Shown in pieces: positions 1-40,963 of a stretch of 40,963 nt of DNA. The stretch comes from a virus. Its lineage: Duplodnaviria > Caudoviricetes. Position 1 is the stretch's first letter. Every line of letters starts with the position of its first letter. A program made the translations under genes and the position numbers. The DNA is taken from IMG/VR virus record IMGVR_UViG_3300037424_001370, positions 1-40,963 of that record; one strand, given 5' to 3'. Under the pieces are notes generated by a model. The model was not told the origin of the DNA. It did no database searches and saw only the letters and a list, made by a program, of their open reading frames with translations.

Positions 1-482
1 GCCGCGACGCGTTCGTGGACGAGGAACGTCTTAGCCGAGCGCTGCTTGGCCAGGCGGCGCTCCATCGCCTGCGACAGCAGGATGCGCGCCTGGCTGCCCG
101 CGATCTCAGCGACGGCGGGCGTGAAGAACGGGTGCGCCCGCGCCTTGAGCGTGCCGAGCTCGACGAACATGGCTGGGAACGCGAACCCGACCGCACCGAC
201 GATCGTCTTGGAGCGCACGCGCAGCGCCCGCGGCTTGTCGGGCCGCCGGGTGCCGGAGCTCCACTCGTGAACCTTGCGCCCGTTGACCCAGACGATTGCC
301 CCGCCGACATCCTCGAGGTGCTCCAGCGGCGGCACGTCCGGGTCGTCCTCGCTCCGGGGCGCCTGACTGGCCGCGACCACACCGATCGCTCGGGCGACGT
401 CGAACACGCCGTCGGCAAGGCCGCCCATGACCTCGTCGAGGGCGCCCCGGTTGATCTCAACGCGGCTCCGTCGGGCGGCCAT
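1..482 (-). CDS. HK97 gp10-like neck/tail-completion protein (continues across the join to 40923-40956)
   Basis: Not in the ORF track. Manual translation from ATG 482: MAARRSRVEINRGALDEVMGG...AMFVELGTLKARAHPFFTPAV, matching the gp10 E-x-GT...P-F-x-x-PA motif. 171 aa after circular joining. Confidence 0.8.
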   Translation of the reverse strand, partial: MAARRSRVEINRGALDEVMGGLADGVFDVARAIGVVAASQAPRSEDDPDVPPLEHLEDVGGAIVWVNGRKVHEWSSGTRRPDKPRALRVRSKTIVGAVGFAFPAMFVELGTLKARAHPFFTPAVAEIAGSQARILLSQAMERRLAKQRSAKTFLVHERVA

Positions 483-943
483 CAGTGCACGATCCTCTCG
501 CGCTCGGAGAACGGCACGAACCGCTCACCGGTCGCGGTGCGAGAGACGTTGGCGCCGAACCGCTCGGCGAGGTTGCGCAGCCCGCGCCGGGCCGAGTCCG
601 CGTCGCGCTCGGGCTCGAGATAGGAGGGCAGCCGGTAGATCCCGCGTGGCTTCACGCGGCCGGTGCTGATCTCCGCGGCGATCTCCGCGTCACGGACGGC
701 CACGAACAGCTCCGCGCGCCGGTCCCGGCTCTCGCGGGAGAGTCGCCGCTGCGCCGCGTCCCACAGCATCTCTAGCTGCGGCGCGTCGACGCGCGTCTCG
801 AGCGCTTCGGGGTCGAGGTGCCAGTAGGCGAGGGCGAACTCGTAGACCTCGTCGAGACTGACGCGCCGACCCGCGACTCGAACAGGTCGGGCACGAGTGC
901 CACCAGCATGGCCACCAGGCTCTGGAGGTCGTTGCCGAAAGGG
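482..943 (-). CDS. Tail assembly chaperone, -1 frameshift extension (gpT-like)
   Basis: Open -1 frame overlapping the end of 772-1275 (…SLDEVYEFALAYWHLDPEALETRVDAPQL…), entered at the slippery site. Confidence 0.7.
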   Translation of the reverse strand, partial: PFRQRPPEPGGHAGGTRARPVRVAGRRVSLDEVYEFALAYWHLDPEALETRVDAPQLEMLWDAAQRRLSRESRDRRAELFVAVRDAEIAAEISTGRVKPRGIYRLPSYLEPERDADSARRGLRNLAERFGANVSRTATGERFVPFSERERIVH

Positions 944-1275
944 ATGGCCACCCGGGCCATCGCCCGCAGTGCCTCGTACAGCTCGGTCGGGTCGGCGTGC
1001 TCCTCGAGCCATTCCCGGCCGCCGAGGGCCGAGGTCTGGTCGTACTCGCAGATCGCGTCGAGCCCCAGCTCATAGCTGAAGTCGACGAACGCCGACTGGC
1101 CCATCTCCGAGTCCAGGCCGAGGGCGTCGATCAGCAGCGGCAGCCGCGACGCGGCCGAGCGGAGCCACTCGGCCGACGCGCGCAGCTTGAGCGTCGGACA
1201 GGTGCGCTCCTCGCCGCCGAAGGTGAACCGAAGGATGCCGGCGCGACGATCCTCCGGTGTCTGGACGGGGTCCAT
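772..1275 (-). CDS. Tail assembly chaperone (gpG-like)
   Basis: Directly follows the major tail gene and has a low-complexity C-terminus overlapping a second frame. Confidence 0.75.
   Translation of the reverse strand: MDPVQTPEDRRAGILRFTFGGEERTCPTLKLRASAEWLRSAASRLPLLIDALGLDSEMGQSAFVDFSYELGLDAICEYDQTSALGGREWLEEHADPTELYEALRAMARVAIPFGNDLQSLVAMLVALVPDLFESRVGASVSTRSTSSPSPTGTSTPKRSRRASTRRS
937..943 (-). promoter_or_regulatory. -1 ribosomal frameshift slippery heptamer C CCU UUC
   Basis: ATC CCT TTC lies in frame as X XXY YYZ, and the -1 frame is open to 482. Confidence 0.7.
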
Positions 1276-1280
1276 CAGGC

Positions 1281-2066
1281 TCAGGCCGGCACGCGCAGGC
1301 GCCAGGTCGGATCGGACGTCAGGTTCGCCCCGTTGGCGCGGGTCGCGAGCGTCGCCTTGACCGCGGCCATCGTCTCGTTGCCGAAGCTGAGCTCCATCGC
1401 CTCGGTCTTGCTGATGGCGCGATACAGGTAGAGCTCGTAGTAGTCGGACGGCGACTGGGCGACCAGGGCGACGTCGTTGTACGCGGTGTCCGGCAGCCGC
1501 CGGATCGTGGACGGCGTGATCTCCGTCTTGCCGTCGCTGTCGGCCTCGACAACGGTCGCGGTGGCCGAGGCGTAGGCATTGAGCAGAGGGTCGCGGAACG
1601 AGTAGACCAGGGCGGCGACCTCGTCGATCACCCGATACTCCTCGGTCGTGCCATCGGCGATATGCATCAGGTCGCCCGCCGTAGCACCGCCGGCCACGAC
1701 CGTGATCTCGGTCGCGCCAGCCGCCACGTCAGCGTCGAGGGTGTCGGTCCAGCCGGCGGCCGTGTCGGCCGCGGTGCCGGCCGCGACGGTCACCGACGGC
1801 ATGGCGAGCTTGAGCTTCTCGCCGGCGAACTCGGGCAGCGTGAACTCGCACTCGGCCGCGAGCTTGGACACGTAGTCCATGCCCTGCACGAGCTCGAGGA
1901 CCCCGTTGAACTTGTCGGACGGGTTGATCATCGTCTGGTTGACCCGGAAGATGATGTCGTCGATCGTCGCGCCGACACTGGTCCACGCGCCCGTGCCGCC
2001 GATCGCGCGGTAGTAGACGTCGGCCGCGCCGATGATGTACTGGGTGGGATCGATCACGAGGCCCAT
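1281..2066 (-). CDS. Major tail (tube) protein with inserted beta domain
   Basis: N-terminus IIGAADVYY…SVGAT…, position after the tail terminator, and an Ala/Thr-rich insertion at ~1545-1750. Confidence 0.85.
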   Translation of the reverse strand: MGLVIDPTQYIIGAADVYYRAIGGTGAWTSVGATIDDIIFRVNQTMINPSDKFNGVLELVQGMDYVSKLAAECEFTLPEFAGEKLKLAMPSVTVAAGTAADTAAGWTDTLDADVAAGATEITVVAGGATAGDLMHIADGTTEEYRVIDEVAALVYSFRDPLLNAYASATATVVEADSDGKTEITPSTIRRLPDTAYNDVALVAQSPSDYYELYLYRAISKTEAMELSFGNETMAAVKATLATRANGANLTSDPTWRLRVPA

Positions 2067-2081
2067 GGCGTAGCGCTCCTT

Positions 2082-2495
2082 CTAGGCCACGGCTGACGTG
2101 GCGAGGTGGTACCGGATGAGACCGGCGATCATTGGCTGCTTGGTGTCCGGGTCCTGGTCGTCGCCGCTGTCGGACGGCGCGAAGCTGCGGTGCACGAGGA
2201 CCCCGTCGCGGATCCGCGGCCCACGATTGTTGAGGCCCTCGCTGATGGCCGCCCACAGGTCGGCCGCCTGCTGGCGCGTGGTGCCGTAGCAGCGCGCGGT
2301 GATCGGCACCTCCATCACCGGAGCGCGGAGATCCCGGCTGGCGTCCAGGCGTACGAGCACGACGTAGGCCAGGTACTTGCCCGACTGCTGGATATCGCCC
2401 GGCGCGGGGTCGCCGCGGCGCACACGATCGGTGATCGCGGCGACGGCCGGCAGGGCGGCGACCTCGGCGCGTGCGGTGCGGAGGGGATCGATCAT
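2082..2495 (-). CDS. Tail terminator / tail completion protein
   Basis: 137 aa with ITARCYG…QQAADL…DPDTKQP pattern, immediately upstream of the major tail gene. Confidence 0.7.
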   Translation of the reverse strand: MIDPLRTARAEVAALPAVAAITDRVRRGDPAPGDIQQSGKYLAYVVLVRLDASRDLRAPVMEVPITARCYGTTRQQAADLWAAISEGLNNRGPRIRDGVLVHRSFAPSDSGDDQDPDTKQPMIAGLIRYHLATSAVA

Positions 2496-2743
2496 TCCAC
2501 CACCTCCTGCTCAACGGACGTGATCGCCTCCATGGCCGCCTCCGGGTCGGCGAGCTCCGGGTCGAACGGCGTGAGGGTGATCGAGAGCGCGTAGCCCGCC
2601 GGCAGGTCGATCGTCACCCGCCGCGGGGTCGCGGGCGAGGGCACGCGGGCGGGATCCACGAACCCGCGACACGGACAGCCGCCGAACCGACACGAGTCGG
2701 CGATATGGCCCGCTCGCGGGTGGCCGCAGCTCGCGCAGGTCAT
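2492..2743 (-). CDS. Small Cys/His (Zn-binding) protein
   Basis: MTCASCGHPRAGH…CRFGGCPCRGF; overlaps both neighbours via ATGA. Confidence 0.6.
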   Translation of the reverse strand: MTCASCGHPRAGHIADSCRFGGCPCRGFVDPARVPSPATPRRVTIDLPAGYALSITLTPFDPELADPEAAMEAITSVEQEVVE

Positions 2744-3105
2744 GGCGCCACCGCATCGAGTGCAGGCGAGCTGACCAGCAGCGCATCGACCTCGAGATGC
2801 GGCGTGCGCCCGAAGTCGTAGGTACGGACGCCGGTGATGTCGAACCGCCGGCCGGTGTCCGGGTTGTCGCGGATCCAGGCGCCCGCATCGATCGCGCGCG
2901 ACTCGAGGTAGATAACGTGGGTCGCGATCGTCGGGCCGGCCTGGCTCGGCAGGCCGCGCTCGCGGGCGGTCCGCGGCTGGATGAGCCCGGAGACCGTCTC
3001 GACGACGGGAGCGCCGGCGACCGGCATACCGTCGGCGTCGACGGTGCCCGAGTCGGTCGGGGTGACGATGGCGAGCGAGTGGATGAGGCGCGCCCTGAAG
3101 CTCAT
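2740..3105 (-). CDS. Head closure (head-tail joining/stopper) protein
   Basis: …DADGMP…GLIQP…THVIYL…RRFDITGV…HLEV pattern and syntenic position. Confidence 0.8.
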   Translation of the reverse strand: MSFRARLIHSLAIVTPTDSGTVDADGMPVAGAPVVETVSGLIQPRTARERGLPSQAGPTIATHVIYLESRAIDAGAWIRDNPDTGRRFDITGVRTYDFGRTPHLEVDALLVSSPALDAVAP

Positions 3106-3644
3106 CGGATCCACCCCCCGCTGCCGGGATGGAGGCTGGCCAGGATCGCCTCCCGGGTGGCGCCGTACGTCTCGACGCCCGATGCACTCGTCTCGGACCA
3201 GTCGCCGATGCGCTCGGCCGCGACGCCGATCTCGTCGGGCTCGAGATCGAGCGCCACGAGTTCGATCGCGACGCGGTCGCGCTCGCTGGCGTCGTCGACC
3301 ACCGTGAGCACGATGTCGACCGGCCCATAGAAGTAGGACGCCGGGTTGATGCCGGTCGCGAGCCGCTCGAGCATGAGGCCCGACGGACGCAGCCGGTAGT
3401 CGGTCGCGTCGAGCACGAGTGGCGACGAGCCCGTGGCCTGCTCGGTCACCGACACGATCGCGCTGGCGCGGCGGTTGAGCATCAGGAGCCGGCCGCTCGG
3501 CGAGCGGTGGGTCTCCGTGACGCTGCCGGCCGCGCCGGCCCGTTCGTCGATCGCGTCGTACGCAGCGTCGAGCAACCGCGTCAGGGCGTCATCGCCCAGA
3601 TCGGTCGTGATGTGCTCGCGCAGCTCGGCGACCGTGAGGGTCAT
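3102..3644 (-). CDS. Head-tail connector (gp6/gp15-like adaptor)
   Basis: LTVAELREHI…DDALTRLLDAA N-terminus and ERIGDWS motif. Confidence 0.85.
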   Translation of the reverse strand: MTLTVAELREHITTDLGDDALTRLLDAAYDAIDERAGAAGSVTETHRSPSGRLLMLNRRASAIVSVTEQATGSSPLVLDATDYRLRPSGLMLERLATGINPASYFYGPVDIVLTVVDDASERDRVAIELVALDLEPDEIGVAAERIGDWSETSASGVETYGATREAILASLHPGSGGWIR

Positions 3645-3926
3645 CTATGCCTCGGCCTTTGCCTCGGGCGCGTCCTCGGCCGCTTCCACCTTGGCTGCCG
3701 CTGCCGCGGCCTTCGCGGCCTCCTTGCGGGCGGCGAGCGCGTCCGCGTCGCGACGCTTGTCGCGTTCGTGGTCGTGCGTCGGCTCGAACGGCACGAACAG
3801 CTGCTCTCGCCCCTTCAGCATCGGATGCCCGGCCACGACCGTGTCGCCGACGCGCACGAAGCCCGAGCCGAGCGAGAACGTCTTGCGGGCCATGAAGATC
3901 TGGGGCCTGGATTCGCTCTGTGCCAT
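3645..3926 (-). CDS. Small capsid-adjacent protein
   Basis: RBS AAGGAGG; FMARKTF…GDTVVAGHPMLKGREQLF domain plus Ala-rich tail, typical of the gene after the capsid gene. Confidence 0.7.
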   Translation of the reverse strand: MAQSESRPQIFMARKTFSLGSGFVRVGDTVVAGHPMLKGREQLFVPFEPTHDHERDKRRDADALAARKEAAKAAAAAAKVEAAEDAPEAKAEA

Positions 3927-3951
3927 GCTGTCGTCCTCCTTCAACGTTCAG

Positions 3952-3995
3952 GCGGACGCGGACCCGAGGTTGACTCTCGAGCCCGCGCTGCCCGC
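3952..3995 (-). terminator. GC-rich stem-loop after capsid gene (terminator/mRNA stabiliser)
   Basis: GCGGGCTCGAG-agtcaac-CTCGGGTCCGC with G-U pairs; no U-tract. Confidence 0.45.
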
Positions 3996-4002
3996 TCTGG
4001 GG

Positions 4003-5463
4003 CTACTTGACCTGGAGGAGACGGAAGGCGGCCGCGGTCAACATGCCCGAGCCGTTGCGCCAGCGGGCGTACACGCCGCGCTGTCCCAGCGGCTCGCCGT
4101 TGCCGTTGAAGACCTGGGGGATGTACTCGACCGACAGCCCGACCCGATCGACGATGACGAACTGCTTGAAGTCCCCGAACAGCAGGATGTTCTTGCCCGT
4201 CGTCGAGGCCCCGGTGTCCATGGACGTGGACTCGTTGCCCGGGAACCCGCGCAGGTTCTTGTTGGTGGTGCTGTAGATGGAGTCGGCCGGCTGGCCGGCG
4301 GTCCCGAAGCCCGCGGCGGTCATGTAGGTCGCGAGCTGTGCGAGGAAGCGAGCACGGGCCCGGAACCGCGGCGGCAGGGCGGCGATCAGACCGTCGATGT
4401 CGTCGAGGTCTGTCGTGGCGAGGACCGCGGTCAGCACGATGCTGGTGGCGGCCGTGACGACGGCATGGATGATGCCGTCGGGCTCGGTGACGCCGACGCC
4501 GAGCTCGAACTTGTCGGCCTCGAGCACGTCCTTCGCGTCGCGGACGAGCGTGCCGACCTCGGACAGGACGGCCGCGGGGCCGAAGTCCTCGGCGTACTCG
4601 GCCGTGAACGGCACGAACACGTGGGCGCGCACGGGCGTGATGCCCGGATCGTCGAGGTCGGAGGGCGCGCCGTCGGAGGCGGCCGCGGTCTCTGCGGCGT
4701 AGGCCGCGGTCACGCCGGCGGACGTGATCGCCTGCCAGCTCTTGGTCGTGATGGTCTCGATCCGCGCGATGCCGCGCAGCTCGTTGAGCGCGCCGTCCGA
4801 CGTCAGGACGATCGTCGGGTCGATCGTGAACGGCAGCTGGAAGCCGCCGTCGGCATCGGTGTACGTCTGGAGGGCCGCCTGCAGGCGCTGGGGCACGGCA
4901 TGGAGGCCGCCGGCCAGGTAGGCCGAGATCGCCTCCTGGTACTCGGGCGACCCGGTGCCGATGATCCGGCGCGCCACGGCGCCCGCGTTGCGGTAGCGCG
5001 TGGGTGCCAGGAGCTTCTCGACGCTGGCCTTCGCCTTGGCCTCGTCGGCCGTGGCCGGGAAGGACGCCTGCTCGAGGACGCGCATCGCGCCGTCGCGGTA
5101 GGCCTGCGGCAGGTCGTCGACGGAGCCCACGAGCTTGCGATAGCCCGCCAGGTCGAAGATGTTGTCGGGGACCTTCTTGACGCTGAACGGGCTGAAGACC
5201 GTCGAGGCGGCCGATTCGGCGGCACCCTTGGCGATCGCCTGCCGGATCCTCGAGTCGCGGATCTTGAGCTCTTCGATCGTGGCGCGGACCTGCGCGAGCA
5301 TGCCGTCGTCGCCGGCGATCGCCTCGAACTCCTCGCGCTGCGCCTCGGTCATGGCGGCGCCATCCGCATCCGCGTCCAGCTCCTGCATGCGAGCAACGAG
5401 CTGCTCTTCGGCCGCCACGTGGGCGTCCAGGCCCCGAAGGCCCTTGATATCGATCTCGATCAC
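4003..5463 (-). CDS. Major capsid protein, HK97 fold, with N-terminal scaffolding (delta) domain
   Basis: Coiled-coil N-terminus; DGGFQLP…, LFGDFKQFVIVDRVG, GQRGVYARWR…AAFRLL motifs. Confidence 0.95.
   Translation of the reverse strand: MIEIDIKGLRGLDAHVAAEEQLVARMQELDADADGAAMTEAQREEFEAIAGDDGMLAQVRATIEELKIRDSRIRQAIAKGAAESAASTVFSPFSVKKVPDNIFDLAGYRKLVGSVDDLPQAYRDGAMRVLEQASFPATADEAKAKASVEKLLAPTRYRNAGAVARRIIGTGSPEYQEAISAYLAGGLHAVPQRLQAALQTYTDADGGFQLPFTIDPTIVLTSDGALNELRGIARIETITTKSWQAITSAGVTAAYAAETAAASDGAPSDLDDPGITPVRAHVFVPFTAEYAEDFGPAAVLSEVGTLVRDAKDVLEADKFELGVGVTEPDGIIHAVVTAATSIVLTAVLATTDLDDIDGLIAALPPRFRARARFLAQLATYMTAAGFGTAGQPADSIYSTTNKNLRGFPGNESTSMDTGASTTGKNILLFGDFKQFVIVDRVGLSVEYIPQVFNGNGEPLGQRGVYARWRNGSGMLTAAAFRLLQVK
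4792..4823. repeat. 32-bp perfect inverted repeat, copy 1 (within capsid gene)
   Basis: gccgtccgacgtcaggacgatcgtcgggtcga is the exact reverse complement of 7233-7264. Confidence 0.95.
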
Positions 5464-6629
5464 CGGAGTTTCCCTTTCATGCGCTTGTTCCAGGCCGCGT
5501 CGGGTCGACCAGTGGACGCGGCCGTGGCCGCGATCGGGAGGGAGGTGGGCTCGGCGCGCGCGACCGCCGGCTGGCGTGTCTGCGCACCCCTGGGCTGGAG
5601 GCGGCGCACGGTCCCCTCGAGCGTGTCGATCCGGTCGATCAGACCGACGGCGAGCGCCTTCTTGGCGAGGAGCGTGCGGCCTTGGCCGTAGTCCGAGGCG
5701 ACGACCGACGTCGTGACGCCCCGGCCCTTCGCGACGTCCGTCACGAACATGCCGTAGAACTCATCGACCTGGTCCTGGATTGCCGAGCGTGCCTCATCGG
5801 TCAGCGGCTCGAAGCTGTTGCCCTCGGTCTTGAAGGCCCCCGCGCTGATGAGCGTCGTCTTGACGCCCACCATCTCCTGCGCCTTGGACACGTCTTCGTG
5901 GGCCGCGTACACGCCGACCGATCCGACCTCGCCCGAGGGTGTCACCACGAGCTCGTTGCCCTGGGCGGCGAGCCACAGGGCGGCGGATGCGATGAGCGTG
6001 TTGCCCTGGAACACGATGGGCTTGGCACCACTCCGCACGGCACGCAGCTCGGCCGCGAACTCCGTGATCCCGTCGACGGAGCCGCCCGGCGAATCGACGT
6101 CGAACACGATCGCCGAGACCTCCGGATCCGCGAGCGCGTCGCGCAGCGCCATGCGCAGGCCGTCGATGCTCGTTCCGCCCGACATATCGCTCATCAGGCT
6201 CATCCGCTGGCTGATGAGCCCGTACATCGGGATGATCGCGACCGAGCCCGCGACGTCGTACGGCTTGTTGCCGGCACGGTCGCCGTTCTGTGCGCGCGCC
6301 GCCTCGAGGCGCTCGGCCATCTCGTCACCGGAGAGAACCCCGCCCGTGGAGCGGAAGCGGAGCAGGTCCACCATGAACGTGAGCATCTGCGCCTGGACCG
6401 CCCACGGCCGCTCGAGCAGCGCCTTCGTCACGTGGCGATAGGAGCGCGGTCCGATCAGCGCCCCGAGCTCGGGCCCCTCGTCCTGGGCTCCGCTGCCCGA
6501 ACCGTCGTCGAGACTGACCGCGTCGTGGTCGGCCATGAGGACGTCTGGCGTCGACGGGCGAGCCTCGTTGCCCGGGCCATCCGAGACCGCATCGACCGTT
6601 GTCGTGTCGTGGACAGGATTCGCTGGCAT
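5460..6629 (-). CDS. Prohead maturation protease, S49 (SppA/ClpP-like)
   Basis: VDSPGGSVDG, IASAALWLA and GEVGSVGV motifs; RBS GGAGG. Confidence 0.92.
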   Translation of the reverse strand: MPANPVHDTTTVDAVSDGPGNEARPSTPDVLMADHDAVSLDDGSGSGAQDEGPELGALIGPRSYRHVTKALLERPWAVQAQMLTFMVDLLRFRSTGGVLSGDEMAERLEAARAQNGDRAGNKPYDVAGSVAIIPMYGLISQRMSLMSDMSGGTSIDGLRMALRDALADPEVSAIVFDVDSPGGSVDGITEFAAELRAVRSGAKPIVFQGNTLIASAALWLAAQGNELVVTPSGEVGSVGVYAAHEDVSKAQEMVGVKTTLISAGAFKTEGNSFEPLTDEARSAIQDQVDEFYGMFVTDVAKGRGVTTSVVASDYGQGRTLLAKKALAVGLIDRIDTLEGTVRRLQPRGAQTRQPAVARAEPTSLPIAATAASTGRPDAAWNKRMKGKLR

Positions 6630-6676
6630 CGCTCAAGATCCTCCGCTGCGATCGGGGGTGACCGGTAGATGACATT

Positions 6677-6735
6677 GCCCCTGACGGACCCCTGACATTT
6701 GCAGCCGATGCACGTCAGGGGGTGCGTCAGAGGCG
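6677..6735. promoter_or_regulatory. Divergent pair of GTCAG-N6/7-GTCAG motifs (imperfect inverted repeat)
   Basis: gcccctgacggacccctgac (6677-6696) faces gtcagggggtgcgtcagaggc (6714-6734). A third copy is at 7355-7378. Confidence 0.55.
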
Positions 6736-6760
6736 AGAGTCCGAGTGGTACCATCTGGGG

Positions 6761-6890
6761 AGCGCCGCCAAGAAAGATGGCGGAAGCCAAATCCGATCCG
6801 GGCCGGCTCCCTAGTCGCAATCGAAGGACCGGGCACCCGCGGGCGGCGGCGCAAGAAGCCGAGACTTGAGGGTCTCGGCTTCGTCCTTTC
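6761..6890 (+). ncRNA. Candidate structured small RNA / attenuator
   Basis: Extended -10-like TGGTACCAT at 6746-6754, closing stem GCGCCGCC/GGCGGCGC, followed by a terminator hairpin. Confidence 0.45.
6855..6890 (+). terminator. Intrinsic terminator-like hairpin
   Basis: Perfect 11-bp stem gaagccgagac/gtctcggcttc followed by gtcctttc. Confidence 0.7.
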
Positions 6891-6898
6891 GGAATGCA

Positions 6899-6917
6899 TC
6901 AGAGGCGCTGAATGGCG
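6899..6917 (+). repeat. 19-bp direct repeat, copy 1
   Basis: tcagaggcgctgaatggcg is identical at 7370-7388; the pair brackets the capsid-fragment gene. Confidence 0.9.
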
Positions 6918-7024
6918 TGTTGCCATCCGGCATACACTGTCGAGGACGGCGGTTGCAGCGCCGGATTTTCATGCCCCGCCGAGTCCTGCAACGACGAGGC
7001 GGGGCTACCCGTCTGGAGGATGGG

Positions 7025-7351
7025 ATGGACGAAATCAAACGGCACCTGATGGAGATCTCGAAGAGCGACCCCGCGGCGGCGCTTAGGCAGGGCGAGACGC
7101 TCTCGCCAATCTACGAGAGAGCCTTTTTTCGCACCCTGTATGGCGCCAAGAGGCGCGATCTCAGTCGCCAGCAGAGAGCGATCCTCGACCGCCAGAGGAC
7201 TGTCGATGGTGGCTACCCCATGCCGCTTCGGCTCGACCCGACGATCGTCCTGACGTCGGACGGCCAGGGTGAACCCGCTTCTCAGATCCTGCGCGCACTC
7301 GGCATTGAGGAGACCCAGACTGCCACCACACGCAAGGAGGGACTGCTCTAG
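7025..7351 (+). CDS. Truncated major-capsid paralog (108 aa), antisense to the late operon
   Basis: RBS GGAGGA at 7015-7020. SPIYERAF…DGGYPMPLRLDPTIVLTSDG aligns with capsid SPEYQEAI…DGGFQLPFTIDPTIVLTSDG. Confidence 0.8.
   Translation: MDEIKRHLMEISKSDPAAALRQGETLSPIYERAFFRTLYGAKRRDLSRQQRAILDRQRTVDGGYPMPLRLDPTIVLTSDGQGEPASQILRALGIEETQTATTRKEGLL
7233..7264. repeat. 32-bp perfect inverted repeat, copy 2
   Basis: tcgacccgacgatcgtcctgacgtcggacggc encodes DPTIVLTSDG in the same codon phase as the capsid copy. Confidence 0.95.
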
Positions 7352-7369
7352 ACTCACGTCAGAGGTGCG

Positions 7370-7546
7370 TCAGAGGCGCTGAATGGCGGCGATGATGTCG
7401 GGTGACGGCGTGCCTGAGCTCAGCCTCCGCTTGACGGTGAACCAGATGTCGACGCCGGTGAGGTCATAGGGATCGCCAGCGGCATCGGTCAGCGCCAGCT
7501 CGTAGGTCTCGGTGTCGCCGCGGATTGCGACCAGCTCGCTCATCAT
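7370..7546 (-). pseudogene. Truncated BppU-N-like virion accessory gene (58 aa)
   Basis: Manual translation MMSELVAIRGDTETYELALTDAAGDPYDLTGVDIWFTVKRRLSS…IQRL*. The stop lies inside the 19-bp repeat. Confidence 0.55.
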
Positions 7547-9135
7547 CTCGCCCCCTCGCTGAGCAGGCGGTAGACCTGGCGCTCCGTGCGCTCGATCCGC
7601 GCGGCGATCGCCGGCACCGACAGCCCCTCGGACCGCAGCCGGCGGACGTGTCCCGCCGCGTCCTCGACCTGCGGGAGCACGGGCTCGAACAGGCTCGGGA
7701 ACGTCACGACCAGCGGGTGATCGGCCGGGACCTCGCTGCCAAGGGCGATCGTGCCGAGCCGGGCGAACGGGTCGTCGACGGCCCAGAAGTCGCGCCGGGC
7801 CCTGTATCCGACCGGTGACGCCGGCAGCGAGGTGCCCGGCGCCTGGAGCTGGACCGAAACCAGGCCCGTGTGCTGCAGCCGGGTCATGTCCCCGGCGACG
7901 ACCGCATCGATCGCGGACTGCGGCTCGAAGCCATCCTTGATCAGCTGGCCGATGGTCGACGCGTTCTTCTGGATGATGTCGGCCTGGTCCTTCACGTCCG
8001 AGCGCAGGAACGCGATGTCACGTTCGTCGTACCAGAGGCGCGTGCCGGGCGGCGGCGTCACGATCGTCTCCAGGCTGCCGGAGATGTCACCCCACAGCGG
8101 TCGGAGCGTTGCGTCGCCAACCAGGCGCGCCGCGCTGCCGAAGTTGCCGGCGTTGAGCGAGCTTCCGGCCAGGCCTTCCGAGAGTGCCACCACGACCGGG
8201 TGCATACCGGTGAGGGCGGCGATCCGCGTCTCCGCGGCGCCCATGAGCTTCGTGTAGTCCATCTGCTGGAAGTTCATCCCGATCGGCGTCGGCTCGATGC
8301 CCATGCCGAGGTAGACCGTCTTCCAGGCGTTCAGCGCGCCGCGATGCTCCTGCTCGAACAGCTCGATCCACTCGAGCGCGTCCTCCTTCGACATCGATGG
8401 CGGGAACTTCAGGGCGAGGTTCGGCGTCGCGGCGTTCGTCATCAGCTGCCGCTTGTGGGTGGTCGCGGCGTTGTCGCCCATGACCTCGCGGATCCCTGCC
8501 ACGAGCAGGCTGATGCCGCGGTTCCGGGCGAGCGGATCCTTCGTCGGGGCGAAGTGCGCGACCTCGTCGGCCCCGTAGACCTGCTGGGCGCTGCCCGAGC
8601 TCGGCCCGCCCGGCTGGTGCCCGTAGCCGATGATCCGCGCCTTCGGATCCCACAGCCCGAACTCCGAGGGTCCGCTCTTCGAGCCGTAGGCGATCTTCGT
8701 CCAGTCGGGCCGCATCCGTGTGAACGCGTCGGGCTGGCCGAGGATGAAGCCACCACCACCAAGGTCGGCATCGAGGATCGCCCATTGCAGGAGGTCGCTC
8801 GTCGTCTGGCCGGGCTCCGGCCGTTCAAGCAGCCGCAGATCGGGCGTGCCGAACAGCGCGCCCGGCCGCCCGCCTCGCAGCTGCTGGAACTGGAAGCGCG
8901 CCTGGCTGAACAGGCGGGCCCGGACGGCGAGGCACGCGAACACCACGCTGTTGCGCAGGTAGGCGCCGACCACGAGGCTCGTGAACGAGCCGTCGGGCAC
9001 CTCCTCGTCGATGGGACCCAGCGTTGTCTGCAACGCGAAGGGCAGACCCTCGAGCCCCAGATGAGATGTCCAGTCGTCGAAGCTCAGGGCCGAGCGCCCT
9101 GAGCGGGGCGCGAGCGTCTCAATCAGCGCGGCCAT
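7543..9135 (-). CDS. Portal protein (HK97 family) with C-terminal extra domain and HTH
   Basis: NSVVFACL…, EVAHF…RGISLL, NAWKTVYL motifs; C-terminus RRLRSEGLSVPAIAARIERTERQVYRLL. Confidence 0.92.
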   Translation of the reverse strand: MAALIETLAPRSGRSALSFDDWTSHLGLEGLPFALQTTLGPIDEEVPDGSFTSLVVGAYLRNSVVFACLAVRARLFSQARFQFQQLRGGRPGALFGTPDLRLLERPEPGQTTSDLLQWAILDADLGGGGFILGQPDAFTRMRPDWTKIAYGSKSGPSEFGLWDPKARIIGYGHQPGGPSSGSAQQVYGADEVAHFAPTKDPLARNRGISLLVAGIREVMGDNAATTHKRQLMTNAATPNLALKFPPSMSKEDALEWIELFEQEHRGALNAWKTVYLGMGIEPTPIGMNFQQMDYTKLMGAAETRIAALTGMHPVVVALSEGLAGSSLNAGNFGSAARLVGDATLRPLWGDISGSLETIVTPPPGTRLWYDERDIAFLRSDVKDQADIIQKNASTIGQLIKDGFEPQSAIDAVVAGDMTRLQHTGLVSVQLQAPGTSLPASPVGYRARRDFWAVDDPFARLGTIALGSEVPADHPLVVTFPSLFEPVLPQVEDAAGHVRRLRSEGLSVPAIAARIERTERQVYRLLSEGAR

Positions 9136-9314
9136 GTCAGCTTCCTCACGTGACGCGGGTCGAAGGTCAGCACGCCGAGCAGGCAGAACCCGGCGACGAT
9201 GAGTGCCGCCGGCGGGTAGATCTGGGCCACGCCGAGAATGACCAACGCGAAACCGACGAGCGCGAGCCCGAGCGTCAATGCCGGCCGCAGGCCCTGGCGC
9301 AGGCGTGTCCTCAT
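9123..9314 (-). CDS. Small two-TM membrane protein between TerL and portal
   Basis: LALVGFALVILGVAQIYPPAALIVAGFCLL, a small-gene type common at this position. Confidence 0.75.
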   Translation of the reverse strand: MRTRLRQGLRPALTLGLALVGFALVILGVAQIYPPAALIVAGFCLLGVLTFDPRHVRKLTWPR

Positions 9315-11068
9315 CGCACGATCACCCACGGCTTGACGGTGGGCGCAGCTGGCGCGGATCGATCGACGAGCCAGCCGGCGATCGCGTCGAGCGATGCGCT
9401 GATCGGGTCGACCTTGTCGTTCGAGGTGCTGTGGGGCTTGATCGGACGGACGTTGCCGTAATCGTCGAGCTTGGCGTCCGTGTTCGAGGCCGCCCAGGCC
9501 AGGAGCCCGTTTCCTCCGTGGTTGAGCAGCCGAGTGGTGACGAGGCGCTCGAGCTCCTTCATCGCCGGGCTGAGACTGAGCCAGCCCTGGCCGACAGGCC
9601 GGAGCGTGAGGCCGGAGCGCTCGAGCCGGATGACCAGCCCTGACGCCATGGCCCGGTCGTAATCGATGCTCACGACGTCGTACGGATCGCACAGCTCGAT
9701 GATCTCGGCCTCGATCCGGTCGTCGTCGCGCACATCGCCTTCGGTCAGGGTCAGCCACCCGGCATCCGCGAAGCGTTCGTACAGCCCGTCGCCACGGCGC
9801 TGCGCCGCCATCTCCGGTGCCCAGGCCCGCACGACGAGATCGAACCGTTCGCCGCGCGGCACCCAGAGCGCAAAGGCCGACAGGTCCCGACTCCAGCCGA
9901 GGTCCATCCCGCCCCAGGCCCGCGCTCCCTCGGCCGGCGCCGGCTGGCCGGCATTCCGCTCGTCCTGCCACACCGCCATGTCGAAATACCGGCTCGTCCG
10001 GCTGGACGGCCGGTTGAGCCGCAGGCGCAGGAAGTCGTTGAGCTTGGCTGGCGCCGCCTTGGCATCGGTGGCGCGCTGGCGCAGATCCTCGAGCTTGGGG
10101 GTGACCGGCATCGAAGGGTTGGCCTTGGGCCAGCAACTCTCGTCGAATGGATCGTCGCGCTCGTCGATCGCGTAGACGAGGGCGAAGAACCGGTCGTTGC
10201 GCACGATGCCGCGCAGGATCGCCTCCGCCAGCTTGCGCTGGGTCGCCCACACGTTCTCGCCCGGCTCTCCGGCCGTGGTGATGATGAGCAGCAGGCCCGC
10301 CAGGCGCGCGCCGAAGGAGTTCTCGATCATGCCCAGCATGTCGCCGTTCGCGGCACGGTGGAGCTCGTCAACGATCGCGATGTACGGGTTGATGCCCTCC
10401 TCGCCTCGCTCCTCGGCCGAGAGCGGCGCGAACTTGGAGTTCGTGGCGGCCTCGGACAGGGTCCGCGCACCCCGCGAGATGTGGCTGCGCAGGATCGGCG
10501 AGGCGGCCGTCATCGCGTCGGCATCGCGCCACACGATCCGCGCCTGGTCCCGCTTGGTCGCGATGCAGTAGCCCTCGGCACCGGGCTCGTTATCGAAGAA
10601 CGTGCGCCGGAGCCCGATGCCCGCGCCGAGCAGACTCTTGCCGCCCTTCTTGCCGAGCTCGACGAAGGCCGTCGTGAACCGCCGGATCCACTCGACGTCG
10701 TGGTCGGGCTCCGGGTTGCGCATGTACCAGCCGTCGAGCGAGCCGACCAGGAACGCCTCCCACGGCAGCAGCTCGATTGGTCGGCCGGGCCGGTAGCCGG
10801 CCGAGCCCGGCAGACCCTTCGGGCCCCATTCGCCCTTGTAGTGGCGCAGCAGCTGCGGGAAGAACCGGATGCCGAAGCCCGCGGCCTCGGCGTCGAACCG
10901 GAGCCCGCGATCCTCGGCCGTCGCCATGTCGTCGAGATGGCGCTGGCAAGCCAGCCGCACGAGCTCGCCGGTGACGATCCGGCCGTCGAGAACGTCGCGT
11001 GCGTAGGCGTGCACGCGCTCGGCGGCCTCGCGGTTGAGGGCGCGCTGGTCCTCAGCCAGGACGGGCAT
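9311..11068 (-). CDS. terL: Terminase large subunit
   Basis: Walker A LGKKGGKS, Walker B IAIVDELH, IITTAG coupling motif, nuclease GGMDLG…DLSA and KVDP. Confidence 0.97.
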   Translation of the reverse strand: MPVLAEDQRALNREAAERVHAYARDVLDGRIVTGELVRLACQRHLDDMATAEDRGLRFDAEAAGFGIRFFPQLLRHYKGEWGPKGLPGSAGYRPGRPIELLPWEAFLVGSLDGWYMRNPEPDHDVEWIRRFTTAFVELGKKGGKSLLGAGIGLRRTFFDNEPGAEGYCIATKRDQARIVWRDADAMTAASPILRSHISRGARTLSEAATNSKFAPLSAEERGEEGINPYIAIVDELHRAANGDMLGMIENSFGARLAGLLLIITTAGEPGENVWATQRKLAEAILRGIVRNDRFFALVYAIDERDDPFDESCWPKANPSMPVTPKLEDLRQRATDAKAAPAKLNDFLRLRLNRPSSRTSRYFDMAVWQDERNAGQPAPAEGARAWGGMDLGWSRDLSAFALWVPRGERFDLVVRAWAPEMAAQRRGDGLYERFADAGWLTLTEGDVRDDDRIEAEIIELCDPYDVVSIDYDRAMASGLVIRLERSGLTLRPVGQGWLSLSPAMKELERLVTTRLLNHGGNGLLAWAASNTDAKLDDYGNVRPIKPHSTSNDKVDPISASLDAIAGWLVDRSAPAAPTVKPWVIVR

Positions 11069-11723
11069 TTAGAAACTCCAGTGCGGGATCGCCGGCGGGC
11101 GACTCGGTCGCGCTGATGCGGGTCCGGCTGGCGGGCGTCATCCCGAACTCGCGGAGCAGCACCGTCACCCGCTTCCAGGCATCCTGGCGGACGGCCATCG
11201 CCGGGTGAGGGCGGATCATCAGCGAGCCTTCACGGGTCCTGCTCGTGTAGTAGCGCCGGCCCGGCTCGTGCGGGAGCGTCACCAGCTGGACGCCAGCCTC
11301 TTCACTCTGGCGACGCCGGCGACGCAGAGCCCCGCCCTGTGGCTGGCCCTCGAGCTCCTCGTCGACGTCGGCCTCCTCCGCCTCGATCGCCAGCACGGCG
11401 GTGCACGGATGCTTCGATGTCAGCGGCTCGCCACAGTGTGCACACGCTCGGCCACCGACAAGATCGCTCGCCTCGAGGTAGTCGCCCATCGCATCGACGA
11501 GCAGGGCCAGGCTCGCCGCATCGAGGACCGTCAGCACCCGTGCATCGTTCAGCAGCTCGACGAGCTGGTTCCAGGCCCGATGACGCCTCACACCCTTGAG
11601 CCAGGCGGGCGGCCGGGCGCCGACTTCGAGCGTGGGTGCCACCGGCTCGGACGGGTTCATCCGGTCACGTCGGGCCGTCCCCTCGAGCAGCTTGAGCGCG
11701 GTCGGCTTCGGCGGATTGGGCAT
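11052..11723 (-). CDS. terS: Terminase small subunit, P27 family, with Cys/His insertion
   Basis: PPKPTALKLLEG, PPAWL, HPA, EFGMTPASRTRI motifs. Confidence 0.92.
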   Translation of the reverse strand: MPNPPKPTALKLLEGTARRDRMNPSEPVAPTLEVGARPPAWLKGVRRHRAWNQLVELLNDARVLTVLDAASLALLVDAMGDYLEASDLVGGRACAHCGEPLTSKHPCTAVLAIEAEEADVDEELEGQPQGGALRRRRRQSEEAGVQLVTLPHEPGRRYYTSRTREGSLMIRPHPAMAVRQDAWKRVTVLLREFGMTPASRTRISATESPAGDPALEFLNARPG

Positions 11724-11998
11724 CAGGCGCCCCTCGCGAGTCGCGCGCCCTGCGCGCGCTGGCAGTGGAGACAGGCGGGCTGGAGCGGGCTGGACCAGTC
11801 ACCCGGACGGGAGTAGTCGGCGCTCTCGACGCGGCGCGTGCATCCGGGCAGCCGCAGCGCGCAGACCTCTCCCGTCCGCTGGGCGCGTGCGATGATCTCC
11901 GCTCGTCGACGTTCGTAGTCGGCGCCGTGGCCGCGGCGCGACCGCGGAACGCCGGCGTGGTTCCGCGTGGAGCGGCGGTCGGCAGGCAGCCAGGGCAC
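11723..11998 (-). CDS. Terminase-associated HNH-like protein, degenerate active site
   Basis: RRGHG…CALRLPGCT…ADY…LQPACLHCQ; Zn ligands retained but DH, N and H positions substituted. Confidence 0.7.
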   Translation of the reverse strand: MPWLPADRRSTRNHAGVPRSRRGHGADYERRRAEIIARAQRTGEVCALRLPGCTRRVESADYSRPGDWSSPLQPACLHCQRAQGARLARGA

Positions 11999-12000
11999 GA

Positions 12001-12309
12001 TCAGGCCCTGACCTTTCGTGTTTGTGAACTGGCAGTGCGCGCGAAAGGAGGCGGCGGTCCCGAGCGCCGCGTGTTGAGGGCCCGTGACGACCCCTCCCCC
12101 CTATGCCATGCCCATCCCGCCCGCCTGTCGGGTGTCGCGATGGCGCGCGAACGCTCCGACGCCGATCGCAGCGACCATCCACTGCCTAGGGGCCTGAGGA
12201 TGCTGATCCCTAGCCGGTGGGCGATCTCGCGCCGGCCCATGCCCTCGAGGCGCAGGTCGATCACACGGCGCTGTTGGGCCGTGAGCCGAAGGGGTGCGCT
12301 CTGTGCCAT
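12001..12309 (-). pseudogene. LuxR/sigma70-r4-type HTH, apparently disrupted
   Basis: LTAQQRRVIDLRLEGMGRREIAHRLGIS, then similarity is lost where the recognition helix should begin. Confidence 0.5.
12020..12105 (-). other. Putative cos packaging region
   Basis: GGGGGGAGGGG…GGACCGCCGCCTCCTTTCGCGCGCAC layout upstream of HNH/terS, resembling cos regions of HK97-type phages (pattern recognition only). Confidence 0.5.
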
Positions 12310-12317
12310 CGCCACCG

Positions 12318-12608
12318 TCAGAGCGTCACCCGCTGGTTGGGGCGATCGCCGGGCGCGACGACGGTCAGGATGATCCCGGCGGGCAGCTGCGGTGATGCGA
12401 CGGGTGTCACCTGGCTGCGGATGAGCAGGGAGGTCAGGACCGGTGCCAGCAGCACGAGCAGCTGGGCGATCGCGTTGACGCCGTCCGTGATCTGCCCGGC
12501 GAGCGCGTCGCCCACCACGCCCTGCCCAGTGAGGACCGAGAGCACGGCGAGGATGCTCGAGACGATGACGCCGATCCAGAAACTCGGCTCGCGTCCGAAG
12601 ATGGTCAT
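12318..12608 (-). CDS. Holin
   Basis: FGREP…two TM helices…RSQVTPV; directly follows the endolysin. Confidence 0.8.
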   Translation of the reverse strand: MTIFGREPSFWIGVIVSSILAVLSVLTGQGVVGDALAGQITDGVNAIAQLLVLLAPVLTSLLIRSQVTPVASPQLPAGIILTVVAPGDRPNQRVTL

Positions 12609-12611
12609 GGG

Positions 12612-13607
12612 TCAGTCCTCCTGGGACTCGATGGGATCCGGGTCGTCGGGGTGGGTGGGGACGACGTCGTTGCGGACGTCGGGCTCGGGCTCGTCGGGGT
12701 CGTCGAGCTCGAGGGCCTCGAGGTCGTCGACGAGTGACGGGTCGCCGCCGGTGTCCGCCGTGCCGACGGGATCGGACCAGCGGCGGTTGACCCACTTGCC
12801 GTCGAGCTTGCCGCCCGGGTTGTCGACCTGGACGAGGAAGCGCAGCGCGTTGTCCTTGCCGGGCCAGCGGAAGGCGCGAGGCACCGAGCAGGGCACGTCG
12901 AGCGGGCGGTGAACGGAGCGGACGTCGTAGGACTGGATCCGGCCACCCCGGATGACGAAGATGCGGACGCGGCGCAGGCGATGACCACGGCGGGGCTTGA
13001 TCCGCACCCGGAAGTCAGGAGCGGTGTCCCGGCTGACGAGGCACCACACCCGCCCGTCGCCGACGCGCCGGGTGGGCCGGCCCTTGCTGTCCACCGCGAT
13101 CACGAGGTCGGCGGCCGCCTGGCGCATCAGTGGGCGTGGGTAGAGGAGCGGACCGGCATAGCGGAACACGCCGGGCGCACGGCCGTCGGCGAGGGAGTCG
13201 AGCGTCTGACTCCCGTCCTCGTACATCGCGTGCCCGCTGCGGAAGCCGCGGCCGGCGTCGAAGCGGGAGCGCGCGATCGGGGCGTAGCCGACCTGCACGA
13301 CCATGAGGTGCCCATCCTTGCGGAGCCGTTCGTACTGCGACCACCGCAGCGCCCGGGAGCCGGTGTGGATGTCCGTCCAGATGCCGAACCGGTCCCACAG
13401 CACATCGTGGACCTGGGACAGGTTGAGCCCCGGGCTCCGGGGATCCGGGACGGGCTCGTCGGTCAGGAGGCGGATGCGGCGTCCGGTGGGGTGCTTGGCG
13501 CCCGACGTGAACTGGCCCACGAGACGGGAGCCCGCGTGGGCGGTGCAATCCACGGGGCCCGTTGGGCCGGCACCCAACTGCAGGGAGATCGGGACGAGGT
13601 AGGTCAT
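12612..13607 (-). CDS. Putative endolysin, papain-like (C39-type) peptidase
   Basis: Q…DC, GHAMY and DSLADGR give a candidate Cys-His-Asp triad; next to the holin; basic C-terminal domain with acidic tail. Confidence 0.65.
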   Translation of the reverse strand: MTYLVPISLQLGAGPTGPVDCTAHAGSRLVGQFTSGAKHPTGRRIRLLTDEPVPDPRSPGLNLSQVHDVLWDRFGIWTDIHTGSRALRWSQYERLRKDGHLMVVQVGYAPIARSRFDAGRGFRSGHAMYEDGSQTLDSLADGRAPGVFRYAGPLLYPRPLMRQAAADLVIAVDSKGRPTRRVGDGRVWCLVSRDTAPDFRVRIKPRRGHRLRRVRIFVIRGGRIQSYDVRSVHRPLDVPCSVPRAFRWPGKDNALRFLVQVDNPGGKLDGKWVNRRWSDPVGTADTGGDPSLVDDLEALELDDPDEPEPDVRNDVVPTHPDDPDPIESQED

Positions 13608-13996
13608 GCGGCACCCTCCAGGATGAACAGCGGCACCGTCCACATCCCCCAGGTGCGCTCAACGGCTCGGAAGGCGCGGACCGCGGCCAACGGGTCGCGC
13701 CCCTCGACCAGCGCGAGGACCGCCTCTGAGCGGGCATCCTCGGCCATGACCTCGCGGCGGAAGCGGAGCACCCGCCCGGGCGGGGGCATGACGACCAGCG
13801 CCGCGGCCGCGTCGAGCAGCGGGTGCCGCATCTCGACCTCGGCGGGGCGGGATGCACGGATGCGGGCGCGACGGCGGAGCTCCTGGGCGTGACGCTGGGC
13901 CCGGACCTCGGGGCGGGCGCGGCGGGCCCGGTTGTACTCGCGCAGCTCGTCGGCGTGCTGGCGGCGGTACTCGCGGTAGTAGGCGGCGGCGGTCAT
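13604..13996 (-). CDS. Hypothetical protein, Arg-rich helical N-terminus
   Basis: ATGA-coupled to both neighbours. Confidence 0.65.
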   Translation of the reverse strand: MTAAAYYREYRRQHADELREYNRARRARPEVRAQRHAQELRRRARIRASRPAEVEMRHPLLDAAAALVVMPPPGRVLRFRREVMAEDARSEAVLALVEGRDPLAAVRAFRAVERTWGMWTVPLFILEGAA

Positions 13997-14277
13997 CGCC
14001 CCGCCTCGATGTCGCGCTGATCCTGTCCGCCCTGGAGCACGCCTTCGGCCCGGGCCTTGCCGATCTCGGCTTTCAGCAGCTCGGTCAACCGTCCGTCGAG
14101 GGCCGGGCCGAGGGTCATGACGACGCCTTCGACCAACATGAGCCGGGCGGCGTTGGCGTCGGTCGCATCCTTGGACGCCTCAGCGGCGCGCTTGGAGCGG
14201 TAGGCGAGGACGGCCGCGACGATCCCGCCCACGGCGGCCACGAGCGCGGCCAGCGCGGCGATCGTGTCGGCGGTCAC
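13993..14277 (-). CDS. Membrane protein of lysis cassette
   Basis: N-terminal TM helix IAALAALVAAVGGIVAAVLAY. Confidence 0.7.
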   Translation of the reverse strand: MTADTIAALAALVAAVGGIVAAVLAYRSKRAAEASKDATDANAARLMLVEGVVMTLGPALDGRLTELLKAEIGKARAEGVLQGGQDQRDIEAGR

Positions 14278-14588
14278 TTCGGGAGCCCCAGGAGGCCCTG
14301 CAGGAGCGGGGCAAGCAGCTGCGCCGCAAAGGCACTGATCGCGATCACCCCGCCGACGGCCGCGAGCCGCAGGTCCACCTTGTCCACGCGCCGGTCGAGG
14401 GTGTCATCGCGGGCGTTGAGCCGGTCGAGGATCTTGGCGATGGCCTCGTGGCCTTCCTTCGACGCCTGCAGGTGCTCGTCGATCCTGTTGCCCAGGTGGA
14501 AGAGATCGCGCTCCACGACCGTCATCCGGGCGTGGAGGCTGCTGTCGCTCGTCCGGCGCCGCGGGGACGGGGAGAGCTCAGGCGCCAT
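14274..14588 (-). CDS. Coiled-coil plus C-terminal TM protein (XhlA-like lysis accessory)
   Basis: Heptad region followed by LAAVGGVIAISAFAAQLL. Confidence 0.6.
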   Translation of the reverse strand: MAPELSPSPRRRTSDSSLHARMTVVERDLFHLGNRIDEHLQASKEGHEAIAKILDRLNARDDTLDRRVDKVDLRLAAVGGVIAISAFAAQLLAPLLQGLLGLPK

Positions 14589-14713
14589 CGGTCCATCGGC
14601 ATGACTCGGACGGGGATGGGGTCCACCGGAGGGAGGAGTCGGCGGACCCCGGACGTGTCGAACCGCGCTGCGTCGCAACCACGGAGTCAAGTGTGCAGCC
14701 CCTGCCAGGCGTG

Positions 14714-14922
14714 GGCAACTACCCTGGCAACCACGTTCGTGGACTTTCGCGAACGTTCGAGCACTTTCGCGCACCTTCGCGCAACGTGGATGGGGGCTGG
14801 AACGTGCCTCAAGGGGGTGCTGGTGCCGAATCCGGTATGCGGTACCAACCCTCGTTTCAGGTGGTCATTCGTGCGTGGCGCGACCAATCCTGGCGAGCGT
14901 GGCAACCACCTTGGCAAGTATC
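14714..14922. other. attP region
   Basis: Paired arm-type repeats GGCAA(C/G)(C/T)A at 14714/14726 and 14901/14913; five phased 10-bp repeats at 14731-14780; candidate core TTCGGCACCA (minus strand, 14821-14830) resembling a tRNA 3' end; directly downstream of int. Confidence 0.75.
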
Positions 14923-14925
14923 GGT

Positions 14926-16092
14926 CTAGCCCATCGCCCGATCGAGCCGCTCTGCGCCGTCCTTGGACACCCTCGGCAGCAGCTTCACGTAGCGTCGCGT
15001 CATGTCCAGCGAACGATGACCGAGGATGGCCGCGACCGCGATCTGGTCGACGCCCTCGGCCAGGAGCACGGTCGCGCAGGACGCCCGCAGCTCGTGGAAC
15101 CGCATGTGCGGCAGCTTCGCCCGCTTGAGCGCGCCGCGGAACCAGTTGTCCAGCGTGCTGAACGGGATCGGGCCGCCGTCGAGGGTGCAGAACACGAGGT
15201 CGTTGGCCGCCCACACGGTCGCGGCGCGCTGTTCGGCGTCGCGCTTCTCGATCCGCAGCGCGAGCGCTTCCGCGACGAACGCCGGCAGGGGGATCGTGCG
15301 GCCCGAGTCGGCCTTGGGTGAGACGAGCCGCCACCACGCATCGTCGGGGCCGCGGGTGGGGACCGGGACCCGGATCAGGGACCGGCGCACGGTGAGCGTC
15401 CCGGCCGCGAGGTCCACGTCCGGGGTGCGGAGCCCCAGTGCCTCACCCCTGCGAAGCCCGAGCCCGAGGCACACGGTGAGCAGGGGCGCCAGCCGCTCGC
15501 CCTTGACGGTCGCCATCAGGTGGCGGGCCTCCGGGGCGTCGAGGACGTCGGGTGTCGTGGGGCGCTGGCGCGGGGCCTTGACGCTGGACGTGGGATCCAC
15601 CCCGAGCATCCCGTCCGCCACCGCCTGGCGCATCGCGGCGCGGAGGACGATGAACGTGCCCATCTTGGTCGCGTCGGCCCCCGACCAGGTCCCGAGGGCC
15701 TCGCGCACCATCGGAGCGCGCAGCTCGGCGATGGGCACGGTGCCGAGGCTCGGGATGATCCGCTGGAGGACGTGCTGGCGGTAGCGGTCGAAGGTGCGGG
15801 GGGAGAGGTCGGCGGTCATCAGCCAGCCCGAGACGTAGGAGCCCACCGTGTGCTCCGTGCGGACAGGGGCCGCCTTGCGCTTCGCCACCTCGGCCTTGAG
15901 CAGACGCTCGGCCTCAGCGCGGGACCCGGCGGACAACCACGCTTGTCGGGTCCGGCCCGATGCGTCGGTGTAGGGCACCACCGCTGCCCACGGCTTCGCC
16001 CGCCAGCGGTCGGTGCGCTTGACCACCGTCCCTTCGCCGGGGTGCCGCTTCTTGGGCCGGTGCTTGCCAGTCGGGTTGGGCATCGGAGGCAT
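14926..16092 (-). CDS. int: Tyrosine integrase
   Basis: GLRRGE (R), PK, FHELR (HxxR), LGH, RRY catalytic set with N-terminal arm-binding domain. Confidence 0.97.
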   Translation of the reverse strand: MPPMPNPTGKHRPKKRHPGEGTVVKRTDRWRAKPWAAVVPYTDASGRTRQAWLSAGSRAEAERLLKAEVAKRKAAPVRTEHTVGSYVSGWLMTADLSPRTFDRYRQHVLQRIIPSLGTVPIAELRAPMVREALGTWSGADATKMGTFIVLRAAMRQAVADGMLGVDPTSSVKAPRQRPTTPDVLDAPEARHLMATVKGERLAPLLTVCLGLGLRRGEALGLRTPDVDLAAGTLTVRRSLIRVPVPTRGPDDAWWRLVSPKADSGRTIPLPAFVAEALALRIEKRDAEQRAATVWAANDLVFCTLDGGPIPFSTLDNWFRGALKRAKLPHMRFHELRASCATVLLAEGVDQIAVAAILGHRSLDMTRRYVKLLPRVSKDGAERLDRAMG

Positions 16093-16264
16093 GGTAGTCC
16101 TCGCGCAGCAGCCGCTCAACGGACGATCGCGTGTACCGGGGCGGGCGGAGCGGGAGCACGCGCTGGATCAGCTTCCGCCGCCAGAGGGTGCGCACCTGGG
16201 AAGGCTTGCACCGCAGCATCTCGGCCACCTCACCCGCGAACAGGACCCGGTCGTCGTCGGTCAT
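15914..16264 (-). CDS. Excisionase-like HTH protein
   Basis: VLFAGEVAEMLRCKPSQVRTL…RYTRSSVERLL; directly upstream of int, with its tail overlapping the int start. Confidence 0.75.
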   Translation of the reverse strand: MTDDDRVLFAGEVAEMLRCKPSQVRTLWRRKLIQRVLPLRPPRYTRSSVERLLREDYHASDAQPDWQAPAQEAAPRRRDGGQAHRPLAGEAVGSGGALHRRIGPDPTSVVVRRVPR

Positions 16265-16650
16265 CGATCCGTCGCCGGCGGGCGCAGCCGCTCCACCCGG
16301 ACCCGCACCAGCCCGACCGGCAGCGGGGCCAGTCGCGAGAAGGCCTCGTCGCTGAGGTCGATGATCCGCTCGCTCCGCTCCCCTCGATGACACTGGCACC
16401 AATCCGTAAGCGTCACGGTGACGCACTCGCCGGCGCACACCACCACCCGCGCTCCGCGCCAGTCCCCGAGGGCTCGACGGAGGGCGGGTCCCGCGGCGGC
16501 GGTCAGGCCGTCTGCCCGATACCAGGAGGCGGTCCCGCTGATTGACGCCTCGGTCCGCCCCTGACCGGACGCCATCCTCGCACCCGGATCAGGAGCGGAC
16601 CCGGACGCCAGAAGCGCGAGGGCCGCGAGGATGGCGATGAGGGCGCTCAC
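16261..16650 (-). CDS. Secreted RlpA-like double-psi beta-barrel protein
   Basis: Signal peptide; GTASWY, VTLTD and RIIDLSDEAF motifs. Confidence 0.8.
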   Translation of the reverse strand: MSALIAILAALALLASGSAPDPGARMASGQGRTEASISGTASWYRADGLTAAAGPALRRALGDWRGARVVVCAGECVTVTLTDWCQCHRGERSERIIDLSDEAFSRLAPLPVGLVRVRVERLRPPATDR

Positions 16651-16787
16651 AACCCGATCCCGTAGTGGGCCGCGAGCGCCCGGACGGCAGGGAACCCGAT
16701 GACCTGGACGGCCTCCCAGAGCCACAGCCCCGAGAGGACGTACAGCGCCCCGGCCGCGATGGTGGCGAGGCGGCGGGTGGGGGTCAT
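16647..16787 (-). CDS. Small membrane protein (46 aa)
   Basis: Manual translation MTPTRRLATIAAGALYVLSGLWLWEAVQVIGF…; coupled at both ends. Confidence 0.6.
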   Translation of the reverse strand: MTPTRRLATIAAGALYVLSGLWLWEAVQVIGFPAVRALAAHYGIGL

Positions 16788-17644
16788 CGGGGGTCCTCCG
16801 GGGTGCCACTCTCAAGATTGGAGAGTGCTTGAGAGTCGGTGGTGGGGTCCTCCGGGGTGAGGGCGGCCTTGGTGGGATCACGATGAACAGCACCGGGAGT
16901 ACCAGACGGCGGCATCGTGGCCCAATCGCGAGTGCCCATCGGGTTGCGGTACTCGCCGCCGAACGCCTCGTTGGCCTCGGTCTGGCGCTGCACTTGGAGG
17001 TCGATCGGCAGGCCCGTCTCACGAGTGCCCCAGTCAGACAGAGCGGCGTTCACGTAGCGGACGCGCAGGGGGTCCGACCACCAGCGGTCGAACACGGCGT
17101 CAGGGAGGATCACCCGCACATCCACGTCTCGAAAGCCAGGTGTGTCGTGGACCGATCCCACGAGGTACGGCGTGTGTCCAGTGAGCGCGTGCACCTTCTT
17201 GCACCAGCCCTCCACGCGCTCGAAGTCGTGCAGTTGGAGGTACGAGGCGCGCCGCTTCTCAGAGCCCGGGGGCGTGTCGGTTGGGGCGGGGAGGGCGGCG
17301 CCAGCGGCGTGCATCACGTCGGCCAGCCGTCGGCAGCCGTCGCACGCCTCGGGGTCGTGGTGGTGGCCGGTCGTCCAGCAGATCGGTCCGCACTCGGGGG
17401 TGATCGTGTGCCCGGCCAACCGGGAGAGCAGCCCGTCCTCGTCAGGCGTGTCGGTTGGGGCGGGGAGGGCCGGGCCGGTGGGTACGCGATCGAAGGTGTA
17501 CCCCACACGCACCGCGAGTTCCACCAGCCGGGCTGCGTCCTTGGTGTGGTCCTTGACGGTGCAAGTGAACGCCTGCTCGTCCTCGTTCCATCGGCATCCG
17601 ATCAGACAGTCATGCAGCAGCGCGGCCAGCGGGTCGGTGGTCAC
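16784..17644 (-). CDS. Modular protein with C-terminal minimal nucleotidyltransferase (pol-beta superfamily) domain
   Basis: YLVGS…RDVDVRV…PIDLQVQ; modules separated by PAPTDTP linkers. Confidence 0.7.
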   Translation of the reverse strand: MTTDPLAALLHDCLIGCRWNEDEQAFTCTVKDHTKDAARLVELAVRVGYTFDRVPTGPALPAPTDTPDEDGLLSRLAGHTITPECGPICWTTGHHHDPEACDGCRRLADVMHAAGAALPAPTDTPPGSEKRRASYLQLHDFERVEGWCKKVHALTGHTPYLVGSVHDTPGFRDVDVRVILPDAVFDRWWSDPLRVRYVNAALSDWGTRETGLPIDLQVQRQTEANEAFGGEYRNPMGTRDWATMPPSGTPGAVHRDPTKAALTPEDPTTDSQALSNLESGTPEDPR

Positions 17645-17672
17645 CGGGGGCCTCCTTCGAGGGCGGCGTAGT

Positions 17673-18341
17673 TCATTCGATCTCCAGCAGCGCAACGAGC
17701 TTCGACGAATAGGCGGCCCAAGCGGCGTCCCCAGCGGCGTCCCAAGCGGCGGCCCGAGCGGCGGCCCAAGCGGCGGCCCGAGCGGCGGCCCGAGCGGCGG
17801 CCCGAGCGGCGGCCCAAGCGGCGCCCCCAGCGGCGGCCCAAGCGGCGGCCCGAGCGGCGGCCCAAGCGGCGTCCCCAGCGGCGGCCAGATCCTCCTGCGT
17901 GGCCTCGCCATCGGCGTAGCAGCGGGCGGTGTAGATCGCCACCTCGCAGGTGAGGCGGGACGCCTCGTCGGGGATCAGGTGCAGGACGGACTCCGCGCAG
18001 TCGGCGGCGAAGATGCGGGCCGTGCGCTCATCCCACGTCTCGACGATGCGGACCAAGCGGGCAGCCCGGACGCCGCACTTCTCGCGGCCCTCGATGACGT
18101 CGCCATCGATCTCCACCTCAGCGATGATGGGGCCGAGCCACTGGAGCAACTGGTCGGCGCGGAGGACGTGGTAGACGCGGCTGGTACAGAGGTCCCGGGC
18201 GGTCAGCGGGCGCTTCAGCTTGCGTTTTCGCTGCCACGCCCCCGGCGTCCACGAGCCGTCCTCACCCTTGACGGGGAGATCCCAGCGGCCGTATCCCTGC
18301 GGGGTGGTGCCGTCAGCGTTGAGCACCTTGTAGAGCTTCAT
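17673..18341 (-). CDS. Hypothetical protein with Imm5-like helical region and AAAW/AAAR repeats
   Basis: ARIFAADCAESVLHL…AR.YADGEA…L followed by Ala-rich tetrapeptide repeats. Confidence 0.75.
   Translation of the reverse strand: MKLYKVLNADGTTPQGYGRWDLPVKGEDGSWTPGAWQRKRKLKRPLTARDLCTSRVYHVLRADQLLQWLGPIIAEVEIDGDVIEGREKCGVRAARLVRIVETWDERTARIFAADCAESVLHLIPDEASRLTCEVAIYTARCYADGEATQEDLAAAGDAAWAAARAAAWAAAGGAAWAAARAAARAAARAAAWAAARAAAWDAAGDAAWAAYSSKLVALLEIE
17712..17886 (-). repeat. 12-bp coding tandem repeat (~14 units)
   Basis: gcggcccaagcg / gcggcccgagcg / gcgtccccagcg variants. Confidence 0.9.
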
Positions 18342-18559
18342 TCGATCTCCCTCTGGTCCGGGTACTGGTCCCACGTCCGACCGTCGAGCTCGCGGCCCCC
18401 GGCCTTCGGCGTGCGGCCGCCCCACTGCTTGAACAGGAACGGCACGCCAGCGTCGCGGAGGCGGGCGGCGAGGCGCGAGCAGTCGTAGCGATGGAACCCA
18501 TCGGGGCATAGGAGACTTGCCATGTGCAGCATGGGCGCGGCCAGCTGGTCGGTGGTCAC
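18338..18559 (-). CDS. Chimeric small protein ending in a DUF5131 (Gp37/Gp68) C-terminal fragment
   Basis: AGVPFLFKQWGGRTPKAGGRELDGRTWDQYP. Confidence 0.65.
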   Translation of the reverse strand: MTTDQLAAPMLHMASLLCPDGFHRYDCSRLAARLRDAGVPFLFKQWGGRTPKAGGRELDGRTWDQYPDQREIE

Positions 18560-19254
18560 CGGGGGTCCTCCGGGGTGAGGGCGGCGAAGTGCGGGTGGTC
18601 GAACGGGTAGTTGCACCGCAGTCGCTGGTGGTGTTCGGAGTGCTCGTGGCAGGTCCGGCGGTAGCCCGTCGGACTCGGCCACCCGGAGGACCCTTCCTCG
18701 CGACAGCCGGGCTCGTCACAACCGCGCCACGGAGCAGGGTTGGGATCGGAGTAGCCCAACACCTCGAACGCTTCCTCCAGCGCCGACAGGCCGCCCGTCG
18801 TGATGCCGCCGCCGCCCCAATAGGAGGCGAACTGGTTGACCATGTCCTCTAGCGCGCTGCGCAGCCGCTCCACGTCCAGCGCCGTGTCGGCTGGGGCGGG
18901 GCTGGCGGCGCGGCACGACTCGTACTGCAAGCGACCAACGCACGCATCGGAGCCGCATGTCGGGCACTGACCGGCATCGCCGTCCAGTGGCGTGTCGGTT
19001 GGGGCGGGCGAGGCCGGGGCGGTGATGACGTGGAGGAAGCCCCGCTCACCGCACTTCACACATGCCACCCGGTAGTCGTGGAACTCGCCCGGCGTCTGGT
19101 GGCCGGGCAGCGGGGGGGTATCGGCGCGGGCCTCCGCCTCGATGGCGAGGATGCCGAGGCGGACGACGAGGTTGGTGAAGGGCTCGTCGGGTTCCTGGAA
19201 CGAGCGCAGCAGCTCGCGGCCTGCCCGGGTGGTCGGGGTTCGCTGGTCGGTCAT
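18556..19254 (-). CDS. Modular hypothetical protein with several CxxC modules
   Basis: Modules separated by ADTP / PAPTDTP / PAPADT linkers; ends AALTPEDPR. Confidence 0.7.
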   Translation of the reverse strand: MTDQRTPTTRAGRELLRSFQEPDEPFTNLVVRLGILAIEAEARADTPPLPGHQTPGEFHDYRVACVKCGERGFLHVITAPASPAPTDTPLDGDAGQCPTCGSDACVGRLQYESCRAASPAPADTALDVERLRSALEDMVNQFASYWGGGGITTGGLSALEEAFEVLGYSDPNPAPWRGCDEPGCREEGSSGWPSPTGYRRTCHEHSEHHQRLRCNYPFDHPHFAALTPEDPR

Positions 19255-19916
19255 CGGTTCACCTCCAGGGGTCGCAGGCGGACGTCGACGCCGGGCGCCT
19301 CGTCCTCGTCGGGCCAGCGCTTCTCGACGACCAGGCGGGCCACGCGGCAGTCGTCGTCGAAGGCGACTGCGGACAGCGCATCGAGCGCGGCACGAGCGAG
19401 CTTGTCGGCGTCAGGCCGGCCGTCGTGCCACACCGGGGCGTCGGCGCGCAGGACGCGGACGGGGCGCCGGCTGTTCGCCGCGAGGTAGTGCGACGCGGGC
19501 CGGGAGCGCGGTCGGAACATCAGCTCGACGGCGACGGGGCCCGTGAGCAGCCGGTGGCCGGCCATCGCGGCGCGGGCCTCCGTGGCGATCGCACCGCGCC
19601 AGGCCAGGAGTGGCGACGAGGTCGTCACGTGGCGGGCCTTGCCGCCGGCGATGAACGAGCGCCCTGAGCCCTGGGGGACCGGGATGCCGCGGACCGTGAG
19701 CTCCAGGGTGGTCCTGCCGGGCGGGGGGCCTTCTTCCCGGTGAGCTGGCTGTGCGCAAACGTGGCAGCCAACGCGGTCCTCTGGCGCGGCGGCAGCGAGA
19801 GGATTTGACCCCCCCTGCCCCGTCCCGTTTCCCTGAACCCGGCTGACCGGACGCGAACCTTGGCGCGGGTCGGGCCGGCCGGCGGGGCGAAAGATCTTGC
19901 GGCCCCCTGGGGTCAC
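19251..19916 (-). CDS. rusA: RusA-like Holliday junction resolvase with N-terminal extension
   Basis: GIPVPQGS, PDADKLARAALDAL…FDDDCRV…KRW; start position uncertain. Confidence 0.85.
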   Translation of the reverse strand: MTPGGRKIFRPAGRPDPRQGSRPVSRVQGNGTGQGGSNPLAAAAPEDRVGCHVCAQPAHREEGPPPGRTTLELTVRGIPVPQGSGRSFIAGGKARHVTTSSPLLAWRGAIATEARAAMAGHRLLTGPVAVELMFRPRSRPASHYLAANSRRPVRVLRADAPVWHDGRPDADKLARAALDALSAVAFDDDCRVARLVVEKRWPDEDEAPGVDVRLRPLEVNR

Positions 19917-20206
19917 CACGGCACGTCCTCCTCGAACCCCTGGGCGTCGCGGACCAGCTCGGCCTGGCGGGCCCTGGGCAGGCCCTGGAACACCCGGGCG
20001 TCGTGGCGGTCGTACGTCCCCCGGCGGTCGTCGTACCCGGCCCAGGCGTTGAAGCCCTCGACCATCGAGCGCAGGACGCCAGCCGGGTAGTCGCACCAGC
20101 CGCAGCGCCGCGGATGCCGGCGCGTCACGCCGTCCCGGTCCCGGGCGGACAGGCACAGCGCCGCGGCCACGGCCGACGCCGGCTCGTCGATCACGGTGGC
20201 GGTCAC
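19913..20206 (-). CDS. Hypothetical protein
   Basis: Coupled to neighbours; CxxC motif. Confidence 0.55.
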   Translation of the reverse strand: MTATVIDEPASAVAAALCLSARDRDGVTRRHPRRCGWCDYPAGVLRSMVEGFNAWAGYDDRRGTYDRHDARVFQGLPRARQAELVRDAQGFEEDVPW

Positions 20207-20868
20207 CCGACGACCTCCGGCAGCGGGGCGGCCGCCCAGGGCAGGTCGTCCCGCTCGAGCCCCTCGTCATAGTCGGTCGGCGACCGCATCGGACCGAGGT
20301 CTCTCGCTCTCGTCCGTCGCCCCCCGCTGGCGGGGGGTTGGGGGGTAGTAGTTGAATCGGTATAGGACGGGCCGGGACGCGCGCCCCCTGGCGCGCGCGC
20401 GATGCTCGCGTGACCAACGGGCATGTCACTACGTGACTCACGCTGTGACTGCATGTGTGACTCACGCTGTGACTCACGCTGTGACTGCATGTGTGACTCA
20501 CGCTGTGACTCACTAGGTGACTCACTAGGTGACTCACGCTGCCCTGACCTGTGACGGCGCTGCCTCTCAGCCGCCGCCTCCCGCCGGGCCTCGACCTGCT
20601 CGCGCGAGTCGTTGAACTCGAGAAAGTCGTGGATCAGGTAGCCCTGATCGCAGTGCTCGAAGAAGCCCGCCTTGACCAGCCGGTCGGCAAGCGCCGTCGT
20701 CCCGCCGAGCAGTCGGACCCTGTCGGCCGGCACCACTCCATCAGTGAGTCGGCGATTGGACCAGCTGATCGCCAGGGTCAACAGCCCGACCCCAGCGAGA
20801 CGCTGGCTGCCAAGAGCGTCGAGCTTCGGGTGGTCGTAGAGCCCGTCGTCCAGTCGTCCCCAGGGCAT
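20203..20868 (-). CDS. Replication initiator-like protein
   Basis: W.RLDD…HPK…TDG…LVKAG…YLIHDF N-terminal domain with internal iterons. Confidence 0.75.
   Translation of the reverse strand: MPWGRLDDGLYDHPKLDALGSQRLAGVGLLTLAISWSNRRLTDGVVPADRVRLLGGTTALADRLVKAGFFEHCDQGYLIHDFLEFNDSREQVEARREAAAERQRRHRSGQRESPSESPSESQRESHMQSQRESQRESHMQSQRESRSDMPVGHASIARAPGGARPGPSYTDSTTTPQPPASGGRRTRARDLGPMRSPTDYDEGLERDDLPWAAAPLPEVVG
20433..20540. repeat. Nine 12-bp iterons, putative replication origin
   Basis: gtgactcacgct x5, gtgactgcatgt x2, gtgactcactag x2 in tandem inside the initiator gene. Confidence 0.8.
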
Positions 20869-21524
20869 CAGCGCGCCACCTTCCGGTAGTCGGTGGCGTC
20901 CAGAACCACGGCCGGTGAGCCCTCCGACAGCCGGCTCACCACCGCGTCGTACCCGCGGTCGACGAGGACCTGGGGCGTGTAGTTGCTCGTCACCACGGTC
21001 GGGCGGAGGGCGTTATAGCGCTCATTGACGAGGACGTAGAGCCGCTCGCTCGCCCAGTCGGTGACCTTCTCGCGGCCGAGGTCGTCGAGCACCAGGAGGT
21101 CCGCGGTGATGAGGTCCGGCAGGGGATCGGTGACGTCGGCGAACCGGATCCGGCTGCGCAGCGTGTCGAGGAACGCGGGCACTGACACCAGCCGGACGTG
21201 GAGCTCGGGACGGCGCGACACGACGGGGTAGCCGTCCACCACCCGCTCGACCGACTCGGACGGGTAGGTCGTGAGCCAGGCGTCGACGACCTCCGCGAGC
21301 ATGGCCACCGCGAGGTGCGTCTTGCCGCCTCCGGCAGGGCCGCAGAGCACGAGGCCCGAGCGCTCCTGCGCGGCGACCGCGCGCGCAGCGGCGAGCGCCC
21401 TGGCGGTTCCCGGGCGGGTCTCGAACGTCGCGAACCGGCAGTCGATGTAGCGCGGTGGCACGCCCGCCCGCTCGAGGGTGCGGCGGAGCACGTCCTGTGT
21501 CGTCGGGGGGGCGGCGATGGCCAT
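20868..21524 (-). CDS. DnaC/IstB-like AAA+ helicase loader
   Basis: GPAGGGKTHLA, LLVLDDLG, VVTSN and DYR motifs. Confidence 0.9.
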   Translation of the reverse strand: MAIAAPPTTQDVLRRTLERAGVPPRYIDCRFATFETRPGTARALAAARAVAAQERSGLVLCGPAGGGKTHLAVAMLAEVVDAWLTTYPSESVERVVDGYPVVSRRPELHVRLVSVPAFLDTLRSRIRFADVTDPLPDLITADLLVLDDLGREKVTDWASERLYVLVNERYNALRPTVVTSNYTPQVLVDRGYDAVVSRLSEGSPAVVLDATDYRKVAR

Positions 21525-21754
21525 CAGGTCTCCTGCTCGGCGCGCCAGGCGCGGTGCGCCGGCGTGGTGATGTGCGCCGCCACGACGTCCCGTGGGTCGT
21601 CGCGCAGGCGCTGGGTGAGCCACCCGCCGCAGGCGCAGGCCTCGCCGCGCACGACGGGCAGCAGCTCGGCCTCGAGCGCCCGCACGAGGCGCAGGGGCGG
21701 GTACTCGTCGAGGGCCGGCGCGGTGCGGATGGCCAGCAGGGCGGCGGCGGTCAT
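21524..21754 (-). CDS. Hypothetical protein (CxC…H…H)
   Basis: Coupled ORF MTAAALLAIR…. Confidence 0.6.
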   Translation of the reverse strand: MTAAALLAIRTAPALDEYPPLRLVRALEAELLPVVRGEACACGGWLTQRLRDDPRDVVAAHITTPAHRAWRAEQET

Positions 21755-22134
21755 CGCCCGGCCCCCAGGAGGGCCACGGAGCCGTCGCCGGCGACGATCG
21801 CCTCGAGGTCGCCGAGGTCCTCGCGCACGTTGTCCTCGACGACGATCTCGTCGATGTCGAGCTCGGTCGGCACCGGACCGCCAGCCGCCGGAGCCGCCCC
21901 GGGCTCCGACGCTGCTGCGGATGTGGTGGGGGCCGCGAAGTGATCGCACCCCGGGACGTGGTTGGAGCCGACGCACGCGGGGGCGTCAAGGTCCCGCGAG
22001 GGGTGCGCCATGGCGACGTGGGCCGGGATGCTGCCCGGGCTGTCCATCGTGTACGTGCAGCCGAACGCGGGACACGGCACGCGCTTCGGGGCGGGTTTCC
22101 GCGCGGAACGGGCGGACGTGGTCTCGACGGTCAT
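21751..22134 (-). CDS. C2H2-like Zn finger fused to a truncated ParB-like N-terminus
   Basis: CPAFGC…HVAMAH, then LDIDEIVVEDNVREDLGDL and an early stop. Confidence 0.55.
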   Translation of the reverse strand: MTVETTSARSARKPAPKRVPCPAFGCTYTMDSPGSIPAHVAMAHPSRDLDAPACVGSNHVPGCDHFAAPTTSAAASEPGAAPAAGGPVPTELDIDEIVVEDNVREDLGDLEAIVAGDGSVALLGAGR

Positions 22135-23048
22135 GCAACCTCCTCGACGCGCGCGCGCCGGGCGGCGTGCATCTGCTTGCTGGTGGCGCTTCGCTGCGCC
22201 GGATCGATGCCCGCGCTGATGCGGCGGCCGCGCTCGGCGCGTTCCTCGTCGGTCAGCGCGGAGAGCCGCTGGCGGCTGAGCTCGGCCATCCGCTCGTGCT
22301 CGCCCTCGCGCGCCCAGCGACGGGCCTGGCCCGCCCGGTGGGCCGCGAGCCAGGCATCGCGGTGCGTCGGGCCGTGTGCGCCCTCGGCCGGCGTCGCGGT
22401 CTCCACGTGGCGCTCGACTGTGAGCAGGGGCAGCGGGCTGACGGCTCGCAGCGGACAGCCCGCGTCGCGGCACCGGCCCTCGGGCTCGCAGGAGCGGCAC
22501 ATCGCCTCGACGGCCAGCCGGTGATCCCCGAGGATCCGGCCCTGCTGGTCGACGCGCTGGCGGCCCTTCGCCTCGGCCTGGCCGAACCGGGCGACGGCGT
22601 CGGCGACGACGGCCTTGGGCAGTCCGCCCTTCACGCCCTCGCGGGACTTGAGGAGATCGCGCAGCTCGCCGGCGAGCGCCACGCCCGGCATGGGCTTGCG
22701 CAGCTGGACGTCGATCTGACGGCACGCCGGGGAACAGAACCGCTTCGCCTGGCTGCCACCCTCGTCGAGGAACGGTCGCCCGCACCGTGCGCAGGGCTGG
22801 GTCCGGGCCTCGCGGACGATCGTGGCGAGCTCCGGCCACGAGAGGGACTCGGCAAGCCGCAGCGAGGTGTCGTAGCGCGGCAGGTTGAGTCCGGCGCGCC
22901 AGTTGCCGATGGCGCTGATCGCGATGCCCGTGAGGGGGCCGAGGCGCTTCGCGCCGACCTTGCGGGCCCGCATCGCGCGGTCGAGCTCTTCGCCGAACCG
23001 GCGCGCGGCGACCAGGCGTGAGGAGCCAGGGGAGAGCGGAACGGTCAT
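22131..23048 (-). CDS. XRE-type HTH plus Zn-finger regulator
   Basis: GIAISAIGNWRAGLNLP; CARCG…FCSPAC; CRSC…C…CPL. Confidence 0.75.
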   Translation of the reverse strand: MTVPLSPGSSRLVAARRFGEELDRAMRARKVGAKRLGPLTGIAISAIGNWRAGLNLPRYDTSLRLAESLSWPELATIVREARTQPCARCGRPFLDEGGSQAKRFCSPACRQIDVQLRKPMPGVALAGELRDLLKSREGVKGGLPKAVVADAVARFGQAEAKGRQRVDQQGRILGDHRLAVEAMCRSCEPEGRCRDAGCPLRAVSPLPLLTVERHVETATPAEGAHGPTHRDAWLAAHRAGQARRWAREGEHERMAELSRQRLSALTDEERAERGRRISAGIDPAQRSATSKQMHAARRARVEEVA

Positions 23049-23425
23049 CAGGGGACCGCCTTGGCTGTGGGGTCATACAGGGCGACCGCGGCGGGCTGCG
23101 CCCTGGCCCATGCCCGCCAGTCGGCCGTCGTCCGGACCGTCTCGCCGTCGACGTCGGTGCGATGGCGGTACTCCCCGCTGGCACCCGGCGGCGGGCACAC
23201 GAACGTGCCCTGGCGCACCATCGACTCGGCGTCCCACGTCGGCCCCGTGGCCTCGTAGACGTAGACGTCCTCGATGGGGCGGGGCTCGTCGTGCAGCTGG
23301 TCGAGCAGGTCGACCCGCCCGTCGCTGCGGGACACGACGGCGCGTAGGAAGTGCGGGGCGCGACGGGTGCCGTAGCGCCCGGCCGCCGGCCCGTCGAGCA
23401 GGACGATGCCGCCCTTGCCGCTCAC
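23048..23425 (-). CDS. Hypothetical protein
   Basis: GTG start coupled to the upstream stop; LLDGPAAG motif. Confidence 0.65.
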   Translation of the reverse strand: MSGKGGIVLLDGPAAGRYGTRRAPHFLRAVVSRSDGRVDLLDQLHDEPRPIEDVYVYEATGPTWDAESMVRQGTFVCPPPGASGEYRHRTDVDGETVRTTADWRAWARAQPAAVALYDPTAKAVP

Positions 23426-23631
23426 GCCGGCACCTCGCGCACGCGCAGCTCGACGTGCCACACGCCGTCCCTGACCTCGACGGTCAGCCCGCGCGTCTTC
23501 ACGCGGTAGCCGAGCGCCTTGGCCTCGGCGCTCGCGGCCTTGGCGGCCTCCGCCTCAGCGGTGCCGAGGACCTCGAACACGGCCGCCTGCGGGCTGCCCG
23601 GCCAGACGTCCGCGACGCGCAGGAGGCTCAC
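23422..23631 (-). CDS. Hypothetical protein
   Basis: Coupled; bracketed by 22-bp direct repeats. Confidence 0.6.
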   Translation of the reverse strand: MSLLRVADVWPGSPQAAVFEVLGTAEAEAAKAASAEAKALGYRVKTRGLTVEVRDGVWHVELRVREVPA

Positions 23632-24254
23632 GCCGGCACCTCGCGCAGCAGGCCGGGGTCGAAGCGCAGGCGGTCCACGTGCCGTTCCCACGGATCGAGC
23701 CAGGGGACGCCCAGCGCGGCGAAGAACGCCTCCTCGGTGGGCGTCGGGACGACGCGGTTGTGGTACAGCACCCGCCCGTCCTCGACCCGGCGCCAGTGGC
23801 GCTTGCAGTCGGTGACCAAGCGCGTGTTCCAGTCGCCCGGGCCCGTGCGCAGGGCGAAGATGCAGCCCCAGCGCTCCGCGTCCGTGATGAACAGGTCGAC
23901 GGGCATGTCCCGGTAGACGAGGGCCTTGTAGGCGTCGCCCATCCGTCGGCCCGTCTCGACCGTGCCGTCGCGCCGGTGGATCTCGACCGCGCGCGGCGCG
24001 AGCTCACCCTCGGCGAGGCCCGCGGCGATCGTCTCAGCGAGCAGATCGAGGTCCTCGACGTCCTCGCTCCACAGGCCGCCCCGGACCTCGACATGCCGCG
24101 GGATCGCCACGATCTCGATGTCGTGGACCTCGCCCTTGCGGCGGCGGACGGACCCTGCGATCTCGATCCGCTCGCAGGCGCCCGCGAGCAGCCCCACGAG
24201 CTCCGTGGCCACCAGGTGGGCGTCGGCCCAGCGGATCGCGGCGCCGGCGCTCAC
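23628..24254 (-). CDS. Minimal family X DNA polymerase (palm and thumb)
   Basis: IAGSVRRRK…DIEIV, VDLF, RTGP, EEAFFAALGVPWLDPWER. Confidence 0.88.
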   Translation of the reverse strand: MSAGAAIRWADAHLVATELVGLLAGACERIEIAGSVRRRKGEVHDIEIVAIPRHVEVRGGLWSEDVEDLDLLAETIAAGLAEGELAPRAVEIHRRDGTVETGRRMGDAYKALVYRDMPVDLFITDAERWGCIFALRTGPGDWNTRLVTDCKRHWRRVEDGRVLYHNRVVPTPTEEAFFAALGVPWLDPWERHVDRLRFDPGLLREVPA

Positions 24255-24373
24255 CGGAACACCGCCCGCCACAGCGAGCGCGAGCACGCGATGCACATCG
24301 GCCACCGGGCGGGACGCCGGCGACGGCAGCCGATGGTGCAGCAGCGGTAGAGGCGGATGCGGCCGGTGCTCAC
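24251..24373 (-). CDS. Small Cys-rich protein (40 aa)
   Basis: CCTIGC…CIAC; GTGA-coupled on both sides. Confidence 0.5.
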   Translation of the reverse strand: MSTGRIRLYRCCTIGCRRRRPARWPMCIACSRSLWRAVFR

Positions 24374-24903
24374 AGCAGCAGCTCCGCGAGCCGCGCCAGG
24401 TAGAACTTCTCGGCGACGTCCGGCAGCCAGCCGTGGATCTCGACGGGCAACGCGGTGTAGTCGTCGTCCTGCGACCAGCGCTCGGCCCTCGACATGAGCG
24501 CGGCGCGCTCGGTAAGCAGGATCCGGCTGTCGGCTTCCGTGACCTCGGCCGGGAGGTTCGTGCTGATGCCGAACCGCGCCGCGATCGCGTACCAGACCGT
24601 GTCCTCGATCGTCCAATAACAGTCGAGGTACGCCTTGAGCGGCCGGGGCACGTCGACGACGTAGGCCTCCGTCGCGTCGTGCAGCAGGGCCGCCAGCGCG
24701 TGGTCGGGCGTCACGGCCCTCGACATGAGGACGCAGTGCTCGGCGACGCTGTAGAACCGGTCGACGTGCCCGCCGTAGCGGCAGAGCAGCGAGAGCGCGT
24801 GGGCGATGTCCTCGGGGTTGATCTCGTTGGGGCGCGGGTCGATCGGGTAGAACCGGCCACCGCTGTAGGTCTGCATCCAGTCGCCGCGGCCCGTGCCTCT
24901 CAC
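24370..24903 (-). CDS. HD-domain phosphohydrolase (YfbR-like 5'-deoxynucleotidase)
   Basis: DIAHALS…RYGGH…YSVAEH…LLHDATEAY…D.PRPLK. Confidence 0.9.
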   Translation of the reverse strand: MRGTGRGDWMQTYSGGRFYPIDPRPNEINPEDIAHALSLLCRYGGHVDRFYSVAEHCVLMSRAVTPDHALAALLHDATEAYVVDVPRPLKAYLDCYWTIEDTVWYAIAARFGISTNLPAEVTEADSRILLTERAALMSRAERWSQDDDYTALPVEIHGWLPDVAEKFYLARLAELLL

Positions 24904-25076
24904 GCCGGGCTCGCTTCGACGAGATCGAGTCGGGCGCGGGTGAGCAGCCGGTCGAGGACGTCGACGATCTCGACCGGATCCGAGGTCTCTTCGGGGTCGG
25001 CCCCGAGCAGGGGCCACTCCTCGAGCAGCTCCTCGGCGATCCGGAGCAGCACGATGCGGCGTTCGGGCGCCCTCAT
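24900..25076 (-). CDS. Hypothetical protein
   Basis: Coupled small ORF. Confidence 0.55.
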   Translation of the reverse strand: MRAPERRIVLLRIAEELLEEWPLLGADPEETSDPVEIVDVLDRLLTRARLDLVEASPA

Positions 25077-25354
25077 GCCGGCACCTGCCCGCGCGTCCAC
25101 TCGGCGACGACCTCATGGTCCTCTGCCGGGCTGACTTCGTCGATCGCGTCGAGCTCGGCCACCAGCTGCCGCGCTCCGGCCCACGCGTCGAGCTCGGCTC
25201 GTCGCTGGACGTCGATGACCACGACGCCGCGCGCCGCGAGGCTGTCGGCCAGCGCGAGCACGGCCATGTCGGGGCGCTGGATGCAGCCCGGCTGTGACAG
25301 CCGGAGCGCGTTGGCCTCGAGGGACTCTGCGATGGCCCTGGCGAGCGCGCTCAC
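25073..25354 (-). CDS. Hypothetical protein
   Basis: Coupled small ORF. Confidence 0.55.
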   Translation of the reverse strand: MSALARAIAESLEANALRLSQPGCIQRPDMAVLALADSLAARGVVVIDVQRRAELDAWAGARQLVAELDAIDEVSPAEDHEVVAEWTRGQVPA

Positions 25355-25809
25355 ACCGGGCTCCCCGCGACGATCGCGGCGCAGTTGCAGTTCCCGGTAG
25401 TTCGATGGCACCCCATGCACCGACGTGCTGCACGCCGCCCAGTGGACACGTCGGGATCGGGCCGGTACGTCCTTGCGCCGCAGCGACACGTGGGGCCGCT
25501 GAACGGGTCGGGCTCGGCATAGGCCGCTTGCCGGATCGCTTCGGTGTTGGCCTTCGCCAGCGGGACCATGCAGCCGCCCTGGCAGTCGAGGCAGTAGCCT
25601 TCCGGGAGGATGTGGTGATCACCTGTCGGCGTCAGGGCACCCTCGGTCATCGTCCCGACGACGCGGAAGCGCTCGCGCTCGGCGTCGAGGGTGGCGAGAA
25701 GGCGGGCCGCCACGAGGTTCGTCCATTGCAGAGTGCCGTCGTCGCCAAGCAGGCGGACGGATTCTCGGAACTTCGCCTCATCCTCAGGGCTGATCGGCTG
25801 GGCCTTCAT
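25351..25809 (-). CDS. Hypothetical Cys-rich protein
   Basis: CLDC, CRC, CMGC…CNC; bracketed by 21-bp direct repeats. Confidence 0.6.
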   Translation of the reverse strand: MKAQPISPEDEAKFRESVRLLGDDGTLQWTNLVAARLLATLDAERERFRVVGTMTEGALTPTGDHHILPEGYCLDCQGGCMVPLAKANTEAIRQAAYAEPDPFSGPTCRCGARTYRPDPDVSTGRRAARRCMGCHRTTGNCNCAAIVAGSPV

Positions 25810-25943
25810 GCCGGGCTCCCCGCGACGATCGAGAACACGAGCACGACGTAGCCCACGAGACACGCCACGGGCGTCAGGAGCACCGCGGCGACGACCTGTG
25901 CCGGGCTCTGCGCCCAGGCCTCGGCGATGACCTCGCGGATCAT
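25806..25943 (-). CDS. Small membrane protein
   Basis: Hydrophobic VVAAVLLTPVACLVGYVVLVFSIV. Confidence 0.55.
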   Translation of the reverse strand: MIREVIAEAWAQSPAQVVAAVLLTPVACLVGYVVLVFSIVAGSPA

Positions 25944-26278
25944 CAGCCCATCTCGCGATCGCGCGGGGGCGGGGGCGGCTTCGGCGGCCGCGTCTCGACC
26001 GTGCCGAACACGCCGCGGAGGTCGCCCTTCGGCGGCTCGTCGGTGGTGACGACGGGCTCGGTGCTGATCCCGAGGCTGACCGGCGGGATCGGCTCCATGC
26101 CGTAGATGCCCAGGCGGATGGTGGCGCCGGCCGCGATCAGCTCGAGCTCGCCCGGCTCGAGCAGCCACTCCATGAACACGGTGCGCTCGGCGGGCACGCG
26201 CTCGACCCAGGCGTCACCGATGTCGGGAGTCGGGCCGCGGTAGACGAAGTTGGACCGGTTGGTCCGGACGGGGATCAC
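25943..26278 (-). CDS. Hypothetical protein
   Basis: W…ELELIAAGA.I.L…PPV pattern seen in small phage proteins. Confidence 0.65.
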   Translation of the reverse strand: MIPVRTNRSNFVYRGPTPDIGDAWVERVPAERTVFMEWLLEPGELELIAAGATIRLGIYGMEPIPPVSLGISTEPVVTTDEPPKGDLRGVFGTVETRPPKPPPPPRDREMG

Positions 26279-27087
26279 GCCTCGCCCTCCGACGCCTTCC
26301 GGCGGGGCCGCTTGGCGACATCGCGGATGCGGCCGAGCTCACGCAGGAGCAGCTGGCCGGCGTCGCTCTCGATGAGCTCGGTGAAGTCCCCGCGTCGCTC
26401 GAGGCGCGCGTAGGCAGCCTGGAGCGTCTCGTCGGGGAGGACCAGGCCGTTGAAGCGGGACACGTCCCGGGTGACCGTGACGTTCTCTCCCAGCTCGCCG
26501 GAGGCGGCCCCTTCGACCAGCGCCTCGCCGACGGCGCTCGCGATGTCCTCGAACGAGACGGGGTCGCCCTGGTCCTCGGCGGGTCCCTCACCGCGCTGGA
26601 GCGCCCGCACGAACGCAGCCGTGTCAGGCAGCGCCGAGCCGAAGTGGCGCGCGACGTCGTTGAACCCCGCGTAGTCGTGGTCTCGGGTGGAGAGCTTCCA
26701 GGTGCCCTTGACGAACGCCGCGTCGAAGTGGAGCAACAGGTGCAGCAGGAGCGCGTCCCGGCTGTCGTCGTCGAACAGGTCCCACACCTGCTTGCGGACC
26801 CACACGATCGCGTCGAGGTCCACCAGATCTCGCCACACGGGCGATGCCTTGACGCTCTTGCCGATCACCCCGCATACGAGGCGCTCGGTGGCCGTATCGA
26901 AGGGCTTGACGTTGAAGAGGAACCCGAAGCGCAGCTCGCCCTGGGTGGCGGCCTCGCGGATCGGGTAGAGCTCGTCGAACCGGCCCATGAGAATCCCCGC
27001 TCGCGCCTTGAGCGCCCGGTCGAGCAGGAACTGGCGCCCGTCGACGTCGAGCTGGAGTGTCTGGGGCTCTGCGGCCACGTGGGTCAA
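26275..27087 (-). CDS. Phage metallopeptidase-like protein, catalytic Glu absent
   Basis: W…DALLLHLLLH…HDYAGFNDVARHFG. Confidence 0.6.
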   Translation of the reverse strand: MTHVAAEPQTLQLDVDGRQFLLDRALKARAGILMGRFDELYPIREAATQGELRFGFLFNVKPFDTATERLVCGVIGKSVKASPVWRDLVDLDAIVWVRKQVWDLFDDDSRDALLLHLLLHFDAAFVKGTWKLSTRDHDYAGFNDVARHFGSALPDTAAFVRALQRGEGPAEDQGDPVSFEDIASAVGEALVEGAASGELGENVTVTRDVSRFNGLVLPDETLQAAYARLERRGDFTELIESDAGQLLLRELGRIRDVAKRPRRKASEGEA

Positions 27088-28457
27088 CCTCCCTTCGCCA
27101 GCTCGCGGGCAAGGGCCGCGCGCTGGGTGTCATCGAGCCGGGCCACGCCCGGGAACAGCTGCGCCGCGATCGACTTCGCGTACGCGGTGGAGATCCGGTG
27201 CTCGCCCAGCCAGGCGGTGAAGGCCTCGCTGGACAGGCTCTCGGGCTCGGCCTCATCGACGGCGCGCCAGACGGCGGCCTCCTCGTCATCGGACAGTGCC
27301 GGTCCGTCGCCCTCAGACGGCCCCTGCGGGGCGGGAGCGCCCGGTCCGCTGTCCGTGTCCGCCTCGGCCGGCGTCGCCGCAGGGGCGGGCTGGGGCGCTG
27401 GCTCGGTGGCGAATGAGGGGATGAGCCGGTGCACGTTCTCCCAGTCCGCCTCGGACAGGGTCGACATGCTGAAGCCCTTCACCGGGACGCCCCTCATGCC
27501 GGCGGCGATGGTGCGGATCGCGTCGGCCTCGAGCCCACGCTCAGCGGCCTCGGCGAACGCGCGCGCCTGCCAGTAGCCATCCTCTCCGGCGACCTTCGCA
27601 GGAGCCGACCGTCGGCGGCCCGATGCCGGGATCTCCGGTGCGGCGTTCCGCCTGGCGGGGGGCGGCTGGGGCGGGGCGGACTGCTCGGCGATCGACGGCC
27701 GCGGGCCCTCGATCTGCGGGACCGGGGTCAGGCGACGCTCCGGTGGCGCACCCTCGGCGAGGGCCGCCACGGGAATGCCGGCCGGCTGGCCGGCGAGCAG
27801 GAACTCGCCCGGCGTGATGCCGAGGTCCAGGCGCGGCACCGCGAACCGCAGCGTCTGCGGCTTCCCGTCCTTGCCCGGCCGCTTGACCGACCGCTGCTCG
27901 AGGAGGAGGCGCGCCGGGACCATGACGCCGCGCCCGGCGGCCAGGCCCATGATCTCGATCGCCCCGCCGAGCTCGCGGGCGGCGTACCAGCCCTGCGTGT
28001 CGAGCCGCCAGAGCGCGAGTCCGGGCAGGTCCCGGATCATGAGCGAGAGCCGGGTGTGGATCTCGCATGTCCCCTTGACCTTGGCCGCCCGCTCGTCCGG
28101 GTCACACAGACAGGGCTGCTCGGAGAGGTGCTCGGTCTGCCCATCGCACCTGCGCTGGCATCCGCCGGCCGACCACAGCTCGAAGTGCTGCGAGAACGCC
28201 ATCGCGTTGGGAGGCACGATCACGTCGAGCGCGGTCGCCTCGGTGATGACCTCCCACTGCCGGCCGGCCGGCGCCTCCCAGGGCGTGACCTTGCCGCCGA
28301 ACAGGCCCGCGGCCTCCTCGATGCGCCGGCGGTCGGAGCTGGTGAGCCGGAAACGATCCAGCTTCTCGGGGCGGGTCCGGCCGCCGCTGGTCGGGACCTG
28401 CTGGCCGATGCGGATACGCCCCGCCTCCGCGATCCCCCTCTGCAAATCGATGATCAC
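27084..28457 (-). CDS. Gp3-like (phiC31 RDF-related) recombination/replication protein
   Basis: GRIRIG…KLDRFRLTS…CQRRCDG…TRLSL…WRLDT.GW.AA.EL. Confidence 0.7.
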   Translation of the reverse strand: MIIDLQRGIAEAGRIRIGQQVPTSGGRTRPEKLDRFRLTSSDRRRIEEAAGLFGGKVTPWEAPAGRQWEVITEATALDVIVPPNAMAFSQHFELWSAGGCQRRCDGQTEHLSEQPCLCDPDERAAKVKGTCEIHTRLSLMIRDLPGLALWRLDTQGWYAARELGGAIEIMGLAAGRGVMVPARLLLEQRSVKRPGKDGKPQTLRFAVPRLDLGITPGEFLLAGQPAGIPVAALAEGAPPERRLTPVPQIEGPRPSIAEQSAPPQPPPARRNAAPEIPASGRRRSAPAKVAGEDGYWQARAFAEAAERGLEADAIRTIAAGMRGVPVKGFSMSTLSEADWENVHRLIPSFATEPAPQPAPAATPAEADTDSGPGAPAPQGPSEGDGPALSDDEEAAVWRAVDEAEPESLSSEAFTAWLGEHRISTAYAKSIAAQLFPGVARLDDTQRAALARELAKGG

Positions 28458-29365
28458 GATGCGCCTCCCTCGGCGGGCACGAGCGGCTCGCCCATCACGC
28501 GCTTGGAGTCCTGGAACAGCCAGCGGGCCGCGTCCTGGACCGCGAGGTACGCCTCGAACACGGGCTCGTCGCAGACGATCGGAAAGGCCTCACACGCCGA
28601 CGGCGTGATGTGGATCACCAGGCCGGTGTCGACCTCGGGCACCGGGACCGCGACCTCGCGCTCGTCGGGGCCGAGCAGGTAGTACCTGCGCCGCATCTTC
28701 TCGGCGCGCCGCGGCCGCCACACGGCGGCGTACTTGGCCCACCGGTAGGCGGCCAGTTGCAAGCCCACCTGTTCCGGGTACGGCGTGGAGGGGCGGCCCT
28801 GGCTGTCGAGGGACTTGCGGCTCGACTTGATGTCGAAGATGTAGCGGACCCCGTCGAGGGTCAGGAACCCGTCTGCGGTCCCCGCGTACCCGAGCTCCGG
28901 GTGGAACACCGCGACCTCGGTCGCCTGGTAGGCCGGGCCGAACCGCCCGAGCCAGTCGTCGAACCGGTCGAGGAAGGGGACCACCTCGGCGTCGACATCG
29001 GTCGGGCGCGTCCCGGTCAGGGCGTACTGCTCGCACCCCTCGTGGACCATCGTCCCGAGCTCGGTGGCGCTCCGCATCCCCTTGGGCTTGCGGAACCGCG
29101 CGTCGCGCAGCCACTTGAGCACCGGGCAGCTCGCGGCATCGGTGTGCCGGCAGGCGGGGTCGTCGTCGGCGAGCATGCCCTGCCAGGTCGCCTCGTTGTG
29201 GACGGCCGCGAGCGCGCTCTGCTCGGCGGCCCAGTAGAGGAGCGCGGGCTTGTCGAGGGCGTTCAGAATTGTGGTTACGCTCCAGAGCTGGAGGTCGTCA
29301 GCGGCCGGCGCGGCACCCTCGATGGCGGGCTGGCCGAGTGCCCCGGCCGGGTTCGCGATCGCCAT
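28454..29365 (-). CDS. PD-(D/E)XK exonuclease (RecB/Cas4-like)
   Basis: SVTTIL…KPAL.YW, GTMVH, YAGTAD, DIKS, QLAAY. Confidence 0.88.
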   Translation of the reverse strand: MAIANPAGALGQPAIEGAAPAADDLQLWSVTTILNALDKPALLYWAAEQSALAAVHNEATWQGMLADDDPACRHTDAASCPVLKWLRDARFRKPKGMRSATELGTMVHEGCEQYALTGTRPTDVDAEVVPFLDRFDDWLGRFGPAYQATEVAVFHPELGYAGTADGFLTLDGVRYIFDIKSSRKSLDSQGRPSTPYPEQVGLQLAAYRWAKYAAVWRPRRAEKMRRRYYLLGPDEREVAVPVPEVDTGLVIHITPSACEAFPIVCDEPVFEAYLAVQDAARWLFQDSKRVMGEPLVPAEGGAS

Positions 29366-29736
29366 CACTCGCCCTCCGCCGGCGACTCGAACCCCGGCGA
29401 GACGTAGGCGTGGTGCTCGGCGGGCGCGTGGCAGGGCGTGAGACGAGCGGCCGAGCACGCCTCGACCGTGTCGTGGATGGCGTCCGACTCGGCGGCCCCG
29501 CACTGGTAGGTGTCGTGGTCGATCCGGTTGCGCCGGTGGGTCGTGTCCTGGCACTCGGCATGGTGGACGGAGACCATGATCGTCTCGGCGATCGGGCTCG
29601 CGAGCAGGACGTCCGACGGGTCGTAGCCGAGCCCGAGGGCGATGCCCTCGCCGATCTTCACGAGCTCGTCGCGCGTCGCCGGGCCGGCCGTGTTGACGTC
29701 GACCTCGGTGCTGACGGTGATGCGGTAGGCCGCCAT
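29365..29736 (-). CDS. Hypothetical protein
   Basis: Coupled; bracketed by 25-bp direct repeats. Confidence 0.6.
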   Translation of the reverse strand: MAAYRITVSTEVDVNTAGPATRDELVKIGEGIALGLGYDPSDVLLASPIAETIMVSVHHAECQDTTHRRNRIDHDTYQCGAAESDAIHDTVEACSAARLTPCHAPAEHHAYVSPGFESPAEGE

Positions 29737-29951
29737 CACTCGCCCTCCGCCGGCGTCGCCAGGTCGAGCTCGATCTCGGTGACCCGGATGACCTCGGTGT
29801 CGGGGATGATCAGGACGTGCGGCGGCTGGGCCTCACGCCACTCGTCGAACGACGCCTTGATCCTCTCCGCGACCTCTGGACTCAGGCGCTCCGTGGTCGC
29901 GAGGATCACGTGCCCCGTGTGGTTGATCACGAGCTGGAACGTCGTCTTCAC
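29736..29951 (-). CDS. Hypothetical protein
   Basis: GTG start coupled to the upstream stop. Confidence 0.55.
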   Translation of the reverse strand: MKTTFQLVINHTGHVILATTERLSPEVAERIKASFDEWREAQPPHVLIIPDTEVIRVTEIELDLATPAEGE

Positions 29952-30133
29952 AGCCCGATCCCCTCGCCCGCGAGCGACGCGCACGCCAGGCAGCGCCGGA
30001 GCGGCGGCCAGGCGAGCGGCTGCGGGACCACGAGCTCCCCACACATCGTCCGGGGCTGGCGCGGGTGGCTCGCGTGCGCGATGCGGTCGGCGCCGGCGAG
30101 CCAGCGGACCCGGGCGGGTGCGGCGGCGGTCAT
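29948..30133 (-). CDS. Small Zn-finger protein
   Basis: H…CG…CLAC. Confidence 0.6.
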   Translation of the reverse strand: MTAAAPARVRWLAGADRIAHASHPRQPRTMCGELVVPQPLAWPPLRRCLACASLAGEGIGL

Positions 30134-30369
30134 CGGAATGCCTCGGGGACCGCCTCGCCCTTGGCGATCACGATGCCGGCCCGCTGCGCGGCGTTGAGGA
30201 TGTTCGCCACCTGCCGCCTGAACGGCCACGTCGCGTCGTCAGGGTCGCCCTCCTGCTTCTTGAGGCCCGTGATCGCGATGACTAAAACCTGGGCGAACAG
30301 GAACGACTGGACCGGGTCCTCGGCCTCTAGGTCGATGTCACCCGGCTCGTACACGTGCAGCGTCTTCAC
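30130..30369 (-). CDS. Hypothetical protein
   Basis: Coupled ORF. Confidence 0.6.
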   Translation of the reverse strand: MKTLHVYEPGDIDLEAEDPVQSFLFAQVLVIAITGLKKQEGDPDDATWPFRRQVANILNAAQRAGIVIAKGEAVPEAFR

Positions 30370-30662
30370 GACGGCGTCCCCGTCCGGACGAAATGGTCCC
30401 CGTCCTCGACCGTCGCGGCGATCCGGCCCCGTGCCGCGTCGCGGATCTGCTCCAGCGCCCCGATGAGCGGCTCGACGGCCGCGATGATCCCGGCGTCGGT
30501 CGGCAGGCCGTAGCCCGCGGGCTTGAGGACGAGCGTCGAGTGCTCGGCGTCGTCGAGCTCCAGCCAGACGTGGCGCCGCCCGCCGTAGGACGGATCCCGA
30601 TCCGGCTGGTCATAGACCTCCGGCGGCGTCCTGGGGTCGATGCTGAACGTGATGCATGCCAT
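30366..30662 (-). CDS. Hypothetical protein
   Basis: ATG 30662 with GAGGA upstream. Confidence 0.6.
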   Translation of the reverse strand: MACITFSIDPRTPPEVYDQPDRDPSYGGRRHVWLELDDAEHSTLVLKPAGYGLPTDAGIIAAVEPLIGALEQIRDAARGRIAATVEDGDHFVRTGTPS

Positions 30663-30687
30663 GTGGCCCCGGTCCTCTCGTGAGGGC

Positions 30688-30720
30688 GGGCCGGCGGGGG
30701 AGCGTGTACCCCGCCGGCCC
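30688..30720. terminator. Perfect 12-bp hairpin in early operon
   Basis: gggccggcgggg-gagcgtgta-ccccgccggccc; intergenic, no U-tract. Confidence 0.5.
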
Positions 30721-30730
30721 TGCGGATACG

Positions 30731-31201
30731 TCAGGCGACTGCCTGACTGGTCAGGCGGCGTCGTGCCCTTGCCTCTCGGCAGTAGCTCGCGTCGCACAGG
30801 CGACACGCTCGGCGCGGCTTGTGTCCGTCGCCGCGCGACTTGAAGCGCGTGTTGGCTTCATCGAATGGATGCCCGGCCTTGCAGGCCGAACGGCGGGCAA
30901 CCGGGCGGTCGACGCACTCACGCCGAGCGTTCTCGGACCTCGTGACCGGCTCCAGGTGCGCGGGATTGACGCAGCGGGGGTTCCGGCACAGGTGGTCGAG
31001 CGTCAGGCCGTCAGGGATCGGGCCGCGGACGAGCTCGAAGATCACGCGGTATGCGAGGAGTTCGCGCCCGAGTTCGCCTCGTATCCGGCCGCGCCCGTCG
31101 GCGCGACACCTGCCGCGCCAGCCCCAGCAGGCTCCCGGGCCGCCTGATCGATCAACGCGGGGCCACGCACGCTCCGCGAGGTCTGGCCATCGGCGGGTCA
31201 T
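30731..31201 (-). CDS. HNH homing endonuclease
   Basis: CWGW…AYRV…DHLCRNPRCVNPAHLEPVT.SEN, plus C.AGH…C.LC domain. Confidence 0.9.
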   Translation of the reverse strand: MTRRWPDLAERAWPRVDRSGGPGACWGWRGRCRADGRGRIRGELGRELLAYRVIFELVRGPIPDGLTLDHLCRNPRCVNPAHLEPVTRSENARRECVDRPVARRSACKAGHPFDEANTRFKSRGDGHKPRRACRLCDASYCREARARRRLTSQAVA

Positions 31202-31488
31202 GACGGACTTCCAACGAGTCCGGCGCCTCGCTGGGAGCGAGACGGGGCACCGGGGGCTGCCTTGCGTCCCGCACCCAGCGGGGAGTCGGGATGGTCGGTG
31301 GGTTCGATCGGAAGCCCGCCCGTGATGGCGGGGCGCAGGACGCCGGCCCTGGCCTGATCGGCCCAGTTCTCGCCGAACGCGGACAGCGCCTCGCGCTCGT
31401 GGTCGGCGCACATCGCGTGGACGATCCCCGACACGGACGTGGGGACCGGCGCGCGGTCGCAGTCGGGAGCGGTGCAGTAGCGGGTCAC
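31198..31488 (-). CDS. Hypothetical Zn-binding protein
   Basis: CTAPDC…CADH. Confidence 0.6.
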   Translation of the reverse strand: MTRYCTAPDCDRAPVPTSVSGIVHAMCADHEREALSAFGENWADQARAGVLRPAITGGLPIEPTDHPDSPLGAGRKAAPGAPSRSQRGAGLVGSPS

Positions 31489-31610
31489 GGCAGCGCATCC
31501 AGGGCGTCGAGGACCGGGTCCAGCGCGGTCGCGACCGAGAGGGCGAGGACCACGGCCACGACGAGCACGATCGAGACGACCGCGAGGGTGGGGAGGGAGG
31601 CGTCGGTCAT
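31485..31610 (-). CDS. Small membrane protein
   Basis: Single TM helix; coupled. Confidence 0.55.
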   Translation of the reverse strand: MTDASLPTLAVVSIVLVVAVVLALSVATALDPVLDALDALP

Positions 31611-31801
31611 GCCAGCCCCCCGAGCACCGTCGAGGCCCACAGGCCGAGCAGCGTGCCGAGGAGGGCCGACAGCACGAGCACGGCCGTGCGCGCCTCCTCG
31701 TACCCCACGAGTCCGGGATCGGCGTGCAGCGTGATGCGAACGTCGCGCACGCGGCCGCCTGCAGCCCAGTAGGTGTGGCCGCCGATGGTGATGGGGGTCA
31801 C
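31607..31801 (-). CDS. Small membrane protein
   Basis: C-terminal TM helix; coupled to cro. Confidence 0.55.
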   Translation of the reverse strand: MTPITIGGHTYWAAGGRVRDVRITLHADPGLVGYEEARTAVLVLSALLGTLLGLWASTVLGGLA

Positions 31802-32016
31802 GACGCGACCGACTCAGGCTTGGGCGGGTAGGCGTTGACGAGCGTATGCAGCGCGGCCAGGTAACGGCGCGCGTGGATCTCGCCCAGCTCGGCGTTGGCC
31901 TCCCAGTCATAAATGGTGGGGCGACTGACGCCTACCGCCCTGGCGAGGGTCGAGATGGTCACTCCCGCGTTCCGTCGCTCCGTTGCCAGGGTCCGCCCGT
32001 CGGTCGTTTCGAACAT
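31798..32016 (-). CDS. Cro-like HTH regulator
   Basis: RRNAGVTISTLARAVGVSRPTIYDWE; first gene of the early operon. Confidence 0.85.
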   Translation of the reverse strand: MFETTDGRTLATERRNAGVTISTLARAVGVSRPTIYDWEANAELGEIHARRYLAALHTLVNAYPPKPESVAS

Positions 32017-32022
32017 GGCGCC

Positions 32023-32051
32023 ATGTTGCCGCACATGGCCCTACGTGTCAA
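32023..32051 (-). promoter_or_regulatory. Early (lytic) promoter
   Basis: TTGACA-17 bp-CAACAT; predicted +1 falls at the cro ATG (32016). Confidence 0.7.
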
Positions 32052-32075
32052 GCGCATGTAGGCACGTGTCGCCAC

Positions 32076-32112
32076 TGTGCGCCATCGTGCCGCGTTGTGC
32101 GCCGTTGTGCCG
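32076..32112. promoter_or_regulatory. Candidate operator repeats
   Basis: tgtgcgccatcgtgccg / tgtgcgccgttgtgccg; gtgc recurs every 10 bp between the two -35 boxes. Confidence 0.55.
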
Positions 32113-32121
32113 TCTGGCCTA

Positions 32122-32150
32122 TTGACAGATCGTTTACACCCGGCTACGGT
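32122..32150 (+). promoter_or_regulatory. Repressor promoter
   Basis: TTGACA-17 bp-TACGGT ending 9 nt before ATG 32160. Confidence 0.7.
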
Positions 32151-32159
32151 CACGGCACC

Positions 32160-32615
32160 ATGAAGAAGGGCATCGAGGAACGCGGACCCATCGCGGCGTG
32201 GCTCATCACGTCGCGCGGCTCCATGCGTGACCCAGGCGCCGCGCGTGGGTGGACGGTAGATCGGCTCCTGAAAGCCCTACAGACAGAGACGGGATGGGCC
32301 CCGGTCCGAACGACCTACGCGCGCTGGGAGTCTGGCGCGGCGCGCCCGGAGCCCGAGAACATCGCCCGGGTCGAGGCGTTCTATTCAGCCCACGGCATCG
32401 CCGGCCCGAATGTGAAGCCTGTATCCGAGCCCGCCCCTGACCTCGCTACGAGTCTCCTGGCTCTCGCTCACGAGCTGGCGGAGACGCGCCTGGAGCGGGA
32501 AACGCTAAAGGCACAGGTGGAGGAGATGTCGGCGACGCTCCGGGTGTTGGCCGAACGAGTCCTTGGCGAACAAGGAAACGCAACGCCAGCAGTGCTCGAC
32601 GCTCCCGGGGAGTGA
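32160..32615 (+). CDS. CI-like immunity repressor (XRE HTH with coiled coil)
   Basis: RGWTVDRL…RTTYARWESGAARP; divergent from cro. Confidence 0.8.
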   Translation: MKKGIEERGPIAAWLITSRGSMRDPGAARGWTVDRLLKALQTETGWAPVRTTYARWESGAARPEPENIARVEAFYSAHGIAGPNVKPVSEPAPDLATSLLALAHELAETRLERETLKAQVEEMSATLRVLAERVLGEQGNATPAVLDAPGE

Positions 32616-32833
32616 GCGGGATCTGATCAGTGATCTCTTCCACCGATATCCACCTCCTGCGTCACGGCGATCATCGGCGCCGGTTGTGCCAACAGTCCGT
32701 CACGCGCCCACGCTACGCCCGCATCGGTCCCGGCCACCAGTGGGCGGATGGTCCCGGGCGGTGCCCGTGTGAACCGGGCGGTGGCATGATGAACGCCGCC
32801 ACTTACGCGCGGCTTATGTGAGCGAGGTGAGGG

Positions 32834-33382
32834 ATGCATAGAGCTCTGATCGCAGCAGCGGTGTCGATCGCGCTAGCGGGCGTCATGCTCCTATCGAGCT
32901 GCGCCGGGGTGGCGCCGGCCACCATGGTCACCCCGTCATCGCCCACGGCCGAGCCCTCCGCGCCGGAGCCCACGGCCGAGCCCTCCGCGCCGGAGCCGAC
33001 GGCCGAGCCTACCCCGACGCCAGAATCCACACGCACGGCGGATGACGAGCAGATTGCGTCGATCATGAAGGACGCGACGGCTGACCTGCTCGACCTAGTC
33101 GGCTCCGACTTCGGAAGGATGTCGGATTCCGAGATAGGGCGTACGTTCGAGCGCCTCGGCGACCTTGCGGAGAGGACGCAGACCAAATTGGCCCTCTACG
33201 ATGCCAGCCCCTGTACGGCCTCCGCACTCGCGACATACGTCGCTGGTCTGGAAACGCTCGCCAAGGCATCACAGGAGTTCCTGGTCTGGATGGCCACCGG
33301 TGCCGAAGGTGACGCCCCTGGTGACTTCGCGGGTGGAGCCGAGCGGATCGGGACCGGCGTCGCGTCGCTCGGTTGTCGTTGA
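32834..33382 (+). CDS. Putative lipoprotein (candidate superinfection exclusion)
   Basis: Signal peptide with LSSC lipobox, Pro-rich linker, RBS GAGGTGA. Confidence 0.7.
   Translation: MHRALIAAAVSIALAGVMLLSSCAGVAPATMVTPSSPTAEPSAPEPTAEPSAPEPTAEPTPTPESTRTADDEQIASIMKDATADLLDLVGSDFGRMSDSEIGRTFERLGDLAERTQTKLALYDASPCTASALATYVAGLETLAKASQEFLVWMATGAEGDAPGDFAGGAERIGTGVASLGCR
32941..33010 (+). repeat. 27-bp coding tandem repeat (PTAEPSAPE)
   Basis: gcccacggccgagccctccgcgccgga x2 plus a partial third copy. Confidence 0.85.
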
Positions 33383-33434
33383 AGTCGATGATGGCGACGG
33401 CCAGGTCCTCGGCATCGTCCCGCGTGAAAACGGC

Positions 33435-35675
33435 TCACTCCGCCTGGATGGCCCCGAGCACGTAGCCCGCGACGTCGCAGCCCAGCCGGCCACCGTTGGG
33501 CTGGGCCGTCGCGCTCTTGAGCTCGAGGCGCCAGATCCCCGCGCCCGTGATGTAGGCCGAGAGATCCTGGTCCGACACGTCGTCGGTGATCCCGCTCACC
33601 GTGGCGACGAGGTTCCACGTCGAGTCGTCGTCCCACTCGTAGACTTTGAGCGTCACGCTGTGGCTCGCCGGCATCGCCTCCTTGTAGACCCCGTACACCA
33701 GCGCGTGCGTGTGCCCCGGGACATCGTGGGCGTGGTTCGGGGTCGAGTGCGTGTGCGGGATTCCGTGGGTGTGCCCCATCCCGTGGTAGTGGTTTGTCGT
33801 GGGAATGTCGATGATCGCGGAGCTCGAGCCCGGGTTGTCCCACGTCGGATCCGCGCCGCCGCCGTGGTTGTGGCGCATGATCGCCCCGGTGACCGGGAAC
33901 CCACCCGTGTTGGTGGTGGAGTCGCTCGAGGAGCCGGACGAGCTCGCCGAGCTCGACCCCGACGTCGCGCCCCCGCCGCTCGCGCTCGTGAGGGTGCCGG
34001 AGCTGGCTGCCGTCTTGGCCGACGCGAAGTACTCCCGGAAGCGTAGGAACGCCTTGACATCGGCGATCATCCGGATCCGATCGGGGATGTAGATGAACAC
34101 GTCCATCGTGTCGGCGTCGTCGAACACGTCCGCCCCGCTGAAGCTGAACGGCACCAGCTGGCCCTGCGGCTGGCGGTTCTGCACCCCGAGCGAGGCCTTC
34201 GTGTCCTTCGCGCCCCGCGCGAGCGAGAGCAGGTGGTCGGTGCGCCGGGTGTTCACGTCGAGCGCGACCTTGATCTGCTCGTCGTCGTCCTCGGCCACGG
34301 TGATCGACACGACGCGCACGTCCTCGTCGGTGCCGAGGCGTGGCGAGACGACGCGGATCCAGTCACCCATCCCGTAGTGCTCGTCGACCCGGTAACGGGT
34401 CTCCTCGACCGCCAGGCCCACGGCCTCGGTCACCTGGTGCTCGTCGAGCGCGGCTTCGGCGAGGGCGTCGAGCTGATCGGGAGCTGAGATGTCCTTCGCG
34501 TCGAGGTACGCCTCGCGCAGGCGCCGGGTCGCCGTGGCCTCGGCCGCATAGTCGATCGCGTAATCCGCCTTGACCTCGATCACGCTGCGCTTCGCCGCGG
34601 GCGCCTTCCGCCGGTTGCTCCGGCGGGAGGACGCCGTCTTGCGCTTGCTCCGGGTGCTCTTCTTCTTGGGGGCGAGGTAGCTGAACACCGCATGCCCGGT
34701 GCCCTCCGCGACCACCCAGCCGAGCGTGTCCCGATCGCTGTCGTCGAGCGCCAGGCGGGCGATGTCCGCGCCCTCCTCGAAGATGATCTCTGCCGTGCGG
34801 TCGACGCCGAGCGAGTTCCAGTAGTTGAACGTCAGGCCGTCCATCTCGACGTCGCCGTAGACGTTGGTGACCGCCGTGATGACCTCGCCCTGGTCGTCGA
34901 AGCGGAAGTCCTGCGTCCACCCGTCCGCGCCCGTGCTCTCGATCGTGCCGCGCAGGATCACGGCCCCCGAGATCGCCGCGGCTCGCGGGTTGCTCTCGTC
35001 GATCAGGTCCCACAGCATCTCGCCGCAGGCGCGGTTGACGAACCGGCGCCACTGGCTTGCCGCGCTCCGGACCCGAGACCCCTTGCGGAACGTGTACGCA
35101 AGGTTGTCCTCGAGCGTGATGGATACTCCGGCGTCGATGCTCGCGATGATGCCCACCTGCCGGTAGCCGCCGCCGACGATCTCGACCGGGTCGCCGACGG
35201 TGGCGCCCTCGCCCGCCGTGGTGGATACGACCGGCACGACCTTCTGTGCCGCCGCCGCACTGGCGTCGGTCCGGGTCGTCCAGCCGCCGACCTTCCACTG
35301 CGTCGGATCCGAATCCACGTCGCTGTAGTGGGTCGGCCAGACCCGGCGGTCCGAACCCGGGAGCACGAGCGTGCCGCGTCCTGAGACCGTGACCCAGTCG
35401 GTGGCGTTCTCCTGCTCGTCGAGCGCCGACTGCCGGCCCTCGATCACCCACGCGAACGTCTTGTCACGGAAGCGCATCCAGACTAGGTTCTCGTAGGCGA
35501 ACAGGTCGTCGTGCTCGGCGACCAGGGCGTTGTCGAGGTGGTACTGGAGCGACCCGAACCCCGCCCTGTTGAGCTCGCGCTGGAAGGCGAACCGTCGGAA
35601 GGGGCTGGCCTGGCTCCGGTCGAGCCAGACCGTCCCCGTGCCGTCGGGTTGGGTGACCCACGCCTCGATGCTCAC
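33435..35675 (-). CDS. Tail tip/hub (Tal-like) protein with fibre-like C-terminus
   Basis: RELNRAG.G N-terminus, YGMGDWIRV, HxH repeats (HYH…HTH…HAH…HTH). Confidence 0.85.
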   Translation of the reverse strand: MSIEAWVTQPDGTGTVWLDRSQASPFRRFAFQRELNRAGFGSLQYHLDNALVAEHDDLFAYENLVWMRFRDKTFAWVIEGRQSALDEQENATDWVTVSGRGTLVLPGSDRRVWPTHYSDVDSDPTQWKVGGWTTRTDASAAAAQKVVPVVSTTAGEGATVGDPVEIVGGGYRQVGIIASIDAGVSITLEDNLAYTFRKGSRVRSAASQWRRFVNRACGEMLWDLIDESNPRAAAISGAVILRGTIESTGADGWTQDFRFDDQGEVITAVTNVYGDVEMDGLTFNYWNSLGVDRTAEIIFEEGADIARLALDDSDRDTLGWVVAEGTGHAVFSYLAPKKKSTRSKRKTASSRRSNRRKAPAAKRSVIEVKADYAIDYAAEATATRRLREAYLDAKDISAPDQLDALAEAALDEHQVTEAVGLAVEETRYRVDEHYGMGDWIRVVSPRLGTDEDVRVVSITVAEDDDEQIKVALDVNTRRTDHLLSLARGAKDTKASLGVQNRQPQGQLVPFSFSGADVFDDADTMDVFIYIPDRIRMIADVKAFLRFREYFASAKTAASSGTLTSASGGGATSGSSSASSSGSSSDSTTNTGGFPVTGAIMRHNHGGGADPTWDNPGSSSAIIDIPTTNHYHGMGHTHGIPHTHSTPNHAHDVPGHTHALVYGVYKEAMPASHSVTLKVYEWDDDSTWNLVATVSGITDDVSDQDLSAYITGAGIWRLELKSATAQPNGGRLGCDVAGYVLGAIQAE

Positions 35676-38134
35676 AGGTATGTCTCGTCACGACGGATGC
35701 GCACCGTGGTGGGCTGGCCCGTCACCCGGATGGTGTTCCGCCCCCGCCAGAGCCGGAGGTACTCGCCGTGCTCGTTGTCGGATGCGAGGGTGAGGTTCCC
35801 GCGGTCCTGCACGCCGTCGAGCGTCACGACCCGGAGCCCCGAGTCGACAGCGAGCGTCTTCCGGCCGAGGGGATAGTAGGCCGAGGCGCCGAGGTCCTCG
35901 GCCGCCGTGCGCTGCGTCTCGGCTGTCCGGGCCGTCCCCAGGCGCATCCGCTCGGCAGTCGTCAGGACGCGGTTGAACACCGCGACGGCAGCGATTCCGC
36001 CGTCCCATGACTGCGACGTGTAGCCGATGTACCGGGAGCCGACCGGGTTGGTGATGGTCTGGTTGGCGAATGTCCGGCGCATCGGCGCCCGATCGAGGTA
36101 GACCTGCGCGTCGCCCGAGGTTACCCCACCCTTGGTGACAAGGATGTGGTGCCACGTCGACAGGTCATCGAAGGGGAGGATGGAGACAAGGTACGACCCG
36201 ACGCCGACCTTCTGGCACTCCACTGTATTGTCTGCCTTGCAGTAGAACGCCAGCCCGTTCACGGCGTCGTGCGTCCAGAACCGCTGGATCGTCCCGATGG
36301 ATGCGCGCTTGACCCACATCGAGATGGAGAATGTGTCGCCGAATTGCAGGGCCGCCAAGTCGGGGAGACTGACCCGCTGGTTGGATGCCGTGGCGAAGGT
36401 CGTCCCGGTGTCGCCGGCGACGATCGAGAGGTCGAGCAGGCCCCGCGCGATGGCGATGGTGATCGCCTTGTCGATCTCCGAGGCGATGAGGGTATGCCCG
36501 GCCGGGGTCGGGTGGACGCGGTCCGCGGCGATGAGTGCGCTGCCGCCGACCGGTGGATCGGTGTACCCGCCGAAGACCCCGACGAGCGAGGTGAACAGGA
36601 CCGAGGGGTCCGCCTGGCAGATGGCCTCCATCGCCGCCACGTAGTCCGACCACGGCGCGGCCGGTGCGGCGACGTACGCCTGGTACGGCGCGACGAGAAG
36701 GATCTGCGCGGTGGGGACGGTGACGCGGACGTTCGTGATGATCGTCTGGAGCCGTGCGCTGAAGGTCGCGACCGCGATGTTGTTGGCGTAGTCGTTGACC
36801 CCGAGCATGATCGTGACGAGCTCCGGAGCGACGGTCGCCAGCGAGTCGAGCCACCACGTTCCCCCGGCCGAGAACGTCACCGTCTGCGCTCCGCCTCGGG
36901 CACCGTTCCACACCCTGACGCCGGTCTCCTCGTCGCCGTTGTAGATCATCGCGCCCTCAAGTAGGGCGACGCCCGAGACCCAGTCCACGTCGAGGGTGTG
37001 CGAGGCCGCGGACAGGCCGCGGATGGGCGTGACCCGGCCGCCATAGTTGTCGACCTGCTGGTTGACGTCGGTCCACGCGCCGCCGTCGATGCGCCAGCGG
37101 AAGTGCCCAGGGTTGCCCGTGCCGCACCACAGGATATCGATGCCGGTGCAGGTCTCGGTGATCGAGAACGTGCAGGCCGCCGTCATCAGCTCGCCCTGGA
37201 GCCCGAGTCCGATCGTGTAGTACGCCGTCGACGAACCCGCCCTCGACCAGTCGCCCCACGCCCCGTAGGCGGAGGAGGGACGGTATCCAACGCCGCCCGC
37301 GGCCCCGGAGGGATGCGCGGTGCGAAGTGTCGCCTGGATCTTCTCGATCCACCGGTCCGCGAGGGCGTAACTCGAAATCCCGTTGGTGAGGGAGTCGCCC
37401 ACACACACGATGTCGTGGACCGGCCAGGACAGGATCGAGCTGGCGCCGGCGGTGGGGCTGCCCTGCAACGTCCCGTCCGCCGTGCCGATAATGTCGGCAG
37501 CGGTCGTCCCCGTCGAGAACGCCGCGCGGCTGAACCCCGGTTGCGTTGAGGGTCGGGTGACGTTGACGACGCTCACTCCGGACGCTGCCTCGTCCACCTC
37601 GACGCGGAGGCCGGTTGTTACGGCCGTGCCCTCGGCAGTGATCGTGAGGTAGTACGGGTCCGCGTTCGGGGCTGCCTCGATCGTGTCGACCGAGACATGC
37701 CACAGCGGATCGCTGACGGCCTCCCACTCGAGGCTCATGGCGCGGTACTCGGCGATCTGGGCGTCGCCCGGCAGGATGTTCCGAGCGGCGCAGGTGATCC
37801 AGCGGGTCGAGCCGTCCTCGAGGGTGGCTACCAGGATCCGCTCGCCGATCGTGGGGTCCATCCACCCCTTGACCTCGTCGACGTACGCCCGGAAGGCCGC
37901 GCGGGCAGTGGAGTCCGCTGGACCCGTGATGTGGCCGTTGGCCACGATGGGCCGCCGGTGCGGAAGGCGCAGGCCCGGCAGGCGTCCCGCGCGGAACGGG
38001 ATCAGCTGGTCCGCCCCCCTGACCTCGGGCAGCGTGTCGAGCCCCTCGGCGAGGTCGAAGAAGATGTTGAGGTCCGGGCGGGCGAGGTCATGGCCATCCC
38101 AGACGAGGCCGATGACCGCGACGGGGCTGGTCAT
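35672..38134 (-). CDS. Distal tail protein (Dit) with LamG and SGNH hydrolase insertions
   Basis: Follows TMP. Dit-like ends (L..GRNTIRV); GDSLT, G, LGVND, DRVHP blocks; ISMWVK…WHHI…VFNRVLT. Confidence 0.85.
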   Translation of the reverse strand: MTSPVAVIGLVWDGHDLARPDLNIFFDLAEGLDTLPEVRGADQLIPFRAGRLPGLRLPHRRPIVANGHITGPADSTARAAFRAYVDEVKGWMDPTIGERILVATLEDGSTRWITCAARNILPGDAQIAEYRAMSLEWEAVSDPLWHVSVDTIEAAPNADPYYLTITAEGTAVTTGLRVEVDEAASGVSVVNVTRPSTQPGFSRAAFSTGTTAADIIGTADGTLQGSPTAGASSILSWPVHDIVCVGDSLTNGISSYALADRWIEKIQATLRTAHPSGAAGGVGYRPSSAYGAWGDWSRAGSSTAYYTIGLGLQGELMTAACTFSITETCTGIDILWCGTGNPGHFRWRIDGGAWTDVNQQVDNYGGRVTPIRGLSAASHTLDVDWVSGVALLEGAMIYNGDEETGVRVWNGARGGAQTVTFSAGGTWWLDSLATVAPELVTIMLGVNDYANNIAVATFSARLQTIITNVRVTVPTAQILLVAPYQAYVAAPAAPWSDYVAAMEAICQADPSVLFTSLVGVFGGYTDPPVGGSALIAADRVHPTPAGHTLIASEIDKAITIAIARGLLDLSIVAGDTGTTFATASNQRVSLPDLAALQFGDTFSISMWVKRASIGTIQRFWTHDAVNGLAFYCKADNTVECQKVGVGSYLVSILPFDDLSTWHHILVTKGGVTSGDAQVYLDRAPMRRTFANQTITNPVGSRYIGYTSQSWDGGIAAVAVFNRVLTTAERMRLGTARTAETQRTAAEDLGASAYYPLGRKTLAVDSGLRVVTLDGVQDRGNLTLASDNEHGEYLRLWRGRNTIRVTGQPTTVRIRRDETYL

Positions 38135-40626
38135 GACATCCCCAGCGCTGCGGTCCGCCGGAGCATGCGGCCGATGTCCTCGTCGGCGGCGCGCGGCTCC
38201 GGGTTGTAGATGGTGATCGACGGGCTGAACCCGCCGGAGGTGCCCCGGACCATCTCGACCGACTGCTGGTGCGTGAAGATGCGGTAGTCGGCCTCGGGGA
38301 TGCCGATCTCCGGCCCCTCCTCGCCGAACACTGCCGGCACGCCGCGGCGTGCGATCCCGCCCCGCGCGTGACCTGGGAGCGTGAACCCGACGGAGGCGTT
38401 GATCGTGAAGTCGCCGGTCGCGATCGCCCGCTTGAGCCGCGCGGCGAAGGCCTCGCCGGCAGCCTCGCCGGCTTCGCTCGCCGGGCCCTTCGTCGCCTCG
38501 AGCCGCTCGACCACGGCCTCCTTGACCTCGCGAGCACGCCGGCGCGCCTTGGGCGTGCCGTGCTTGATCGCCTCCTCGAGCGCGTCCATGGCCTTCTCGC
38601 CGGCCTTCCCGCCCCGGCCGATGATCTGGGCCAGCTCCTTGACAGCCACCGCCTGGACGCGCTCGGCTTCCTTGCGGACCGCGCCCCGCTTGTCGTCCAG
38701 GGCGCCGGCGAGCTCGTCACCGATGAGGAGCCCGATGCCGCGTGTTGCCCGCTGGGCCGGACGGAGCGCGTTCTTCATCAGGTTGCGCAGGGTGTCCATC
38801 GCGTCGACGACGCGGTTCTGCCGCGCGAGGACACCGTCGGCGATGCTCTCGGGGATCTTCTGGGCGGCCGCCCCAAGCCTCGCCAGGACCTCCGGCGAAG
38901 GAGTCATCGGCCCGTACATTTCGCCGATCGCCTCGTTGACCCAGTGAGCGCCCCGGTCGAGCCCGGCCGCGACGGCTTCGGGGATGCGCTCGCCGCGGCG
39001 CTCGAGCTCGGCGGTGTATGCGTCGAGCTGGGTCTGCAGCTCCCGGACCTGGTCGCCGTATAGGAGTCCGCCGAGCGGGAGCGCCTCGATGTCGGCGATC
39101 CCCTGCTCGATAGCCGCCTTGCCGATCCGGAGCTCCTCGGTTGTGCCCTCGACGATCTGCTCCGCGGCCGCCTTGCCGATCTCGCGCGCCTGCTCCTGGA
39201 GCCCGGGGTCGAGGACGATGGCCTTGAACGCGAGGGCGATGCCAACACCCGCTGCCGCCACCAGGGCGAACGGGATGGCCGCGGCCATGAGACCACCGAT
39301 CGTGGTGCCGGCCCCCGTCGCAGCGCCGGCGACGGCGGACGAGGCGCCCGCCTCGGCGACACCGGTCGCGATGGCTGCGGGCGCGGCGCGCGCGACCGCC
39401 TGGCCGAGTCCCCGGCCGAGTGCCGGGCCGAGCTTGCCCGCGAGCTTGCCGGCGATCCCGCCGACCGCGCCGCCGATCAGCTTGGCCGGGCTGACGCCGA
39501 AGAGCTGGCCGCCCTGGTTGAGCGCGAGCAGGAACGGTCCCAGGGCCTGGAACTTCTCCCCGACGTCGATGGCGATCGTCGCTGCGGTGGCCGCGAGCTT
39601 GTCGCCCGACGCCTTGATCCCCGAGTCCATCGTCTTGAAGGCCTCGTCGACGGTCCCCGCTCCGTCGCCCATCGCCTCGAGGTTGTTCGTGAACGTGCCT
39701 GCCTGGGCGTCGGTGAGGGCGATCGCCGACGTGAGGGCCTCCGACGAGCCGAGCATGGCCTGCAGCTTCTGCGTGCTTCCGCCCGTGGTCTCGACCAGGC
39801 CGTCGAGCGTGCCTTTGAGGCCAAGCGCCGCGATCGCCTCCTGCGTCGTGCCGTAGCCCATCTCCTTGAGGCCCGCCGTCAGGGCCGGGTTCTGCTGGAT
39901 CATCGCCGTGAACACGGCCTTGAGCTGCGTCATGACCTCGGCGGTGTTGCCGGTGACGCCGAACAGCGAAGCCGAGGCGGCGGCGAGCTGCTCATTGCCG
40001 ATGCCCAGGGCAGCCGCGAGCGGGACCGCCTTGCCGTAGGACGCGGCGAGCTCGGGGATCGTCGTCTGCCCGAGCTTGACCATCAGCTGCGAGAGGTCGG
40101 CGGCCTCCGTGACCGCGGCCTGCGAGGTGTCGCCGTACCCCTTGGTCACGGCCGAGAGCAGGCTGACCTCGTCGGCGGTCTTGGCGACGCCCGCGACCGC
40201 GCCCTTGTTCGCGGTCCGCAGGAAGTCGAACACGTTGTCCTGTGGGACGCCGGCGCTGATCGCCTGGTAGAGCGCGGGGATGACCTCGTCGGGCAGCTTC
40301 CCGGTCTCCCGGCTGAACGCCTTGACGTCGTCCGACATCTTCCCCATCTGCTCGGATGTGATGTCCGGGAGCAGGGTGAAGACCTCGTTCATGCGCTGCT
40401 GGAAGGCGCCGAACTGCTCGACGCCCGAGGTCACGAACGTGCCGACCGCGGCGCCCGCCACCGTGAGCCCGCGCTGGGCGTTTCTGGCGATGGACTGGCC
40501 GAGCGTCCCGCCGACCTTCCCTCCGGCCTTGCCTGCCGCGTTGGCGCCCTCCTGCTCGATCGACTGCAGGAGCCGGCCACCGTCGGCGAGGAGTTCGAGG
40601 TAGAGCTGGCCGATGTTGAAGCCCAC
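38131..40626 (-). CDS. Tape measure protein (TP901-type)
   Basis: Ala/Gly-rich, 831 aa; ALYQAISAG, VKLGQTT..EL, C-terminal GEEGPE. Confidence 0.93.
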   Translation of the reverse strand: MGFNIGQLYLELLADGGRLLQSIEQEGANAAGKAGGKVGGTLGQSIARNAQRGLTVAGAAVGTFVTSGVEQFGAFQQRMNEVFTLLPDITSEQMGKMSDDVKAFSRETGKLPDEVIPALYQAISAGVPQDNVFDFLRTANKGAVAGVAKTADEVSLLSAVTKGYGDTSQAAVTEAADLSQLMVKLGQTTIPELAASYGKAVPLAAALGIGNEQLAAASASLFGVTGNTAEVMTQLKAVFTAMIQQNPALTAGLKEMGYGTTQEAIAALGLKGTLDGLVETTGGSTQKLQAMLGSSEALTSAIALTDAQAGTFTNNLEAMGDGAGTVDEAFKTMDSGIKASGDKLAATAATIAIDVGEKFQALGPFLLALNQGGQLFGVSPAKLIGGAVGGIAGKLAGKLGPALGRGLGQAVARAAPAAIATGVAEAGASSAVAGAATGAGTTIGGLMAAAIPFALVAAAGVGIALAFKAIVLDPGLQEQAREIGKAAAEQIVEGTTEELRIGKAAIEQGIADIEALPLGGLLYGDQVRELQTQLDAYTAELERRGERIPEAVAAGLDRGAHWVNEAIGEMYGPMTPSPEVLARLGAAAQKIPESIADGVLARQNRVVDAMDTLRNLMKNALRPAQRATRGIGLLIGDELAGALDDKRGAVRKEAERVQAVAVKELAQIIGRGGKAGEKAMDALEEAIKHGTPKARRRAREVKEAVVERLEATKGPASEAGEAAGEAFAARLKRAIATGDFTINASVGFTLPGHARGGIARRGVPAVFGEEGPEIGIPEADYRIFTHQQSVEMVRGTSGGFSPSITIYNPEPRAADEDIGRMLRRTAALGMS

Positions 40627-40629
40627 GGC

Positions 40630-40923
40630 TCAGCCCTGCCCCAGCTCGTAGAGCTGCCAAGTCGCAGAGGGCGTCACCGTGTCGTCGTCCGGAACGTACC
40701 GGCCGGGTGCGCGCTGGTCCACCGGTGGCCAGATGTGGGCCGGCTGGCGCAGGATGGCCGCCCCCAGCGAGCGCGGCCGGATCGCCGGCCAGGTCCGGTA
40801 CCAGTCGGGACGCAGGGCGGGCGCGTTCCCGGGCACGATCGCACCGCCGAGGGGACCGCCGACGAGCAGCAGGGCCACCGGCGGAGTCGACTGAGCGGCA
40901 GAGCGCCGCGCCTGGCGGTTCAT
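40630..40923 (-). CDS. Hypothetical protein
   Basis: RBS GGAGG, TGATG coupling to the gp10-like gene, LVGGPLGG motif. Confidence 0.65.
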   Translation of the reverse strand: MNRQARRSAAQSTPPVALLLVGGPLGGAIVPGNAPALRPDWYRTWPAIRPRSLGAAILRQPAHIWPPVDQRAPGRYVPDDDTVTPSATWQLYELGQG

Positions 40924-40963
40924 CACCCGCCTCCCGCCGCGTTCCGCGCCCGGGACGCCGCGA

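Follow-up and report, generated by a model that had tools for sequence, protein, structure and literature searches.

To our knowledge, the prophage defenses that block virion assembly act on tails or on terminase, and the known capsid-derived interfering protein, Ccm, is a full-fold protein of a satellite. The closest described counterparts of the locus reported here are Tab of Pseudomonas phage JBD26, Ccm of SaPIbov5, and the seqA/CI RNA leader of P4. Tab lies on the minus strand within the late operon, is served by a promoter of its own, and blocks virion assembly of related phages; it targets the tape measure protein and has no similarity to known domains (PMC10884400). Residues 83 to 355 of Ccm form a full HK97 fold, and this satellite-encoded protein interferes with phage head assembly (PMC5052747). 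The P4 elements seqA and CI shut off expression in lysogens (PMC4825925).

The DNA analyzed here (the window) is a stretch of 40,963 nucleotides from a temperate siphophage record coding for terminase, portal, S49 protease, capsid, and tail proteins and for a tyrosine integrase, all on the minus strand. We infer that the host phylum is Chloroflexota, since the closest capsid genes in genomes sit in three Chloroflexota MAGs (50 to 52% identity; best 3 of 9 loci). The region of the head genes is organized as follows.

4003..5463, minus strand: major capsid protein, HK97 fold with delta domain.
5460..6629, minus strand: S49-type head maturation protease.
6678..6735, no strand: four YGTCAGRGG motifs in two inverted pairs, upstream of the protease gene.
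6855..6882, no strand: 11-bp perfect inverted repeat (a self-match), a terminator-like hairpin that separates the promoter of the cassette from the late-gene side; a scan for such signals made no call here.
6895..6917, no strand: left copy of a 23-nt direct repeat, which with the right copy brackets the leader and the mini-gene.
7025..7351, plus strand: mini-gene; residues 1 to 54, approximately, would correspond to the last helices of the capsid delta domain and about 55 to 103 to the N-arm and the first stretch of the mature HK97 fold.
7233..7264, plus strand: 32-nt tract within the mini-gene, identical to positions 4792 to 4823 of the phage's own capsid gene (opposite strand) and covering DPTIVLTSDG.
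7355..7388, no strand: segment with the right copy of the 23-nt repeat (7366 to 7388), which overlaps a 24-nt copy of 6711 to 6735 with two YGTCAGRGG motifs.
7370..7546, minus strand: 58-aa open reading frame (ORF) that overlaps the portal stop, matches positions 9 to 53 of 123 of phrog_1084, and ends inside the right 23-nt repeat.
7543..9135, minus strand: portal protein with a C-terminal helix-turn-helix extension.

An earlier note on this DNA had singled out a 108-aa plus-strand ORF with a strong ribosome-binding site (RBS), lying between the portal and protease genes and against the late operon, and all of this is as claimed: a GGAGG at 7015 to 7019 ends 5 nt before the ATG, and the 58-aa ORF lies in the same gap between the two genes. 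The encoded protein is basic (pI 9.2). The region is not an assembly artifact, because contigs of a second sediment run, X2, match it without difference; three of these (6814 to 7030, 7001 to 7241, and 7238 to 7399) tile the leader and the gene without any mismatch, and run X1, which may be the source of the record, matches 7235 to 8033, again with no difference. An in-frame ATG inside hairpin 2 of the leader, which would add 18 residues, was not taken as the start because it is out of frame in a related phage with the same leader (L128).

The mini-gene resembles Tab in being small, on the opposite strand of a late operon, in a temperate phage, and behind its own predicted promoter (a -10-like box and a leader, found in seven lineages). 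It is unlike Tab in being cut from a capsid protein and in that no anti-protein was found in the loci of relatives. The 58-aa ORF at 7370 to 7546 does sit like anti-Tab, on the late strand, and homologs of it were seen neither in the relatives' loci nor beside the second mini-gene described below. Homology to Tab is unlikely, because the mini-gene is capsid derived.

Capsid homology covers nearly the whole mini-ORF. Residues 25 to 104 align in BLASTP with residues 170 to 242 of the window's capsid protein (33 of 80 identical, 41%; E 6e-10), which confirms the alignment first made by eye, and the three motifs quoted for it are present. A capsid-family profile scores the mini-protein at 49.9 bits (E 1e-17), and tblastn matches it to 62 phage records, with all 40 among those listed annotated as capsid or head; Pfam and PHROGs alone gave no match. 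Record L103 is collinear with residues 4 to 107, ungapped over 104 residues at 34% identity. The only solved relative is the Mycofy1 capsid (PDB 9LW6), whose residues 197 to 278 correspond to mini-protein residues 7 to 82 (E 8.5e-5) and which is also the best structural match of a model of the window's capsid protein (pLDDT 87). The solved mature chains of Mycofy1 hold 288 to 293 of 543 residues, so the mature shell would begin near residue 251, opposite mini-protein residue 55, and PF05065, which runs over 280 positions, starts at capsid residue 206, or mini-protein residue 62. From these two points, roughly half of the mini-protein would come from the final part of the delta (scaffold) domain, and the remainder would be N-arm plus the first stretch of the fold. 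The first approximately 140 delta-domain residues are absent, and the ORF ends 47 codons past the motif at the PF05065 start, with the A- and P-domains and the tip of the E-loop absent. Alone, the mini-protein gives a low-confidence helical model (pLDDT 54).

The mini-protein is thus homologous to the capsid family and does not hold a complete mature HK97 fold (N-arm, E-loop, P- and A-domains). Its earlier description as a fragment of the capsid fold is not supported in that wording: the protein covers the end of the delta domain and the N-arm and not the part of the fold that makes the shell, the A- and P-domains being absent and roughly the first half being delta domain, outside the mature fold. 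Ccm, which had been offered as a precedent, is similar in being capsid derived and in having a delta-like N-terminal part, but the mini-protein is not a member of the Ccm group: at 108 aa in all, it lacks the full HK97 fold, has only about 50 residues of it, could not serve as a shell subunit, and is encoded not by a satellite but by a phage with its own terminase, portal, protease, capsid, tail, and integrase genes. It also differs from the Mycofy1-type capsid family (PF05065, phrog_10, PDB 9LW6) in being basic, where the family is neutral or acidic.

The phage's own capsid protein ranks only 37th of 120 by BLAST score against the mini-protein and 79th of 199 segments by identity (29%, versus 37.5% for the best). 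The nearest full capsid is thus 37.5% identical, compared with a nearest-neighbor minimum of 53% within the family, and by these sequence measures the mini-gene is an old, diverged capsid derivative rather than a recent duplicate of the capsid gene beside it in this phage. The claim that it is a fragment of the phage's own capsid therefore survives as to capsid origin and not as to source; only the 32-nt tract is shared exactly. By codon usage, an identity of this length has a chance of 0.15 to 0.7%, a figure worked out for an identity that had already caught the eye. Elsewhere, nine natural copies of the tract peptide match at 20 to 27 of 30 bases. Both mini-proteins equal the capsid of their own phage just after DPT, as do 10 of 200 and 7 of 200 segments. 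The tract likely stems from local gene conversion with the phage's own capsid gene.

The search for intact homologs proposed earlier yielded one. In two identical records (L210 and L213), the same leader precedes an ORF of 79 aa, which shows 57% identity to mini-protein residues 29 to 75 and lies counter-oriented between the capsid region and the head-tail adaptor of a phage whose capsid protein is 29% identical to that of the window and whose protease is S78-like (below the Pfam cut-off, on a cut ORF). The 90% cluster of this homolog has 7 members. The two mini-proteins are sister tips in trees made with FastTree (0.89, among 202 sequences) and IQ-TREE (87.5/79, among 46), both on long branches, such that the grouping may be partly artifact. 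They share P65, L68, and R69, which occur in 0 of 200 capsid segments, and core charges of +5 and +6, above the capsid family maximum of +2. The two genes differ in length and outside the core.

A ratio near 1 had been named beforehand as a mark of a remnant; the two mini-genes give a pS of 0.67, a pN of 0.28, and a pN/pS of 0.42 (bootstrap 0.22 to 0.73; Fisher p 2e-4), for two sequences over 39 codons in three ungapped blocks chosen from a pairwise alignment, which favors conserved codons. Different codons are used at 15 of 25 identical residues. Of the columns conserved in the family at 90% or above, the window's mini-protein retains 11 of 13, and of those at 80% or above 16 of 19. At the 60% level it retains no more than 24 of 44, which equals the family minimum, and all of the lost top columns lie after residue 82. 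When natural segments were decayed in simulation to 70% identity (3,000 runs), the nine motif residues were kept in 2% and a stop-free frame in 22%. By these comparisons, decay is unlikely and the two genes show purifying selection. They support the earlier view of a counter-oriented accessory gene with its own signals; it derives from the delta-domain/N-arm junction of an HK97-type capsid protein and is maintained by selection, in two lineages as known. In record L261, a helix-turn-helix ORF resembling the portal tail (about 3070 to 3390, plus strand) ends head-on against the second mini-gene, in the same helix-turn-helix-then-cassette order as in the window.

Upstream of the mini-gene is a conserved module with these features.

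6928..7027, plus strand: promoter-leader module of about 100 nt, in seven phage lineages and always against the late genes; the other copies are L213 3498 to 3597 (minus), L208 3460 to 3560, L212 3460 to 3559, L253 3492 to 3592 (minus), L259 1460 to 1559, and L266 1501 to 1600.
6933..6938, plus strand: predicted -10 box TAnnnT, 8 nt before hairpin 1 in 7 of 7 copies; not called by a consensus scan.
6947..6963, plus strand: hairpin 1, 5-bp stem and 7-nt loop (6952 to 6958).
6973..7005, plus strand: hairpin 2, stem of up to 13 bp and 7-nt loop (6986 to 6992) complementary to loop 1.
7008..7024, plus strand: predicted hairpin 3, covering part of the GGAGG at 7015 to 7019 and folding in 5 of 6 copies.

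The layout is nearly ungapped among the copies: the TAnnnT box is followed at a distance of 8 nt by a hairpin of 5 bp and, after a further 9 nt, by one of 13 bp, and then come the predicted hairpin over GGAGG and the ATG, with the start codon of the mini-gene exactly at the leader's site; no conserved -35 was seen in the copies. The two loops are complementary in all seven lineages. Across six copies, 96% of cells pair, and 100% in the loop-loop helix, in a structure derived from the same sequences; changes on both sides occur in 4 of 7 loop-loop pairs and in 11 of 25 of all pairs. None of 500 shuffles reaches this pairing, and slid controls pair at 28 to 47%. The L266 leader, found after the structure model was made, has a new loop pair that is again perfectly complementary, and loops of different phages mostly do not cross-pair. 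Hairpin 3 is beyond the covariation test because its core is invariant. The leader is best described as a compact RNA with predicted kissing loops, strong covariation, and no Rfam family, as no Rfam model scored above a cut-off. The SAM-VI riboswitch model (RF02885) weakly matches hairpin 2 with the RBS and start codon (24.3 and 23 bits, where the cut-off is 57.5). That model includes neither hairpin 1 nor the loop-loop helix, the cargo is not SAM metabolism, and the window copy has no such match. With the P4 seqA/CI leader and IsrK (PMC4825925), the module shares a promoter-proximal position, complementary elements, and a place ahead of prophage accessory genes. It differs in its cargo, in the lack of an Rfam match, and in that no third, downstream copy of the loop-1 sequence was found in about 800 nt of the window and of L213, where each loop sequence has one exact copy.

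The leader is associated with more than one cargo. Among the portal-protease gaps of 15 relatives, the DNA upstream of the mini-gene ATG recurs in L126 and L128, in the same slot and counter-oriented, ahead of unrelated small genes. A pattern made from the leader gave 6 viral loci in three lineages, a further scan gave 8 loci, including one new real copy (L253) and one chance locus, and a covariance model added L266 (96 bits), the one new lineage among 35 records. On 151 genomes the model matched only a training copy, and 1 of 401 genomes of the phylum carries the leader in a prophage-like region (G043). Record L252 was left out of the set, having no -10 box and no start codon after the Shine-Dalgarno sequence, as were L206 and L203, both weak model matches. 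The cargo is a capsid fragment in 2 of the 7 lineages, a common domain of unassigned family in 2, and unrelated genes in 3, with no clear family among those scanned. With unrelated cargo in 5 of 7 cassettes, the slot marks an accessory gene and not a capsid inhibitor.

Other observations on these cassettes are as follows. The cargoes of L259 (1557 to 1961, without Pfam match) and L266 (1598 to 1951) share a region of about 60 residues, scoring above 1,000 of 1,000 shuffles, which we take to resemble a phage ABA-sandwich domain. The relatives L128 (3254 to 3520, minus strand) and L126 (3570 to 3920, minus strand) have in common a further counter-oriented gene where the cassette ends; it includes a hydrophobic stretch and matches no family. 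In run X2, a single 103-nt contig (depth 2.8) joins the last 30 nt of the leader and the start codon (window 7001 to 7030) to other sequence, which hints that the sediment contains a second cassette with different cargo.

The flanks of the cassette are rich in repeats. All six copies of YGTCAGRGG in the window lie within 6678 to 7376, and the group may be operator-like; relatives have short repeats of other sequence at the same place as the 6678 to 6735 motifs. The 58-aa ORF is likely truncated, probably as a result of the cassette's arrival. A recombinase-site or shufflon reading of the repeats is without support, because the operator-like repeat pattern had zero matches in viral contigs; a joint across the 23-nt repeats was sought in the X1 and X2 contigs, and none was seen. 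The end of the portal (7543 to 7830, minus strand) consists of a small domain resembling the gene after the capsid gene, plus the helix-turn-helix. Most close relatives have portals with similar tails, followed by short phage-specific direct repeats ahead of the protease gene, and portal-linked DNA-binding control of head genes is possible on this sequence pattern. In L141 (1639 to 4161), L185 (2021 to 4324), and L191 (2429 to 4810), portal matches are split by about 1 kb, possibly by introns, inteins, or insertions. Elsewhere in the window are a protein matching the DNA polymerase beta thumb (23628 to 24305, minus strand) and a Gp3-like recombination directionality factor (27084 to 28457, minus strand).

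Further mini-genes were sought at several levels. A protein search for stand-alone homologs recovered only the mini-protein itself among 8 candidates and none among 445 longer ones. In 1.84 billion proteins there were 37 matches. The 36 besides the mini-protein were a 119-aa capsid piece at read level and proteins of 296 to 1,166 aa, called capsid by length (three also by sequence, whereas another that was read is a repeat protein without relation to capsids). Motif patterns, which demand residues absent from the 79-aa homolog, hit 107 viral loci in which each re-found frame runs at least 118 codons past the motif, and metagenome motif matches with an upstream RBS pattern were full capsids in 6 of 6 cases. 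No second copy was found in 205 loci. A scan with the alignment of both mini-proteins gave 17 viral loci (15 long capsid frames and 2 of the known homolog) and matches in 13 of 401 genomes, none a convincing mini-gene; the ESM Atlas gave matches below 0.9 or none, and the mini-gene is absent from its slot in the close relatives examined. The blanks of the protein searches weigh little, because four of them missed the real homolog, which the leader search found.

The reading that we tentatively prefer, at somewhat short of an even chance, is that the mini-protein is made in lysogens and poisons the head assembly of related phages, in a locus built like Tab; it is preferred because of the Tab-like layout together with the conserved capsid motifs. 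Transcription from the prophage would start at the predicted promoter of the leader, as for Tab, and the poorly folded basic protein would dock where the delta helices and N-arm of a neighboring subunit would. Bringing no shell domains, it would cap the growing capsomer or prohead of an invading relative. When the phage itself grows lytically, late transcription from the opposite strand and the predicted RBS hairpin would keep the gene silent, or the capsid protein would swamp its product. The integrase, which marks the phage as temperate, fits this head-assembly poison. Speaking against it, the A- and P-domains carry most capsomer contacts and are absent from a mini-protein that is itself modeled at a pLDDT of 54, no antidote was found (the 58-aa ORF is placed like anti-Tab but had no match in the relatives' loci), and a protein that tracks its own capsid would poison its own phage. 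The small number of lineages, two, and the unrelated cargo in most cassettes also count against it.

Conserved capsid motifs would also be kept in a mimic that is made early and soaks up a host sensor or protease reading the delta/N-arm region of the capsid, without triggering it. Such an anti-defense decoy appears unlikely. It would account for the retention of family-invariant residues while the rest diverges and for the equality with the phage's own capsid at the N-arm, and in its complementary elements the leader is reminiscent of P4 seqA/CI. Among defense systems, CapRel (PMC13728456), Thoeris (PMC12578639), and Avs7/8/10 (bioRxiv 10.64898/2026.01.04.697583) respond to capsid proteins as triggers. 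However, Avs7, Avs8, and Avs10 bind the A-domain (bioRxiv 10.64898/2026.01.04.697583), and the Thoeris escape residues are in the P-loop (V273) and at W84 (PMC12578639); the A- and P-domains are missing from the mini-protein, and the host is only inferred.

The charge and the shared residues of the two mini-proteins raise a different prospect, that of an exapted peptide kept for a job apart from capsids, for example binding to nucleic acid or to a host protein as a basic helix. Both copies are strongly basic and share new residues absent from capsids, and in 5 of 7 lineages the leader drives small genes of other kinds. Nevertheless, an unrelated job would require neither a conserved core made up of the capsid-invariant motifs nor an own-capsid tract with a refreshed look, and we consider this rather unlikely.

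A helper or brake in the phage's own head assembly (an internal scaffold piece, a modulator of size or timing, or a decoy substrate of the maturation protease) seems improbable. The mini-protein spans the predicted delta/N-arm cleavage junction, and in both phages the gene lies among head genes, but the RA-LSL-type junction is altered in both copies, the gene points against late transcription, and the close relatives examined do without it in that slot. The two proteases are unrelated, S49 in the window and S78-like, with the reservations given above, in the phage of the homolog, which weakens the earlier idea that the mini-protein acts as a decoy for the S49 protease encoded next to it.

A decaying, functionless remnant of a capsid gene captured by recombination is very improbable. 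It would explain the flanking 23-nt repeats and adjoining truncated ORF, the GC3 of 0.78 (versus 0.89 to 0.95 in head genes), and the divergence of the copies in length and outside the core. Against it stand the intact homolog that follows the same leader, the synonymous differences at 15 of the 25 identical residues, the collinearity with a full capsid protein across 104 residues without a gap, the decay control, and a start codon exactly at the leader's site.

On sequence grounds, the mini-gene would represent a new form of assembly-interference moron, and the leader is apparently undescribed; a full-text literature search, with most subscription journals and supplements outside its scope, brought up neither a stand-alone delta/N-arm gene nor this leader. 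Taken as a whole, it is possible, if doubtful, that temperate phages of Chloroflexota carry a mobile counter-oriented cassette with an undescribed kissing-loop leader, whose cargo here is a scaffold-plus-N-arm inhibitor, matched to its own capsid by gene conversion and capping the proheads of competitors. A piece of about 100 residues of delta domain and N-arm that selection keeps as a separate gene would amount to a natural HK97 head-assembly inhibitor or mimic of minimal size and would offer a convenient probe for the roles of the delta domain and N-arm before maturation, and the leader marks accessory-gene slots in uncultured phages.
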